This document shows positions 1 to 8,190 of a DNA stretch of 8,190 bases, one piece after another. The translations under genes were made by a program, and so were the position numbers. The stretch comes from a virus. Taxonomy: Duplodnaviria; Heunggongvirae; Uroviricota; Caudoviricetes. Within the stretch, counting starts at the first letter, position 1, and each line of letters opens with the position of its first letter. The notes beneath the pieces are model-generated. The model searched no databases. It saw nothing but the letters and a program-made list of their open reading frames with translations, and was not told where the DNA came from. The stretch lies in IMG/VR virus record IMGVR_UViG_2609459797_000006; one strand, given 5' to 3'.

Positions 1-237
1 CTGTCACCCTTTGACGTGGTGATATGGATGACGGATGGCTGGCCGCTGTATGAATCCCGCCTGAAGGGAAAGCTGCACGTAATCAGCAAGCGATATACGC
101 AGCGAATTGAGCGGCATAACCTGAATCTGAGGCAGCACCTGGCACGGCTGGGACGGAAGTCGCTGTCGTTCTCAAAATCGGTGGAGCTGCATGACAAAGT
201 CATCGGGCATTATCTGAACATAAAACACTATCAATAA
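1..237 (+). CDS. insB: IS1 transposase InsB, C-terminal part (5' end lies outside the window)
   Basis: Open frame runs from nt 1 to the TAA at 235-237; the listed 73-aa ORF (16-237) is only the part after an internal Met. Sequence recognised as InsB. Confidence 0.88.
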
Positions 238-252
238 GTTGGAGTCATTACC
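1..252 (+). mobile_element. IS1 insertion sequence, right-hand ~250 bp (element continues left of the window)
   Basis: Frame 1 from nt 1 reads ...[78 protein letters not shown], which I recognise as the InsB C-terminus. The segment ends with ...CTATCAATAAGTTGGAGTCATTACC (228-252), the reverse complement of the IS1 terminal repeat GGTAATGACTCCAACTTATTGATAG. Recalled from memory, not searched. Confidence 0.88.
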
Positions 253-278
253 CACCTTTTAAAAGAAAAACCCTTTAA

Positions 279-380
279 AGGTGAACAGGTGAATACTTGG
301 TGAACACTTCAATAAAAAGTGTTCACCCCTTAACTATCTGTTAAATAGACGATTTTATCCACGGTGAATAGTGGTGAACA
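279..380. repeat. Iteron-like cluster: six copies of GGTGAAYA / TGTTCACC in both orientations, including a perfect 11-bp inverted repeat GGTGAACACTT-N7-AAGTGTTCACC (299-327); candidate crr/ori-type binding sites for the adjacent helicase/primase
   Basis: Seen directly: GGTGAACA 280-287, GGTGAATA 288-295, GGTGAACA 299-306, TGTTCACC 320-327, GGTGAATA 363-370, GGTGAACA 373-380. From memory, phage P4 ori and crr carry TGTTCACC type I iterons bound by the alpha protein. Confidence 0.6.
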
Positions 381-389
381 CTTTTCCCA

Positions 390-2159
390 TTACTTTTGAT
401 TTTCTCCACTGTTATGAGATGTATCATTCCACATAGGCATCCAGTCTTCTGAGTCGTCGTGAAGCGTGACGTTTGACCTTATGCCATGTTTTGTTTTGCG
501 CTTCTGGTACTCCTTGCCATATTCAGCCATTGCGCCTGGCATATCCGTACCGAACCTCATCAGCGATACCGGCTTGCTCAGACCATTAGCCCGCATATAA
601 GCCAGATAAGCGTGATACAGATAACGGCGCGGGCTGAATGGCACGATCTCGGCATTGCCAATCAGCATTCCATCACAAACCACCGAAGCCATCAGGTAGC
701 CGCAAAAGTCCACCAGTGAATCCCCTTCACGTTTGATGGCCAGCGCTTCTTCTGATTTCTGCTGCTCATGCAAAAGCTGTTTGGCTTCGTCCTGCCTGGA
801 AAAGCGAGTGAGCAGGTGGCGAATGATTACAGCCAGCTCACCTTCAATCTTCTCGGCCAGCATAGGATCGCGTTCGTTTTCCGGTACCACTTCGGAGAAG
901 TTGAAAATCACCCGCCGTCTGGAAACCCCCCCGCTTCTGTCGCTGAACGACATGGCATTGTTATTGACGGCAAGCACCACCGCTGGAATACGGGTTGAAT
1001 ATGGCGCTTTGTGTTTAGGGTCAATGGCTACCTTATCCCCGCCAGTGATAGCTTTAATCCCTGCGCCGTCGCCAGCGTACCGGGTCATATCCGGCATGAT
1101 AATCAGCGAATAGCCCACTACCAGCGCCCTTTCCCTTGGGTTCTCCAGCGCCGCCATGCTCGCTGATACGGTGTTGGCCTTGCCCGCCAGCATCGTGCAG
1201 ATCTCAGCCATAACACTTTTACCACTTCCGCCCGGCCCCGTTACCTCAAGAAACAGCTGCCAGTCGTACCGGTTCGCCAGCACCATAAACAGCGCAGACA
1301 GTACGCGGTCTGCTTTTCGGTCATTATCCGCCACTGAGCGGCGGAGCCATTTCCAGAAGTTCGGCGCATGGGTTGCCAGAGTCTCTCCTTCTGCTGGTTC
1401 GCTGAATGGCAATTCGCTCGCAACGATAAGCCAGTCCTTTTTATCATGCGGTCGAAATTGGCCTAACCGGGTATCAAAAACCCCGTTGCTGAAACCAATA
1501 AGATTTCGGGCTGTATTACCCATCACTGGCAGACCCAGCTTCATTGTATCGACAGCGGATTTAATCGCGTTCTGCGAATAGGCGACTTCGGCATCAATAA
1601 AAATTTGCGCCATTTCCCGCTGTAGCTCTTTATCCGAAAGCGGAACCCACACCACGCCGTTGTAATGATGAACCGTGTCAGAATCAGCATGGATCGCCAG
1701 ATTGCCATCGTAATGAGCAAGCAGAACCTCCCCGCGCTGGCTGGCTCCCATCTGGTTAAGCGCTGGCGTAGCACTACCCCTCGTAGTCACCATTAGGGGC
1801 TCGTCTTCCAAACGCTTCATTAATGGCGTCCAGTCCTCTTTCTCACCTTTTTCGTTGATAAACTCAGCATTGGTAACGCCAGCCTCACACAGCTTATTTG
1901 CAATCATGCTGATTTGGTTTTGCTCGATAAGTCCGGCCTGACAGACACGAGCAAACCGACGGCCTTTATCAACAATGCGCAGGTGTGGCAATTCCGCCAG
2001 TTGGGTGTGATCCAGAACCACAGGTGGAACATCGTCTCCATGCTCGCCCTTGCCTTTCTGGTAATCCTGAGCGGCTTTCCATGCTCCCGTTCCAGCAAAG
2101 ATGATGGCCTCCTCCATTTTGTCGCGCGGGAGGGTTTTCACATTAGGCGCGTTTTTCAT
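390..2159 (-). CDS. P4 alpha-type replication protein (D5_N-like region plus SF3 helicase; phage/plasmid primase P4-family C-terminal domain), 589 aa
   Basis: Long ORF with Walker A motif VTGPGGSGKS, Walker B-like hydrophobic stretch ending in D (SLIIMPD) and overall resemblance to P4 alpha / poxvirus D5-type helicases. ATG start at 2157-2159 preceded by a GGGGG Shine-Dalgarno-like run. The iteron cluster lies just downstream. Family assignment from motif recognition only. Confidence 0.8.
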   Translation of the reverse strand: MKNAPNVKTLPRDKMEEAIIFAGTGAWKAAQDYQKGKGEHGDDVPPVVLDHTQLAELPHLRIVDKGRRFARVCQAGLIEQNQISMIANKLCEAGVTNAEFINEKGEKEDWTPLMKRLEDEPLMVTTRGSATPALNQMGASQRGEVLLAHYDGNLAIHADSDTVHHYNGVVWVPLSDKELQREMAQIFIDAEVAYSQNAIKSAVDTMKLGLPVMGNTARNLIGFSNGVFDTRLGQFRPHDKKDWLIVASELPFSEPAEGETLATHAPNFWKWLRRSVADNDRKADRVLSALFMVLANRYDWQLFLEVTGPGGSGKSVMAEICTMLAGKANTVSASMAALENPRERALVVGYSLIIMPDMTRYAGDGAGIKAITGGDKVAIDPKHKAPYSTRIPAVVLAVNNNAMSFSDRSGGVSRRRVIFNFSEVVPENERDPMLAEKIEGELAVIIRHLLTRFSRQDEAKQLLHEQQKSEEALAIKREGDSLVDFCGYLMASVVCDGMLIGNAEIVPFSPRRYLYHAYLAYMRANGLSKPVSLMRFGTDMPGAMAEYGKEYQKRKTKHGIRSNVTLHDDSEDWMPMWNDTSHNSGENQK

Positions 2160-2334
2160 CTTTCAGCCCCCAGCTAACGAAAGTGAACTCTTTAACGAAC
2201 CTTTCCAGCGGAAAGATGCACGGAAAATCGTAACCATCACGCACAAACGTTACCCGGTTAAATGCGTTATCTTTCACCGTGACCAGTTCGCCGCGCTTAT
2301 CCTTCCAGCTATCGTTGATTTCAGGATTTCGCAC
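2143..2334 (-). CDS. Small hypothetical protein (63 aa), GTG start, overlaps both neighbours
   Basis: GTG at 2332-2334 preceded by GGAGG at 6-nt spacing; overlaps the upstream ORF by 14 nt and the helicase start by 17 nt (TAA 2143-2145). No family recognised. Could also be an overlap artefact. Confidence 0.4.
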   Translation of the reverse strand: MRNPEINDSWKDKRGELVTVKDNAFNRVTFVRDGYDFPCIFPLERFVKEFTFVSWGLKDEKRA

Positions 2335-2536
2335 TGTAAGCCTCCCGCGCCTTCACCAGCTCGCCGATAGATTTGTGCAGCAGAGACATAATTGCTCCGA
2401 CACGGCACGCTTCCTCACGGTGTTCTTCACCGTCGGGAATGCTGTCAATCCACATGCTCAGCACAGACATTGCGCACTCACTTTCTGAAAGGGCATTTTC
2501 AGCGTGCATCAGGACTTCAAAAGGAACCTGTCTCAC
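2321..2536 (-). CDS. Small hypothetical protein (71 aa), GTG start overlapping the upstream stop (GTGA)
   Basis: GTG at 2534-2536 preceded by GGAGAG; the stop TGA of the upstream 64-aa ORF overlaps this start, indicating translational coupling. Acidic, Cys/His-containing sequence; no family recognised. Confidence 0.5.
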   Translation of the reverse strand: MRQVPFEVLMHAENALSESECAMSVLSMWIDSIPDGEEHREEACRVGAIMSLLHKSIGELVKAREAYSAKS

Positions 2537-2727
2537 TTTGTCTCTCCCATGTGCAGCTCGGCGATTAATGCCCGGTGAATTTCCTGATTAAAATCACACG
2601 CAATAGAAATCAGATTCAGCAGCGTTTCTGAACATTCAGCAGAGGCTTTTTCCAGGATGGTTTCGTAAAGTGATGAAGCCAGCGCTGATTTATATTCGGC
2701 CTGCTCCAGACAGATTGGCTCACGCAT
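2533..2727 (-). CDS. Small hypothetical protein (64 aa)
   Basis: ATG at 2725-2727 preceded by a strong AGGAGG Shine-Dalgarno at ~6 nt; the start overlaps the stop of the upstream ORF (ATGCGTGA). No family recognised. Confidence 0.6.
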
Positions 2728-2911
2728 AGCGAACCTCCTGAACTGGTAGACGGCCAGCGCATACCATCACGCAGCCAGCCGGTGATTGCTCACGGGCTTC
2801 GCGCTCAGTGTTAGCTGTGATGTGAATGACGTTGCGACCGATGGCGCTCAGTGCAAGAAAACGCCAGATGTAGGACTTCCGCCCTTGCGGGTGTGTGATA
2901 TGATCTTTCAT
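2720..2911 (-). CDS. Small hypothetical protein (63 aa; [18 protein letters not shown]...), first gene of the minus-strand operon leading to the helicase/primase
   Basis: Chosen start is the ATG at 2909-2911 with GAGG 6-9 nt upstream. The listed 324-aa ORF (2720-3694) extends this frame upstream across the opposite-strand RHH gene and looks spurious there. An alternative ATG at 2996-2998 lacks a Shine-Dalgarno. Confidence 0.45.
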
Positions 2912-2999
2912 AGCTGCCTCGTTACTTTCGCTAACGGTGGTGGTTAGAGGCCCGGTTAGTGTTCCACCACTGCCGGGCTTTGCTTTACTAAAAGTCATG

Positions 3000-3057
3000 C
3001 AATGTAGTACATTGTCAACTCCACTACAGACTAGACCACAGGAGTTGACAATGTCAA
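3000..3057. promoter_or_regulatory. Divergent promoter/operator region with nested palindromes built on TTGACA/TGTCAA half-sites
   Basis: Seen directly: perfect 15-bp palindrome CAATGTAGTACATTG (3000-3014); perfect 13-bp inverted repeat CATTGTCAACTCC (3010-3022) / GGAGTTGACAATG (3041-3053) with an 18-bp spacer; palindrome TTGACA-A-TGTCAA (3045-3057) spanning the RHH start codon. Lies between divergent genes. Confidence 0.55.
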
Positions 3058-3224
3058 CAAGCGAAAATAAAGAGCGCCATGTTGTGCAGCTCAGACTCGA
3101 TAAAGAACTGTCAGAGCGGCTCGCTTTAGCGATGAAAGAAGACGGTGACGATAATAAGTCGGGATGGATAAAACGCCTTTTGCGCCGTGAACTTGATAAG
3201 CGCGGCATCGAGCCAAAAGGCTGA
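3051..3224 (+). CDS. Small ribbon-helix-helix (CopG/Arc/Mnt-like) DNA-binding protein, 57 aa; candidate repressor of the divergent replication operon
   Basis: ATG at 3051 preceded by AGGAG (3042-3046). Sequence [50 protein letters not shown] has a beta-strand-then-two-helices layout typical of RHH proteins. Fold inferred from sequence pattern only. Confidence 0.55.
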
Positions 3225-3543
3225 ACAGGGTTACTCCCCGTAATGCTGTGGACTGCCCCTCTTAAAAAGGGTCTGTTTTGCGCAACTATTAATGAGTTGT
3301 GCAGAGGCTCCCCTCTTAAAGAGGGTTGGTTATCTTCGCAGCTCTCTACGTTTTTCGTCGGAGCCTCTAAACCACGTTTAACGTTGTTTTGCCATGAACC
3401 CGAATACTGTTCGCCTTTGTCTCGATCTCCGTACGTTAAACGTACGCGGTTAATTTGTGCGTACGGATTTCGTCGGCTCAAGGTTTGACCACCAGCGGCA
3501 AGCCTGGTAATCTGGCGATGTTTCTGTAAAGCGGTATTGCACT

Positions 3544-3571
3544 GGCGGCCCGGCATGGCCGCCTTTGTTTT
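3544..3571 (+). terminator. Rho-independent terminator on the plus strand (GGCGGCC-CGGCAT-GGCCGCC followed by TTTGTTTT)
   Basis: Perfect 7-bp GC stem with 6-nt loop and T-rich tail, seen directly. Sits ~320 nt downstream of the RHH stop and just outside the 3' end of the convergent 230-aa gene. Confidence 0.55.
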
Positions 3572-3576
3572 GCCTG

Positions 3577-4269
3577 TCATACAATAGCCTCCACTTTCAG
3601 CCCGCCAGCGGTATACCCCTGAACCCGAACACCATCGACGCGATGACGCTTTTTCGTCAGAAAGCGGATGTGATCTGCGTAGACGTACTGCCATTTACCA
3701 TCGAGTGCCACACGTTTAAACCACGGATGAGGCTTAGATATGGTCTGGACAACTGGCGCGGAAGCCTTGCAGGGCGTGGGTTCTGCTGTGCATACCCCCT
3801 TATCGTTACCCGTTACTCTATACAGCCAGTAACTTGCCAGCTTCCCGGTCAATTTACGGGTGCGCACGGGGATATAACCCGCCTCACGCATCGCCTTACC
3901 AAAAGTGGCATCGTCCGGGTAATACTGGCGGCGTAGTTCCGTAGATACTGAAACGGCAAAGCTGCGTTTAGTCGGGTATTCCTGCCACTGGCCGACAAAT
4001 TCAAAAGGAAGACCATTAACCCTTCCTTTGGTCTTGTCCTTGCCGCTTATCCCTACATCATGGTCTGCCTCATGCACGGACACGCCGGAACGCAGCCACA
4101 CCAGCCCGTTACCGTTGTGGCGCAACCCCAGATCGGCAAGCGTAAATTCACCGCGATTAATGGGCGACCAGTCACCGGAAATAACCTGTTTACGGTTCGC
4201 TGAAATATCGTGCTGGCTGGCTACAGGGTGAGCGAATCCCTGCCCGTGGAGGGCATTAATCTTTTTCAT
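3577..4269 (-). CDS. Hypothetical protein, 230 aa, encoded immediately downstream of the AlpA-like gene
   Basis: Uninterrupted ORF with ATG start 20 nt downstream of the alpA-like stop. No catalytic motif recognised; family not assignable by eye. Confidence 0.65.
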
Positions 4270-4289
4270 CTCAGATTACCTGTGGTTAA

Positions 4290-4574
4290 TTAAGCAGATT
4301 TACGGCTGTATGGGTTATTGACGTTCTCTACTGCTGGCGGATTACGAACCCACCAGAGCACATCCGAAAGAAGCCAAGCACAGCTATTGCGGCCAAAGTG
4401 ACAGCGCGGAGGGAAGCGCCCCTGCTGCTCCATCTTCCAGCGGCTGGAACGGGAAAGACTGGTGATCTCGCTGCATTCATCTTCACGGATTCGGCGATCA
4501 AACTTAAAGCCGTACTCTTCTAAAAGGGTGCGGCGCTGTTCAGGATTTGGCGGGGTAAAGGTTATATTTTGCAT
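4290..4574 (-). CDS. AlpA/Vis-family phage regulatory protein (MerR-type HTH; transcriptional activator/excision regulator), 94 aa
   Basis: GGAGG Shine-Dalgarno 5-6 nt before the ATG at 4572-4574. Region ...SEITSLSRSSRWKMEQQGRFPPRCHFGRNSCAWLLSDVLWWVRN matches the AlpA pattern (LSRST-Y...G-FP....G...W...-V--W). The family includes E. coli CP4-57 AlpA and P4 Vis, recalled from memory. Confidence 0.75.
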   Translation of the reverse strand: MQNITFTPPNPEQRRTLLEEYGFKFDRRIREDECSEITSLSRSSRWKMEQQGRFPPRCHFGRNSCAWLLSDVLWWVRNPPAVENVNNPYSRKSA

Positions 4575-4623
4575 GCTGCCTCCACTGTTTCAATGTTATG
4601 CGAAGAGATTAGTGGATAAACGA

Positions 4624-4699
4624 CCAGAATTTCCATTGATTCTGGAATCCTTTAAAAGAACATGCAATTCCATTGAAAGATAGAAATTCCATCAAGATA
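4624..4699. promoter_or_regulatory. Repeat motifs upstream of the alpA-like gene: inverted repeat CCAGAAT-N8-ATTCTGG and three copies of TTCCATYRA
   Basis: Seen directly: CCAGAAT 4624-4630 / ATTCTGG 4639-4645; TTCCATTGA 4631-4639 and 4668-4676; TTCCATCAA 4691-4699. Lie 50-125 bp upstream of the alpA-like start. Function inferred. Confidence 0.35.
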
Positions 4700-4830
4700 A
4701 CGCTCCCCTGTTTAAAACAGTTTCCACAGTAATTTCAACGGCTGTCTCGAGAGAAAAAATCATGAATTTCAATAACTCGCCGAAGATCACCGTTCTTTAA
4801 CGATTTGATTCACCTTGGATTGTTCATAAC

Positions 4831-5030
4831 AAAGATGAACAATGATGAACGCTGATGAACAGTGATGAATAACCATGAACAAAGATGGAAAAAGTTAGCA
4901 AGTAATGACCTAGTAGGGACCGTGGATGGAGCTAGGTATTGTTAGGTGCTGTCGGGTGCCGTTACGTGTCATAACGTGTCATTACGTGTCGTTGAATGCT
5001 GTTGAATGCTGTTGAATGCTGTTGAATGTA
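4831..5030. repeat. Array of twenty phased 10-bp tandem repeat units in successive sub-families (ATGAAC-type x6, GGTGCT-type x3, TTACGTGTC x3, GTTGAATGCT x4), followed by very AT-rich DNA (5031-5164); candidate replication origin or protein-binding array
   Basis: Seen directly: 4831-4890 aaagatgaac/aatgatgaac/gctgatgaac/agtgatgaat/aaccatgaac/aaagatggaa; 4931-4960 gctaggtatt/gttaggtgct/gtcgggtgcc; 4961-4990 gttacgtgtc/ataacgtgtc/attacgtgtc; 4991-5030 gttgaatgct x3 then gttgaatgta. Strict 10-bp register throughout. No ORF present. Confidence 0.8.
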
Positions 5031-5164
5031 ACGGTAATACACATCAAATATAACAATTGAATCTCCTTGGCGATCATAGAATCGCCAAAAGCTCCAACAA
5101 ATATAATTAATTAGTATTTTCACATGAAATATAAATAATACCTACTAACACTGCAAAATAATAT

Positions 5165-5815
5165 TCATTCCGTATAATAAATCGAATTTAATGCCTTTCG
5201 AATTTTCTCATATATTGCTGATTTAGATAATCCAGTTTTAGATATACCTTCCTCATCAGCTAATTTATATAGTTCGTTTAAAATAGCCGAGATGCTTGGT
5301 TTTTTAGAGGTGCCAAACGAATGGCCTATCTTATGTGCTATAAGCTTGACCAGCATCCCCATTAATTTATCATTATATTCCTTTTCATCTTCTTTACGAT
5401 GCAAGCCGCGTTTGCTGCTTTTCAATGCAATTCCGACCTGTAAAAGCTCATCCCCTCCCATAGCATAAAGATGCTCTTTTCCTTTGTTTTGATTAGCAAT
5501 TATAGCCACCGCCGCAAGGCATCTGTCCTTTATGGGTTGTGGTGTAATATCTTCATCAATAAGAGGATATGCCAGAGCAAACATATAGTCTGCGGGATAG
5601 GCTGTTGAGTTTCCACCTCGAAATAATTTAGATGCTGATAACCATCTACTCAGTTGTCGATAGTATATATTGTAAGCTTCAACTTTCGCTTCAGGGATAT
5701 CAGCAGTTTTAACTGTCGGATCTACCCCACACATAAGTAGTGCAAGTTGTTTAATATTTAGCTCCGGGGCTTTGGCTTCTCGCTCGAAAATACCCAATTT
5801 TAGAAAACTAGTCAT
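5165..5815 (-). CDS. Hypothetical protein, 216 aa, AT-rich, translationally coupled to the integrase (TAATG overlap); possible C-terminal HTH
   Basis: ATG at 5813-5815 overlaps the integrase stop TAA (5815-5817). Base composition visibly more AT-rich than flanking genes. C-terminal segment ISKTGLSKSAIYEKIRKA resembles a helix-turn-helix. No known family recognised. Confidence 0.7.
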   Translation of the reverse strand: MTSFLKLGIFEREAKAPELNIKQLALLMCGVDPTVKTADIPEAKVEAYNIYYRQLSRWLSASKLFRGGNSTAYPADYMFALAYPLIDEDITPQPIKDRCLAAVAIIANQNKGKEHLYAMGGDELLQVGIALKSSKRGLHRKEDEKEYNDKLMGMLVKLIAHKIGHSFGTSKKPSISAILNELYKLADEEGISKTGLSKSAIYEKIRKALNSIYYTE

Positions 5816-7035
5816 TATTCAGCCTTATTCAACAAAACAATGTTAGTGAATCCACCTGATAAAATATCAAGTCTGTCATACCATTTATTCAACGCATCCA
5901 GTTTCTCAGGCAAGTACAGACTACGGTTATAAATCGCCATGACTCCCGGCATTGAGTGCCCCAGCAACTGTTCGACAACGTGTGGTGCTATACCCATATT
6001 ATTCATATGCGTTGCTAAAGTTCGTCTTAGATCGTGCAGTGTCCATGGTTCAGAATGCCCTAGCTTTTTATAAACGCCGCGGCCCCACTGACTTACCGCT
6101 TCACTGCCTTTAACCGACCCAAGCAAAAGGCCGGATCGTTTCGTTTCATCATGCAGTATTTCAATGAATTTGCGCATGGCATCCGGCACAGGTCTTACAA
6201 TCTTCTCGCCACCCTTGCTGTGCTCTTTGGGAACTGTCCAGACCCAGGCATCCATATCCCATTCACTCCACTCTGATAGCCTGGCCTCCTGCGTTCGGCA
6301 CCCAAACACTATTAAGATTGTCAGTAGCCTGGTGTAGTAAGGCATGAAGCAAGTGCCAGAGGAAATGGCAGCCCATAAATCGCCAGCCTCTTTATCGTTT
6401 AATACCCGGTCTTTTTTTGCCTGTTTTTTACCGACATCTGGAATTGTTAAATCTTCAAGCGCGGTACTCACAGCATAGCGACGAACCCGGCAGAATTTCA
6501 GGGCTTGTTTGCACATCTGGAACACATAACCTGCGGCGACTGGAGTTTTCTTTTTCATCCTGTCAAAGCAGTCAAGCCAGTATCGTGTTTCACAGTCAGC
6601 GAGCGCCATTTTCCCTATATAAGGATAAATGTGTTTTCGCAGCTCCGCTTTGTGCCGTTCAACATTCGCGCGGTTCTCTTCTGCATATTCGCGTATCCAG
6701 TATTCTATAGCTTCCTTAACAGTGACCGGTTTAAGGGTTTCCTGAGTAGTCAACGCCAACTGGTGCTTTGGATCTTTACCTGAGGCCAGCCACTGGCGGC
6801 ATTTATCACGCGATGAACGGGCTTCTTTGAGGCTCATATCCGGGTATCGTCCCAGAGTCAGACGATGCAGCTTCTGCCCGTCAAGTCGGTAAGTAAACAC
6901 CCAGCTAATACCACCAGCTTTAGTTACCTTGGCGCTCAGCCCGGCACCATCAGCATAGAACTCAATCTTACTGGCCGGGATACCATGTAATCCCTTTAAC
7001 TTCCTGTCGCTCAGTTTGTTAAGTTCCCCAGCCAT
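5815..7035 (-). CDS. int: P4-type tyrosine integrase (site-specific recombinase), 406 aa
   Basis: N-terminal segment (SDRKLKGL...KIEFYADGAGLSAKVTKAGGISWVFTYRLDGQKLHRLTLGRYPDMSLKEAR) matches the P4-integrase arm-binding domain pattern. C-terminal region carries HDLRRT (His-x-x-Arg) and GHSMPGVMAIYNRS (catalytic Tyr). ATG at 7033-7035. Confidence 0.9.
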   Translation of the reverse strand: MAGELNKLSDRKLKGLHGIPASKIEFYADGAGLSAKVTKAGGISWVFTYRLDGQKLHRLTLGRYPDMSLKEARSSRDKCRQWLASGKDPKHQLALTTQETLKPVTVKEAIEYWIREYAEENRANVERHKAELRKHIYPYIGKMALADCETRYWLDCFDRMKKKTPVAAGYVFQMCKQALKFCRVRRYAVSTALEDLTIPDVGKKQAKKDRVLNDKEAGDLWAAISSGTCFMPYYTRLLTILIVFGCRTQEARLSEWSEWDMDAWVWTVPKEHSKGGEKIVRPVPDAMRKFIEILHDETKRSGLLLGSVKGSEAVSQWGRGVYKKLGHSEPWTLHDLRRTLATHMNNMGIAPHVVEQLLGHSMPGVMAIYNRSLYLPEKLDALNKWYDRLDILSGGFTNIVLLNKAE

Positions 7036-7053
7036 AGACCACCCAGCCCAAAG

Positions 7054-7142
7054 TGTTTATACAAATGTTTATACAGAATTGCTTGCATAATAGCATAAAC
7101 AAAGAAAAACACTGGAACAATATACAGGCATGAATTTATACA
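7054..7142. promoter_or_regulatory. Integrase upstream region with direct repeats TGTTTATACA (7054-7063, 7066-7075) plus TATACAG (7121-7127) and TTTATACA (7135-7142); candidate int promoter elements and/or arm-type Int-binding sites
   Basis: Repeats seen directly. On the minus strand they read TGTATAAAC, resembling extended -10 elements 20-40 bp upstream of the int start. Their position between int and the element end is where P4-type arm sites are expected. Function inferred. Confidence 0.4.
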
Positions 7143-7205
7143 ACGCATTGATTATTATATGAATATTAAAATCATCTAAAAGCATGAAAACAGCTAATAT
7201 GACAG

Positions 7206-7220
7206 TACGGCATGAACTAA
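7206..7220 (+). other. fis: Displaced 3' end of fis (TACGGCATGAACTAA = Y-G-M-N-stop) marking the element/chromosome junction (att core region)
   Basis: The 15-mer encodes the Fis C-terminus and is followed by the native fis terminator and yhdJ. Immediately upstream the frame hits an in-frame TGA (7200-7202) and unrelated AT-rich sequence, so homology to fis stops here. Recalled fis/yhdJ locus, not searched. Confidence 0.5.
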
Positions 7221-7249
7221 TTCAGGTTAGCTAAATGCTTGATTAAAAA

Positions 7250-7281
7250 GGCGCTACTCGGCATGGGGAAGCGCCTTTTTT
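7250..7281 (+). terminator. Rho-independent terminator (GGCGCT...AGCGCC stem followed by TTTTTT), the fis terminator
   Basis: Stem GGCGCT 7250-7255 / AGCGCC 7270-7275 and T6 run 7276-7281, seen directly. Position matches the fis-yhdJ intergenic terminator as recalled. Confidence 0.7.
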
Positions 7282-7305
7282 ATAGGTGTCACAAAGGGAG
7301 TGACC

Positions 7306-8190
7306 ATGAGAACAGGATGTGAACCGACCCGGTTTGGTAATGAAGCTAAGACCATTATTCACGGTGATGCCCTTGCCGAACTTAAAAAGCTACCTACTGA
7401 AAGCGTCGATCTGATCTTTGCCGACCCACCGTATAACATCGGTAAAAATTTTGATGGTCTGATCGAAGCCTGGAAAGAAGATCTGTTTATCGACTGGCTG
7501 TTTGAAGTGATTGCAGAGTGCCACCGCGTTCTGAAAAAGCAGGGCAGCATGTACATTATGAACAGTACGGAAAACATGCCCTTTATCGATCTCCAGTGCC
7601 GCAAGCTTTTTACCATCAAAAGTCGCATCGTCTGGTCATATGACAGTTCTGGAGTACAGGCGAAAAAACACTACGGCTCCATGTACGAACCCATCCTGAT
7701 GATGGTGAAAGACGCAAAGAACTACACATTCAACGGTGATGCTATTCTGGTAGAAGCCAAAACCGGATCGCAGCGCGCGTTGATCGATTATCGCAAAAAT
7801 CCTCCACAGCCATACAATCATCAAAAAGTACCGGGTAACGTCTGGGATTTTCCGCGCGTGCGTTATTTAATGGATGAATATGAGAACCACCCGACGCAAA
7901 AACCGGAAGCCTTACTGAAACGCATTATTCTCGCCTCTTCCAACCCAGGCGATATCGTTCTCGACCCGTTTGCCGGTAGCTTTACTACCGGTGCCGTAGC
8001 CATCGCCAGCGGACGAAAATTCATTGGTATTGAGATCAACAGCGAGTACATCAAAATGGGGCTTCGACGGCTGGATGTCGCGTCGCATTACTCCGCGGAA
8101 GAACTGGCGAAAGTGAAAAAAAGAAAGACGGGCAACCGGTCAAAACGATGCCGGGTTAGCGAAGTTGACCCCGATCTCATTGCAAAGTAA
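7306..8190 (+). CDS. yhdJ: DNA adenine (N6) methyltransferase YhdJ, 294 aa
   Basis: Sequence MRTGCEPTRFGNEAKTIIHGDALAELKK...DLIFADPPYNIGKNF...LDPFAGSFTTG recognised as E. coli YhdJ, with DPPY catalytic motif and SAM-binding motif in beta-class order. ATG at 7306 with AGGGAG Shine-Dalgarno preferred over the GTG at 7300 listed in the ORF track; TAA at 8188-8190. Confidence 0.85.
   Translation: MRTGCEPTRFGNEAKTIIHGDALAELKKLPTESVDLIFADPPYNIGKNFDGLIEAWKEDLFIDWLFEVIAECHRVLKKQGSMYIMNSTENMPFIDLQCRKLFTIKSRIVWSYDSSGVQAKKHYGSMYEPILMMVKDAKNYTFNGDAILVEAKTGSQRALIDYRKNPPQPYNHQKVPGNVWDFPRVRYLMDEYENHPTQKPEALLKRIILASSNPGDIVLDPFAGSFTTGAVAIASGRKFIGIEINSEYIKMGLRRLDVASHYSAEELAKVKKRKTGNRSKRCRVSEVDPDLIAK

Follow-up and report, generated by a model that had tools for sequence, protein, structure and literature searches.

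An iteron cluster 3' of an alpha-like initiator gene is probably the rep-proximal half of a cf-PICI replication origin interrupted by IS1

The window analysed here, a stretch of DNA of 8,190 nucleotides, holds a dense group of GGTGAAYA octamers at 253-389, next to a gene annotated 'DNA primase', and a second group of repeats several kilobases away. An initial annotation, made from the sequence alone, likened the first group to ori and crr of P4 and joined both groups into one bipartite replication system. The locus thereby raises three questions: which kind of origin element the cluster is, which protein would read it, and if the distant repeats belong to it. Our answer, given with high confidence, is that region 253-389 forms that half of the vegetative replication origin which lies next to rep, in a cf-PICI (capsid-forming phage-inducible chromosomal island) that is a relative of PICIKp1/PICIEc1 and is integrated between fis and yhdJ; this half would be bound and opened by the island's own Rep.

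Iteron cluster and its counterpart in P4

The cluster is composed of the following elements:

280-287, 288-295 and 299-306, + strand: three direct iterons (GGTGAACA, GGTGAATA and GGTGAACA), aligning with P4 type 1 repeats 9310, 9320 and 9331
320-327, - strand: inverted iteron, TGTTCACC on the + strand, aligning with P4 type 1 repeat 9353 (-)
328-362: AT-rich spacer of 35 bp (69% AT vs 52% for the window), the proposed melting site
363-370 and 373-380, + strand: two direct iterons by the rep stop codon (GGTGAATA and GGTGAACA), aligning with P4 type 1 repeats 9396 and 9406

Exact matches to GGTGAAYA occur six times in the 8190-bp window, all of them within 280-380 (starting at 280, 288, 299, 363 and 373 on the + strand and at 320 on the - strand), and the earlier count of six octamers was fully recovered. 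The expectation for the whole window is 0.51, and 200 dinucleotide-preserving shuffles never yielded six copies; within the 137-bp region taken by itself, six copies have a probability of about 5e-16 (Poisson, base composition). The 11-bp perfect inverted repeat that had been described can be read directly in the sequence as GGTGAACACTT (299-309) and AAGTGTTCACC (317-327), and arises from pairing of the inverted iteron at 320-327 with 299-309. The spacer carries a conserved CCnTTAAC...CTGT motif beside the inverted iteron, and across relatives its length is constant while its sequence is not kept. Rightwards, the cluster extends up to the stop codon (390-392) of a 589-aa ORF at 390-2159 on the - strand.

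Several other readings of these letters were rejected. The inverted repeat does not qualify as a terminator or promoter element, with no consensus sites of either type in window positions 150-600, and a structured RNA or tRNA was dismissed on 0 Rfam and 0 tRNA matches in the window. A DnaA box-like sequence, TTATCCACG at 355-363 inside the AT-rich spacer, shares 8 of 9 letters with the consensus TTATCCACA; neither close relatives nor P4 conserve it, and it probably arose by chance. Motifs like CCTTTAAAG at 253-279 resemble the P4 type 2 repeats only loosely and are not kept in origins of the type found in island L016.

Replication of P4 starts at ori1, the site that alpha binds. In cis, P4 requires ori1 as well as crr, crr (the 'cis required region' of the GenBank note) not being a start site. 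The two function 4.7 kb apart, as measured from the GenBank coordinates, and alpha-mediated looping has been proposed to join them. The P4 record (NC_001609) lists ori type 1 repeats at 9310, 9320 and 9331 (+, as GGTGAACA), at 9353 in inverted orientation, and at 9396 and 9406. It places more type 1 copies within crr, which consists of two 120-bp repeats and adjoins alpha on its 3' side. The octamer, which the initial annotation had likened to the P4 type 1 iterons, is indeed annotated as such in both ori and crr.

The comparison with P4 ori and crr that had been proposed gave a clear result: the window cluster has the same octamer and the same iteron order as P4 ori at nearly equal spacing, the start-to-start distances being 8, 11, 21, 43 and 10 bp in the window vs 10, 11, 22, 43 and 10 bp in P4. 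The cluster can be aligned base for base with P4 ori1, including the stretch TGTTCACCCyTTAACTnnCTGT, and the flank of the inverted iteron reads TGTTCACCCCTTAACTATCTGT in the window vs TGTTCACCCTTTAACTTACTGT in P4. The crr unit of 120 bp is built differently, with two adjacent iterons, about 44 bp and opposed iterons, an arrangement that the window cluster does not have. Because the regions align, inverted-iteron flank included, the cluster is a homologue of P4 ori1 and not of crr, even though its place next to the replication gene is the one taken by crr in P4. Of the label 'crr/ori-like', the part that holds is origin DNA 3' of a replication gene; the likeness to crr gives way to ori1 in both architecture and sequence.

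Initiator protein, island type and origins of relatives

The gene content of the window is as follows:

1-252, + strand: IS1 right end, with the C-terminal InsB ORF at 16-237
390-2159, - strand: rep, 589 aa, whose product has an N-terminal domain without family assignment (aa 1-133), D5_N, DUF5906 as the SF3 helicase core, and a Pox_D5/winged-helix domain at the C-terminus for origin binding
435-725, - strand: coding region of the Rep origin-binding domain (aa 479-575), of which the wing segment (aa ~541-570) varies with iteron type
between rep and the 230-aa ORF: a DUF4222 gene and several small ORFs, one of them Icd-like
between the small ORFs and alpA: the 230-aa ORF
4290-4574, - strand: alpA
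4575-5164: spacer of 590 bp with tandem arrays
5165-5815, - strand: 216-aa ORF (phrog_30524, function unassigned)
5815-7035, - strand: tyrosine integrase
7300-8190, + strand: yhdJ, a host gene

The Rep protein is a relative of P4 alpha, with 51.5% identity between Rep aa 134-579 and alpha aa ~327-773, and its residues 479-575 match the crystallised origin-binding winged-helix domain of alpha (1KA8, E=2.2e-25). The Zn-ribbon/Toprim primase part of alpha is replaced in Rep by an unrelated N-terminal domain of 133 aa. A structure model of this domain (pLDDT 77.6) gave weak, non-specific fold matches, Toprim-containing primases included; no recognisable primase domain was found in Rep, and no family could be assigned to the N-terminal 133 aa. 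The earlier description as a helicase/primase gene thus holds for the relationship to alpha, and its primase half, with Zn-ribbon and Toprim absent, is not demonstrable. Judged by its domains, the gene annotated 'DNA primase' would be the initiator helicase of the island. A protein identical to the window Rep occurs in intact cf-PICIs.

These intact relatives are integrated between fis and yhdJ, and beyond the origin they carry genes for capsid, protease, portal, head closure, connector, HNH, TerS and TerL. The packaging module (capsid, protease, portal, connector, HNH, terminase) is present in four islands whose Rep is identical to that of the window (L034-L037); taken with int, alpA and rep in the window itself, and with the packaging module on contig L060 as well, this is the gene set of a cf-PICI, a kind of island that brings its own packaging genes and lacks tail genes. 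The core set of P4-like satellites consists of psu, delta, sid and epsilon in addition to alpA, alpha and int (Moura de Sousa and Rocha 2021, PMC8628076). Of these, only int, alpA and an alpha-like helicase are shared by our island, and no homologues of psu, sid, delta or epsilon were found in the window or in the intact copies. With these four missing, the island falls outside the P4-like satellites as PMC8628076 defines them; it is a cf-PICI related to PICIKp1/PICIEc1.

Two further observations concern the integrase side of the island. Repeats of type CAAAGTGTTTATA/TGTTTATACA lie beside the int start, on the yhdJ side (window 7049-7075), and occur again on the fis side in intact copies (L002, 2792-2814 and 18781-18807); they are probably att or integrase-arm repeats. 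The 216-aa ORF is 98-100% conserved in islands of several genera and has faint metallopeptidase-like matches around aa 150-190 (Peptidase_M10, E=0.033).

We compared the origin region among about 35 islands from more than 15 genera, comprising E. coli islands (L002-L007), 26 loci from other Enterobacterales or metagenome-assembled genomes (L008-L033) and EcCICFT073 (L059). Each island has one iteron cluster of the Rep type, always directly 3' of rep, and the iteron order is shared: << -43- > -21- <<< -44- >> < -44- >>. Read from the rep stop codon, this is two direct iterons, about 43 bp, one or two inverted iterons, about 21 bp, two or three direct iterons, about 44 bp, and a second unit. Within the GGTGAACA group, column identity is 93% in the iterons vs 70.5% in the remaining columns (Mann-Whitney p=9e-11). 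Remote ori1 and crr clusters belong to the true P4-like elements, P4 and L033 (Erwinia rhapontici, with an 813-aa alpha).

The iteron core differs by lineage, and the beta-hairpin wing of the Rep origin-binding domain differs in parallel:

Core GGTGAACA: window, P4, L008-14, L017, L018, L020, L024 and L025; wing KRKTKHGIRSN (P4: KRHTKQGIQTN)
Core GGTAGACA: L015, L016, L019, L027 and L029; wing KRKQCTRGPDKGRTISN
Core GGTGGAGA: L021, L022 and L032; wing RKKSTKGNMRSN
Core GGTGGACA: L028; wing KERATRGPSKGNYQSN
Core GGCGGACA: L023 and L026; wing KKAESKKKATRGRIQSN
Core GGTAGATA: L030 and L031; wing TRTIKGRRQTN

L020 has a GGTGAACA origin and a deviant C-terminal part of Rep, and contributes no wing. 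The co-variation is most direct in the pair formed by the window Rep and the L016 Rep of Enterobacter hormaechei, which are 90-100% identical over aa 150-480 and only 57% identical over aa 541-570, with GGTGAACA vs GGTAGACA iterons. The correspondence is not one to one, since GGTAGAYA iterons occur with two different wing types.

The interrupted origin, the distant arrays and alternative readings

The left limit of the cluster at 253 is an IS1 insertion junction and not a natural boundary. Bases 1-252 are the right end of IS1, with thousands of matches in E. coli genomes and the annotation 'IS1 family transposase'; the IS1 terminal inverted repeat ends ...GGAGTCATTACC at 252, and L038, which has the same junction, gave a PF03400 (DDE_Tnp_IS1) match there. 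Over the aligned positions 253-420 the window does not differ from the intact island L034; at 252 it diverges into IS1. With a slash at the IS1 border, the sequence reads ...AACCCTTCACCTTTTAAAAG in intact L034 and ...CATTACC/CACCTTTTAAAAG in the window. The other junction was located by a pattern scan on contig L060, where it reads ...CCCTTCACCTTTTA/GGTGATGCTGCC, or ...TATTCACCCTAACCCTTCACCTTTTA/GGTGATGCTGCC in a second excerpt, with GGTGATGCTGCC being the IS1 left end. One feature is added to the map by these junctions:

253-261: 9-bp target-site duplication CACCTTTTA, overlapping a degenerate iteron (CTTCACC) of the intact origin

Because the junctions of the window and L060 share this 9-bp duplication, the event is a simple IS1 insertion between two origin halves.

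What was separated is apparent from the intact islands, in which the intergenic region 3' of rep is made of two units, a rep-proximal one that is ori1-like and a distal one that is crr-like. The distal unit consists of CTTCACC-TGTTCACC, about 44 bp, GGGTGAA and then copies of TATTCAC/TGTTCACC, and it aligns with the P4 crr repeat. Both units are contiguous in the six intact islands with a Rep identical to that of the window (L034-L037, L039 and L040), and the crr-like half was seen in L034, L002, L004 and L060. In the interrupted allele the distal half now lies about 0.78 kb from the proximal half, the island being otherwise complete. IS1 has accidentally recreated a split origin of the P4 kind. 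By analogy with P4, which needs ori1 and crr in cis, the functioning of the split origin is uncertain.

The same IS1 junction is present, at a contig end, in the sister assembly L038 (GCA_000700585.1, JNNC01000090), where the inverted iteron reads TGTTCCCC in place of TGTTCACC (equivalent to window 320-327); this substitution may indicate that constraint on the split origin is beginning to relax. An independent insertion, of IS903B, is present in the same origin of a different PICI (L007, 7053-8180, E. coli Iso00041) and parts the two rep-proximal iterons from the rest. The AT-rich origins of these islands seem to be recurrently targeted by IS elements.

The ATGAACA repeats reported about 4.5 kb from the cluster do exist, as an array with a 10-bp period, (GATGAACAnn)x6, at 4828-4887. 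They are the first of three adjacent arrays of this period:

4828-5028: GATGAACAnn x6, ACGTGTCATW x2.7 and GTTGAATGCT x3.8

The three arrays are located 254-450 bp upstream of alpA, and the ACGTGTCATW and GTTGAATGCT units are unrelated to GATGAACAnn. Among islands that are otherwise about 99% identical, array copy number ranges from 0 to 9. Between the alpA start and the arrays, at 4625-4700, there are three or four motifs of type AATTCCAT (GAATTTCCATTGA, GGAATCC, GCAATTCCATTGA and GAAATTCCATCAA), which may be operator sites of the alpA promoter region.

The alternative that keeps most of the initial proposal is a bipartite replicon as in P4, in which 253-389 would play the role of crr and the array at 4828-4887 would be a diverged second Rep site or even the true initiation site. 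Some of the array's features fit: GATGAACA is one mismatch off the iteron and occurs as a variant iteron within the true origins of L006, L013 and L025, the 10-bp phasing is that of the direct iterons, the distance from alpA (260 bp upstream) resembles that of P4 ori1 from vis (280 bp upstream), and the array can be aligned locally, if marginally, with the direct iterons of P4 (E=0.039, 78% over 32 nt). The distribution among islands, on the other hand, argues against such a partnership. Among 5426 complete E. coli genomes, the array region was found in 6 and the origin type of the window in 673, so that 667 of the 673 genomes with this origin type lack the array. Moreover, the module int-orf216-arrays-alpA accompanies Reps of the GGTGAACA type as well as of the GGTAGACA type (L016, L041, L045 and L056), and is also joined to replication modules without an alpha-like Rep (L042, L049, L050, L052, L053 and L057), with the GATGAACA array essentially unchanged in nearly all of these module-swap islands. 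Apart from the true P4-like elements, remote iteron clusters are absent from the sampled islands. In intact islands the ori1-like unit is contiguous with the real crr homologue, which lies just past IS1 here, and two unrelated 10-bp arrays adjoin the ATGAACA array. We consider the bipartite reading unlikely, and the proposal that the array is the cis partner of the cluster did not survive this comparison.

In our view, then, the arrays are part of the int-alpA module, and the origin at 253-389 does not have its cognate partner in them. The module swaps are recent (about 99% identity), so that retention of the array is by itself no proof that it lacks a function, and with swaps this recent some weak binding of Rep to the arrays is conceivable. 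The arrays may be binding sites for AlpA, for the products of orf216 or orf230, or for a factor of the helper phage. Decoy iterons of other Rep families were rejected as an explanation of the three arrays, as no further clusters of the array units occur in islands that have other replication modules.

A mainly regulatory or copy-control function of the iterons, by handcuffing of Rep or as a roadblock that separates the rep operon from the packaging genes downstream, is very unlikely. It would agree with the position of the cluster between two co-directional gene blocks in intact islands and with P4 crr, which is required in cis without being a start site. The architecture of the cluster, however, is that of P4 ori1, the start site, and not that of crr; an AT-rich spacer of constant length is conserved, terminator- and promoter-like sites are absent from 150-600, and deletion of ori lowered replication in EcCICFT073 (PMC6092414). 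That IS1 killed the origin and left a decaying remnant with no present role is highly improbable: the origin is split, the sister allele L038 has a mutated iteron and the IS903B insertion in L007 confirms that such insertions happen, but the identity of 253-420 and of Rep (100%) to intact islands marks the IS1 insertion as recent, and a gap of 0.78 kb need not be fatal when the P4 halves work 4.7 kb apart.

For the cluster as the rep-proximal half of a cf-PICI origin, we propose the following sequence of events, modelled on P4 alpha and the SaPI/PICI Reps. The island's own Rep is predicted to bind the six GGTGAAYA octamers with its C-terminal winged-helix domain. On induction of the island by a helper phage, Rep would occupy the iterons that flank the 35-bp AT-rich spacer, form a hexamer, melt the spacer at 328-362 and load itself as the SF3 replicative helicase. 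The crr-like half probably stimulates initiation through Rep-mediated looping, in the manner proposed for the two sites of P4. Since Rep lacks a Zn-ribbon/Toprim primase domain of the P4 type, host DnaG or another priming activity would probably be needed. If the interrupted island still replicates, Rep must bridge both halves by looping, as has been proposed for P4 alpha.

Comparison with known origins

The origin half described here falls within known kinds, i.e., PICI origins and the P4 ori1 type. Its interest is modest and resides in the sequence link between P4 ori1/crr and PICI origins, the co-variation of iteron and wing, and the IS1-split allele. Annotation of the locus is corrected in three respects: the cluster is read as a cf-PICI origin, the 'DNA primase' as an initiator helicase, and the far repeats as lying outside the replicon. 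The link of the classical P4 ori1 and crr to PICI origins suggests a common source of the two sites, each being one half of a single ancestral origin. A more extended scenario, which we offer tentatively and to which we give slightly less than an even chance, is that the two-site origin of P4 (ori1 and crr, 4.7 kb apart) derives from a single contiguous origin that is still located 3' of rep in PICIs and cf-PICIs, with the IS1 allele as a natural re-enactment of the split and the Rep wing (aa ~541-570) as a swappable determinant of iteron specificity. The iteron/wing pairs, with the near-isogenic Reps of the window and L016, provide a simple route to the way in which initiators read their origins and bear on the absence of cross-replication between co-resident satellites. 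The IS1-split allele is a natural experiment on the distance that is tolerated between origin halves.

With P4 ori1 the cluster shares multiple copies of the octamer in identical form (GGTGAACA/TGTTCACC), the arrangement of three direct iterons, one inverted iteron, about 35 bp of AT-rich DNA and two direct iterons, an alignable flank of the inverted iteron (CCyTTAACT..CTGT) and the orientation relative to the rep gene. The initiators of both are homologous SF3 helicases with a winged-helix domain of the 1KA8 type. The P4 unit lies remote from alpha, 2.3 kb upstream of it and beyond vis (upstream of vis), and has a separate crr that is needed in cis, whereas the window unit abuts the rep stop codon. 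In addition, the P4 equivalent of the spacer (9361-9395) is 83% AT vs 69% in the window, two of the six window octamers are GGTGAATA, the three 10-bp type 2 repeats near the P4 unit are not clearly present in the window, and the Zn-ribbon/Toprim primase domain of alpha is absent from the window Rep.

With P4 crr, the cluster has the octamer and the position directly 3' of the replication gene in common, but the cluster itself is the ori1-like unit. The crr counterpart is the distal half of the intact origins, which aligns with the crr repeat unit (TGTTCAC-CTGTTCACCTTT...TTCA...GGGTGAA...TTCACC). This crr-like unit is single, whereas that of P4 is duplicated, and in the genome of the window it lies across IS1.

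An experimental precedent among PICI origins (SaPI-type) is EcCICFT073 of E. coli, from which a rep-ori segment replicated a thermosensitive plasmid; this activity was lost on deletion of rep and reduced on deletion of ori (Fillol-Salom et al. 2018, PMC6092414). The Reps of EcCICFT073 and the window show 41% identity over the full length and have a common domain layout and N-terminal domain. In both islands the origin is located directly 3' of rep, the initiator gene, with iteron sets on both sides of an AT-rich region (PMC6092414; 328-362 in the window), and both have the layout int-alpA-...-rep-ori, with iteron order and spacing of EcCICFT073 matching those of our island. EcCICFT073 differs in its iteron core, GGTAGA(C/T)A vs GGTGAACA, and has its own wing. 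In contrast to this PICI, the window island is capsid-forming and its origin is interrupted by IS1.

Among the cf-PICIs, an island of the same type with the same origin is present in Klebsiella pneumoniae ATCC 13883, which we take to be DSM30104; identity to the window is 98% for Rep and 99.5-100% for int, orf216 and alpA. The island of DSM30104 is KpCIDSM30104, or PICIKp1 (bioRxiv 10.1101/2025.02.19.639094). According to the same paper, cf-PICIs replicate like classical PICIs, their origin being left undescribed there. The copy in the window differs from PICIKp1 and PICIEc1 by bearing IS1 within the origin.

Follow-up and report, generated by a model that had tools for sequence, protein, structure and literature searches.

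Four small open reading frames (ORFs) overlap one another ahead of a primase/helicase gene in the window, the whole 8,190-nt stretch of viral DNA analyzed here (IMG/VR record IMGVR_UViG_2609459797_000006), raising the question of what these ORFs encode and why they are coupled. The initial annotation described translationally coupled ORFs co-oriented with the primase/helicase gene, three of them with clear Shine-Dalgarno sequences. Coordinates and overlaps were confirmed, and Shine-Dalgarno sequences were present for all four ORFs (Table 1). The 8- and 4-nt overlaps within the chain were identical in about 40 related loci, which were collected with ORF3 as the query and came from Escherichia, Klebsiella, Enterobacter, Citrobacter, Salmonella, and IMG/VR contigs; the species-representative genomes scanned yielded 4 loci only. 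In these loci the chain precedes at least three primase types (583-aa D5_N, ~780-aa Zn-ribbon/Toprim, and 891-aa DUF927). Median pairwise dN/dS values were 0.14 for ORF3, 0.18 for ORF2, and 0.46 for ORF4, with a value of 0.18 for ORF1 from one pair only. The recurrence of the chain and this coding conservation, which had been proposed as a check, place the arrangement beyond chance. All four ORFs matched PHROG families, and RefSeq carries annotations for all four, with ORF2 shortened. By these comparisons, the four ORFs are assigned as genuine coupled protein genes.

Table 1. Features of the window. Positions are those of the window, and the Shine-Dalgarno sequences were read directly from the sequence.
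Feature	Positions	Strand	Description	Shine-Dalgarno sequence	Overlap with next start	Source
AlpA-family regulator gene	4290-4574	-	PF05930, E = 5e-10; first gene of the co-oriented chain			
230-aa gene ("Bro zone")	3577-4269	-	Stop coupled to the long frame		ATGA, 3580-3577 (ATG 3580-3578, TGA 3579-3577)	
eta-like long frame	2720-3580	-	286 codons, in frame with ORF4; GGAGG 7 nt upstream of the ATG			
Ribbon-helix-helix (RHH)-like gene	3051-3224	+	57 aa; divergent, antisense within the long frame			PGAP CDS
Conserved structured leader	2921-2978	-	Directly upstream of the ORF4 Shine-Dalgarno sequence; hairpin 1 (2978-2950), C-rich linker CTCTAACCACCACC (2949-2936), hairpin 2 (2935-2921)			
ORF4	2720-2911	-	ATG start, 63 aa	GAGG, 2920-2917	8 nt, 2727-2720, ATGCGTGA	ORF list and sequence
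ORF3	2533-2727	-	ATG start, 64 aa	AGGAGG, 2739-2734	4 nt, GTGA, 2536-2533	ORF list and sequence
ORF2	2321-2536	-	GTG start, 71 aa	GGGAGAG, 2548-2542	14 nt, 2334-2321	ORF list and sequence
ORF1	2143-2334	-	GTG start, 63 aa	GGGAGG, 2346-2341	17 nt, 2159-2143 (primase start)	ORF list and sequence
Primase/helicase gene	390-2159	-	D5_N, DUF5906, and Pox_D5 C-terminal domains; distal gene of the chain			

The four ORFs had been regarded as the leader of the primase operon, a description that did not hold. The operon runs unbroken from alpA (4574) through the 230-aa gene, the 286-codon frame with ORF4 at its 3' end, and then ORF3, ORF2, and ORF1 to the primase gene (390), whose product is named "DNA primase family protein" in RefSeq. 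The slot of the 230-aa gene holds Rha- or AntA-like genes in two relatives (L009 and L010). The element is a PICI-type phage satellite, and its integration site adjoins yhdJ, the neighbor of fis on the E. coli map. Integrase, AlpA, and primase genes are contained in the window; IS1, with its end at 252/253, cuts this copy about 140 nt past the primase gene, what follows falls outside the window, and a capsid module is found only in relatives that are 97 to 99% identical. HK97-type capsid, portal, protease, and terminase genes lie downstream in an E. coli relative, and on such gene content the near-identical relatives are classed as capsid-forming PICIs (cf-PICIs). They have the integrase, AlpA, Bro-zone gene, primase, and capsid module in common with fis-integrated Gram-negative PICIs and cf-PICIs, for which "Integration, Bro, Replication, Late" zones were described and in most of which Icd-like genes were reported (Mageeney et al. 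2023, PMC10111431). A tblastn search of 50,697 phage records matched ORF4 and ORF2 only to vB_KppS-Ant, itself a packaged cf-PICI-like element as judged by gene content, and ORF1 only weakly to phage Eeyore. Because this search was nearly empty, the small genes appear to be satellite specific rather than general phage genes.

Comparison with P4, which had been suggested from synteny, was apt. The P4 left operon (vis/ORF88, eta/kil, epsilon, orf151, cnr/ORF106, and alpha) has the same gene order as the window, and in both a D5-type primase-helicase gene follows a set of small genes. In P4, a long ORF, eta, contains kil as its in-frame 3' part; the eta ATG (8767) overlaps the vis stop in an ATGA (8767-8764), the counterpart of that at 3580-3577 in the window. 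The kil stop and epsilon start overlap by 8 nt in GTGCGTAA, as ORF4 and ORF3 do in ATGCGTGA, and the amino acid sequence of eta is unconstrained, as is that of the window's long frame. ORF4 matched NF033153 (Icd-like; E = 4e-15, 55.5 bits against a cutoff of 25), phrog_6196 (E = 9.5e-19), and phrog_1743 (E = 5.7e-18); the C terminus of the P4 ORF at 8168-8812 matched NF033153 and phrog_1743, both with an E value of 1.4e-20. ORF4 was 31% identical to P4 Kil in the alignment. Direct BLASTP of the long ORF of the window against that of P4 gave no match, so the relationship is visible through profiles only. On these profiles ORF4 is placed in the Icd-like/Kil family, that of P4 Kil; its own GAGG Shine-Dalgarno sequence and ATG were conserved in all loci. 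None of the four ORFs had been thought recognizable, which no longer applies to ORF4 or to ORF1, a DUF4222 member.

The two operons also differ. P4 has, inside its long ORF, a CI/C4 immunity RNA and its seqA (isrK-like) target, neither of which was detectable in the window, whereas the window has a divergent RHH-like gene antisense inside the long frame and a 230-aa Bro-zone gene between alpA and that frame. Late genes are of the HK97 capsid module in the window's relatives and sid/delta/psu in P4. P4 cnr belongs to DUF5375 and not, like ORF1, to DUF4222, and hhalign comparisons of ORF3, ORF2, and ORF1 with P4 epsilon, orf151, and cnr gave probabilities of 0.1 to 0.6%, with different PHROGs. 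With these differences, the window operon is interpreted, from gene order and shared families, as the structural counterpart of the P4 left operon. In the phage P1 immI operon (c4 RNA, icd, and ant), the first gene translated is that of the small toxic protein Icd, and its translation is coupled to that of the gene that follows. The window shares with immI a small protein of the toxic Icd family, named through NF033153; unlike immI, it has no c4 RNA that was found, and its downstream genes are unrelated to ant.

ORF3 matched phrog_35285 (E = 8e-40) and ORF2 matched phrog_2196 (E = 3e-19 over residues 1 to 66), both PHROGs of unassigned function. The 55 homologues of ORF3 all came from Enterobacterales (Enterobacteriaceae plus Serratia), and only 51 cluster representatives of ORF2 were found among 1.84 billion proteins. 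AlphaFold2 (AF2) models contained two helices for ORF3 (pLDDT, 81) and a helix at residues 6 to 32 for ORF2 (pLDDT, 92), and both proteins are predicted to be helical hairpins. The initial annotation held that GTG starts would escape gene callers, which was borne out for ORF2: PGAP/RefSeq starts it at ATG 2470, giving 49 aa (2321-2470), whereas relatives have an ATG exactly at the window's GTG 2536. The N-terminal 22 residues are the best conserved of the family, and GTG 2536 is assigned by alignment as the homologous start. Natural ORF3-ORF2 fusions (P0139 and P0171, on one contig each, one of these at low coverage) occupy the same syntenic slot. ORF3 and ORF2 always abut the replication gene, including in two loci that have no Icd-like gene (L007 and L008), and they persist as a pair across elements with different upstream regulators and downstream late genes. 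Most probably, ORF3 and ORF2 would assemble into a small heteromeric bundle of helices with another protein as its binding target. Candidate partners are the primase-helicase or, because the slots of P4 epsilon and orf151 are occupied, a helper or host factor; any such role is a guess.

ORF1 matched PF13973 (DUF4222) with an E value of 9e-20 and 70.4 bits (gathering threshold, 27) over profile positions 2 to 52 of 53. Its slot is optional, with the gene present in about 14 loci and absent from about 20; 84- or 108-aa genes take the slot in other loci, and in L016 a DUF4222 gene precedes one for a RepA helicase. RgdR, from EHEC O-island 51, shares the DUF4222 Pfam domain with ORF1; residues 14 to 16 of ORF1 are RGE where RgdR has its RGD motif, and ORF1 precedes a replication gene. 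ORF1 is probably an optional small regulator-type protein (RgdR family) whose translation would feed the primase start.

A possible, if doubtful, role for ORF3, ORF2, and ORF1 is in host takeover, helper manipulation, or anti-defense, for example, as an epsilon-like anti-repressor of the helper prophage, rather than as replication accessories. Their slots are those of epsilon and orf151 in P4, the DUF4222 member RgdR controls host virulence genes, and the weak structural neighbors include small phage helical hairpins, such as Aqs1, whose binding partners are host regulators. All of these structural matches were nonsignificant, however: PDB sequence searches and Foldseek against the PDB returned only helical hairpins of a generic kind (Rop, Aqs1, and others), every Foldseek E value was above 0.5, and no informative structural neighbor was found for the three ORFs. 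No sequence or profile similarity links them to epsilon or orf151, and the constancy of the ORF3-ORF2 pair beside the replication gene, even where the Icd-like gene is missing, also argues against this reading. The anti-defense role raised in the initial annotation found no support; PADLOC assigned 7 proteins to 0 defense families, though its models represent defense systems and not anti-defense proteins.

ORF4 makes up the 3' part of a longer frame, which begins where its ATG overlaps the stop codon of the 230-aa gene (ATGA). The frame is open for 669 nt upstream of ORF4 and has 0 stops, whereas the two other frames have 14 and 13, and 0 of 20,000 dinucleotide shuffles were stop free. The same ATGA/GGAGG context was present in 8 loci. 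In 39 of the 44 loci that could be evaluated, the frame ahead of the Icd-like ATG was open for at least 510 nt and had 0 stops, against 12 to 29 in the other frames, and the middle parts of these loci were nonhomologous; the frame was broken in the other 5 (L016, L035, L037, L041, and L048) and is thus not indispensable. All indels were multiples of 3. Substitutions showed no third-position bias, dN/dS was 0.7 to 1.0, unrelated sequence substitutes for the extension between loci, and a family search of the N-terminal extension gave no match. Gene callers predicted the same long ORF in three loci (L012, L010, and L015), and PGAP leaves it unannotated. From these patterns the frame is judged to be kept stop free though its amino acid sequence is not conserved, and it seems to be kept open only for translation.

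The reading favored here, with a probability of about 0.65, is that these are coupled satellite genes in a P4-like operon in which the long frame would be translated for read-through and translation of the short Kil-like protein would be controlled separately. By analogy with P4 eta/kil (mechanism summarized in PMC10111431, citing Forti et al. 1999), ribosomes on the long frame of a long, AlpA-dependent transcript would shield the RNA from premature (Rho-dependent) termination, and, once induction has occurred, the resulting read-through would make expression of ORF3, ORF2, ORF1, and the primase possible. The anti-termination role is inferred from this analogy; GC skew revealed no clear rut-like C-rich tract. 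Transcripts from an assumed internal promoter near 2985-3020 would translate only the short toxic Kil-like peptide, under control of a two-hairpin leader and the divergent RHH-like repressor. A sigma-70 scan of positions 2912 to 3100 returned no consensus promoter.

The leader was compared across 18 distinct sequences, in which 93% of cells were paired and 5 of 13 pairs had double changes. Its covariation score was reached by 0 of 500 shuffles, and slid controls scored much lower. It lies inside the region's most widely conserved DNA in E. coli genomes (window positions 2879 to 2984). Rfam searches (E ≤ 1) of the window and three relatives (L009, L012, and L016) found no C4 or isrK RNA, and no known RNA family was found in or around the module. 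With the CI/C4 and isrK RNAs of P4 recovered as a positive control (74.9 and 60.8 bits), a CI-type RNA in the element was rejected. Complementary stretches of 8 to 10 nt shared by the leader and more upstream parts of the long frame were judged indistinguishable from chance.

The putative repressor gene had a weak RHH_1 match (E = 0.05), and its homologue in L009 matched HicB (E = 6e-4). Homologues at 43% identity were found by tblastn, DUF3950 occupies the equivalent place in L013, and a 14-bp perfect inverted repeat (3009-3022/3041-3054) lies at the gene start. The presence of this conserved gene antisense inside the long frame complicates a simple reading of the frame.

A bolder and distinctly tentative extension is that this branch of the PICIs and cf-PICIs replaced the CI RNA of P4 with a protein switch while keeping the translate-to-read-through principle, with the leader gating Kil and ORF3-ORF2 acting as a heterodimer. 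The spacer frame of 220 to 370 codons would then be selected only for translation, drifting and hosting an antisense repressor gene, and ORF3 and ORF2 would be a heterodimeric factor of a kind not described before, needed for satellite replication or helper exploitation.

Alternatively, only the 63-aa Icd-like gene is expressed, and the 669-nt open stretch is untranslated regulatory DNA or RNA whose openness is a by-product of the antisense RHH gene, hairpins, and operators. The unconstrained amino acids, the abundant palindromes and hairpins, the missing PGAP annotation, and the stops close to the ATG in five loci are consistent with this. It is nevertheless improbable given 39 loci with nonhomologous middles and stops confined to the other frames, indels that are without exception multiples of three, the conserved ATGA-plus-GGAGG junction with the upstream gene, and an arrangement identical to that described for P4 eta/kil.

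Somewhat less probable still is a functional 286-aa Icd-like effector whose N-terminal extension serves as a sensor or regulatory part, forming an abortive-infection or superinfection-exclusion system with the small genes and primase. Proteins of about 190 to 200 aa with a C-terminal Icd-like domain exist (phrog_29966 and phrog_6928), and the effect of the ECOR61 prophage-encoded cell-death locus, likened to the window by description and not by sequence, was abolished by removal of an Icd-like gene (Silas et al., bioRxiv 10.1101/2023.04.06.535777). The extension, however, has no family match, evolves neutrally in its amino acids, is swapped for unrelated sequence between loci, and is antisense to a conserved gene, and the PADLOC result was empty.

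The strictly conserved junction of ORF4 and ORF3 (ATGCGTGA and variants) could also suggest a toxin-antidote pair, in which the 8-nt overlap would guarantee a neutralizer with the Kil-like toxin. Members of the Icd-like/Kil family are toxic, and P4 kil has been described as lethal. This is a poor candidate, since L007 and L008 have ORF3 and ORF2 without an Icd-like gene, the fusion partner of ORF3 in relatives is ORF2, and the P4 junction holds an unrelated gene, epsilon. That some of the four ORFs are chance frames in a noncoding leader (they are short, two start with GTG, and two have no Pfam or NCBIfam match) is already refuted by the comparative data, namely, dN/dS values of 0.14 to 0.18 for ORF3, ORF2, and ORF1, PHROG matches for all four, dozens of full-length homologues, confident AF2 models, and conserved starts and overlaps.

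The four genes were thus already catalogued, two of them (ORF4 and ORF1) in named families. New are the stop-free frame, the covarying leader, the lack of a detectable CI/C4 RNA, and the predicted ORF3 and ORF2 hairpins that are fused in two relatives; the PICI/cf-PICI literature compared contained neither ORF3, ORF2, nor their fusion, nor a stop-free frame without CI RNA, nor a covarying leader. The annotation of ORF2 is corrected; hundreds of RefSeq contigs carry a homologue shortened to 49 aa (312 contigs for P0115). The poorly described small hypothetical genes that PICIs and cf-PICIs of the Enterobacteriaceae carry are now tied to the well-studied P4 left operon, with the predictions that the frame is maintained for the act of translation and not for its product, that a structured leader precedes a toxic Kil-like gene, and that ORF3 and ORF2 form an obligate pair with the satellite primase. 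Because cf-PICIs are spread across enterobacterial genera, the way in which this operon would be switched bears on satellite-helper biology and on the abortive-infection phenotypes tied to Icd-like genes.

The four short minus-strand ORFs that the initial annotation had described as a coupled set ahead of the primase gene were confirmed by the ORF list, their overlaps, and their Shine-Dalgarno motifs. Read from the sequence, neighboring genes overlap by ATGCGTGA (ORF4/ORF3, 2727-2720), GTGA (ORF3/ORF2, 2536-2533), 14 nt (ORF2/ORF1, 2334-2321), and 17 nt (ORF1/primase, 2159-2143). ORF4 matched NCBIfam NF033153 ("host cell division inhibitor Icd-like"; E 4e-15), ORF3 matched phrog_35285 (E 8e-40), ORF2 matched phrog_2196 (E 3e-19), and ORF1 matched Pfam DUF4222 (E 9e-20). 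All four are annotated in RefSeq E. coli genomes that are 99.7-99.8% identical across the block. Homologs of ORF3 (n = 55) and ORF2 (n = 83) in a large protein collection were confined to Enterobacterales (Enterobacteriaceae and Serratia), and none carries a name.

Features of the window and of two related loci
Feature	Position	Strand	Details
ORF4	2720-2911	-	ATG, 63 aa; ORF list
ORF3	2533-2727	-	ATG, 64 aa; ORF list
ORF2	2321-2536	-	GTG, 71 aa; ORF list
ORF1	2143-2334	-	GTG, 63 aa; ORF list
Primase ORF (D5-type), after ORF1	390-2159	-	589 aa; ORF list
Shine-Dalgarno of ORF4	2920-2917	-	GAGG
Shine-Dalgarno of ORF3	2739-2734	-	AGGAGG
Shine-Dalgarno of ORF2	2548-2542	-	GGGAGAG
Shine-Dalgarno of ORF1	2346-2341	-	GGGAGG
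Conserved leader, directly upstream of ORF4 Shine-Dalgarno	2978-2921	-	Long hairpin, C-rich linker, short hairpin
Divergent 57-aa RHH-like gene	3051-3224	+	PGAP annotation; antisense inside long frame
230-aa gene	3577-4269	-	
AlpA	4290-4574	-	
216-aa gene directly after integrase	5165-5815	-	phrog_30524, E 6e-121
Tyrosine integrase	5815-7035	-	
yhdJ, adjoining element	7300-8190	+	
Fusion P0139	L053:1755-2153		132 aa; 54% identity to ORF3; ahead of primase
Fusion P0171	L052:597-1034		145 aa; hhalign probability 98.8% vs ORF3 profile; ahead of DUF4222

Among 50 related loci gathered for comparison, a chain of an Icd-like gene, a 64-aa gene, and a 68- to 72-aa gene with identical -8 and -4 overlaps was present in about 40. 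The slot before the primase was variable, being occupied by DUF4222 in about 14 loci, empty in about 20, and otherwise filled by an 84-aa, 108-aa, or another gene. At least three primase types followed the chain (583 to 589 aa with D5_N only, about 780 aa with Zn-ribbon/Toprim, and 891 aa with DUF927). Median dN/dS values (Nei-Gojobori) were 0.14 for ORF3, 0.18 for ORF2, 0.18 for ORF1 (one informative pair), and 0.46 for ORF4, and variable sites in ORF3 and ORF2 clustered at third positions. The comparison of synonymous and nonsynonymous substitution patterns, named initially as a possible refutation, therefore favors coding.

Gene order and family matches relate ORF4 to satellite phage P4, whose record lists, on one strand, ORF88/vis, an old "cI gene product" CDS, epsilon, ORF151, ORF106 (cnr), and alpha. 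The C-terminal 50 residues of the P4 ORF at 8168-8812 matched NF033153 (E 1.4e-20) and phrog_1743, models common to ORF4, and P4 Kil corresponds to the last 65 codons of that ORF, with its ATG at 8365. The P4 kil stop and epsilon start overlap by 8 nt (GTGCGTAA), the counterpart of the ORF4/ORF3 overlap. By these shared models and the 8-nt overlap, ORF4 is therefore assigned to the Kil/Icd family; the PHROG label "transcriptional repressor" seems to have been inherited from a P4 annotation, "cI protein," that has since been superseded. ORF3, ORF2, and ORF1 stand in the P4 slots of epsilon, orf151, and cnr, with no sequence or profile similarity to those genes.

ORF4 is the 3' end of a longer frame (286 codons, 3580-2720, minus strand), which in the window is stop-free for 669 nt upstream of the ORF4 ATG. 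This frame opens at an ATG (3580-3578) that forms ATGA with the stop (TGA) of the 230-aa gene, with GGAGG 7 nt upstream. The other two frames of the stretch contain 14 and 13 stops, and none of 20,000 dinucleotide-preserving shuffles was stop-free (mean, 9.3 stops). An open frame of 510 to 1,290 nt lay upstream of the Icd-like gene in 39 of 44 evaluable loci (the exceptions being L016, L035, L037, L041, and L048), with 9 to 29 stops in each of the other frames, and it was open despite the exchange of its middle part for unrelated sequence between loci. In alignable loci, both indels (48 and 36 nt) were multiples of three, substitutions were spread evenly over codon positions (35/47/42), and dN/dS was 0.7 to 1.0, the same as in other frames. 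Thus, the frame is preserved and its protein sequence is not. Gene callers reported the long ORF in L012, L010, and vB_KppS-Ant. A palindrome, CCCTCTT(T/A)AAGAGGG, occurs twice inside the frame (3257-3271 and 3311-3325, 54 nt apart) and three times in a relative (L003); another, CGTACGTTAAACGTACG, lies nearby at 3430-3446.

P4 has the same arrangement: the vis stop shares an ATGA with an in-frame ATG at 8767, from which a frame of 199 codons runs to the end of kil. According to the portion of PMC10111431 that cites Forti et al. 1999, translation of P4 eta is possible only from the late promoter upstream and, by preventing termination, lets the downstream genes be read; Kil is a truncated product made from an internal promoter. 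By analogy, translation of the long frame from an upstream transcript would prevent termination and allow the downstream genes to be read, and the short Kil-like peptide would be a truncated product from an internal promoter. A function for the long-frame product itself is unlikely, its sequence not being preserved, although the idea is kept alive by a possible parallel with the ECOR61 locus, where expression of a phage accessory gene leads to cell death (Silas et al., bioRxiv 10.1101/2023.04.06.535777). The same study reports that a P4 prophage becomes lethal to cells, possibly via kil, once its regulation is disturbed by a phage protein.

The regulatory sequences around the eta-like frame differ from those of P4. 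Rfam detected both C4 (CI RNA) and isrK (seqA) in P4 and neither in the window or in three PICI loci; instead of CI RNA, the window carries the divergent 57-aa gene antisense in the long frame. This gene showed a weak match to RHH_1, and its homologs in other loci matched HicB or were replaced by DUF3950/YlcI-type genes. A perfect 14-bp inverted repeat (ACATTGTCAACTCC / GGAGTTGACAATGT, 3009-3022 / 3041-3054) brackets its start and is a likely operator. Other loci contain other palindromes, paired with other small divergent genes (RHH, HicB-like, or DUF3950/YlcI). A GC-rich hairpin followed by TTTGTTTT at 3544-3573 (plus strand) resembles an intrinsic terminator and is directed toward the stop codon of the 230-aa gene. 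This putative terminator could end the transcript of the RHH-like gene, in which case the long frame would be covered by antisense RNA over its first 350 nt.

In the conserved leader, 93% of cells paired across 18 distinct sequences, with compensatory double changes in 5 of 13 pairs. The covariation score was reached by none of 500 shuffles and collapsed in slid registers; no Rfam family matched 2921-2978. In E. coli genomes, no DNA of the region is conserved more widely than the stretch containing this leader (2879-2984), and this explains why the phrog_6196 alignment reaches 24 "residues" upstream of the ORF4 ATG. The leader may control translation of the Kil-like peptide, act as a processing site, or signal termination.

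The GTG start first proposed for ORF2 proved right. PGAP places the start at ATG 2470 (49 aa), but most relatives have an ATG at the exact position of GTG 2536, where it overlaps the ORF3 stop as ATGA. Conservation within the family is highest over the first 22 residues, which form half of the first helix in a confident AF2 model (pLDDT 92), and all three observations point to GTG 2536 as the true start. Shortened homologs of 48 to 50 aa occur on hundreds of RefSeq/PGAP contigs (e.g., P0115 on 312), the conserved N-terminal helix being missed because the window-type allele starts with GTG.

ORF3 (pLDDT 81) and ORF2 were both modeled by AF2 as two-helix hairpins, and neither had significant neighbors in sequence or fold searches. 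An exhaustive profile search of 1.84 billion cluster representatives recovered only 51 relatives of ORF2, nearly all of 60 to 90 aa; two of the longer matches (P0139 and P0171) were in-frame fusions of an ORF3 homolog and an ORF2 homolog that occupy the ORF3-ORF2 syntenic slot. The two genes were always adjacent and coupled and were retained in elements without the Icd-like gene (L007 and L008). In these Salmonella loci (3764-4817), genes for a 292-aa integrase-like protein and a 60-aa phrog_3672 protein, joined by the same 8-nt overlaps, precede ORF3-ORF2-primase in place of the Icd-like gene. The hairpin models, fusions, fixed adjacency, and persistence suggest that ORF3 and ORF2 function as a single unit, an inference because each fusion is known from one contig; the pair probably forms a heteromer of four helices linked to the replication module. 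ORF1 is optional, and in another E. coli element DUF4222 stands ahead of a RepA-type helicase; the one characterized DUF4222 protein, RgdR, is small, encoded by a prophage, and regulates the LEE island.

The element fits the zone scheme (Integration, Bro, Replication, and Late) of the "fis PICIs" (Mageeney et al., PMC10111431), and IMG/VR contigs with the module were mostly 15 to 18 kb. The copy in E. coli TUM9754 extends into genes for HK97-type major capsid protein, prohead protease, portal, head-tail connectors, HNH endonuclease, and terminase, a gene set that by annotation is that of a capsid-forming PICI. The 216-aa gene had no match in Pfam, NCBIfam, or PADLOC and is broken by IS1 in TUM9754. 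That IS1, between int and alpA, differs from the one whose end occupies window positions 1-252 (InsB C-terminal part, 16-237, plus strand) and meets the satellite at 252/253; in all E. coli relatives the alignment begins only at 253. Just past the primase stop (280-385), GGTGAACA / GGTGAATA is repeated five to six times, in both orientations; these copies are probably the iterons of the satellite replication origin.

As a whole, the chain consists of known gene families within a known type of satellite operon, and the initial interpretation was essentially right, though ordinary. What the analysis adds is the corrected ORF2 start, the ORF3-ORF2 fusion evidence, the absence of CI RNA, the covarying leader, and the identification of ORF4 as a P4 Kil homolog inside an eta-like frame in which openness is maintained but the sequence is free of constraint.

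Follow-up and report, generated by a model that had tools for sequence, protein, structure and literature searches.

An apparently primase-less Pri-Rep initiator-helicase with a mobile N-terminal domain in an IS1-truncated phage satellite of Escherichia coli

We analysed a stretch of 8,190 nucleotides (the window; all positions are counted from its first letter) and found that, as judged by homology, its 589-aa replication protein keeps the D5_N and helicase parts of the P4 alpha protein and is devoid of the primase portion. In the reading that we prefer, and consider reasonably probable, the protein is the Pri-Rep of a capsid-forming PICI (cf-PICI) that binds the iteron TGTTCACC, acts as a self-loading helicase, depends on the host DnaG for priming and has an N-terminal domain that probably couples it to the host, while a 230-aa protein of the same element is more likely regulatory. 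The following features were recovered from the window:

1..252, plus strand: candidate IS1 fragment (ORF 16-237 read by eye as the C-terminus of the IS1 transposase)
280..380, both orientations: remnant of the replication origin, with the P4 type-1 iteron TGTTCACC in four exact copies and two with one mismatch
390..2159, minus strand: Pri-Rep / P4-alpha-like replication initiator-helicase without primase domain (589 aa, by homology)
2143..2334, minus strand: DUF4222 gene (Pfam PF13973, E = 9e-20), its 3' end overlapping the Pri-Rep start by 17 nt
2321-2536 and 2533-2727, minus strand: small ORFs of the replication operon, after the Icd-like ORF
2720..2911, minus strand: Icd-like small ORF (RefSeq name in the relative L001), first gene of the replication operon
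3051..3224, plus strand: divergent 57-aa ORF, candidate repressor (annotated in L001)
3577..4269, minus strand: 230-aa protein of modular structure, second gene after alpA (176 homologs)
4290..4574, minus strand: AlpA-family regulator (Pfam PF05930, E = 5e-10; phrog_2790, E = 1.5e-39)
5815..7035, minus strand: tyrosine integrase adjoining yhdJ (Pfam Arm-DNA-bind_3 and Phage_integrase)
7300-8190, plus strand: host gene yhdJ (NF008572, E = 2e-177)

Homology to intact elements begins at window base 253, and IS1 apparently truncates the origin and removes the remainder of the element from the window. The missing part can be read from L001, a 97.6% identical intact relative that lies between fis and yhdJ: past the IS1 breakpoint it has three more iterons and the capsid and packaging genes. 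As cf-PICIs we took elements with int, alpA and pri-rep that have their own capsid, protease, portal, connector, HNH, terS and terL genes and contain no tail or lysis genes. Because L001 carries capsid, protease, portal, head-tail connector, HNH, TerS and TerL, the element, an E. coli phage satellite, is assigned to the cf-PICIs. It is integrated between fis and yhdJ and interrupted by IS1, the class being that of intact L001 and the window itself holding only the int-to-rep half. The sequence-only reading had set it against P4, a framing that gives way to the capsid-forming gene set of L001. A Rep 97.6% identical to the 589-aa protein is found in a 16.5-kb record that was deposited as phage, with 'induced prophage' as its source. 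Among the smaller genes, the 64-aa and 71-aa ORFs have PHROG matches, and the DUF4222 gene is located directly upstream of the helicase also in L013 and in the prototype Gram-negative PICI EcCICFT073. A perfect 14-nt inverted repeat (I4; 3009-3022 / 3041-3054) lies by the divergent 57-aa ORF, the position of which is taken in EcCICFT073 by a small minus-strand gene of the YlcI/YnfO family.

The four exact copies of TGTTCACC at 280-380 compare with 0.21 expected, and that number was reached in none of 200 shuffles. The type 1 repeat annotated in the P4 ori and crr is this same octamer. In L001, eight exact copies occur at 11901-12128, in two sets that flank an A+T-rich stretch, all within one 230-bp stretch, whereas P4 has a separate ori and crr; the distal set of the window was lost to IS1 and the complete layout is that seen in L001. 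The iterons directly follow the 589-aa gene, like the cluster in the P4 crr that is found directly 3' of the alpha gene, and because of this location of P4-type iterons we take the 589-aa protein to be a putative origin-binding initiator. The presence of cognate iterons near the gene, as putative binding sites, is a feature shared with the P4 alpha type.

Within the 589-aa protein, the following domains were delineated:

1800..2159, minus strand: N-terminal domain (residues 1-120), an alpha/beta fold in the AF2 model, in the position that the zinc ribbon and Toprim have in P4 alpha
1341..1730, minus strand: D5_N domain (residues 144-273; Pfam PF08706, E = 1.1e-9)
915..1241, minus strand: SF3 helicase core, DUF5906 (residues 307-415; Pfam PF19263, E = 2.5e-10)
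435..725, minus strand: predicted C-terminal origin-binding winged-helix domain (residues 479-575; phmmer match to 1KA8; Pox_D5)

The Walker A motif (GPGGSGKS) lies at residue 308, the winged helix matches the P4 alpha DNA-binding domain (PDB 1KA8; phmmer, E = 2.2e-25) as well as Pox_D5 (Pfam, residues 478-573, E = 1.4e-12), and TIGR01613 reaches 98.8 bits, slightly under its cutoff of 108.7. The helicase part and D5_N-like region that had been read from the sequence are thereby borne out, as are the approximate length of 777 aa and the N-terminal zinc-binding primase that had been ascribed to P4 alpha, for which Pfam gives Zn_Ribbon_Prim (30-66), Toprim_3 (210-299), D5_N (336-467), DUF5906 (500-608) and Pox_D5 (670-768). 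The D5_N, SF3 helicase and winged helix of the two proteins are collinear: residues 134-581 align in BLASTP to alpha 327-775 with 51% identity and one gap, the identity being 36% over the D5_N region (alpha 327-483), 65% over the helicase (residues 291-470) and 50% over the winged helix. In contrast, no part of the 589-aa protein aligned in BLASTP to alpha 1-326, which comprises the zinc ribbon and the Toprim; in their place it has a dissimilar domain of 120 residues. Residues 1-140 had no match to any Pfam family at E ≤ 1, the zinc ribbon (PF08273; P4 alpha control, 1.9e-18) included, Toprim, Toprim_2 and Toprim_3 were matched nowhere in the protein, and hhalign gave a probability of 0.2% for the profile of the N-terminal domain against the alpha-type Zn-ribbon/Toprim region. 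The CxxC cluster that had been reported missing from the N-terminus is missing from all 589 residues, residues 1-140 having C73 and C91 as their only cysteines. The conserved acidic residues are not arranged as in Toprim, where a Glu follows strand 1 and a DxD follows strand 3; D64, the equivalent of the DxD, is variable. By these comparisons the primase portion of P4 alpha is absent from the 589-aa protein and the helicase and D5_N are kept; the earlier suggestion that a primase domain is missing thus came through the domain mapping, in which no primase domain was found.

A short protein in a damaged copy of the element, with its origin cut by IS1 and its packaging module gone, could also be what is left of a P4 alpha gene that has decayed and lost its function, a reading that we hold to be extremely improbable: the ORF is intact, every helicase motif is conserved with P4 alpha, the N-terminal domain is conserved from residue one and a functional homolog is known by experiment (PMC6092414). 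There are thousands of homologs, and because the best 120 of 5655 are all 582-606 aa long with PF19263, PF08706 and PF03288 as their sole Pfam domains, the 589-aa form does not appear to be a truncation; descent by decay from P4 alpha is already contradicted by these conservation data. An N-terminal MKxAPN motif is 89-100% conserved among the Rep homologs, and therefore the ATG at 2159 is favoured over the RefSeq start, six codons downstream.

The protein resembles the Pri-Rep of EcCICFT073 (WP_000761835.1) over almost its entire length (residues 1-574; BLASTP, 41% identity, E = 5e-155). That Pri-Rep counts 584 aa and has the same three Pfam domains and a homologous N-terminal domain, and the gene order is the same in both elements: int, alpA, Icd-like gene, small ORFs, DUF4222, rep and an iteron-bearing ori. 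The two differ in that EcCICFT073 has iterons of the TGTCTACC type instead of TGTTCACC and an SSB gene after the ori, and the helicase and winged-helix body of the 589-aa protein is nearer to P4 alpha than to the EcCICFT073 Pri-Rep. In the literature the latter is named a primase-replicase fusion, yet a primase domain is undetectable in it and in the 589-aa protein alike. Full-length homology, the position after int and alpA and the two-set ori of L001 identify the 589-aa protein as a Pri-Rep of the Gram-negative PICI / cf-PICI kind. The SF3 core is shared with the SaPI5 PriRep structure (PDB 7OLA, E = 1.7e-9), and the PDB sequence search matched no other region to SaPI Rep / PriRep5. These SaPI proteins are self-loading initiator-helicases in which the winged helix at the C-terminus recognises iterons just 3' of the gene (PMC9371898). 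Unlike the window element, which encodes none, SaPIs have a primase, the product of a separate gene upstream of rep or, in SaPI5, fused to rep (PMC9371898).

It had been proposed that the 230-aa protein provides this primase-less helicase with priming or origin recognition. The gene is on the strand of the replication operon and upstream of it, the AF2 model (pLDDT 74.5; domains at 17-72, 82-152 and 170-230, the last beta-rich) has a winged-helix-like middle domain, and as the protein stands outside all known families no function is excluded outright. We nevertheless judge both roles very improbable. There was no match in Pfam, NCBIfam, PHROG, PADLOC or the PDB sequences and no Foldseek match of the model below E = 0.1 in PDB or BFVD, and the same family and fold searches yielded neither the catalytic fold nor the motifs of an AEP or Toprim primase; the assignment to a defined family came out empty and leaves a priming or origin role unsupported. 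Homologs of 169 aa occur in islands with an 810-aa Pri-Rep that has a complete Zn_Ribbon_Prim and Toprim_3, whereas neither the annotation of EcCICFT073 nor the genes called in the other satellites with an N-terminal-domain helicase include a comparable gene. Between the gene and the replication operon lie some 350 nt of non-coding sequence and a divergently oriented gene, and the winged helix of Rep and the adjacent TGTTCACC iterons already account for origin recognition. The 230-aa proteins form what by homology is a real, satellite-restricted family, with no member in true phage records. The position of the gene is filled by Bro-N or AntA genes in two other satellites examined (AntA in L013). 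An AntA/AntB antirepressor was considered for the 230-aa protein itself and rejected, none of 57 family members matching AntA (PF08346) at E ≤ 0.05; a single homolog, P0086, has a source name suggesting AntA. Encoded in an alpA-led early operon, the protein would more likely serve regulation or interaction with the helper than replication as an enzyme.

In the mechanism that we propose, the winged helix would bind the TGTTCACC iterons just 3' of the gene that encodes it, and the 589-aa protein would melt and unwind the origin as a self-loading helicase, after which the host primase DnaG would lay RNA primers to be extended by the host Pol III. Priming by the host is the most likely option, since the 589-aa protein is without a primase and the homologous EcCICFT073 rep and ori sustained a temperature-sensitive plasmid in E. 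coli DH5alpha without helper phage (PMC6092414), a support that comes from a 41%-identical homolog and with fewer colonies at 44 C (restrictive) than at 30 C (PMC6092414). Of the earlier proposal that the primase is supplied by helper or host, the host part is best supported by this helper-free replication and the helper part less so. A primase provided in trans by a helper phage, or by the alpha of a co-resident P4-like satellite recognising TGTTCACC, would allow efficient replication only during helper infection; satellites do replicate once their helper is induced, P4 has the identical iterons, 379 genomes have both P4-like elements and cf-PICIs (PMC10085698), and the lower number of EcCICFT073 rep-ori colonies at 44 C would agree with it. 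However, the replication of that rep-ori in helper-free DH5alpha (PMC6092414) makes such a supply unlikely, as does the N-terminal-domain architecture, which is kept in many genera and on four helicase bodies, contrary to dependence on one particular helper primase.

The N-terminal domain was modelled by AF2 with good confidence, at a pLDDT of 82 and a pTM of 0.74 (residues 1-120). No significant sequence, profile or fold similarity to any primase was found in the Pfam and PDB searches; the best E-value of Foldseek against PDB was 0.066, and the non-significant matches include the RNA-polymerase domain of S. aureus DnaG (probability 0.69, TM 0.37). Only 57 matches were recovered among 1.8 billion cluster representatives, and every match in a longer carrier protein begins at the N-terminus of that carrier. 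The domain is combined with four ATPase bodies (P4-alpha-type SF3, DUF927, VapE-like and AAA_25), the last three of which, with one context each, are encoded in int-alpA or alpA-led satellite-like loci; among the genes called in the stretches read, none is a Zn_Ribbon_Prim, Toprim or AEP gene. The copy in the window is 50-58% identical to copies on unrelated bodies versus only 41% to its counterpart in the EcCICFT073 Pri-Rep, therefore pointing to module exchange, and the domain by these data is a mobile, satellite-restricted module.

Conserved charged residues (D13, E17, D42, E56, E108, R67 and R71) indicate that the domain may have a catalytic role; these residues and the weak fold match to the DnaG RNA-polymerase domain were counted against host priming. 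They would suit a protein that primes for itself, the N-terminal domain (alone or with D5_N) being a very small new primase, or a cryptic site lying elsewhere: the domain is placed exactly as the primase domains of related helicases, the resemblance to DnaG is Rossmann/Toprim-like, and the helper-free replication of the EcCICFT073 rep-ori is equally compatible with it (PMC6092414). We regard self-priming as decidedly improbable, since Toprim and other primases went without a significant match in Pfam and in PDB by sequence, profile and fold, the conserved acidic residues depart from the Toprim pattern, D64 being variable, and a zinc-binding motif is absent. To our knowledge, 120 residues are also below the size of any primase catalytic core.

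Returning to host priming, the N-terminal domain would most likely couple the helicase to a component of the host replisome, possibly DnaG, and to be itself a new minimal primase is less likely than to be a recruitment adaptor. More tentatively, and with some doubt on our part, we suggest that it is a portable module, confined to enterobacterial phage satellites, that functionally replaces the primase domain on four unrelated helicase scaffolds by recruiting DnaG or another part of the host replisome. If true, the domain would constitute a new kind of primase-recruitment adaptor, for a helicase other than DnaB.

Pfam and BLASTP agree with the sequence-only reading that the 589-aa replication protein carries the helicase and D5_N parts of the satellite P4 primase-helicase alpha and is shorter than that protein. 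The recovered domains were: D5_N (residues 144-273), DUF5906, the SF3 helicase (307-415, with the Walker A motif GPGGSGKS at 308), and Pox_D5 (478-573), whereas the same scan of P4 alpha (777 aa) recovered Zn_Ribbon_Prim (30-66) and Toprim_3 (210-299), followed by D5_N, DUF5906 and Pox_D5. Residues 134-581 align by BLASTP to alpha 327-775 (51% identity, one gap), and the C-terminal domain matches 1KA8, the crystal structure of the alpha DNA-binding domain (E=2e-25). The suspicion that the primase part of alpha is missing was borne out, as there was no Zn-ribbon or Toprim match and no part of the protein aligned by BLASTP to alpha 1-326; the zinc-ribbon CxxC cluster is indeed absent from the N-terminus, and no CxxC occurs anywhere in the 589 residues. 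On sequence grounds the protein may be likened to P4 alpha and the PICI Rep proteins as a self-loading initiator-helicase, but it lacks both the zinc ribbon and the Toprim domain by which P4-alpha-type primase-helicases are defined. Of 5655 database matches, each of the top 120 has a length of 582-606 aa and contains solely D5_N, DUF5906 and Pox_D5; these include proteins of Klebsiella, Citrobacter, Enterobacter, Dickeya, Pectobacterium and other genera. The short form is thus no accident of the window's copy, and a truncated pseudogene was ruled out by the conservation among homologs.

The gene is part of an element whose genes, according to ORF calling in the window, all lie on the minus strand with the exception of a divergent 57-aa ORF.

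Genes and candidate sites in the window
1-252: IS1 fragment; its ORF 16-237 was identified by eye as the transposase C-terminus
390-2159, minus strand: 589-aa ORF, in the operon of the Icd-like ORF
2143-2334, minus strand: DUF4222 gene, in the same operon
2720-2911, minus strand: Icd-like ORF, in an operon with two small ORFs, the DUF4222 gene and the 589-aa ORF
3009-3054: perfect 14-nt inverted repeat ACATTGTCAACTCC / GGAGTTGACAATGT, between the divergent 57-aa ORF and the Icd-like operon; likely operator
3051-3224, plus strand: divergent 57-aa ORF
3229-3576: non-coding stretch (~350 nt) between the 230-aa ORF and the divergent 57-aa ORF
3544-3563, plus strand: strong terminator-like hairpin
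3577-4269, minus strand: 230-aa ORF
4290-4574, minus strand: alpA
4828-4887: tandem array of AACAATGATG, six copies, containing GATGAACA, which has one mismatch to the iteron
4964-4990: tandem array of ACGTGTCATA, 2.7 copies
4991-5028: tandem array of GTTGAATGCT, 3.8 copies
5165-5815, minus strand: 216-aa gene (phrog_30524), starting at the final base of the integrase stop codon
5815-7035, minus strand: tyrosine integrase, flanked by the host gene yhdJ

An intact relative with 97.6% identity (L001, E. coli OW1E2) is located between fis and yhdJ. Past the 589-aa gene it encodes: the major capsid protein, a prohead protease, the portal, head-closure and connector proteins, an HNH protein, TerS and TerL. 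Such a gene content belongs to a capsid-forming PICI (cf-PICI), as opposed to a P4-like satellite. This cf-PICI (Rep 97.6% identical) is also filed as 'Escherichia phage vB_KppS-Ant' (LR881103.1, source 'induced prophage'); there, a 765-aa 'tape measure' gene follows terL, and the last gene of a VapE-type satellite at the fis locus is a 759-aa PhageMin_Tail. A 324-aa ORF (2720-3694, minus strand) is annotated only in the phage-style record LR881103; because it overlaps the Icd-like ORF that RefSeq annotates as well as the 57-aa ORF on the other strand, it was rejected as a gene. In L001, two plus-strand genes just beyond the origin (10006-11563) were assigned by PADLOC to the candidate defence pair PDC-M18A/B (E=2e-71 and 8e-23), an accessory defence cargo of the cf-PICI that is gone from the window's copy; PADLOC gave no defence-system match for the 589-aa, 230-aa and 216-aa proteins. 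The 216-aa gene resembles 'iolg' of the Vibrio PICMI satellites, a gene that overlaps the integrase and is essential for excision (PMC10803314), and in another compared locus a 216-aa gene shares a 4 nt overlap with int.

The question of what primes replication can be approached via EcCICFT073, the prototype Gram-negative PICI. Its 584-aa Pri-Rep (WP_000761835.1) is homologous to the 589-aa protein over the full length, including the N-terminal domain (residues 1-120), with the same three Pfam domains and without a primase domain. The 589-aa protein shows those features of EcCICFT073-type Pri-Reps that were tested and is therefore a further member of a known, experimentally studied class. The iterons of EcCICFT073 are of a different type (TGTCTACC, against TGTTCACC in the window). 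Fillol-Salom et al. cloned the EcCICFT073 rep gene and ori into a temperature-sensitive plasmid, and found that the plasmid was maintained in E. coli DH5alpha in the absence of a helper phage, in a manner that depended on both rep and ori (PMC6092414). A helper is therefore not needed for priming in this class, and neither is a protein of the 230-aa type, because EcCICFT073 has no comparable annotated gene. By analogy, the source of priming for the 589-aa protein would have to be the host, or else an unrecognised activity of Pri-Rep itself. To our knowledge DnaG is the sole primase of E. coli K-12, and we know of no primase core as small as 120 residues; for these two reasons priming by host DnaG is favoured. 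Of the earlier proposal that the element relies on a helper or host primase, the host half is thus favoured over the helper half.

For the N-terminal domain, one possible seat of such an intrinsic activity, no Pfam match was found, even at E<=1. Its AF2 model is confident (pLDDT 82, pTM 0.74) and shows a small beta-alpha-beta sandwich, and Foldseek against the PDB returned a best E of 0.066 and nothing lower, the weak matches including phosphoribosyltransferases and the RNA-polymerase domain of S. aureus DnaG (probability 0.69, TM 0.37). The conserved residues include D13, E17, D42, E56, E108, R67 and R71; in the Toprim pattern a Glu follows strand 1 and a DxD follows strand 3, an arrangement that these residues do not make up, and the position equivalent to the DxD varies. 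Searching PDB sequences with a profile of the domain returned nothing, and hhalign of that profile against five alpha-like primases, in their Zn-ribbon/Toprim region, gave a probability of 0.2%, after which a recognisable degenerate Toprim was dropped as a candidate.

A first homolog search with this domain alone recovered only fragments, and its carriers came to light when phmmer was run exhaustively over 1.8 billion cluster representatives: just 57 proteins, many of them short fragments, with every match in the longer carriers beginning at the N-terminus. The full-length carriers have four kinds of ATPase body: P4-alpha-type SF3, DUF927, VapE-like and AAA_25. One genomic context was read for each of the latter three. 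Two were satellites of the order int-alpA-...-helicase, of which one occupies the same fis locus, and the third was a short contig beginning just upstream of alpA; no primase gene was called in the stretches read in any of the three. In sister islands a Zn-ribbon/Toprim holds the position of the N-terminal domain, whether as part of the same protein or encoded by a neighbouring gene. The domain is 50-58% identical to copies on unrelated bodies versus 41% to that on the homologous EcCICFT073 body, while the helicase and winged helix of the 589-aa protein are nearest to P4 alpha (65% and 50% identity). This contrast marks the domain as a shuffled, mobile module common to four helicase families. 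One protein from the search (P0294, 310 aa) combines a similar stretch (13-101) with a Phage_capsid domain (78-299), possibly a chimera created by gene calling or assembly.

The 230-aa ORF is a real gene, with 176 homologs across the Enterobacterales, some down to ~45% identity over nearly the full length. The family is modular: an N-terminal module (~1-80) is absent in ~170-aa forms, and ~300-aa forms have an insert. The AF2 model (pLDDT 74.5) has three separate domains; the middle region is predicted to be winged-helix-like, and the last ~55 residues are nearly invariant and beta-rich. No match was found in Pfam, NCBIfam, PHROGs, PADLOC, PDB sequences, the PDB fold library or BFVD, and a profile search of PDB sequences with the family alignment was empty; in the phage genome collection, the protein occurs only in a mis-filed cf-PICI record. 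Its proposed function as a separate priming or origin-recognition factor found no support, given its absence from the EcCICFT073 annotation and the company that its homologs keep: the 169-aa homologs are found in PICIs with an 810-aa Pri-Rep with complete Zn ribbon and Toprim, and a 309-aa homolog adjoins Zn-ribbon/Toprim and DUF927 genes. As homologs stand beside complete primases, the presence of the protein is no compensation for a missing one. Of the other satellites that were read, two have a Bro-N or AntA gene in the slot directly after alpA, and another island has a faint pRha match two genes past alpA. A regulatory or helper-interaction role seems most reasonable, with low confidence.

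Directly past the 589-aa stop codon (280-380) are four exact and two one-mismatch copies, in both orientations, of TGTTCACC, the octamer annotated as 'ori type 1 repeat' in P4 ori and crr. By chance 0.21 exact copies would be expected, and four were not reached in any of 200 shuffles. L001 has eight exact copies within 230 bp, in two sets that flank an A+T-rich segment, an arrangement known from Gram-negative PICI origins (PMC6092414). With these iterons adjacent and a winged helix of its own, origin recognition would be explained by the predicted winged helix of the 589-aa protein, and no extra factor would be needed. The IS1 insertion lies within this origin and the distal iterons are lost from the window; of the eight exact iterons, three are gone with the event, as is every capsid and packaging gene that lies downstream in the intact relatives. 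A search of the collection's 5426 complete E. coli genomes did not find the IS1-origin junction in any of them. The A+T-rich region upstream of alpA (4828-5028) has three 10-bp-phased tandem arrays, to which AlpA, Rep or integrase might bind. The ~350-nt non-coding stretch holds several hairpins, and Rfam gave no match at E<=0.1 over the whole window, this stretch (3229-3576) included.

Satellite "primase" or "Pri-Rep" genes serve as core markers, and their products are said to synthesise primers (e.g. PMC10803314, PMC10085698); in practice their detection rests on helicase domains. The results show that a common enterobacterial Pri-Rep class, represented by the 589-aa protein and that of EcCICFT073, is without a recognisable primase despite the annotation 'DNA primase'. 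In the searchable literature we found no statement that a PICI Pri-Rep lacks a primase domain or uses DnaG, nor a description of the N-terminal domain as a mobile module in four helicase families; both points are modest but testable. The P4 iteron sequence is also present in a cf-PICI, which makes replication cross-talk with co-resident P4-like satellites possible. Satellites of this class probably depend on the host primase, and their conserved N-terminal module, which is accessible to experiment, is a candidate for what connects a foreign SF3 helicase to the replisome of E. coli.

Follow-up and report, generated by a model that had tools for sequence, protein, structure and literature searches.

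A small ribbon-helix-helix-type gene as candidate repressor of the icd-primase operon in a PICI-type satellite

The window, that is, the whole 8,190-nt stretch of DNA analysed here, carries an island that adjoins yhdJ. With one exception, the island genes listed here lie on the minus strand: a tyrosine integrase (int, 5815-7035), a 216-aa gene (5165-5815), an AlpA-family gene (alpA, 4290-4574; Phage_AlpA, E = 5e-10), a 230-aa gene without a family (3577-4269), an icd-like gene that is the first of the regulated operon (2720-2911; NCBIfam phage_ICD_like, E = 4e-15), and a D5-type primase with D5_N, DUF5906 and Pox_D5 domains (390-2159). Small ORFs and a DUF4222 gene also belong to this minus-strand replication module. 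The sole plus-strand gene encodes a 57-aa protein of ribbon-helix-helix (RHH) type (3051-3224) and is divergent from both the icd-like gene and the primase. An IS1 fragment (the C-terminus of InsB) at positions 1-252 cuts the island 137 bp past the primase gene. The 97.6% identical island of E. coli OW1E2 (L001) continues past the primase into genes for an HK97 major capsid protein and a prohead protease, and so does a mosaic relative from FDAARGOS_1283 (L002), which is the layout of a capsid-forming PICI.

An integrase, an alpA gene, a unidirectional replication module bearing a primase and a dedicated chromosomal site make up the layout of Gram-negative PICIs, and all are found here. An Icd/Kil-like first gene precedes the primase, and a homologue of Vis/AlpA is encoded further upstream on that strand. 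The island is a satellite of PICI type and not a P4. An Rfam search of the window yielded no C4, isrK or a1b1 at gathering scores, and up to an E-value of 10 only chance-level matches to symR and L20, whereas the identical search of P4 returned C4 (74.9 bits), isrK (60.8) and a1b1 (44.1). We therefore rejected a P4-like RNA immunity for this island. The original prediction had presented a protein repressor at this place as a departure from the RNA-based immunity of P4; that framing was mistaken, since the island is of PICI type and has no match to C4/CI, isrK or a1b1. Three arrays of 10-bp tandem repeats (4828-4887, 4964-4990 and 4991-5028, with consensus units AACAATGATG, ACGTGTCATA and GTTGAATGCT) occupy the 590-bp gap upstream of alpA, and they could be binding sites for AlpA or a helper factor, or iterons.

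The icd-like gene is preceded by a structured 5' leader (2912-2986, minus strand) with one hairpin at 2950-2978 and a second at 2920-2936, beside the ribosome-binding site. This leader has ~81% identity in many E. coli islands and is common to islands with differing RHH cassettes. Covariation supports its structure: 90% of cells pair, compared to 28-43% in slid controls, nine pairs have changed on both sides, and none of 500 shuffles matched this. The leader matched no Rfam family. Between the two hairpins, UCUAACCA is invariant and single-stranded. On the other side of the RHH gene, the plus-strand sequence GCCTCTAAACCAC (3363-3375) approximates the reverse complement of GTGGTTAGAGGC in the leader (2940-2951). 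A leftward read-through RNA could hence pair with the conserved UCUAACCAC of the leader, a correspondence that may be due to chance.

About 350 nt of non-coding DNA (3225-3576) follow the RHH gene on its 3' side. A terminator-like plus-strand hairpin is present at 3311-3335 and a stronger terminator at 3544-3573; at other loci, a clear terminator-like hairpin comes after the stop codon of the RHH gene. The same stretch contains a direct repeat, CCCCTCTTAAA(A/G)AGGGT, at 3256-3277 and 3310-3331, as well as a perfect 17-bp palindrome, CGTACGTTAAACGTACG, at 3430-3446, with a third CGTACG at 3460-3465, between the RHH gene and the 230-aa gene. The palindrome is also found in L002 and resembles the ACGTACGTAC repeats of the cassette of that island. 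Only close relatives have kept this non-coding stretch, and unrelated genes occupy the zone elsewhere.

The 57-aa ORF starts 6 nt downstream of a Shine-Dalgarno sequence read as AGGAG (3040-3044), the GGAG of which is kept at the loci of the window's own protein class (class A, comprising 14 distinct loci with protein identities down to 78%). It has 102 homologues at 72% identity or more across the Enterobacterales, in genera that include Klebsiella, Citrobacter, Morganella, Serratia, Yersinia, Pectobacterium, Xenorhabdus and Regiella. All of these are without a name, and RefSeq labels the 57-aa protein itself a 'hypothetical protein'. Among 40 aligned coding sequences, pS reaches 0.8-1.0, near saturation, while pN is 0.06-0.17, and the less diverged pairs give a dN/dS of ~0.03; invariant Arg and Leu positions are encoded by up to six codons. 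Judged by this dN/dS and by the 102 homologues, the ORF is a real gene. In some E. coli genomes, a feature annotated as 'Icd-like protein' covers the 3' part of an RHH homologue, suggesting mis-annotation or a fusion.

The AF2 monomer model of the protein (pLDDT 78) has helices at residues 18-31 and 36-51, and its top fold matches are RHH proteins, namely Arc, CopG, NikR, AmrZ and omega. The protein agrees with a strand-helix-helix fold of ~45 residues, and the N-terminal strand was not assigned in the monomer model. Profile searches were less clear. RHH_1 scored 14 bits (E = 0.05), below its curated cut-off of 20.5; RHH_10 matched 10 of 29 family members with E-values of 0.007 or worse; NikR and YlcI_YnfO_N matched the family weakly; and a sequence-profile search of the PDB with the 57-aa protein found no RHH match. 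Since no curated profile threshold was reached, we place the protein in a branch of the RHH superfamily outside the curated families, with a predicted fold that is RHH-like. The RHH-like character that had been claimed for it thus holds for the modelled fold but not at the level of curated profiles. By alignment with NikR, the residues of the strand that face the DNA would be V11, Q13 and R15.

The 57-aa protein shows weak matches to RHH folds of the RelB, MazE and VapB types. RefSeq moreover labels its sister protein in L002 a HicB family antitoxin, and the Icd-like product is potentially toxic. On these grounds the protein might be paired with the Icd-like division inhibitor, as its antitoxin or in some other accessory role. 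We consider this very improbable, however, because the two genes are divergent and not co-transcribed, the protein ends 6 residues past helix 2 and so has no C-terminal toxin-binding extension, and the same RHH cassette precedes unrelated first genes at other loci. A type II antitoxin of the HicB, RelB or CopG type was rejected on gene orientation, protein length and the finding of no toxin family adjacent to the gene.

For a survey of the promoters of the region, 78 related loci were drawn from genomes, metagenomes and viral contigs; their upstream regions comprised 52 distinct sequences. All promoters and transcription starts reported here are predictions, the promoter calls coming from a weighted -35/-10 scan of ~50 distinct loci. 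The leftward promoter, P_left, has the -35 hexamer TTGACA at 3057..3052 and the -10 hexamer TAGTCT at 3033..3028 on the minus strand, with an 18-nt spacer and a predicted start at ~3021. It is the best minus-strand promoter and occupies the same position in nearly all of the ~50 loci. The rightward promoter, P_right, is the RHH gene's own: its -35 hexamer TTTACT (2984-2989) and -10 hexamer TACATT (3008-3013) are separated by 18 nt, its predicted start lies at ~3020, and in most loci it outscores all other plus-strand candidates. Across loci the two take the forms TTGACA-N16-18-TAnnnT and TTTACT-N18-TACATT and score best at fixed positions. The P_left -10 keeps TAnnCT in class A (TAGTCT, TAATCT, TAACCT and TAGCCT) while neighboring bases vary; in the class of 58-aa proteins (class B) it is TATATT, with a 16-nt spacer. 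An earlier consensus-type scan of 2600-3700, which demanded at least four of six matches in each hexamer, reported no promoter, since TAGTCT matches the consensus at only three of six positions.

The P_left -35 lies within the RHH gene. It corresponds to positions +6 to +1 relative to the ATG and is the reverse complement of the TGTCAA in ATG-TCA-Axx. Every one of 51 unique coding sequences has TCA as its second codon, while another conserved Ser is encoded by four codons, which argues that the gene start is frozen at the DNA level by a promoter on the opposite strand. We thus read the TGTCAA over the start codon as the predicted -35 of a sigma-70 promoter that drives leftward transcription of the leader, icd-like gene and primase. 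On the other side, GTACATTG, ~43 nt upstream of the ATG, is nearly invariant in protein classes A-D and holds the TACATT of P_right. The TTGACA/TGTCAA copies had been described as nested palindromes; the palindromes are real, but the copy at the start codon is also the predicted P_left -35, and GTACATTG likewise contains the P_right -10. Two further hexamers were rejected as promoters: the plus-strand TTGACA at 3045-3050, which would fire inside the gene, has no acceptable -10 (TAAAGA) and occurs in class A only, and the minus-strand TTGACA at 3018..3013 has no -10 (ACTTTT). With predicted starts that almost coincide, P_left and P_right are interleaved and should be mutually exclusive.

Three dyad elements overlap these promoters. 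The left dyad (3000-3014) is a 15-bp palindrome, CAATGTA-g-TACATTG, the right half of which contains the P_right -10. An inverted repeat follows, with a left arm ACATTGTCAACTCC (3009-3022) and a right arm GGAGTTGACAATGT (3041-3054), each of 14 nt, 100% complementary and separated by a gap of 18 nt. Its left arm, which we propose as the left operator, overlaps the -10 and start of P_right as well as positions +1 to +13 of P_left. The right dyad (3044-3058), GTTGACA-a-TGTCAAC, is a 15-bp palindrome centered on A3051 of the ATG and the proposed operator over the P_left -35 and the start codon. The original prediction had named all three, and all three are present; the arms are, however, 14 nt rather than 13 nt long, and the start-codon palindrome measures 15 bp rather than 13 bp. 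When 2912-3080 was shuffled 2000 times with its dinucleotides preserved, no perfect inverted repeat exceeded 11 nt, and two or more palindromes with 7-nt arms arose in 7 of the 2000 shuffles. The set of dyads is far beyond chance.

Throughout the 8.19-kb window, the 11-mer ACATTGTCAAC and the palindrome are confined to this single locus, besides one chance-level match with two mismatches at 7553-7563, and a motif scan found no further operator copies around alpA or int. The two 11-mer sites are ~35 bp apart, or 39 bp if the right site is taken to be the direct copy with one mismatch at 3048-3058. The right dyad is identical in 14 of 14 distinct class A loci. Within this class the arms of 11-14 nt are constant, also in the diverged loci L019 and L031, and the 18-nt gap varies except for TAnnCT. 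Class A and some class B loci retain the CAATG-N5-CATTG of the left dyad. Each dyad combines a predicted core promoter hexamer with a class-specific mirror half, so that the symmetry is in part promoter sequence to which class-specific half-sites are added. The class-specific halves, all invariant within class A, are GTTGACA at 3044-3050 (plus strand), CAATGTA at 3000-3006 and TCAAC(TCC) at 3015-3022.

A repeat of this length might also act as RNA. The 14-nt arms fold at -20.5 kcal/mol on the plus strand (z = -5.4) and at -21.6 kcal/mol on the minus strand, and the right arm holds the GGAG and AUG while the left arm holds a CUCC. The hairpin could accordingly hide the ribosome-binding site and AUG of the RHH gene in a longer plus-strand transcript, or mark a site of processing or pausing in leftward read-through transcripts from the alpA operon. 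Both predicted starts lie inside the gap, however, and so each primary transcript would lack one of the arms; RNA beginning at 3020 reaches a folding energy of just -6.3 kcal/mol (z = -0.85). The CUCC/GGAG pairing is missing from locus L004, no run of T follows the hairpin on either strand, and the two separate palindromes would be left unexplained. We regard a role of the repeat as RNA as quite unlikely.

Comparison of the window with L002 shows how the region changes between close relatives. The int/yhdJ region, alpA, icd with its leader, and the primase are 92-97% identical between the two islands, and the sole replaced segment comprises the operators and the body of the RHH gene (2987-3203 in the window, 5386-5619 in L002). 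The L002 protein is 40% identical to that of the window, has the strand TFQIRI, and matches YlcI_YnfO_N and an Arc-like PHROG. Its locus contains ACGTACGTAC twice, one copy abutting the ATG and the other on the presumed -10. By this sequence comparison, the replacement has the appearance of an immunity-cassette-like swap, in which protein and repeats were exchanged together between two islands at one chromosomal site. Class D proteins (47-51% identity, strand KQIAFRV) are accompanied by GTGTCAGACAC in three places: GTGTCAG(ACAC) occurs in the spacers of both the gene's own and the leftward promoter, and also at the start sites. The proteins of class B have the same predicted DNA-facing residues as class A, V11, Q13 and R15, and their loci do not have the class A dyads. 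Either specificity resides elsewhere, for example in the N-terminal arm, K18 or S37, or the dyads are not the recognized sites. A half-site G[AT]CAAC shared by the two classes was considered and rejected: class A has three copies, and many class B loci have only the copy in the -35. Some class B loci have three direct copies of it with a 10-bp period. At the Kosakonia locus L007, the RHH cassette and leader adjoin a Thoeris-like defense system (TIR and SIR2-SLOG) and a TacA/GNAT toxin-antitoxin pair (4698-7844 and 2441-3235), and no alpA or primase homologue was detectable there.

A similar arrangement is found in other E. coli PICIs. EcCICFT073 (CFT073 1377930-1388654) and four further islands, among which the replication proteins differ, have a small gene of the YlcI/YnfO family ~200 bp from the Icd-like gene and divergent from it. 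Their intergenic regions have a scaffold in common, with TTGACG/TTGAAG-N17-18-TAnnnT on the icd side and gtgTATACTg on the other. The island-specific motifs are CATGAAACACAC, ACTGGATTCCAGTA, GTGTCTTACAC and, for EcCICFT073, AGGTGTGGCCCAC. Loci L082, L083 and L084 each have their own ~12-bp motif three times, two copies flanking the icd-side -10 and one following the other -10, and EcCICFT073 (L081 5653-5853) has two exact copies of AGGTGTGGCCCAC and a degenerate third. Against the YlcI/YnfO family NF041551, with its curated cut-off of 30 bits, the window protein yields no match; scores of 17.2 bits were obtained for a class C relative, 30.1 for the protein of L002 and 67.4 for that of CFT073. 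Because hhalign found no homology between the window family and the CFT073 protein, the equivalence of the two genes is positional and architectural only.

These comparisons bear on the question of whether the dyads are operators at all. They might be mainly promoter architecture, in which the interleaved promoters share symmetric hexamers that set the competition for RNA polymerase, while the RHH protein exerts its effect at other sites, such as helper phage DNA, or has only a weak effect at this locus. Such a role would account for the conservation of TGTCAA and TACATT in all protein classes whatever the RHH variant, and for the different flanks that class B combines with the same reading residues. 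It would not account for the class-specific halves, which are not promoter hexamers and yet stay invariant in class A while the gap diverges, nor for a plus-strand TTGACA that has no usable -10. The repeats, furthermore, change together with the protein in L002, in class D and in the YlcI-type islands. We therefore judge a mainly architectural role unlikely.

We consider it probable that the 57-aa protein represses both its own gene and the leftward icd-primase promoter, in the manner of the RHH repressors Arc/Mnt at P22 immI or CopG at Pcr, and constitutes a maintenance or copy-control switch of the satellite. This reading is the best supported, since the gene is real, the modelled fold is of RHH type, the dyads fall on promoter hexamers, and operator and protein are exchanged as a cassette. 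The same comparative evidence favors the autoregulated repressor of a divergent replication operon that was originally proposed, but several findings count against it. A promoter hexamer, for which conservation is expected in any case, makes up half of each dyad, and class B has the same predicted DNA-reading residues and none of these dyads. The consensus-type scan reported no promoter here, the protein stays below the curated RHH threshold, and the N-terminal strand was unassigned in the monomer model.

We propose that the protein, as an RHH dimer or a pair of dimers, occupies the dyads at 3000-3022 and 3041-3058; DNA binding, the choice of sites, repression and its bypass by AlpA are all inferred. 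P_left would fire leftward into the structured leader, the icd-like gene and the primase operon, and P_right rightward into the RHH gene, with RNA polymerase at one promoter at a time given their predicted starts at ~3021 and ~3020. Protein on the right dyad would cover the P_left -35 and thereby switch the replication genes off. On the left dyad it would cover the -10 and start of P_right, resulting in negative autoregulation, and would sit at positions +1 to +20 of P_left. The two 11-mer sites may cooperate. As a repressor, the protein would in this way control the maintenance or copy number of the satellite. Induction probably circumvents it: transcription from the helper-induced AlpA promoter upstream would run leftward, antisense through the RHH gene and into the operon, much as the P4 late promoter bypasses P4 immunity. 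Such read-through is a likely bypass. No minus-strand terminator was found between the 230-aa gene and icd, and overexpression of AlpA alone sets off pri-dependent replication in EcCICFT073 (PMC6092414).

The founding paper of 2018 left open whether Gram-negative PICIs have a global repressor (PMC6092414), and later surveys describe immunity RNAs and Bro proteins in this zone and no RHH protein (PMC10111431). No paper in the searchable literature was found to connect PICI regulation with a protein of the RHH or YlcI/YnfO type. RHH repressors that act at overlapping promoters are a known kind of regulator; for this class of satellites, that literature describes none. More broadly, and only tentatively, the enterobacterial PICIs, including capsid-forming ones and EcCICFT073, may have a minimal-RHH master repressor divergent from the icd-replication operon, with exchangeable cassettes of protein and operator that set island-specific immunity, and with helper induction by AlpA-driven antisense transcription rather than by inactivation. 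If true, this would answer the 2018 question. The RHH gene is a testable candidate for what keeps the satellite silent, avoids runaway replication and perhaps excludes related islands, and the RHH cassettes could provide a compact, orthogonal set of repressor/operator pairs.

Known systems resemble the proposed switch to different degrees. The Stl/Rpr repressors of Gram-positive PICIs (SaPIs) are, like the window candidate, satellite-encoded and divergent from the replication/packaging operon that they would silence. Stl proteins are large helix-turn-helix proteins. In contrast, the window protein is a minimal RHH protein without an obvious sensor domain. Stl is inactivated by binding helper proteins (PMC6092414), while the induction of Gram-negative PICIs is attributed to AlpA. 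P4 shares with the window an AlpA/Vis homologue upstream, an early promoter, a leader, an icd-like gene (icd/kil) and a primase. In both, the replication genes must be silent when integrated, and a late upstream promoter probably bypasses the block. The P4 leader is, however, ~330 nt long compared to ~110 nt in the window, and the P4 annotation shows no divergent RHH gene in the interval from vis to PLE.

The YlcI/YnfO genes of EcCICFT073 and other E. coli PICIs match the window in their place between alpA and the replication operon, in their divergence from icd, in the same conserved leader and in having island-specific repeats on both promoters. Their intergenic regions are ~200 nt with the promoters back to back, whereas that of the window is ~140 nt with the promoters interleaved. 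No function has been published for either the window protein or the YlcI/YnfO protein.

CopG of pMV158 and ORF56-type RHH proteins recognize a pseudo-symmetric element of ~13 bp that overlaps the -35 box of a promoter for replication genes; CopG represses the very promoter from which its gene and repB are transcribed together. Like the window protein they are RHH proteins (~45-57 aa for the group as a whole), and in each case dosage-dependent control of replication would result; structural alignments with the window protein give sequence identities of 11-26%. Unlike CopG, the window candidate is not the first gene of the replication operon but divergent from it, with a promoter of its own.

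In the immI region of P22, the RHH repressors Arc and Mnt act at the overlapping, opposed promoters Pant and Pmnt. The window differs in that its protein has no detectable sequence homology to Arc or Mnt, in encoding one protein and not two, in controlling an operon of an Icd-like protein and a primase rather than an antirepressor, and in placing a -35 hexamer inside the first codons of the repressor gene. Common to both are small RHH proteins and operators on the core elements of two overlapping, opposed promoters and, as we propose for the window, binding that represses one promoter, shifts the balance to the other and results in negative autoregulation.

Follow-up and report, generated by a model that had tools for sequence, protein, structure and literature searches.

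We propose that positions 3225-3576 of the DNA analyzed herein (a stretch of 8,190 nucleotides, referred to as the window) mark the overlap between two convergent expression units, within the early-control region of a phage satellite of the PICI/cfPICI type. On the plus strand, the interval would be the untranslated tail of a small ribbon-helix-helix (RHH) gene, furnished with tandem terminator-like modules, and on the minus strand it would be the first part of a long open reading frame (ORF) that serves as a ribosome track into the next operon. This explanation, taken as a whole, is given a probability of about 0.6. It is based on the ORF itself, its coupling signals and its conservation, the almost neutral evolution of the encoded peptide, the bias of the terminator modules toward one strand, and the homology of the Icd-like gene to P4 Kil. 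The interval, which had been put forward as a non-coding region holding a candidate small RNA, is probably not a small-RNA gene.

The satellite island and its genes

The window is a phage satellite island inserted beside yhdJ. Its close relatives comprise IMG/VR contigs of 15-18 kb and the 16.5-kb genome of an induced particle, vB_KppS-Ant; since capsid, portal and terminase genes are present in these relatives, they are capsid-forming PICI-like elements. The minus-strand genes follow the order int, a hypothetical gene, alpA, a 230-aa gene, the interval, an Icd-like gene, two hypothetical genes, DUF4222 and primase, and the RHH gene is the sole plus-strand gene of the island. The two genes that flank the interval (RHH, 3051-3224, and the 230-aa gene, 4269-3577) are convergent, as the original prediction held. 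About 350 bp of the interval was left blank by PGAP annotation; other pipelines place a "hypothetical protein" in the region, or label the RHH gene as a HicB antitoxin. The related loci are non-independent samples, many of them having a recent common ancestry or recombined modules. The genes and sites outside the plus-strand array are as follows.

7035-5815, minus strand: tyrosine integrase gene
Between the integrase gene and alpA, minus strand: 216-aa gene
4574-4290, minus strand: alpA (Pfam Phage_AlpA, E=5e-10)
4269-3577, minus strand: 230-aa gene, the last of the alpA operon, its stop codon coupled to the bridge ORF
3577-3592, minus strand: coupling junction, GGAGG (3592-3588), 7 nt, then ATG (3580-3578) overlapping TGA (3579-3577) of the 230-aa gene
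2720-3580, minus strand: eta-like "bridge" ORF of 286 codons, from ATG 3580-3578 to stop 2722-2720
3051-3224, plus strand: RHH gene, 57 aa, from the ORF list
3009-3054, no strand: 14-nt perfect inverted repeat (I4), ACATTGTCAACTCC / GGAGTTGACAATGT, over the RHH Shine-Dalgarno sequence and ATG
2720-2911, minus strand: Icd-like (Kil-type) gene, 63 aa, with its own Shine-Dalgarno sequence; the 3' end of the bridge ORF
2159-390, minus strand: primase-type gene

The product of the RHH gene (Arc/CopG-like) is presumed to be the immunity repressor. Its match to Pfam RHH_1 (E=0.05, 14 bits) lies below the cut-off of 20.5; the gene is annotated as a CDS by PGAP and, in one relative, as a "HicB family antitoxin". 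Inspection of 16 distinct RHH alleles revealed that each has its own pair of 11-14-nt repeats at the start of the gene, the repeat pairs of the other alleles being different and lying in the same position as the repeat at 3009-3054. The latter is a candidate RHH operator within the divergent promoter region.

The open frame on the minus strand

The region had been described as containing no convincing ORF. This holds for the plus strand, where an 81-aa frame was ruled out as a gene because it is not conserved, the frame differing between homologs. An open frame on the minus strand had been overlooked, however: it is 324 codons long and spans the whole interval, so that the term non-coding does not suit that strand. 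Inside this frame, the bridge ORF occupies the 286 codons that begin at the coupled ATG. Its first 118 codons are the interval, after which it runs opposite the RHH gene, crosses the divergent promoter region between RHH and Icd, and shares its stop codon with the Icd-like gene. The ORF, which is in frame with Icd, begins upstream of the likely position of the local early promoter region. A counterpart is annotated as a CDS (8578-9552) in phage record LR881103.

No in-frame stop occurs in the window over the 223 codons upstream of Icd, and the other two frames contain 14 and 13. These 223 codons were kept open in 0 of 20,000 dinucleotide shuffles, and the 118 codons inside the interval alone stayed open in 94 of 20,000. 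Despite different indels and block replacements, the frame is open in all of the first five homologs (310-366 codons from stop to stop), and an open frame of at least 200 codons, reaching 493, is found in 31 of 33 unique relatives, where the other five frames contain ~8-25 stops each. Among 75 unique Icd-like loci, the divergent group included, the median length of the upstream open frame is 272 codons versus 7 in control frames. A frame of at least 100 codons runs into Icd in 72 of these loci and is in frame with it in 66. Six of the nine exceptions retain the long ORF in another frame, and any long frame is absent from the remaining three. At L091 and L094, the stop codon of the long ORF overlaps the ATG of Icd (ATGA), and in four frameshifted variants the long ORF overlaps Icd out of frame. 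These arrangements point to ribosome transit rather than to a fusion protein. Synonymous resampling lends modest support to the view that the antisense frame of the RHH alleles is kept open by selection: it has no stops in any of the 16 alleles, the chance of this being 0.17-0.69 for each, and the alleles are non-independent.

Both ends of the bridge ORF carry recognizable signals. At the 5' end, the sequence predicts translational coupling to the preceding gene of the alpA operon, the start codon and the upstream stop codon overlapping as ATGA. The same kind of start/stop overlap, with GGAG(G) 5-8 nt upstream, is found behind three unrelated upstream genes (GGAGGctattgtATGA, GGAGAttcgcTGATG and GGAGGtgctgaGTGA). 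At the 3' end, residues 237-280 match NCBIfam NF033153 (E=7e-14).

The amino-acid sequence of the bridge ORF upstream of Icd evolves almost neutrally. On an alignment that is itself a mosaic, pN/pS is 0.73 in the interval part, where differences are even over the three codon positions (8478/7546/9153), 0.96 in the divergent-promoter part, and 0.45 in the Icd part, where there is a third-position excess. Single-nucleotide variants in conserved columns of the bridge ORF comprise 35 synonymous and 72 non-synonymous changes (33% synonymous versus 24% expected from random mutation); those of the Icd-like gene comprise 52 and 37 (58% synonymous), and its substitution pattern is of the coding type. 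No Pfam or NCBIfam domain was detected in the bridge ORF upstream of the Icd part. What is kept is the absence of stops and frameshifts, not the peptide itself, and the ORF upstream of Icd is probably not a protein in the usual sense.

These observations bear directly on the view that the minus-strand ORF makes a functional long protein, i.e. an Eta-like, N-terminally extended isoform of Icd in which the N-terminal 220 residues would serve a separate function. Given the near-neutral evolution (with a pN/pS of 0.96 in the divergent-promoter part), the lack of domain matches upstream of Icd, a length that varies from 265 to 493 aa among the relatives through module swaps, and natural variants that break the fusion yet keep the long ORF, such a protein is quite improbable, even though the ORF is conserved, has a good Shine-Dalgarno sequence and ATG, is annotated by gene callers and has long forms among the PHROG families, and even though published work regards P4 eta as a gene (PMC10111431).

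Hairpins, T-runs and the RNA of the plus strand

The claim that the interval is structured was well founded: its fold z-score against shuffled sequence reaches -5.0 for the plus strand and -4.6 for the minus strand, and each of 28 distinct related regions likewise gives a z of about -5. Most of the hairpins are perfect palindromes. When both strands were folded and compared with shuffles, strand-specific stabilisation beyond composition was absent (real difference -9.3, shuffled -7.5 kcal/mol); with no folding preference for either strand, the strand signal lies in the T-runs and not in the stems. A terminator scan found three sites with a hairpin and a T-run on the plus strand within 350 nt (at 3311, 3430 and 3544) and zero on the minus strand, and a fourth, weaker plus-strand hairpin fell below the criteria of the scan. 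A uniform scan of the 28 related regions yielded 77 such sites on the plus strand versus 6 on the minus strand (shuffles, 10±3). The modules in the window are as follows.

3225-3249, plus strand: hairpin directly 3' of the RHH stop codon, ACAG-G-GUUAC-UCCCC-GUAAU-G-CUGU, -9.5 kcal/mol
3256-3281, plus strand: motif copy 1 (direct repeat D1), a weak hairpin CCCT/AGGG, then TCTGTTTTG
3279-3303, no strand: hairpin UGCGCAACU-AUUAAUG-AGUUGUGCA, -11.7 kcal/mol
3311-3336, plus strand: motif copy 2, hairpin CCCTCT-TAA-AGAGGG with T-rich tail TTGGTTATCTT; terminator-like module from the terminator scan
3430-3456, plus strand: 17-bp perfect palindrome CGTACGTT-A-AACGTACG with tail CGGTTAATTT; terminator-like module
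3544-3573, plus strand: strong intrinsic terminator GGCGGCC-CGGCAT-GGCCGCC + TTTGTTTTGC, -16.2 kcal/mol

Several of these features had been recognized before. The duplicated motif is real, being a 22-nt direct repeat (3256-3277 and 3310-3331) with 86% identity; its 18-mers lie at 3255-3272 and 3309-3326, 1-2 nt from where they had been placed. The hairpin GCGCAACT-ATTAATG-AGTTGTGC exists as well, at 3280-3302, a shift of 1 nt. The 17-bp palindrome is found at 3430-3446, with a third CGTACG at 3460-3465, and the stem of the strong plus-strand terminator occupies 3544-3563, with TTTGTTTT behind it.

Across related elements, the stem of the strong terminator covaries. The region as a whole does not keep a single fold; it is a mosaic put together from exchangeable modules. 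In an alignment of 26 regions, nearly all modules consist of a hairpin with a T-rich run after it on the plus strand, a form that is retained when one module replaces another. Motif copy 1, for instance, is replaced in relatives by stronger hairpins, CCCCTCTTAAAGAGGGG or CCCCGATAATTTCGGGG, in the same place, with TGTTTTG after each. The hairpin with the AUUAAUG loop is present in most relatives and missing or replaced in others; in the minus-strand frame, it is translated as LHNSLIVAQ. Other pieces are more constant. The block CTGAACAGGGTTACTCCCCGTAATGCTGT at the hairpin after the RHH stop codon is nearly invariant across 26 aligned elements, the module of motif copy 2 is found in nearly all 28 related regions, inside a nearly invariant block of 57 nt, and the most conserved piece of the region is a 26-nt block around the palindrome. 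The exact palindrome 18-mer occurs in 36 IMG/VR contigs, some of them in other contexts. The strong terminator recurs in 26 of 71 long ORFs, and pairing is kept in its stem variants (GGCGGCC/GGCCGCC, GGCGACC/GGTCGCC and AGCGGCC/GGCCGCT); with its GC-rich stem-loop, U-run and compensatory changes, it has the properties of an intrinsic terminator. About 7 nt separate its end from the complement of the start codon of the bridge ORF, and among the long ORFs compared a CAT, the complement of the ORF start codon, often stands 5-6 nt past its T-run. A divergent group (L140) follows the same plan: its ORF has 435 codons, its antisense RHH gene encodes 59 aa, and four terminators lie on the strand of the latter.

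Two possibilities had been offered for this strand, a long structured 3' untranslated region (UTR) or an independent non-coding RNA. Since an RHH transcript would meet hairpin and U-run terminators and end by ~3571, the former is a fair description; the latter is unsupported, neither a promoter-like site nor an Rfam match having been found for it. Among the properties of a small-RNA gene, the interval has a terminator, and a promoter, an Rfam family and a strand-specific fold were not found. An Rfam search of the whole window at the gathering threshold, and of 2900-3800 up to E=10, gave nothing relevant, with no C4/CI or isrK. The sole weak match (symR-like, E=0.11) lies at 2912-2984, outside the interval, and a better candidate than the interval for an immunity-type antisense RNA is the region at ~2911-2986 on the plus strand, opposite the Icd ribosome-binding site. 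A consensus scan of 2700-4400 returned no passing sigma-70-like promoter, an absence that carries little weight.

It is therefore very unlikely that 3225-3576 holds a separate plus-strand gene, with its own promoter, for a trans-acting immunity RNA with repeated motifs like the CI RNA of P4. Strong structure, plus-strand terminators and repeated motifs would suit such a gene, and a weak match to a promoter (TTGACC-17-TAATCT, ~3485-3513) could give an RNA of ~50 nt ending at 3571. However, no promoter-like site passes the scan, P4 CI and seqA were easily found by the same Rfam search that gave no match here, and P4 CI lies on the operon strand, not on the opposite one. Moreover, the modules are mosaic and individually dispensable, and the repeated motif occurs once in L004 and is absent in L031 and L037.

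A different role for the plus-strand RNA, compatible with the best explanation and adding a layer to it, is that the 3' tail of the RHH mRNA, or a processed piece of it, acts as a cis-antisense RNA against the bridge-ORF mRNA. Its stem-loops, paired with their complements in that mRNA as far as about codon 3, would prevent translation or set off cleavage or termination, and RHH transcription would in addition silence read-through. From the opposite-strand geometry, the RHH tail would be complementary to the entire 5' part of the ORF, starting at about codon 3, and in many divergent elements the plus-strand terminator stops just short of the ORF start. The three main hairpins of the window have loops centred on UUAA, and the conservation of the blocks exceeds what a terminator needs. 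In L004, a small plus-strand ORF with a Shine-Dalgarno sequence lies downstream of RHH, so plus-strand transcription extends beyond the RHH stop codon there. These points are offset by the lack of a strand-specific structural signal in the folding comparison and by the UUAA loops not being universal among the swapped modules; furthermore, little RNA would reach 3571 if the first weak terminators work. We regard the antisense role as a possibility of some substance, though a tentative one.

The 26-nt palindrome block, the 57-nt block and the repeated TTCGTCGG are conserved beyond what the overlap-zone model needs, so an additional sequence-specific function is likely, and so is a sequence-specific partner, either protein or RNA. 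One form of this idea is that a protein recognizes the conserved blocks, the palindrome above all, as DNA sites, which could be an operator, a roadblock, a packaging site or an origin; the hairpins would then be incidental. It would account for a block, GATGTCCGTACGTTAAACGTACGCGG, that is almost invariant across elements differing in RHH allele, upstream gene and replicase, for the recurrence of the palindrome 18-mer in different satellite settings (in one case right behind the stop codon of another RHH gene), and for the repetition of TTCGTCGG ~115 bp apart. Several versions nonetheless meet a difficulty, and no candidate binding protein was identified, so that we consider it unlikely. The palindrome is constant while the RHH alleles vary, which argues against an RHH operator. 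A replication origin is unlikely because the same blocks accompany unrelated replication proteins (primase type in the window, RepA helicase in L004), and nothing like the annotated ori/crr repeat clusters of P4 is found. A cos or packaging site is also unlikely: the linear record deposited for vB_KppS-Ant opens shortly before terS, with the homologous region 8.5 kb away.

The proposed switch and known systems

In the overlap-zone model, RHH would repress both the local Icd promoter and its own promoter, and RHH transcripts would halt in the tandem terminator array before running antisense into the alpA operon. Ribosomes that finish the 230-aa gene would restart at the overlapping ATGA behind GGAGG, cross the terminator array, the antisense of RHH and the RHH/Icd divergent promoter region, and stop at the Icd-like stop codon; selection would act on this uninterrupted track and not on the peptide. 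On induction, alpA-operon transcripts would be translated without a break over the 860-nt gap. If P4 eta/kil is a guide, such unbroken translation may shield read-through transcripts from premature, probably Rho-dependent, termination, and the track would also deliver ribosomes to Icd. With read-through from the upstream promoter protected in this way, the replication operon could be reached even while RHH holds the local Icd promoter off. Translation of the ORF, the involvement of Rho, the repressor role of RHH and the direction of the switch are what we infer from the sequence. Structured RNA is a poor substrate for Rho, and C is not enriched in the minus-strand RNA of the interval (C 0.25, G 0.25), so no rut site can be argued there; a Rho-sensitive site, if any, may lie elsewhere, e.g. 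in Icd or in the stretch opposite RHH (C 0.28, G 0.20).

The closest parallel is P4. Its nested genes eta and kil, with the immunity terminator timm, were reportedly described by Forti et al. in J Bacteriol in 1999, eta translation being said to prevent termination. A 214-codon ORF of P4 (8812->8168) has its start codon within vis, the alpA homolog, and the 65-aa Kil as its 3' end; residues 161-208 of the ORF match NF033153 (E=1.4e-20). BLASTP of P4 Kil against the Icd-like protein of the window gave no alignment, so their homology rests on the common NCBIfam profile. In P4, a constitutive promoter lies inside eta, its transcripts are terminated through CI/seqA, Kil is a truncated form of Eta, and termination is prevented by eta translation from upstream transcripts (PMC10111431). 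As in P4, the small Kil/Icd-like protein of the window takes up the 3' end of a far longer ORF, which begins where an upstream vis/alpA-operon gene ends and spans the early-promoter/immunity region, and the gene order alpA/vis, eta, kil, ..., primase is matched. The original prediction was right to connect the element with P4, but the shared feature is the nested eta/kil ORF and not the CI RNA.

There are also differences. The immunity RNAs of P4, CI (Rfam C4) and seqA (isrK), lie inside the eta ORF on the strand of the early operon, as located by the Rfam search that was applied to the window, where neither was detected. On the contrary, the ORF of the window contains an antisense gene for an RHH protein, candidate operators and a terminator array. 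It is coupled to a gene downstream of alpA and not to vis itself, and in the window and its relatives it is longer (286-493 versus 214 codons). The RHH repressor with its allele-specific repeats appears to fill the role of the C4/CI RNA here, and a P4-type eta/kil design with RHH in place of the immunity RNAs would represent a new variant.

The immI regions of other phages offer partial likenesses. In P1/P7, immI reportedly consists of the c4 antisense RNA, icd and ant (Biere, Citron and Schuster in 1992, and related work). Translation of icd is needed for transcription downstream of it, and blocking that translation leads to Rho-dependent termination. The window shares the Icd-family gene; unlike P1/P7, it yielded no C4 RNA, and its downstream genes are for replication and not for an antirepressor. 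To our knowledge, P1 icd is not the end of an ORF of several hundred codons. The immI region of P22 has the RHH repressors Arc and Mnt, divergent/convergent promoters and a short cis-antisense RNA, sar, directed against the ribosome-binding site of the regulated gene. The small RHH gene of the window would be a likeness to P22, and the candidate RNA at 2911-2986 would parallel sar, but the regulated gene is Icd-like and not ant, P22 is not known to have a bridge ORF, and no sequence relationship was seen. The interval also resembles tandem intrinsic terminators between convergent operons, with GC-rich hairpins and U-runs on one strand only. Unlike ordinary tandem terminators, it lies inside an ORF that is open on the opposite strand, and several of its members are conserved beyond stem and U-run.

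A wider and more speculative reading, which we hold only tentatively, is that Icd-carrying satellites (P4-like, PICI and cfPICI) share a convergent switch that sets a ribosome-bridge ORF head-on against the perfectly antisense, multi-hairpin 3' tail of a repressor mRNA. The bridge, a sequence-agnostic ORF of several hundred codons, would take induced upstream transcription into the replication operon; the repressor tail would be both a terminator array and an inhibitor of translation or stability; and a second, short cis-antisense RNA at ~2911-2986 may guard the Icd ribosome-binding site. If so, the CI RNA immunity of P4 would be replaced by a protein plus antisense, and the bridge would be a clear case of an ORF kept purely for ribosome transit across another gene.

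For the interval itself, a likely mis-annotation is corrected. Judged from the sequences compared, the eta/kil-type design appears widespread among Icd-carrying satellites. If the model holds, the logic of eta/kil, in which translating a long nested ORF puts upstream transcription out of reach of local repression, would be a design common to these satellites rather than a curiosity of P4, with a protein repressor instead of an RNA as the immunity component here. The region would then provide handles on how PICI/cfPICI elements proceed to replication once past the alpA induction module, a step for which good descriptions are still lacking, and a natural example of selection on the openness of a frame, without selection on its peptide, across an antisense gene and a promoter region.

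Candidate RNA opposite the Icd-like ribosome-binding site

A short cis-antisense RNA is a candidate product of the plus strand opposite the ribosome-binding site of the Icd-like gene, with the following features:

2896-2904 (+), extended -10-like TGaTATGAT, 5' of the hairpins
2896-2986 (+), segment of the candidate short cis-antisense RNA, including this -10-like site

Two hairpins start from about position 2911 (+), the second being a terminator-like stem followed by UUUGCUUU. Among the 12 alleles compared, compensatory changes were found at 8 pairs of this terminator helix, and 162 of 168 cells were paired on the plus strand (26 of them as G·U), versus 137 of 168 when the helix was read on the minus strand. 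The only Rfam match was weak and symR-like (E=0.11). An immunity-type RNA is more plausibly sought in this segment than in the interval between the convergent genes (3225-3576), where the original prediction had placed a small RNA. On the minus strand, the Icd 5' leader (2900-3010) can adopt alternative pairings (GCCCGG...CCGGGC vs GTGGTGG...CCACCAC), so that the leader is probably structured and may affect how the ribosome-binding site of Icd is used.

Frame variants and annotation of the long ORF

The long minus-strand ORF, whose 3' end is the Icd-like gene, has six natural frameshift variants (L091, L094, L106, L108, L116 and L124). The long ORF lies out of frame across the whole Icd gene in four of these; in the other two it runs in a different frame, and its stop codon overlaps the Icd start codon as ATGA. 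In a related element, L004, a hydrophobic small ORF of 49 aa is inserted on the plus strand (~4837-5000, the relative of window 3225), immediately 3' of the stop of the ribbon-helix-helix (RHH) gene and with a good Shine-Dalgarno (AGGAGATAAAATAATG), and the minus-strand frame stays open despite this insertion.

In phage P4 (L074), two Rfam elements lie inside the 214-codon eta frame (8168-8812):

8420-8507, C4 (CI) RNA
8615-8692, isrK-like element

In the RefSeq P4 record, the annotation 'cI gene product, transcriptional repressor' still stands on 8168-8584. The window ORF matches PHROG families labelled 'transcriptional repressor', a label perhaps inherited from the old P4 cI annotation.

A recurrent palindromic piece and the left edge

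An 80-bp piece (3369-3447) and the exact palindrome CCGTACGTTAAACGTACG recur at other places in other satellites:

L003, 5001-5079
L005, 5001-5079
also L038, L049, L051, L062, L067 and L071-L073

These copies lie near a terminase gene, near an element end or directly 3' of another RHH stop codon, often with common flanks, GATGT...C(A/G)G; the sequence behaves like a portable conserved module. At the left edge (1-237) lies an IS1 InsB-like C-terminal fragment (ORF 16-237). IS1 seems to interrupt or truncate the island beyond the primase gene, where E. coli OW1E2 has other genes.

Repeat pairs private to RHH alleles

Each RHH allele, in the window and in relatives, has two private repeats of 11-14 nt, in inverted or direct orientation and spaced by ~18-25 nt, and the pair ends over the RHH Shine-Dalgarno and ATG:

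3009-3054, repeat pair of the window, ACATTGTCAACTCC / GGAGTTGACAATGT

Such allele-specific repeats look like repressor-operator co-variation that would define immunity types.

Follow-up and report, generated by a model that had tools for sequence, protein, structure and literature searches.

A polymorphic array of one-turn repeats between the integrase and alpA genes of a capsid-forming PICI: a possible helically phased operator track

Operator arrays phased at one helical turn are well known. Winged-helix response regulators of the OmpR/PhoB family bind tandem direct repeats of 10-11 bp, OmpR doing so at its sites F1-F2-F3 at ompF. Recombination directionality factors use direct repeats one turn apart, requiring at least three adjacent operators, bending the DNA and recognizing its sequence loosely (PMC7498355). 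In the satellite phage P4, P2 Cox binds at least six cox-boxes, 10-11 bases apart, upstream of P4 PLL and activates the satellite (PMC3936717); the P4 record (NC_001609) carries three tandem 10-bp units upstream of vis, annotated as "ori type 2 repeats" (9176-9205), and these contain the cox-box sequences TTAAAGTCA and TTAAAGCCA. Gram-negative PICIs are activated by AlpA, whose own transcription the helper phage switches on (PMC6092414, PMC11773190), and their origins consist of two iteron sets that flank an AT-rich region downstream of pri-rep (PMC6092414). The locus described here carries an array of 10-bp repeats whose closest known analogue is the P4 cox-box repeats upstream of vis: in both satellites, tandem 10-bp repeats precede the leading gene of the early operon, in each case a gene of the AlpA/Vis family.

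The array lies in a stretch of viral DNA of 8,190 nucleotides, called the window below. To judge from its relatives, the element is a capsid-forming PICI, a phage satellite. Members of this class combine int, alpA and primase with capsid, portal, head-tail connector and terminase genes of their own, all within about 15 kb. The spacer that holds the array is 97.8% identical to that of vB_KppS-Ant, whose 16.5-kb record includes int, alpA, primase, capsid, portal, head-tail connector and terminase, and the element is close to KpCIDSM30104. The spacer is also present in K. pneumoniae ATCC 13883, which we take to be the same type strain as DSM 30104, host of KpCIDSM30104. K. pneumoniae DSM 30104 is the published host of that island (bioRxiv 10.1101/2025.02.11.637232). 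All island genes in the window are on the minus strand. The array sits between a gene for a 216-aa protein (phrog_30524; 5165-5815), which follows a gene for a tyrosine integrase with an arm-binding domain (5815-7035), and alpA (4290-4574), which encodes a 94-aa protein of the Phage_AlpA family, 31% identical to P4 Vis, and heads the early operon.

The 10-bp repeat is real and far above chance. Over 4821-5040, self-identity is 0.605 at lag 10 and 0.495, 0.463 and 0.422 at lags 20, 30 and 40, against a maximum of 0.41 over lags 2-40 in 2000 shuffles; the best-scoring 200-bp windows for lag 10 in all 8190 bp fall at the array, where the first-pass annotation had placed the periodicity. Tandem Repeats Finder reports three period-10 arrays (4828-4887, 4964-4990 and 4991-5028). 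The four sub-families described in that annotation were recovered, all on the minus strand. Sub-family 1 (4831-4890) consists of six GATGAAC-type units, whose minus-strand (gene-strand) reading is GTTCATCNNN and whose plus-strand reading is NNNGATGAAC, and holds a TTCAT core that is conserved across the family. At its alpA-proximal edge lies an inverted copy of the first unit, TGTTCATAAC (4821-4830, plus strand), making an inverted-repeat pair; the inverted TGTTCAT reported at 4821-4827 is found there. Sub-family 2 (4931-4960) has three GYTAGGTGCT-like units that read GCTAGGTATT, GTTAGGTGCT and GTCGGGTGCC on the plus strand, sub-family 3 (4961-4990) three units of the ACGTGTC type, NTTACGTGTC, and sub-family 4 (4991-5030) four units GTTGAATGCT, the last of them GTTGAATGTA. 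The array had also been described as twenty consecutive units in perfect register, and this does not hold: 4891-4930, a decayed middle of about four units, retains only a slight 10-bp signal, identity over 4888-4945 being 0.33 at lag 10 and 0.47 at lag 11. The repeats therefore split into two arrays, 4828-4890 and 4931-5030, separated by some 40 degenerate bases, and the phase between them cannot be read from the sequence.

The best reading of the one-turn phasing is that it would place cooperative sites on one face of the DNA, as had been proposed, possibly for the neighbouring 216-aa protein or for the AlpA-like regulator, and the 10-bp period found throughout the family (below) strengthens it. 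Phased bends, too, classically show a 10-bp period, and the DNA here is foreign and AT-rich, so the array might be curved or anisotropically bendable, serving an architectural function or nucleating H-NS with no sequence-specific binding. In a rough wedge model the end-to-end ratio was 0.90 for the array and 0.927 +/- 0.045 for shuffles, so that predicted curvature does not rise above shuffled sequence, and the curvature peak fell at 5050-5150, outside the array. Nor is A/T content concentrated in phase within 27 representative units, where the phase amplitude was 0.148, against 0.145 when positions were shuffled. We consider a purely structural role very improbable.

On first inspection the array had been judged consistent with a P4-type ori/crr pair. 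On this reading it would be a second replication site, at which the primase-helicase would bind the GATGAAC units and the adjoining AT-rich tract would melt. The likeness to P4 lies in replicase homology, in an octamer beside the replicase gene and in distance and topology. The primase-helicase (390-2159, minus strand) is 51% identical to P4 alpha over 449 residues spanning the helicase and C-terminal parts and goes with the same TGTTCACC iteron, the alpha-bound type 1 iteron of P4; P4 has its ori on the upstream side of vis, some 4.5-5 kb from crr, which matches the topology here; and two array units come within one mismatch of the iteron. The cluster of GGTGAACA/TGTTCACC-type iterons following the primase gene (280-380) was borne out, with 4 exact copies against 0.14 expected. 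This cluster is the element's origin, cut short by an IS1 (1-252); it already fits the published layout of Gram-negative PICI origins (PMC6092414). A full version of the cluster is present in vB_KppS-Ant, and the layout is seen at 11720-11950 in L003. The array, in contrast, lies upstream of alpA at a distance of 4.5 kb and lacks this iteron. Its claimed resemblance to the iterons is thin: exact GATGAACA occurs only twice, and no more than two array positions come within one mismatch of TGTTCACC. The P4 ori and crr contain exact type 1 octamers in both orientations and at irregular spacing, whereas the array has 0 exact copies and is strictly tandem.

Comparison among relatives bears directly on this reading, as the array shows no coupling to the origin or to the primase allele. 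Eight related elements were compared, and in each the spacer lacks any exact match to the iteron of that element's own primase. In Enterobacter hormaechei B17-3 (L026) the array is the same and the 216-aa protein identical, yet the primase allele differs; its iterons are GGTAGACA, and TGTTCACC occurs nowhere in the locus. The TTCAT core recurs in relatives, among them some with TTGTCGGT or CTGTGCACC iterons, and there are relatives with homologous primases but no array. A full-text literature search for TGTTCACC returned primer lists only. The ori/crr reading of the array is thus largely refuted by comparison, and we would be surprised if the array proved to be a replication site. The comparison with P4 was nevertheless worthwhile, given the cox-box repeats upstream of vis.

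The AT-rich tract on which that reading also drew exists, at 27.6% G+C over 5031-5164 (minus strand), where it forms the 3' untranslated tail of the 216-aa gene. It fails as a discrete unwinding element because low G+C runs on into the 3' part of that gene (0.26 at 5101-5300), so that the tract is the tail of a low-G+C gene. Inside it, past the 216-aa stop codon, is a hairpin, TTGGCGAT-N6-ATCGCCAA (5067-5088). Since relatives have GC-rich hairpins in the equivalent position, this one is the probable 3' end of the int/216-aa transcript.

On its other side the array faces alpA, 246 bp downstream. An IHF consensus, AATCAAATCGTTA (4798-4810, minus strand), has the array on one side and promoter boxes on the other. 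The latter are four TGGAAT/TGGAAA boxes on the minus strand (4630-4635, 4643-4648, inverted, 4667-4672 and 4686-4691) that lie just ahead of alpA and include an ATTCCAG-N5-CTGGAAT-type palindrome; they overlap a weak predicted promoter, and we regard 4630-4691 as the putative operator and core promoter of alpA. A consensus scan of 4400-5400 for promoters and terminators gave counts at chance level and is given no weight; the alpA promoter is a prediction. Rfam covariance models, run over the whole window, gave no match in 4575-5164 at E up to 1. Two other forms of control were considered and set aside. For LexA the array offers a lone one-mismatch match of the CTGT-N8-ACAG type (5019-5034), at chance frequency; for a sigma-54 promoter in a UAS-IHF layout, the box region, inspected by eye, lacks consistent GG-N10-GC spacing. 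In the direction of transcription, then, the order is 216-aa gene, 3' hairpin, 10-bp arrays, IHF site, four TGGAAT boxes and alpA, and one sub-group of capsid-forming PICIs carries this regulatory cassette between int and alpA.

The array travels with the 216-aa gene. For all homologues of the protein examined the order is int, homologue, long spacer (283-731 bp) and alpA, whereas relatives with another gene in the slot have spacers of 95-138 bp with neither arrays nor TGGAAT boxes. In one such relative (L004) the alpA region is 89.6% identical in DNA to the window, yet the spacer is short and the array absent. The 216-aa protein is predicted to fold entirely into alpha helices (pLDDT 83), one of them 52 residues long and two paired at the C-terminus; this C-terminal part matches the HTH regions of Phage_AlpA and SpoIIID, though below threshold. 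Searches of Pfam, PHROGs and PADLOC returned only an unnamed PHROG; a profile search of 1.8 billion representatives yielded a family of 46, all of about 210-240 aa, with no informative relatives among them. In Proteus, Providencia and Pectobacterium a Y-to-D change in the C-terminal helix accompanies a change of the boxes from TGGAAT to TAGAAA/TGGAAA; this co-variation of HTH and boxes is confounded by phylogeny and by a co-varying AlpA. The 216-aa protein is, we infer, the likeliest binder of the array.

We collected 13 non-redundant spacers, each lying downstream of a 216-aa homologue; they come from Klebsiella/Enterobacter, E. coli, Yersinia, Proteus, Providencia, Rahnella, Brenneria, Xenorhabdus (two), Pectobacterium, Serratia, Edaphovirga and one metagenome. 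A repeat detector open to periods of 5-15 was run on them. It found 22 period-10 arrays (945 bases) and 2 period-9 arrays, and no other period, in 12 of the 13 spacers. For the Brenneria spacer the detector reported no array; its repeats are weak and unscored. Run on 126 kb of flanking sequence at these loci, the same detector found no period-10 array. Selection on the helical repeat is therefore needed, and there is no reason for neutral slippage to prefer one helical turn. The IHF consensus occurs at 9 sites in the 13 spacers, in 8 of them, against 0.70 expected and a shuffle maximum of 4. Eight of the nine lie between arrays and boxes, the exception being a second Providencia site. The TGGAAT motif of the boxes is absent from the array units. 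A one-turn period that is kept across Enterobacterales while the unit sequence turns over, and while copy number varies within populations, is an unusual pattern.

Unit sequences are species-specific, with the exception of a recurrent TTCAT on the gene strand, which in the distal spacers occurs 37 times on that strand and 8 times on the other (shuffles: mean 10.7, maximum 24). The E. coli relative at the gcd site has only three 9-bp units, which lack TTCAT. A core kept across genera is what a conserved host factor would produce, and a response regulator of the OmpR/PhoB family might gate alpA through such sites. TorR is one example, with published tor boxes CTGTTCATAT (boxes 1, 2 and 4) and CCGTTCATCC (box 3) (PMC9239176): at torC, as here, a promoter is preceded by degenerate 10-bp direct repeats set end to end, and TTCAT resembles CTGTTCATAT. 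Three array positions differ from the consensus by two mismatches or fewer, and GTTCAT shows local enrichment. That likeness rests on a core of 5-6 bases, however, and of the 16 matches at up to two mismatches across the window, against 8.1 expected there, just 3 fall inside the array. Most units, namely those of the other sub-families and of other species, do not fit, and linkage to a gene of the mobile element, the 216-aa gene, is left unexplained. Control by a host regulator is most unlikely.

Among close relatives the array varies in copy number, which settles the question of whether it is conserved or variable in this respect. In 15 near-identical elements its length ranges from 199 to 279 bp and changes only in 10-bp steps. 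The differences, of 10-80 bp and with values of 10, 20, 30, 40, 50 and 60 bp among them, are mostly not multiples of 3, so the array is non-coding, and a coding tandem repeat, whose reading frame such steps would not keep, can be dismissed. The sub-families differ in their behaviour: sub-family 1 has an invariant six copies in all 15, sub-family 3 has 1-6 copies, sub-family 4 has 3-10, and the middle unit of sub-family 2 is present as three identical copies in one relative (L099). Because the perfect repeats vary from 1 to 6 and from 3 to 10 copies, exact unit number is not tightly constrained, and much of the array could be tolerated slippage.

Taken further, the same variation raises the question of whether the whole array is a tolerated minisatellite, generated by slippage under little constraint, in which the spacing of the flanks alone matters and filters for insertions of whole turns. 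Such a view accommodates perfect repeats that are hypervariable between near-identical elements, the decay of the oldest part and unit sequences that are not conserved between species. It does not account for the 10-bp (rarely 9-bp) period shared by 12 of the 13 diverged spacers, with no period-10 array in 126 kb of flanks, for the conservation and strand specificity of TTCAT, or for the constancy of the six-unit TTCAT block in 15 relatives. A pure spacing filter also fits poorly because the in-vivo helical repeat exceeds 10 bp, and eight extra 10-bp units would not keep phase. We give this explanation little weight.

What we favour, tentatively and with slightly less than even confidence, is that the array, as the distal part of the int-alpA cassette, is a helically phased operator track through which the alpA promoter is controlled. 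Helix-turn-helix monomers would line up head to tail along runs of at least three like units, each helical turn taking one; the most likely binder would be the co-inherited 216-aa protein. A bend at the IHF site could bring the loaded track into contact with protein or RNA polymerase at the boxes, and the loaded track would then set the firing threshold of alpA, the master activator of the island. Replication slippage would add or remove whole units, and because it moves whole units, changes of length would come in 10-bp steps and keep the sites on one face of the helix. The layout of the locus, the constancy of the period, inheritance together with the 216-aa gene, the copy-number polymorphism and independence from the origin are established by the comparisons; that a protein binds the array, which protein it is and the sign of its effect are what we infer. 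The operator-track reading asks one protein to accept several unrelated 10-mers. A variant of it would have only the TTCAT units as true sites, with the others as tolerated expansions.

Set against described operator arrays, the locus has direct repeats at one turn, at least three adjacent sites and a position at an early promoter, here a predicted one, of a Vis-type gene, as do the arrays of Apl of coliphage 186, lambda Xis, P2 Cox and P4 Vis (PMC7498355); sub-family sizes of 3, 3, 4 and 6 fit a minimum of about three adjacent sites. Those arrays have 5-7 sites with one consensus and are mirrored at att, whereas the array here is much longer and more heterogeneous, and att has no one-turn array of its units. 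P4 has three annotated units of one kind, in contrast to about 20 units here, in four sub-families and with copy-number polymorphism, and it lacks the 216-aa gene with which the present array travels. The first-pass annotation knew of no described element with this layout. One-turn operator arrays are in fact familiar, and that part of the statement falls, but for many homogenized sub-families with copy-number polymorphism we found no description in the literature. By analogy, the array may well work in the way of the P4 vis/PLL cox-box array, an assessment a little short of probable, and it does not look like a replication element.

In P4 the binder of the array is a winged-helix protein that forms filaments, wraps DNA and turns the satellite on (PMC3936717), and this precedent, in an equivalent position, suggests a second way in which the array could be used: each sub-family might be a landing pad for the filament-forming Cox/Apl/Xis-type protein of a different helper phage, a protein that would polymerize on at least three repeats spaced by one turn and switch the alpA promoter on. 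That alpA is helper-induced (PMC6092414, PMC11773190), that sub-families, at 3-6 units, fit proteins which need three or more operators side by side (PMC7498355), that unit sequences are species-specific and that the island occurs in Klebsiella, Enterobacter and E. coli (bioRxiv 10.1101/2025.02.11.637232) are all in keeping with it. If it were true, several sub-families would let one island answer several helpers. P2-type cox-boxes are not enriched, however: the consensus TTAAA(G/C)NC(A/C) is absent from the window's spacer and occurs once in the 13 spacers, against 1.35 expected, in a scan that recovered two matches in P4 as a positive control. BLAST queries of four units against 50,697 phage records found only the satellite itself, and viral contigs with 2-3 tandem copies of a unit were mostly chance hits or coding repeats (period 9 or 12), plus nine island relatives that were of use for the copy-number counts, with no helper among them; both searches have low sensitivity for degenerate operators. 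The restriction of the array to elements with the 216-aa gene would also go unexplained. We rate the helper sensor as unlikely, though not negligibly so. An elaboration, in which a modular multi-helper sensor is combined with the 216-aa protein as a resident repressor at the TGGAAT boxes, displaced by helper filaments, is improbable. Were it correct, slippage would tune sensitivity, gain or loss of sub-families would retarget the island to the phages of a new host, and a Gram-negative PICI would have its "missing" master repressor in the 216-aa protein.

Returning to the operator track, the cassette is placed exactly at the helper-sensing decision point of Gram-negative PICIs, the activation of alpA. 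The close relative KpCIDSM30104 is genetically tractable and moves between genera, and the question of helper sensing is thus directly testable. The array could in addition be used as a marker of regulatory type and as a typing locus.

There remains AlpA itself, which activates its own promoter in other PICIs (PMC6092414, PMC11773190) and which, as a Vis/Xis-type protein, could polymerize on the repeats in positive autoregulation, in the way that Apl, Cox and Vis act on the early promoters of their own elements. Directionality factors are expected at att as well as at the promoter (PMC7498355), and the int-proximal arm of attP carries TTCAT four times. Against this, two relatives (L009 and L020) with AlpA proteins 87-89% identical have units that are quite different or, in Brenneria, only weak, and the array is missing from L004 despite its nearly matching alpA region. 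We think it quite improbable that the array consists of AlpA sites. The TTCAT copies in the attP arm are 26-29 bp apart, which is not one turn, and are conserved with integrase type, independently of the arrays. Integrase arm sites, for their part, do not explain the array; the arm repeats TGTATAAACA, which co-vary with the integrase and not with the array, lie beside the att core.

The 10-bp periodicity that the first-pass annotation described is borne out by analysis of the region: lag-10 self-identity is 0.605 over 4821-5040 and recurs as harmonics (lags 20, 30 and 40), whereas the highest self-identity at any lag in shuffled controls (n = 2000) was 0.41. Tandem Repeats Finder returns three period-10 arrays here, and the four sub-families are present as described. 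The twenty units were, however, said to stay in perfect register. Because the period has gone from the four units at 4891-4930 (lag-10 0.33 and lag-11 0.47 over 4888-4945), there are instead two arrays flanking a decayed centre. The tract that follows is AT-rich as proposed (27.6% G+C) and forms the 3' tail of a gene that is itself low in G+C; the tract contains a hairpin (5067-5088), and equivalent GC-rich hairpins are also found downstream of the homologous gene in other species. Neither a rough wedge model nor A/T phase analysis supports intrinsic curvature of the array.

The comparison of arrays covered 15 elements that are nearly identical: nine viral contigs, vB_KppS-Ant, the window itself, and genomes of E. 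coli, Klebsiella and Enterobacter. The array is kept in all of them and varies in length (199-279 bp) in 10-bp steps only; since most of the length differences are indivisible by three, it is non-coding. The ACGTGTC sub-family ranges from 1 to 6 copies and the GTTGAATGCT sub-family from 3 to 10, while the GATGAAC block has six units in every element and the decayed centre is likewise constant. The array is real; its kind is conserved and its details are polymorphic. Slippage, with products that are mostly tolerated, is an alternative explanation for it.

Every island gene of the window lies on the minus strand, in the order integrase (int, 5815-7035), 216-aa protein gene (5165-5815), a 590-bp spacer (4575-5164), alpA (4290-4574), small genes and primase-helicase (390-2159), after which come the iterons. 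Separately, a 324-aa protein (2720-3694, minus strand) has no Pfam match, and its C-terminal 85 residues match PHROG families whose annotation is transcriptional repressor. The spacer shares 97.8% identity with that of 'Escherichia phage vB_KppS-Ant', a 16.5-kb induced element with capsid, portal, connector and terminase genes, and thus a capsid-forming PICI. The same spacer occurs in K. pneumoniae ATCC 13883, and likewise in Enterobacter hormaechei and six E. coli genomes, with an integration site adjoining yhdJ. We take ATCC 13883 to be the DSM 30104 type strain, host of KpCIDSM30104. KpCIDSM30104 is a studied island in K. pneumoniae DSM 30104 (bioRxiv 10.1101/2025.02.11.637232), and the island carrying the array is experimentally tractable.

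Homologues of the 216-aa protein (51-76% identity) are spread over Enterobacterales, and at every one examined the order is int, homologue, long spacer, alpA. When 13 non-redundant spacers (6.4 kb) were searched with a repeat detector allowing periods of 5-15, it reported 22 arrays of period 10, two of period 9 and none of any other period; it found no array in the Brenneria spacer, and no period-10 array in the 126 kb of DNA that flanks the spacers at these loci. From species to species the units have unrelated sequences. In the most elaborate relative, a Serratia sp. with a 731-bp spacer (3655-4385 of its record), four separate period-10 arrays have mutually unrelated units (CAACAGACCC, GAAGGTATTC, GTTRRTGCCA and TTGTACCCAT), followed by GTTTCAT units. 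One core nevertheless recurs across the family's spacers: TTCAT, with 37 gene-strand copies and 8 on the opposite strand (shuffles: mean 10.7, maximum 24). The GATGAAC block of the window is the plus-strand form of this conserved sub-family. Relatives in which another gene separates int from alpA have short spacers (95-138 bp) without arrays, including one whose alpA region is 89.6% identical to the window's at the DNA level; the arrays thus follow the 216-aa gene and not alpA. AlpA itself would be an alternative binder of the array, but the leading candidate is the 216-aa protein, which is inherited together with it. A search for recognised domains and structural neighbours of this protein found none; its fold is all-alpha with a 52-residue helix, and its C-terminus shows a weak HTH signal.

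On the promoter side of the spacer, four TGGAAT boxes, including one palindrome of the type ATTCCAG-N5-CTGGAAT, adjoin alpA (4630-4691), and the palindrome overlaps the predicted alpA core promoter. The boxes keep their position throughout the 216-aa family and are missing in relatives without the gene. In Proteus, Providencia and Pectobacterium, where (I/V)Y in the putative C-terminal recognition helix becomes (I/L)D, they read TAGAAA or TGGAAA, a pairing that is suggestive and confounded by phylogeny. The interval that separates the arrays from the boxes holds an IHF consensus, AATCAAATCGTTA (4798-4810, minus strand), and one is found in this interval in 8 of the 13 spacers (nine sites against 0.70 expected). 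From these positions a conserved layout emerges: gene, hairpin, phased arrays, IHF site, boxes with promoter, and alpA. A perfect palindrome, CTGTTTAAAACAG, is also present between the IHF site and the boxes (4708-4720), and the Proteus spacer has a 16-bp palindrome in LexA-box format, CTGTTTGTTCAAACAG.

The connection of the island to phage P4 is real at the protein level, with 51% identity between P4 alpha and the primase-helicase and 31% between P4 Vis and AlpA. Upstream of vis, the P4 record (NC_001609, 9176-9205) marks three 10-bp units in tandem as 'ori type 2 repeats', CCACTTAAAG TCATTTAAAG CCACTTAAAG; because these include the P2 cox-box consensus, the label conceals a helper-sensing element. 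At least six cox-boxes at 10-11 base spacing upstream of P4 PLL are bound by P2 Cox, which forms a left-handed filament that wraps the DNA and activates the satellite (PMC3936717). One-turn direct repeats are also the targets of Apl and other directionality factors, which require three or more adjacent sites and are loose in their sequence recognition (PMC7498355). The window array has the same period as these, with sub-families of 3-6 units, and the same position relative to alpA as the P4 repeats have to vis. Its position is that of the helper-sensing step in Gram-negative PICIs. We suggest that a helix-turn-helix protein may polymerise along the array as a phased operator track, which IHF would fold onto the boxes and promoter, and that the folded track would set the threshold at which alpA fires. 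This reading, in which binding is putative, agrees both with the anatomy and with a well-studied precedent. Besides the 216-aa protein, the binder could alternatively be a Cox-like protein from a helper phage or a host response regulator, the array also resembling the tor-box (PMC9239176).

The array had also been proposed as one partner of a P4-type ori/crr pair. The iteron adjoining the primase gene is the type 1 octamer of P4, yet in none of eight elements does the spacer contain the element's own iteron. In Enterobacter hormaechei B17-3 (14030-14400) the array is the same and the 216-aa protein identical, but the primase allele differs, the iterons are GGTAGACA and TGTTCACC is wholly absent; elsewhere, the iterons that go with TTCAT arrays are unrelated, for example TTGTCGGT and CTGTGCACC. 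Furthermore, the post-primase iteron cluster, complete in vB_KppS-Ant, already fits the published layout of a PICI origin (PMC6092414). On these natural comparisons of sequence we reject the origin reading. The B17-3 island, with the same int/216-aa/array/alpA module, indicates that replication and regulation modules have been swapped between islands. An IS1 has inserted into the post-primase origin, and window positions 1-252 are its right end (DDE_Tnp_IS1 match; terminal inverted repeat at 230-252). Six TGTTCACC-type iterons are left, compared with about 14 in two sets in vB_KppS-Ant, so the origin of the window copy is probably crippled.

Two further elements were observed near int. A LexA-box-like site, CTGTATATTGTTCCAG (7112-7127), lies upstream in its minus-strand promoter region, and its conservation in the relatives from Proteus, Rahnella, Brenneria and Yersinia is a hint that int may be under SOS control. 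Direct repeats of TGTATAAACA with 12-bp spacing occur in both attP arms (7049-7075 in the window; 4850-4872 and 5083-5105 in vB_KppS-Ant); they vary with integrase type among relatives and are probably arm-type sites of the integrase.

Follow-up and report, generated by a model that had tools for sequence, protein, structure and literature searches.

Gene orf216 and a helically phased repeat tract behind it as a candidate switch-control module at the int-alpA junction of a capsid-forming PICI

Analysis of the viral record IMGVR_UViG_2609459797_000006 (a stretch of 8,190 bp, in the following called the window) revealed a gene, orf216, whose homologues are followed in nearly every locus by a tract of short repeats that keep the period of the DNA helix. 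This association of gene and tract was the strongest result of our analysis, and the tract is part of the orf216 cassette. Since the two nearly always occur together and just upstream of alpA (exceptions for the tract were loci L035 and L031), we consider them a good candidate for a switch-control module. The island type as such, the variable int-proximal slot in general terms, and a published model island in which orf216 passed without remark were already known. What appears to be new is an orphan family tied to the int-alpA junction, a cassette that includes the alpA control region, and the conservation of helical phasing and not of sequence. The features of the window are compiled in Table 1.

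Table 1. Coordinates and main properties of the features in the window
Feature	Position	Strand	Description
IS1 end	1..252		C-terminus of InsB and terminal inverted repeat; abuts the iteron cluster
Iteron cluster	253..389		GGTGAACA / TGTTCACC in both orientations with AT-rich spacers, directly 3' of the primase gene; truncated by IS1
324-aa ORF	2720..3694	(-)	Likely not a gene
RHH-like gene	2937..3224	(+)	Small ORF divergent from the main operon; candidate regulator
230-aa gene (orf230)	3577..4269	(-)	Just 3' of alpA
alpA	4290..4574	(-)	Activator gene of the island, first gene 3' of the cassette; Phage_AlpA, E=5e-10
Swappable cassette	4601..5827		orf216 and 564 bp of non-coding DNA
RATGGAA direct repeats	4628..4696	(-)	Three copies, TTGATGGAAT / TCAATGGAA, at -66, -103 and -122 from the alpA start
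Repeat tract	4817..5044		228 bp, about 21 consecutive, helically phased 10-bp units of drifting sequence
Hairpin	5059..5094	(-)	dG -13 kcal/mol, 71-106 nt past the orf216 stop, no clean T-run; possibly a weak terminator
orf216	5165..5815	(-)	216 aa, pI 9.0 (mildly basic), predicted all-alpha, PHROG 30524
int	5815..7035	(-)	Tyrosine integrase, 406 aa; Arm-DNA-bind_3 and Phage_integrase domains
Tandem repeat	7049..7075		12-13-bp unit, CAAAGTGTTTATA, 2.2 copies; possible arm-type integrase sites

Based on gene content and similarity, the window can be classified as the int-to-primase part of a capsid-forming PICI (cf-PICI) of the EcCIGN02175/KpCIDSM30104 kind, a type of island that has been studied under these names (bioRxiv 10.1101/2025.02.11.637232). 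It harbors int, orf216, alpA, the 230-aa gene, small genes of a DUF4222 and Icd-like region, and a D5/P4-alpha-like primase gene (589 aa), adjoins the chromosomal gene yhdJ, and is cut by IS1. The first-pass annotation had suspected a satellite or PICI setting, and an identity of 97-99% to KpCIDSM30104 and vB_KppS-Ant bears this out. At 97-100% identity, the genes of the window were also found in E. coli CU37RT-2, K. pneumoniae ATCC 13883, Enterobacter hormaechei, and vB_KppS-Ant, the latter being a 16.5-kb record induced from K. pneumoniae DSM 30104. We took as capsid-forming PICIs islands of 10-18 kb with int, alpA, a replication module, and their own capsid-to-TerL set but no tail genes; the window was assigned via its 97-99% identical relatives (including L001 and L002), which go on with genes for capsid, protease, portal, connector, HNH, TerS, and TerL, while the window copy is cut by IS1 after the primase gene.

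In all islands examined, GGTGAACA / TGTTCACC iterons are clustered 3' of the primase gene, and we take the GGTGAACA sequence to be of the P4 type. The position of the cluster corresponds to the arrangement of a P4-type origin. In intact relatives the cluster is longer (L024, 5398-5640), so that IS1 has cut the P4-type origin, and the island copy in the window is probably crippled. The repeat tract between orf216 and alpA was also considered as replication origin and rejected, since islands with a 99% identical primase do without the tract, yet keep the iterons 3' of the primase gene.

The start of orf216 on the integrase stop codon, as given by the first-pass annotation, was borne out: the TAA of int and the ATG of orf216 (5815-5813) have one base in common, resulting in TAATG on the coding strand, and an AAGG is located 9 nt 5' of the ATG. 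Judging by this overlap, orf216 would be translationally coupled to int and co-transcribed with it. Several lines of evidence showed that orf216 is a real and constrained coding gene, namely a full-length profile match of residues 1-216 to positions 4-220 of 220 of PHROG 30524 (E=6e-121), homologues amounting to 23 clusters (90% identity) and to 46 representatives (50% identity) in a set of 1.8 billion proteins, 55 invariant columns in an alignment of 22 homologues with 51-76% identity, and 5-7 synonymous versus 0-1 non-synonymous codon differences among near-identical copies. The reading frame, which might have turned out to be broken in related elements, is thus kept as coding. In complete E. 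coli genomes, orf216 DNA was detected in only 7 of 5426, in two of which IS1 interrupts the gene; truncated versions were found in L010 and H7, and many working PICIs, e.g., EcCIMP1, lack it, so that orf216 is dispensable.

With respect to base composition, orf216 had a lower GC content (0.381) than int (0.477) and than alpA, orf230, and the primase gene (0.52-0.54; about 52% for the island outside orf216 and int), and a GC3 of 0.295 versus 0.48-0.57. The AT-richness seen at first reading is therefore real, while its interpretation as a sign of separate acquisition needs correction: homologues of orf216 were AT-richer than their neighbour genes in nearly every locus examined, so that AT-richness is a trait of the whole family in every host and not just a mark of recent acquisition.

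Comparison with E. coli sister islands located at the same fis-yhdJ site delimited the exchangeable unit. Similarity to these islands ends at 4591-4600, about 25 nt before the ATG of alpA, and sets in again on the int side at 5828-5875; the unit therefore consists of orf216 plus the non-coding DNA that follows. Apart from roughly the last 25 nt, the cassette contains the entire DNA 5' of alpA, and hence would contain any promoter or operator of alpA. Though the backbones are nearly identical (int 96-99% and alpA about 86-93% at the DNA level, primase 98.8-99.3% at the protein level), the sister islands harbor other genes in place of orf216, encoding either a DUF6387 protein (262-267 aa), a 309-aa protein (PHROG 7144), or a 272-aa protein. 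Hence, four unrelated occupants of the slot were found within one lineage. The protein most often encoded in the int-alpA slot of the cf-PICI lineage was DUF6387 (L020, L023, L032, and L033), and its gene overlaps int by 4 nt in three of these four loci. Neither BLASTP nor the family HMM revealed homology among the occupants, apart from 40 N-terminal residues common to the 309-aa and 272-aa proteins, and none of the alternative occupants matched PADLOC-DB 2.0. The shared N-terminus of these two proteins is HTH-like (ERASRLLGCEISDL). In the sister cassettes, no more than about 100-140 bp separate the respective gene from alpA.

In the cf-PICI lineage, the slot was filled in 13 of 13 islands examined, while in other lineages it is empty, as in EcCIMP1, where no gene separates int from alpA. 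The first-pass annotation had proposed to compare this slot across related elements and had supposed that it holds variable cargo. The variability was confirmed by the replacement of orf216 with DUF6387, 309-aa, or 272-aa genes; the idea of cargo was less well matched by the distribution of the orf216 family, which is not free-floating but was found at the int-alpA junction only in the contexts examined.

This position is conserved in most contexts examined. Nine species-representative genomes showed the order int, homologue, 300-700 bp, alpA, although in three of them the integrase was only 25% identical to that of the window. Altogether, the same order was found in 13 loci with at least three types of integrase and with primases of the P4-alpha/D5-like, Toprim/DUF927, and DUF3987 types. 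Even distant homologues (25-43% identity) keep it beside Toprim/DUF927, DUF3987, or full P4-alpha-type primases, one of these islands carrying an Ogr/Delta gene. In at least 12 loci, the start of the homologue overlaps int or lies up to about 25 nt 3' of it. Deviations were seen at L035, which has no upstream integrase, at L031, with extra genes before alpA, at one further locus with int but without alpA, and at L018, where a remote relative of the C-terminal part only is located elsewhere. A search of 50,697 phage records with orf216 gave a single match, which was the satellite itself. In most contexts examined, the family thus appears to be confined to the int-alpA junction of satellites, whatever the type of integrase or primase. 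One homologue was detected in a 12,152-bp circular E. coli record deposited as a plasmid (L030, NZ_CP148430.1), which is an EcCIMP1-like PICI; besides int and the orf216 homologue, it harbors AntA, DUF927 primase, and PerC genes and is presumably an excised satellite.

The non-coding part of the cassette is dominated by the repeat tract, which starts 121 nt and ends 348 nt past the orf216 stop. On the transcribed strand it consists of four units of CATTCAACAG, three of CACGTAATGA, single variants, and finally five to six units of the GTTCATC type. The first-pass annotation had seen a repeat array at 4831-5030 and suggested orf216 as its regulator, and a link between the two was supported by the comparison of loci. 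Intergenic regions behind 16 full-length homologues displayed lag-10 autocorrelation with z values of 2.1-6.8, and period-10 repeats were 45-fold more frequent behind homologues (3.73/kb) than in the remaining 338 kb of the 345 kb of loci (0.083/kb), several of the matches elsewhere being the same region in L001, L002, and L013. EcCIMP1 and the sister cassettes were searched for such a tract, and none was found. The association of gene and tract is not universal; among the homologue loci, the exceptions were L035 (z=0.8) and L031, the latter being rearranged. Because Int, AlpA, the primase, and the RHH-like gene all occur in tract-free sister islands, Orf216 was the only protein co-varying with the tract; for the same reason, binding of the tract by Int, AlpA, or the RHH-like protein was rejected.

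What is conserved in the tracts is the period of 10 bp. Adjacent units are more alike than distant ones, the sequence is specific for each locus, and copy numbers vary even among islands with more than 99% identity (e.g., 3.8 versus 5.8). The phased 5-mers recurring most often over 15 non-redundant loci were TTCAT (6), GTTTC (5), TTTCA (4), and GTTCA (3), which hints weakly at a common core of the units across loci.

Other explanations for the DNA behind orf216 were also checked. A Rho-utilisation site was rejected because the bias of C over G is not conserved, the C/G ratio being about 2 in the group of the window, L004, and L006, but at most 1.0 in L012, L014, and L015. The hairpin between orf216 and the tract is missing in most homologous loci, so that a conserved intrinsic terminator after orf216 was rejected as well. 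A search of the non-coding region of the cassette against Rfam gave no match, and a structured RNA was dismissed, since the only match in the cassette (2dG-II, 5578-5631) scored far under the threshold and fell within the coding sequence of orf216, on the strand opposite to it. Closer to alpA, the RATGGAA repeats might represent operator, AlpA, or activator sites of a cassette-borne alpA promoter region, for which they are candidates; in the distant island L026, four copies of the motif were found at nearly unchanged distances, and none in the other loci.

Searches with the deduced protein against Pfam, NCBIfam, and PADLOC resulted in no family above threshold (for PADLOC-DB 2.0, 0 defence families at E<=0.1), and a HMMER scan covering all 1.8 billion representatives as well as a second profile search led to unnamed proteins only. 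Its structure model found no matching fold in PDB or BFVD, and a literature search by protein accession gave no match. Orf216 hence represents a small orphan family outside all named ones, in agreement with the first-pass annotation, which had recognised no family; the profile and structure searches proposed there placed it in no well-characterised housekeeping or structural family.

An AlphaFold2 model based on 22 sequences was all-alpha with a mean pLDDT of 83, displaying an N-terminal helical domain (residues ~1-128) a long helix whose middle part (~129-150), a conserved basic linker with the motif KRGxHRKxDE, is of low confidence, and a C-terminal part of three helices. In the latter, helices 175-189 and 198-213 flank G195, the only invariant residue in a wide alignment of the family. 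The C-terminal motif GLSKSxIYxKI is HTH-like, aligns with the recognition-helix region of AlpA, and belongs to the most widely conserved segment of the family. The possible C-terminal HTH of the first-pass annotation was thus recovered as a motif resembling AlpA, while profile comparison did not extend it to a domain: Phage_AlpA (PF05930) gave E=0.038-0.089 and 13.1-14.3 bits against a cut-off of 21, and hhalign against an alignment of 12 AlpA sequences 13.8% probability over 17 columns. The resemblance to an AlpA/MerR-type HTH is therefore one of motif level only, with weak support. Based on this motif, the mildly basic character of the family (pI > 8 in 21 of 27 members), and the basic C-terminal half of Orf216 (pI 9.5), DNA binding is plausible but not established. 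A metzincin- or matrixin-like metallopeptidase was rejected, since HKIGH departs from HExxHxxGxxH with K in place of the catalytic Glu. Among 22 homologues, the first His is replaced by K, N, or Q in 20 and the second by G, N, or F in about nine; the matches to Pfam matrixin (E=0.03, below cut-off) and archaemetzincin are weak and rest on HKIGH.

Taken together, we tentatively favor, with less than even confidence, that alpA is controlled by Orf216 as a DNA-binding protein that is produced along with Int and assembles on the tract. According to this proposal, orf216 and the non-coding DNA behind it would form one two-part module between int and alpA. Orf216, produced together with the integrase, would bind DNA via its basic C-terminal half, i.e., the KRGxHRK linker and the HTH-like end, and might assemble on one face of the 10-bp tract, a unit for each turn of the helix, just upstream of the alpA promoter region. 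Such a nucleoprotein array would silence alpA and hence also excision, replication, and packaging, either by repression of the alpA promoter or by a block of read-through from int and orf216. The outcome would be a function for quiescence and establishment expressed alongside Int, of which the other cassettes may be other versions; as a cassette supplies the whole upstream region of alpA, its exchange would also exchange the mode of alpA control. This proposal fits the constant location of orf216, the joint inheritance of gene and tract, the replaced alpA upstream region, and the coupling to int, and also the published statement that for Gram-negative PICIs neither a global repressor nor the helper cue acting on alpA is known (PMC6092414). 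Against it speak the sub-threshold HTH signal and the lack of significant homology or fold matches to DNA-binding proteins, as well as the variation of repeat units between loci and within a tract, which argues against a single specific operator. Further points against it are the dispensability of orf216, its orientation, which is the same as that of alpA and not divergent as for classic repressor genes, the presence of the RHH-like gene as another possible regulator, and the fact that the published work on KpCIDSM30104 does not mention orf216 (bioRxiv 10.1101/2025.02.11.637232).

The main rival to alpA control by Orf216 is that the gene is variable cargo with an anti-phage, helper-interference, or superinfection-exclusion function, the tract being its own 3' regulatory or insulating DNA without a role for alpA. 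We regard this as possible, though somewhat doubtful. The four unrelated occupants of the slot in one lineage are what would be expected of cargo, accessory genes located between int and the regulation module have been noted in PICIs (PMC10085698), and orf216 is AT-rich, rare, and dispensable. However, there was no match to PADLOC, and the family occurs in the int-alpA slot only (in the contexts examined), whereas defence genes are usually also found in prophages, plasmids, and defence islands. In addition, the slot is filled in every island of the cf-PICI lineage examined, even if other lineages leave it empty, and it is not obvious what a conserved phased tract would do for a defence system consisting of a single gene.

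Two further readings are less likely than either control of alpA or cargo. In one of them, which we hold to be quite improbable, Orf216 would be a protein of the centromere-binding type and the tract a centromere-like site, both maintaining or positioning the excised satellite circle. A gene followed by short direct repeats at helical-turn spacing indeed recalls plasmid partition sites, and one homologue comes from the 12.1-kb circular PICI deposited as a plasmid. However, comparison with plasmid centromere-binding proteins of the ParR and pSK1 Par type revealed no homology or fold match, a partner NTPase is not present, a stable plasmid state is not known as a requirement of PICIs, and the sister islands manage without the module. 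According to the other reading, which appears extremely improbable, the P4-alpha-like primase would use the tract as a second origin or for copy control by titration, and orf216 would be an unrelated passenger. This reading draws on the alpA-proximal GTTCATC units, which differ by one mismatch from the origin iteron GTTCACC 3' of the primase gene, but the sister islands with 98.8-99.3% identical primases have the iterons and no tract, tracts also follow homologues in islands with unrelated primases, and the units of the array in L015 are unrelated to the repeats 3' of the L015 primase gene.

Among known systems, the Stl/Rpr master repressors of Gram-positive PICIs (SaPIs) share with orf216 an int-proximal position, high divergence between otherwise similar islands, and a location beside the control region of the lytic operon, a likeness that makes them the proposed functional analogue of orf216 with regard to quiescence and helper specificity. 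While both are thus int-proximal and variable, Stl carries a recognisable HTH at its N-terminus, is essential for quiescence, and is divergent in transcription to the operon under its repression; orf216, in contrast, is co-directional with alpA, shows no significant HTH match, is optional, and is accompanied by a long phased tract instead of a few operators. A more far-reaching idea, which we consider rather unlikely, is that the int-alpA slot houses the missing module for quiescence and helper specificity, with an Orf216 filament silencing alpA until a helper product releases it, and with DUF6387, PHROG 7144, and other proteins as interchangeable sensors, i.e., a Gram-negative counterpart of the Stl repertoire.

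Several small plasmid proteins coat arrays of helically phased direct repeats, as in ParR-parC of R1, pSK1 Par, and StbA-stbDR of R388. With these systems orf216 has in common a small gene of DNA-binding type beside 10-20 direct repeats that recur about once per turn of the helix. DUF6387 (PF19924) in sister cf-PICIs resembles orf216 in occupying exactly the same slot, co-directional with int and overlapping it, but its sequence is unrelated (hmmsearch E>0.3), and only about 100 bp without any tract follow behind. Similarities also exist to accessory-gene hotspots of satellites, such as that between int and the regulation module in PICIs (PMC10085698) and, as referred to in PMC10803314 with citation of Rousset 2022, the int-psu hotspot of P4-like satellites. 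Like the orf216 slot, they are variable, lie beside the integrase, and hold unrelated genes in near-identical backbones. The orf216 slot differs from them in that no known defence family is present, the occupant is found only there in the contexts examined, and it brings along DNA that replaces the upstream region of alpA.

Both the activation of alpA by helpers and the existence of a repressor in Gram-negative PICIs have been described as unresolved (PMC6092414), and the cassette bears on both, since it comprises the complete alpA upstream region together with a protein and its own phased tract in a swappable form. For this type of island a genetic system exists (KpCIDSM30104 / EcCIGN02175), so that the question is directly testable. 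Should orf216 be cargo instead, it would be a new single-gene candidate for phage interference borne by a satellite. Either way, the protein family has no fold match in PDB or BFVD, and a tract that conserves its period and not its sequence is likewise an unusual DNA element.

Some further observations were made on other parts of the window and its relatives. The small plus-strand ORF at 2937-3224 encodes in its 57-aa version an RHH-like protein (RHH_1, E=0.05, sub-threshold) and represents a further candidate for regulation of the island; its place is taken by YlcI/YnfO or HicB-type genes in sister islands. The 324-aa ORF on the opposite strand is a CDS in LR881103 but was not called by PGAP in relatives, and its Arg/Ser/Gly-rich product had no homologues in family searches. 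Leaving this ORF aside, about 850 bp (2728-3576) are without clear function except for the small plus-strand ORF. The 230-aa gene had no match in Pfam, PHROG, PADLOC, or NCBIfam and is 94% identical between relatives whose neighbour genes are 97-100% identical. At this position, which has been listed as a variable region of cf-PICIs (bioRxiv 10.1101/2025.02.11.637232), sister islands carry antirepressor-type genes (AntA/AntB, KilAC, or ORF6N). Regarding vB_KppS-Ant (L002, LR881103), the source paper speaks of a filamentous ssDNA phage (PMC8006926), while the record encodes a major capsid protein, a portal, and a terminase and represents the cf-PICI of K. pneumoniae DSM 30104. Finally, the tandem repeat CAAAGTGTTTATA lies between int and yhdJ, in the presumed attL and int promoter region.

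Follow-up and report, generated by a model that had tools for sequence, protein, structure and literature searches.

The window, by which we mean the whole stretch of 8,190 nucleotides analyzed, ends on its right in chromosomal DNA and carries satellite genes in the opposite orientation to the left of it. The segment of main concern, 7036–7281, lies between the start of a tyrosine integrase gene and yhdJ. The genes and junction features, with their Pfam and PHROG matches, are as follows.

390–2159, minus strand: primase/helicase (pri-rep) gene; Pfam D5_N, DUF5906 and Pox_D5; PHROG_864 DNA primase, 5.5e-153
4290–4574, minus strand: alpA-family regulator/excisionase gene; Pfam Phage_AlpA (PF05930), 5.3e-10; PHROG_2790 'excisionase and transcriptional regulator', 1.5e-39
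5165–5815, minus strand: open reading frame of 216 aa, PHROG_30524 (function unknown), overlapping the int stop codon by 1 nt (TAATG)
5815–7035, minus strand: tyrosine integrase gene, 406 aa; Pfam Arm-DNA-bind_3 (5.5e-19), Phage_integrase (5.2e-18) and Phage_int_M; PHROG_1, 3.9e-71
7036–7205, plus strand: P arm of attR, element-derived; 30% GC versus 47.8% for the whole window; missing from empty fis–yhdJ loci
7206–7218, plus strand: att core TACGGCATGAACT, the block identical in attL, attR, attB and attP
7206–7220, plus strand: orphan 3' end of fis (YGMN and stop), the 15 nt left at attR; under fis annotation in more than 5,400 genomes
7245–7280, plus strand: native rho-independent terminator of fis, a hairpin and T-run; −19.7 kcal/mol, z = −5.2; the same as the empty-site sequence
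from 7300 or 7306 to 8190, plus strand: yhdJ, adenine DNA methyltransferase, chromosomal flank; Pfam N6_N4_Mtase, 2.5e-64; annotated as yhdJ in all matched genomes

The junction with the chromosome falls within the last codons of fis. Positions 7200–7220 read TGA CAG TAC GGC ATG AAC TAA, which translates as stop-QYGMN-stop, and the in-frame TGA at 7200 closes the fis frame upstream of the remnant. That TGA was considered as a conserved feature and rejected; it is missing in other clades and is therefore incidental. When 6900–7500 was used as a megablast query against 5,426 complete E. coli genomes, 5,424 were matched, and in all but 19 of these the match started at query base 307, which is window position 7206, with fis and yhdJ annotated there. 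This position begins TAC, the first of the last five fis codons, and homology to the uninterrupted fis–yhdJ locus starts with it. The converse query consisted of fis and the first 300 bp of yhdJ from an empty site. By that search, fis and yhdJ are contiguous, making an empty attB, in 5,309 of the 5,426 genomes and non-contiguous in 117 (2.2%). The empty site reads ...AAATTGAAAAAA/TACGGCATGAACTAATTC..., versus ...GCTAATATGACAG/TACGGCATGAACTAATTC... in the window, with identity from 7206 onward. The chromosomal flank is 100% identical to the native locus, and that excludes a chance resemblance. When attB, attL and attR are aligned together, the breakpoint falls at 7205/7206. The notion that there is no junction at all, the DNA upstream of 7206 being normal E. 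coli sequence and the end of fis wrongly placed, is dismissed, since no supporting point was found for it and the 5,309 genomes with contiguous fis and yhdJ read ...AAATTGAAAAAA before TACGGCATGAAC, not ...TAATATGACAG.

The initial annotation, made from the sequence alone, had described this segment as the last 15 nt of fis followed by the native fis terminator and yhdJ, with AT-rich, repeat-bearing element DNA upstream and an integrase start about 170 bp away. That description was accurate throughout: the translation and the upstream TGA are as described, the terminator hairpin and the annotated yhdJ follow, the P arm is as AT-rich as its GC content indicates and contains two copies of TGTTTATACA, and int starts with an ATG at 7035, at a distance of 171 bp from 7206. 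It had also proposed a comparison with an uninterrupted fis–yhdJ locus, in which a shared sequence upstream would mean that no junction exists; the upstream sequences proved different. The promoter/terminator consensus scan of 6900–7400 missed the fis terminator, which has an interrupted stem, and folding was used instead. In the same interval, the promoter scan gave a single weak site on the int strand (7180–7151) that scored no better than shuffles. Searched against Rfam at gathering thresholds, the whole window gave zero matches, and thus neither a tRNA or sRNA target nor a P4-type regulatory RNA.

The far end of such an element can be read in relatives. E. coli OW1E2 (NZ_CP067245) matches window 253–8190 at 97.6% and has an island of ~16 kb between an intact fis and yhdJ. 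The fis protein there, WP_000462905.1, is the same accession as at the empty sites. The end of the gene reads ...TACGGCATGAACT/GATAC..., followed by a terminator copy, and the attL as a whole reads fis...AAAAAATACGGCATGAACT/GATACATTTCAGC..AAAAAGGCGCTACTCGGCATGGGGATGCGCCTTTTTTAT/TATTGTTTATACAGATGTTTATACAGC. The stop codon of fis at attL is a TGA supplied by the element, and termination falls to a near-copy of the fis terminator carried by the element, with a folding energy of −17.5 kcal/mol. This is the arrangement that had been predicted, an intact fis at the other end reading into element DNA, as seen in a relative. The predicted second copy of the core was likewise found, in the attL of three relatives (L001, L020 and L027) in which attL and attR are both present. 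In the E. coli EA2 island (L027), attL and attR share ~78 bp, through the terminator, and the P' side is completely adapted. The fis tail on the P' side of the element (TGATAC...) matches the Klebsiella/Enterobacter fis end, not the E. coli version with TAA.

The block common to attL and attR is TACGGCATGAACT, 13 bp, and in the alignments the flanking bases differ on both sides; therefore, both strand exchanges for this pairing must fall inside TACGGCATGAACT. The core had initially been said to take in the fis stop codon. That part stands for the family, with its published consensus TACGGCATGAACTAA (PMC10111431), with which the core agrees, but in this E. coli pair the block takes in only the T of the stop codon. 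The exact core is found 165–198 bp from the int start in 19 loci of other genera, and Proteus mirabilis (L022) has a core with one mismatch, TACGGCATGAATT, at 267 bp. Around the core, a search for inverted-repeat core-type sites found only 4-bp arms (CAGT/ACTG) in this clade, not kept in other clades, and for this reason the exact overlap region of 6–8 bp is left unassigned.

The joined attP is present in packaged DNA. A protein search of a phage collection found LR881103.1 ('phage vB_KppS-Ant', 16.5 kb; L028, 1–16548), in which the P arm, the core, GATACC..., the terminator copy and GTGTTTATACATATGTTTATACAC follow each other without interruption. Window 7036–7218 is identical to this attP at 182 of 183 positions, and the nucleotide identity to LR881103.1 is 97.4% over the int-to-alpA region and 93.5% over the primase region. 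We provisionally identify this record with the island KpCIDSM30104 on the basis of two papers naming the same strain, together with K. pneumoniae ATCC 13883, which we take to be the same type strain as DSM 30104. A lysate on K. pneumoniae DSM 30104 was the source of LR881103.1, which is >99% identical to the host genome (PMC8006926). KpCIDSM30104 is induced by a resident helper phage, is packaged in its own small capsids, and enters E. coli when HK022 tails are supplied (bioRxiv 10.1101/2025.02.11.637232). The evidence for recombination at this core comes from relatives and from empty sites, and consists of the joined attP in virion-derived LR881103.1, the empty attB in 5,309 genomes and the published excision experiment (PMC10111431).

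Two entries about this record call for comment. In its paper, vB_KppS-Ant is described as a filamentous/ssDNA induced prophage (PMC8006926). Judged by its gene content and its attP, it is a cf-PICI, and it is misclassified in phage databases. The second entry is a 765-aa frame labelled 'tail length tape measure protein' (2036–4333 of L028), which lies in the accessory position behind terL and should be annotated anew.

The integrase has the P4-type layout, with an N-terminal Arm-DNA-bind_3 (DUF4102) domain, a SAM-like/central domain and a catalytic domain. This domain set, together with the junction at the last fis codons, bears out the original proposal of a P4-type integrase aimed at the 3' end of fis. 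Candidate catalytic motifs, assigned by analogy, are GCRTQE (245; R247), HDLRRT (334; H334/R337) and AIYNRS (367; Y369). Its amino acid sequence recurs without change (100% identity) in K. pneumoniae ATCC 13883 and Enterobacter hormaechei; identity is 99.5% to the LR881103.1 integrase and 46–47% to the integrases carrying the published HE-PICI arm motif. The E. hormaechei and K. pneumoniae copies (L003 and L004) also have P arms nearly identical to that of the window, which has an E. coli flank. Identical integrases in three genera are consistent with the reported inter-generic spread of cf-PICIs.

The 216-aa frame that overlaps int sits where 'iolg' does in Vibrio PICMI115 (PMC10803314), a likeness in position. 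The E. coli EA2 island has a different int-overlapping frame, with an overlap of 4 nt. Directly downstream of the primase gene, at 280–381, is a cluster of GGTGAAYA iterons, five direct and one inverted, which is probably the replication origin of the satellite.

The left end of the window is the right end of an IS1. Positions 1–252 contain the 3' part of insB and the terminal inverted repeat ...AAGTTGGAGTCATTACC. The IS1 adjoins the iteron cluster just beyond the primase, where relatives carry capsid and terminase genes, and that half of the element falls outside the window. Among complete E. coli genomes, the exact IS1 junction of the window has no match. The state of this particular copy is the matter on which a rival reading has some weight. 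It accepts the junction as real and takes the copy to be a decayed, immobile remnant in which an IS1 insertion or deletion removed or separated the packaging module or attL and left a fossil island next to yhdJ. The position of the IS1, directly where relatives continue with capsid genes, speaks for it, as do IS1-linked decay at this site elsewhere, for example in E. coli 58-3, and the mixed states of the ~2% of complete genomes in which fis and yhdJ are non-contiguous. The integrase frame and the attR arm are nonetheless intact: int is full-length, its product matches that of an experimentally mobile island at 100%, a single position in P arm plus core differs from a functional attP, and a simple IS1 insertion (strains TUM9754 and DETEC-P61) need remove nothing. 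On balance, we regard the remnant reading as rather unlikely, though it deserves to be taken seriously. In E. coli 58-3 (L026, NZ_CP050036), positions 20283–23100 hold an attL with a TGACTGCAC/TGACTACAC P' arm, one DUF6602 gene and an IS1, and a deletion after the IS1 takes yhdJ through acrF.

The class of the element follows from its gene content and that of its relatives. In the OW1E2 island, the annotated genes are int, the 216-aa frame, an alpA-type HTH regulator, an Icd-like gene, DUF4222, a primase and the major capsid protein, and then the late genes for an HK97-type protease, portal, head closure, head–tail connector, HNH, TerS and TerL. Neither tail nor lysis genes are annotated in this island. 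The attR at 7206–7220 has, at the fis terminus, the identity block TACGGCATGAACT(A/G)A that bounds fis PICIs; AlpA (PF05930) is encoded at 4290–4574; and the full-length relatives L001 and L027 have no annotated tail genes. Of the cf-PICI gene set, int, alpA and primase are in the window, and the late components are annotated in L001, L027 and L028. We therefore read 7036–7281 as the attR, or right-hand junction, of a phage-inducible chromosomal island, one of the published class of 'fis PICI' and close kin of the capsid-forming PICI (cf-PICI) KpCIDSM30104, and assign this reading a probability of about 0.93. Taken as a whole, the element belongs to the fis PICIs and probably to the cf-PICIs, with KpCIDSM30104 as a relative. 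The initial annotation had named neither a phage satellite nor the fis end as a published target.

A small temperate prophage or a P4-like satellite, instead of a PICI or cf-PICI, is a very improbable identity for this element. The integrase is of the P4 type, the primase has a D5_N domain like P4 alpha, an Icd-like gene is annotated in relatives, and LR881103.1 was deposited as a 'phage' with one frame labelled tape measure protein. Against these points, the relatives are 15–16 kb long and have capsid, portal, protease, connector, HNH and TerS/TerL genes and no tail, baseplate or lysis genes, which fits the cfPICI gene set as defined for SatelliteFinder (PMC10085698). AlpA is the PICI signature in the survey that found it in practically all fis islands, and among its 3,565 islands there was no prophage at this site (PMC10111431). 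The P4-like satellite in particular was rejected because its hijacking genes are not annotated in the relatives: psu-, sid-, delta-, epsilon- or cnr/cI-like products are absent from the annotation of the full-length relatives, which encode their own capsid and terminase instead.

The P arm contains several further elements.

7054–7075, plus strand: TGTTTATACA-aa-TGTTTATACA, putative arm-type integrase sites; the sole two copies in the window, at 7054 and 7066, 12 bp apart
7107–7127, plus strand: conserved box AAACACTGGAACAATATACAG; kept in 13 loci, from Klebsiella to Proteus/Xenorhabdus, whatever the arm motif
7141–7153, plus strand: IHF-consensus match YAANNNNTTGATW by regular expression, a putative bending site; its TTGATT core is kept in group-I P arms

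The doubled motif belongs to both arms. For the full element L001, 40.6 kb contain just four exact copies of TGTTTATACA, which share one orientation and are confined to the arms. They form two tandem pairs, one 147.5 bp from the core center toward int and the other 85.5 bp away in the opposite direction, directly after the terminator copy, a geometry close to that of HE-PICIs. We surveyed 20 loci from other genera, with integrases 64–100% identical, and a doubled motif adjoins int in all 20. Its sequence varies by clade, and we list it here with that of the EA2 island.

TGTTTATACA: L003–L009 and L011–L013
GTACCCCAC: L010 and L022
ATTACCCCAC: L014, L016 and L017
GACTACAC: L015, L018, L019 and L021
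GTGATACAC: L020
TGACTGCAC: L027 (E. coli EA2)

Wherever both are readable, the P and P' motifs are the same: TGTTTATACA in L001 and L028, GTGATACAC in L020 and TGACTGCAC in L027. The motif co-varies with the arm domain of the integrase. Over residues 1–95, all TGTTTATACA loci have 73% or more identity to the window integrase, none of the other loci exceeds 64%, and this split holds regardless of the identity of the catalytic domain or the rest of the integrase. The following loci show it (identity in the arm domain, middle and catalytic domain, in that order).

L012/L013: 79%, 70–71% and 61%; motif TGTTTATACA
L010: 61%, 90% and 75%; motif GTACCCCAC

In L023 and L024, which have integrases 46–47% identical and no fis core nearby, two copies of TTGCAATAC are at the same int-proximal place. 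This is the reverse complement of the published HE-PICI motif.

The pattern, seen over 22 loci, looks as expected of arm-type sites co-evolving with a swappable arm domain. On these sequence comparisons, the arm domain of the integrase most likely uses the TGTTTATACA pairs in both arms as its arm-type sites, although AlpA or another protein could bind the doubled motif instead of Int. A broader proposal is that fis PICI integrases generally have doubled arm-type sites, ~148 bp from the core toward int and ~86 bp from it in the other direction, which would have been switched repeatedly along with the arm domain while the core stayed fixed; we lean toward it, with only modest confidence. The doubled motif reported for HE-PICIs, tgTGTATTGCantgTGTATTGCa, is 81 and 132 bp from the core, and was not found in fis PICI attPs (PMC10111431). 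A literature text search for TGTTTATACA returned only unrelated primer and enhancer matches, and no paper with the motif in this context.

Other repeated sequences accompany the arms. The conserved box AAACACTGGAACAATATACAG has as candidate roles those of an int promoter or an accessory-protein site. The heptamer GCATGAA occurs at 7128–7134, 7182–7188 and 7210–7216. The last of these copies belongs to the core; the others lie in the P arm, 82 and 28 bp left of it. The nearer P-arm copy (AGCATGA) is kept in most related P arms, and these P-arm copies could be extra core-type or accessory sites. The sequence YYAGTTCAT, the reverse complement of core ATGAACTRR, is 5–40 bp upstream of int in L010, L014–L022 and L027 and is absent in the clade of the window. 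It may be a core-type site for autoregulation. In two Xenorhabdus loci (L014 and L016), with their own arm motif ATTACCCCAC, the chromosomal side has a terminator and two or three TGTTTATACA-type repeats ~85 bp past the core. Tandem PICIs were considered for these loci and rejected, the downstream genes being metabolic (KAS III, epimerase and MBL). More probably, the TGTTTATACA-type P' arm was left behind by a previous occupant of the fis site, from another clade.

These observations suggest how the element would enter and leave the chromosome. The integrase would recombine the attP core TACGGCATGAACT with the identical last codons of chromosomal fis. The attP core of 13–15 bp is identical to those codons, and to its right are a replacement stop codon and a copy of the fis terminator. 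Since attP brings the stop and the terminator copy, fis at attL still encodes the same protein and terminates after integration. The original fis tail, the terminator and yhdJ are displaced by ~16 kb to stand next to int, forming attR. The C-terminal domains of the integrase presumably bind and cut within the core, the N-terminal arm domain may bind the TGTTTATACA pairs, and a bending protein may help to build the intasome, for which an IHF-like site is present. AlpA (4290–4574), and perhaps the 216-aa product of the frame overlapping int, would direct excision on induction by a helper phage. An intact attL for this copy would read fis...TACGGCATGAACTGA, the terminator copy and two copies of TGTTTATACA, and the attB would read ...AAAAAATACGGCATGAACTAATTC.

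The finding is mainly of use for annotation, since it places attR with its core and putative arm sites and marks where the island ends and the chromosome begins. It is also a textbook-style case: a mobile element inserts at the last codons of an essential-like regulator gene and mends that gene with a tail and terminator of its own. The window carries a relative of KpCIDSM30104, whose transfer from Klebsiella to E. coli was demonstrated. The clade-specific doubled arm motif is the only piece that possibly adds to the literature. If it is what we propose, the fis PICIs would offer a natural series of specificity swaps between arm domain and arm site, and several islands might use one chromosomal site without cross-excision. 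The motif could then be of use in engineering attPs, or account for how islands that compete for the fis site are compatible.

The end of fis as a target site is already published and experimentally confirmed, and the finding here is correct and already known. The Williams laboratory counted 2,642 fis PICIs among Enterobacterales, and 3,565 fis islands when Proteobacteria as a whole were considered; their identity block is TACGGCATGAACTAA, and across the island the usual gene is yhdJ (NAR Genom Bioinform 2023; PMC10111431). An earlier experiment cited there showed that Kpn47.16.fis excises within TACGGCATGAACTGATAC in K. pneumoniae BAA-2146, and the attL string here is TACGGCATGAACTGATAC, the same as that excision block. 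The likeness to the published fis PICIs extends to the fis terminus with yhdJ across from it, the identity block TACGGCATGAACT with AA or GA, AlpA, and an attP whose replacement fis tail runs into a terminator. Nothing essential is different; what is seen here is a doubled motif, of another sequence than that of HE-PICIs, at similar positions.

Among individual islands, a close one is KpCIDSM30104, here equated with LR881103.1 and described by the Penades laboratory along with EcCIGN02175 and EcCIEDL933. The late module is the same in E. coli relatives. The integrase is 99.5–100% identical, and the P arm is identical (182/183 with the core). The copy in the window differs in being in an E. coli chromosome, so that its attR has the E. 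coli TAA tail, and in having an IS1 that abuts the replication module.

The PICMI satellites of Vibrionaceae integrate at the end of fis as well, and a gene overlapping int ('iolg' in PICMI115) is required for their excision (Nat Commun 2024; PMC10803314). By description, they share the fis end, the trio of int, alpA and primase, and the int-overlapping gene. They are unlike the present element in being ~6–7 kb, without capsid or packaging genes, in Vibrio, and in using virulent helper phages. Assignment of the element to the PICMIs was therefore rejected in spite of the same target and gene trio, since its relatives are 15–16 kb, have packaging genes and are in Enterobacterales.

The HE-PICI attP resembles that of the fis PICIs in having two co-oriented doubled motifs flanking the core, and the integrases are probably related, but the motif sequence is different (tgTGTATTGCantgTGTATTGCa), and the target is in prophage late genes rather than fis. 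Finally, integration at the 3' end of tRNA genes or icd by lambda- and P4-type integrases is alike in that attP replaces the 3' end of the target, whose function is thereby kept, and has arm-type sites and a core. The present case differs in its target, the last five codons of a protein gene together with its terminator.
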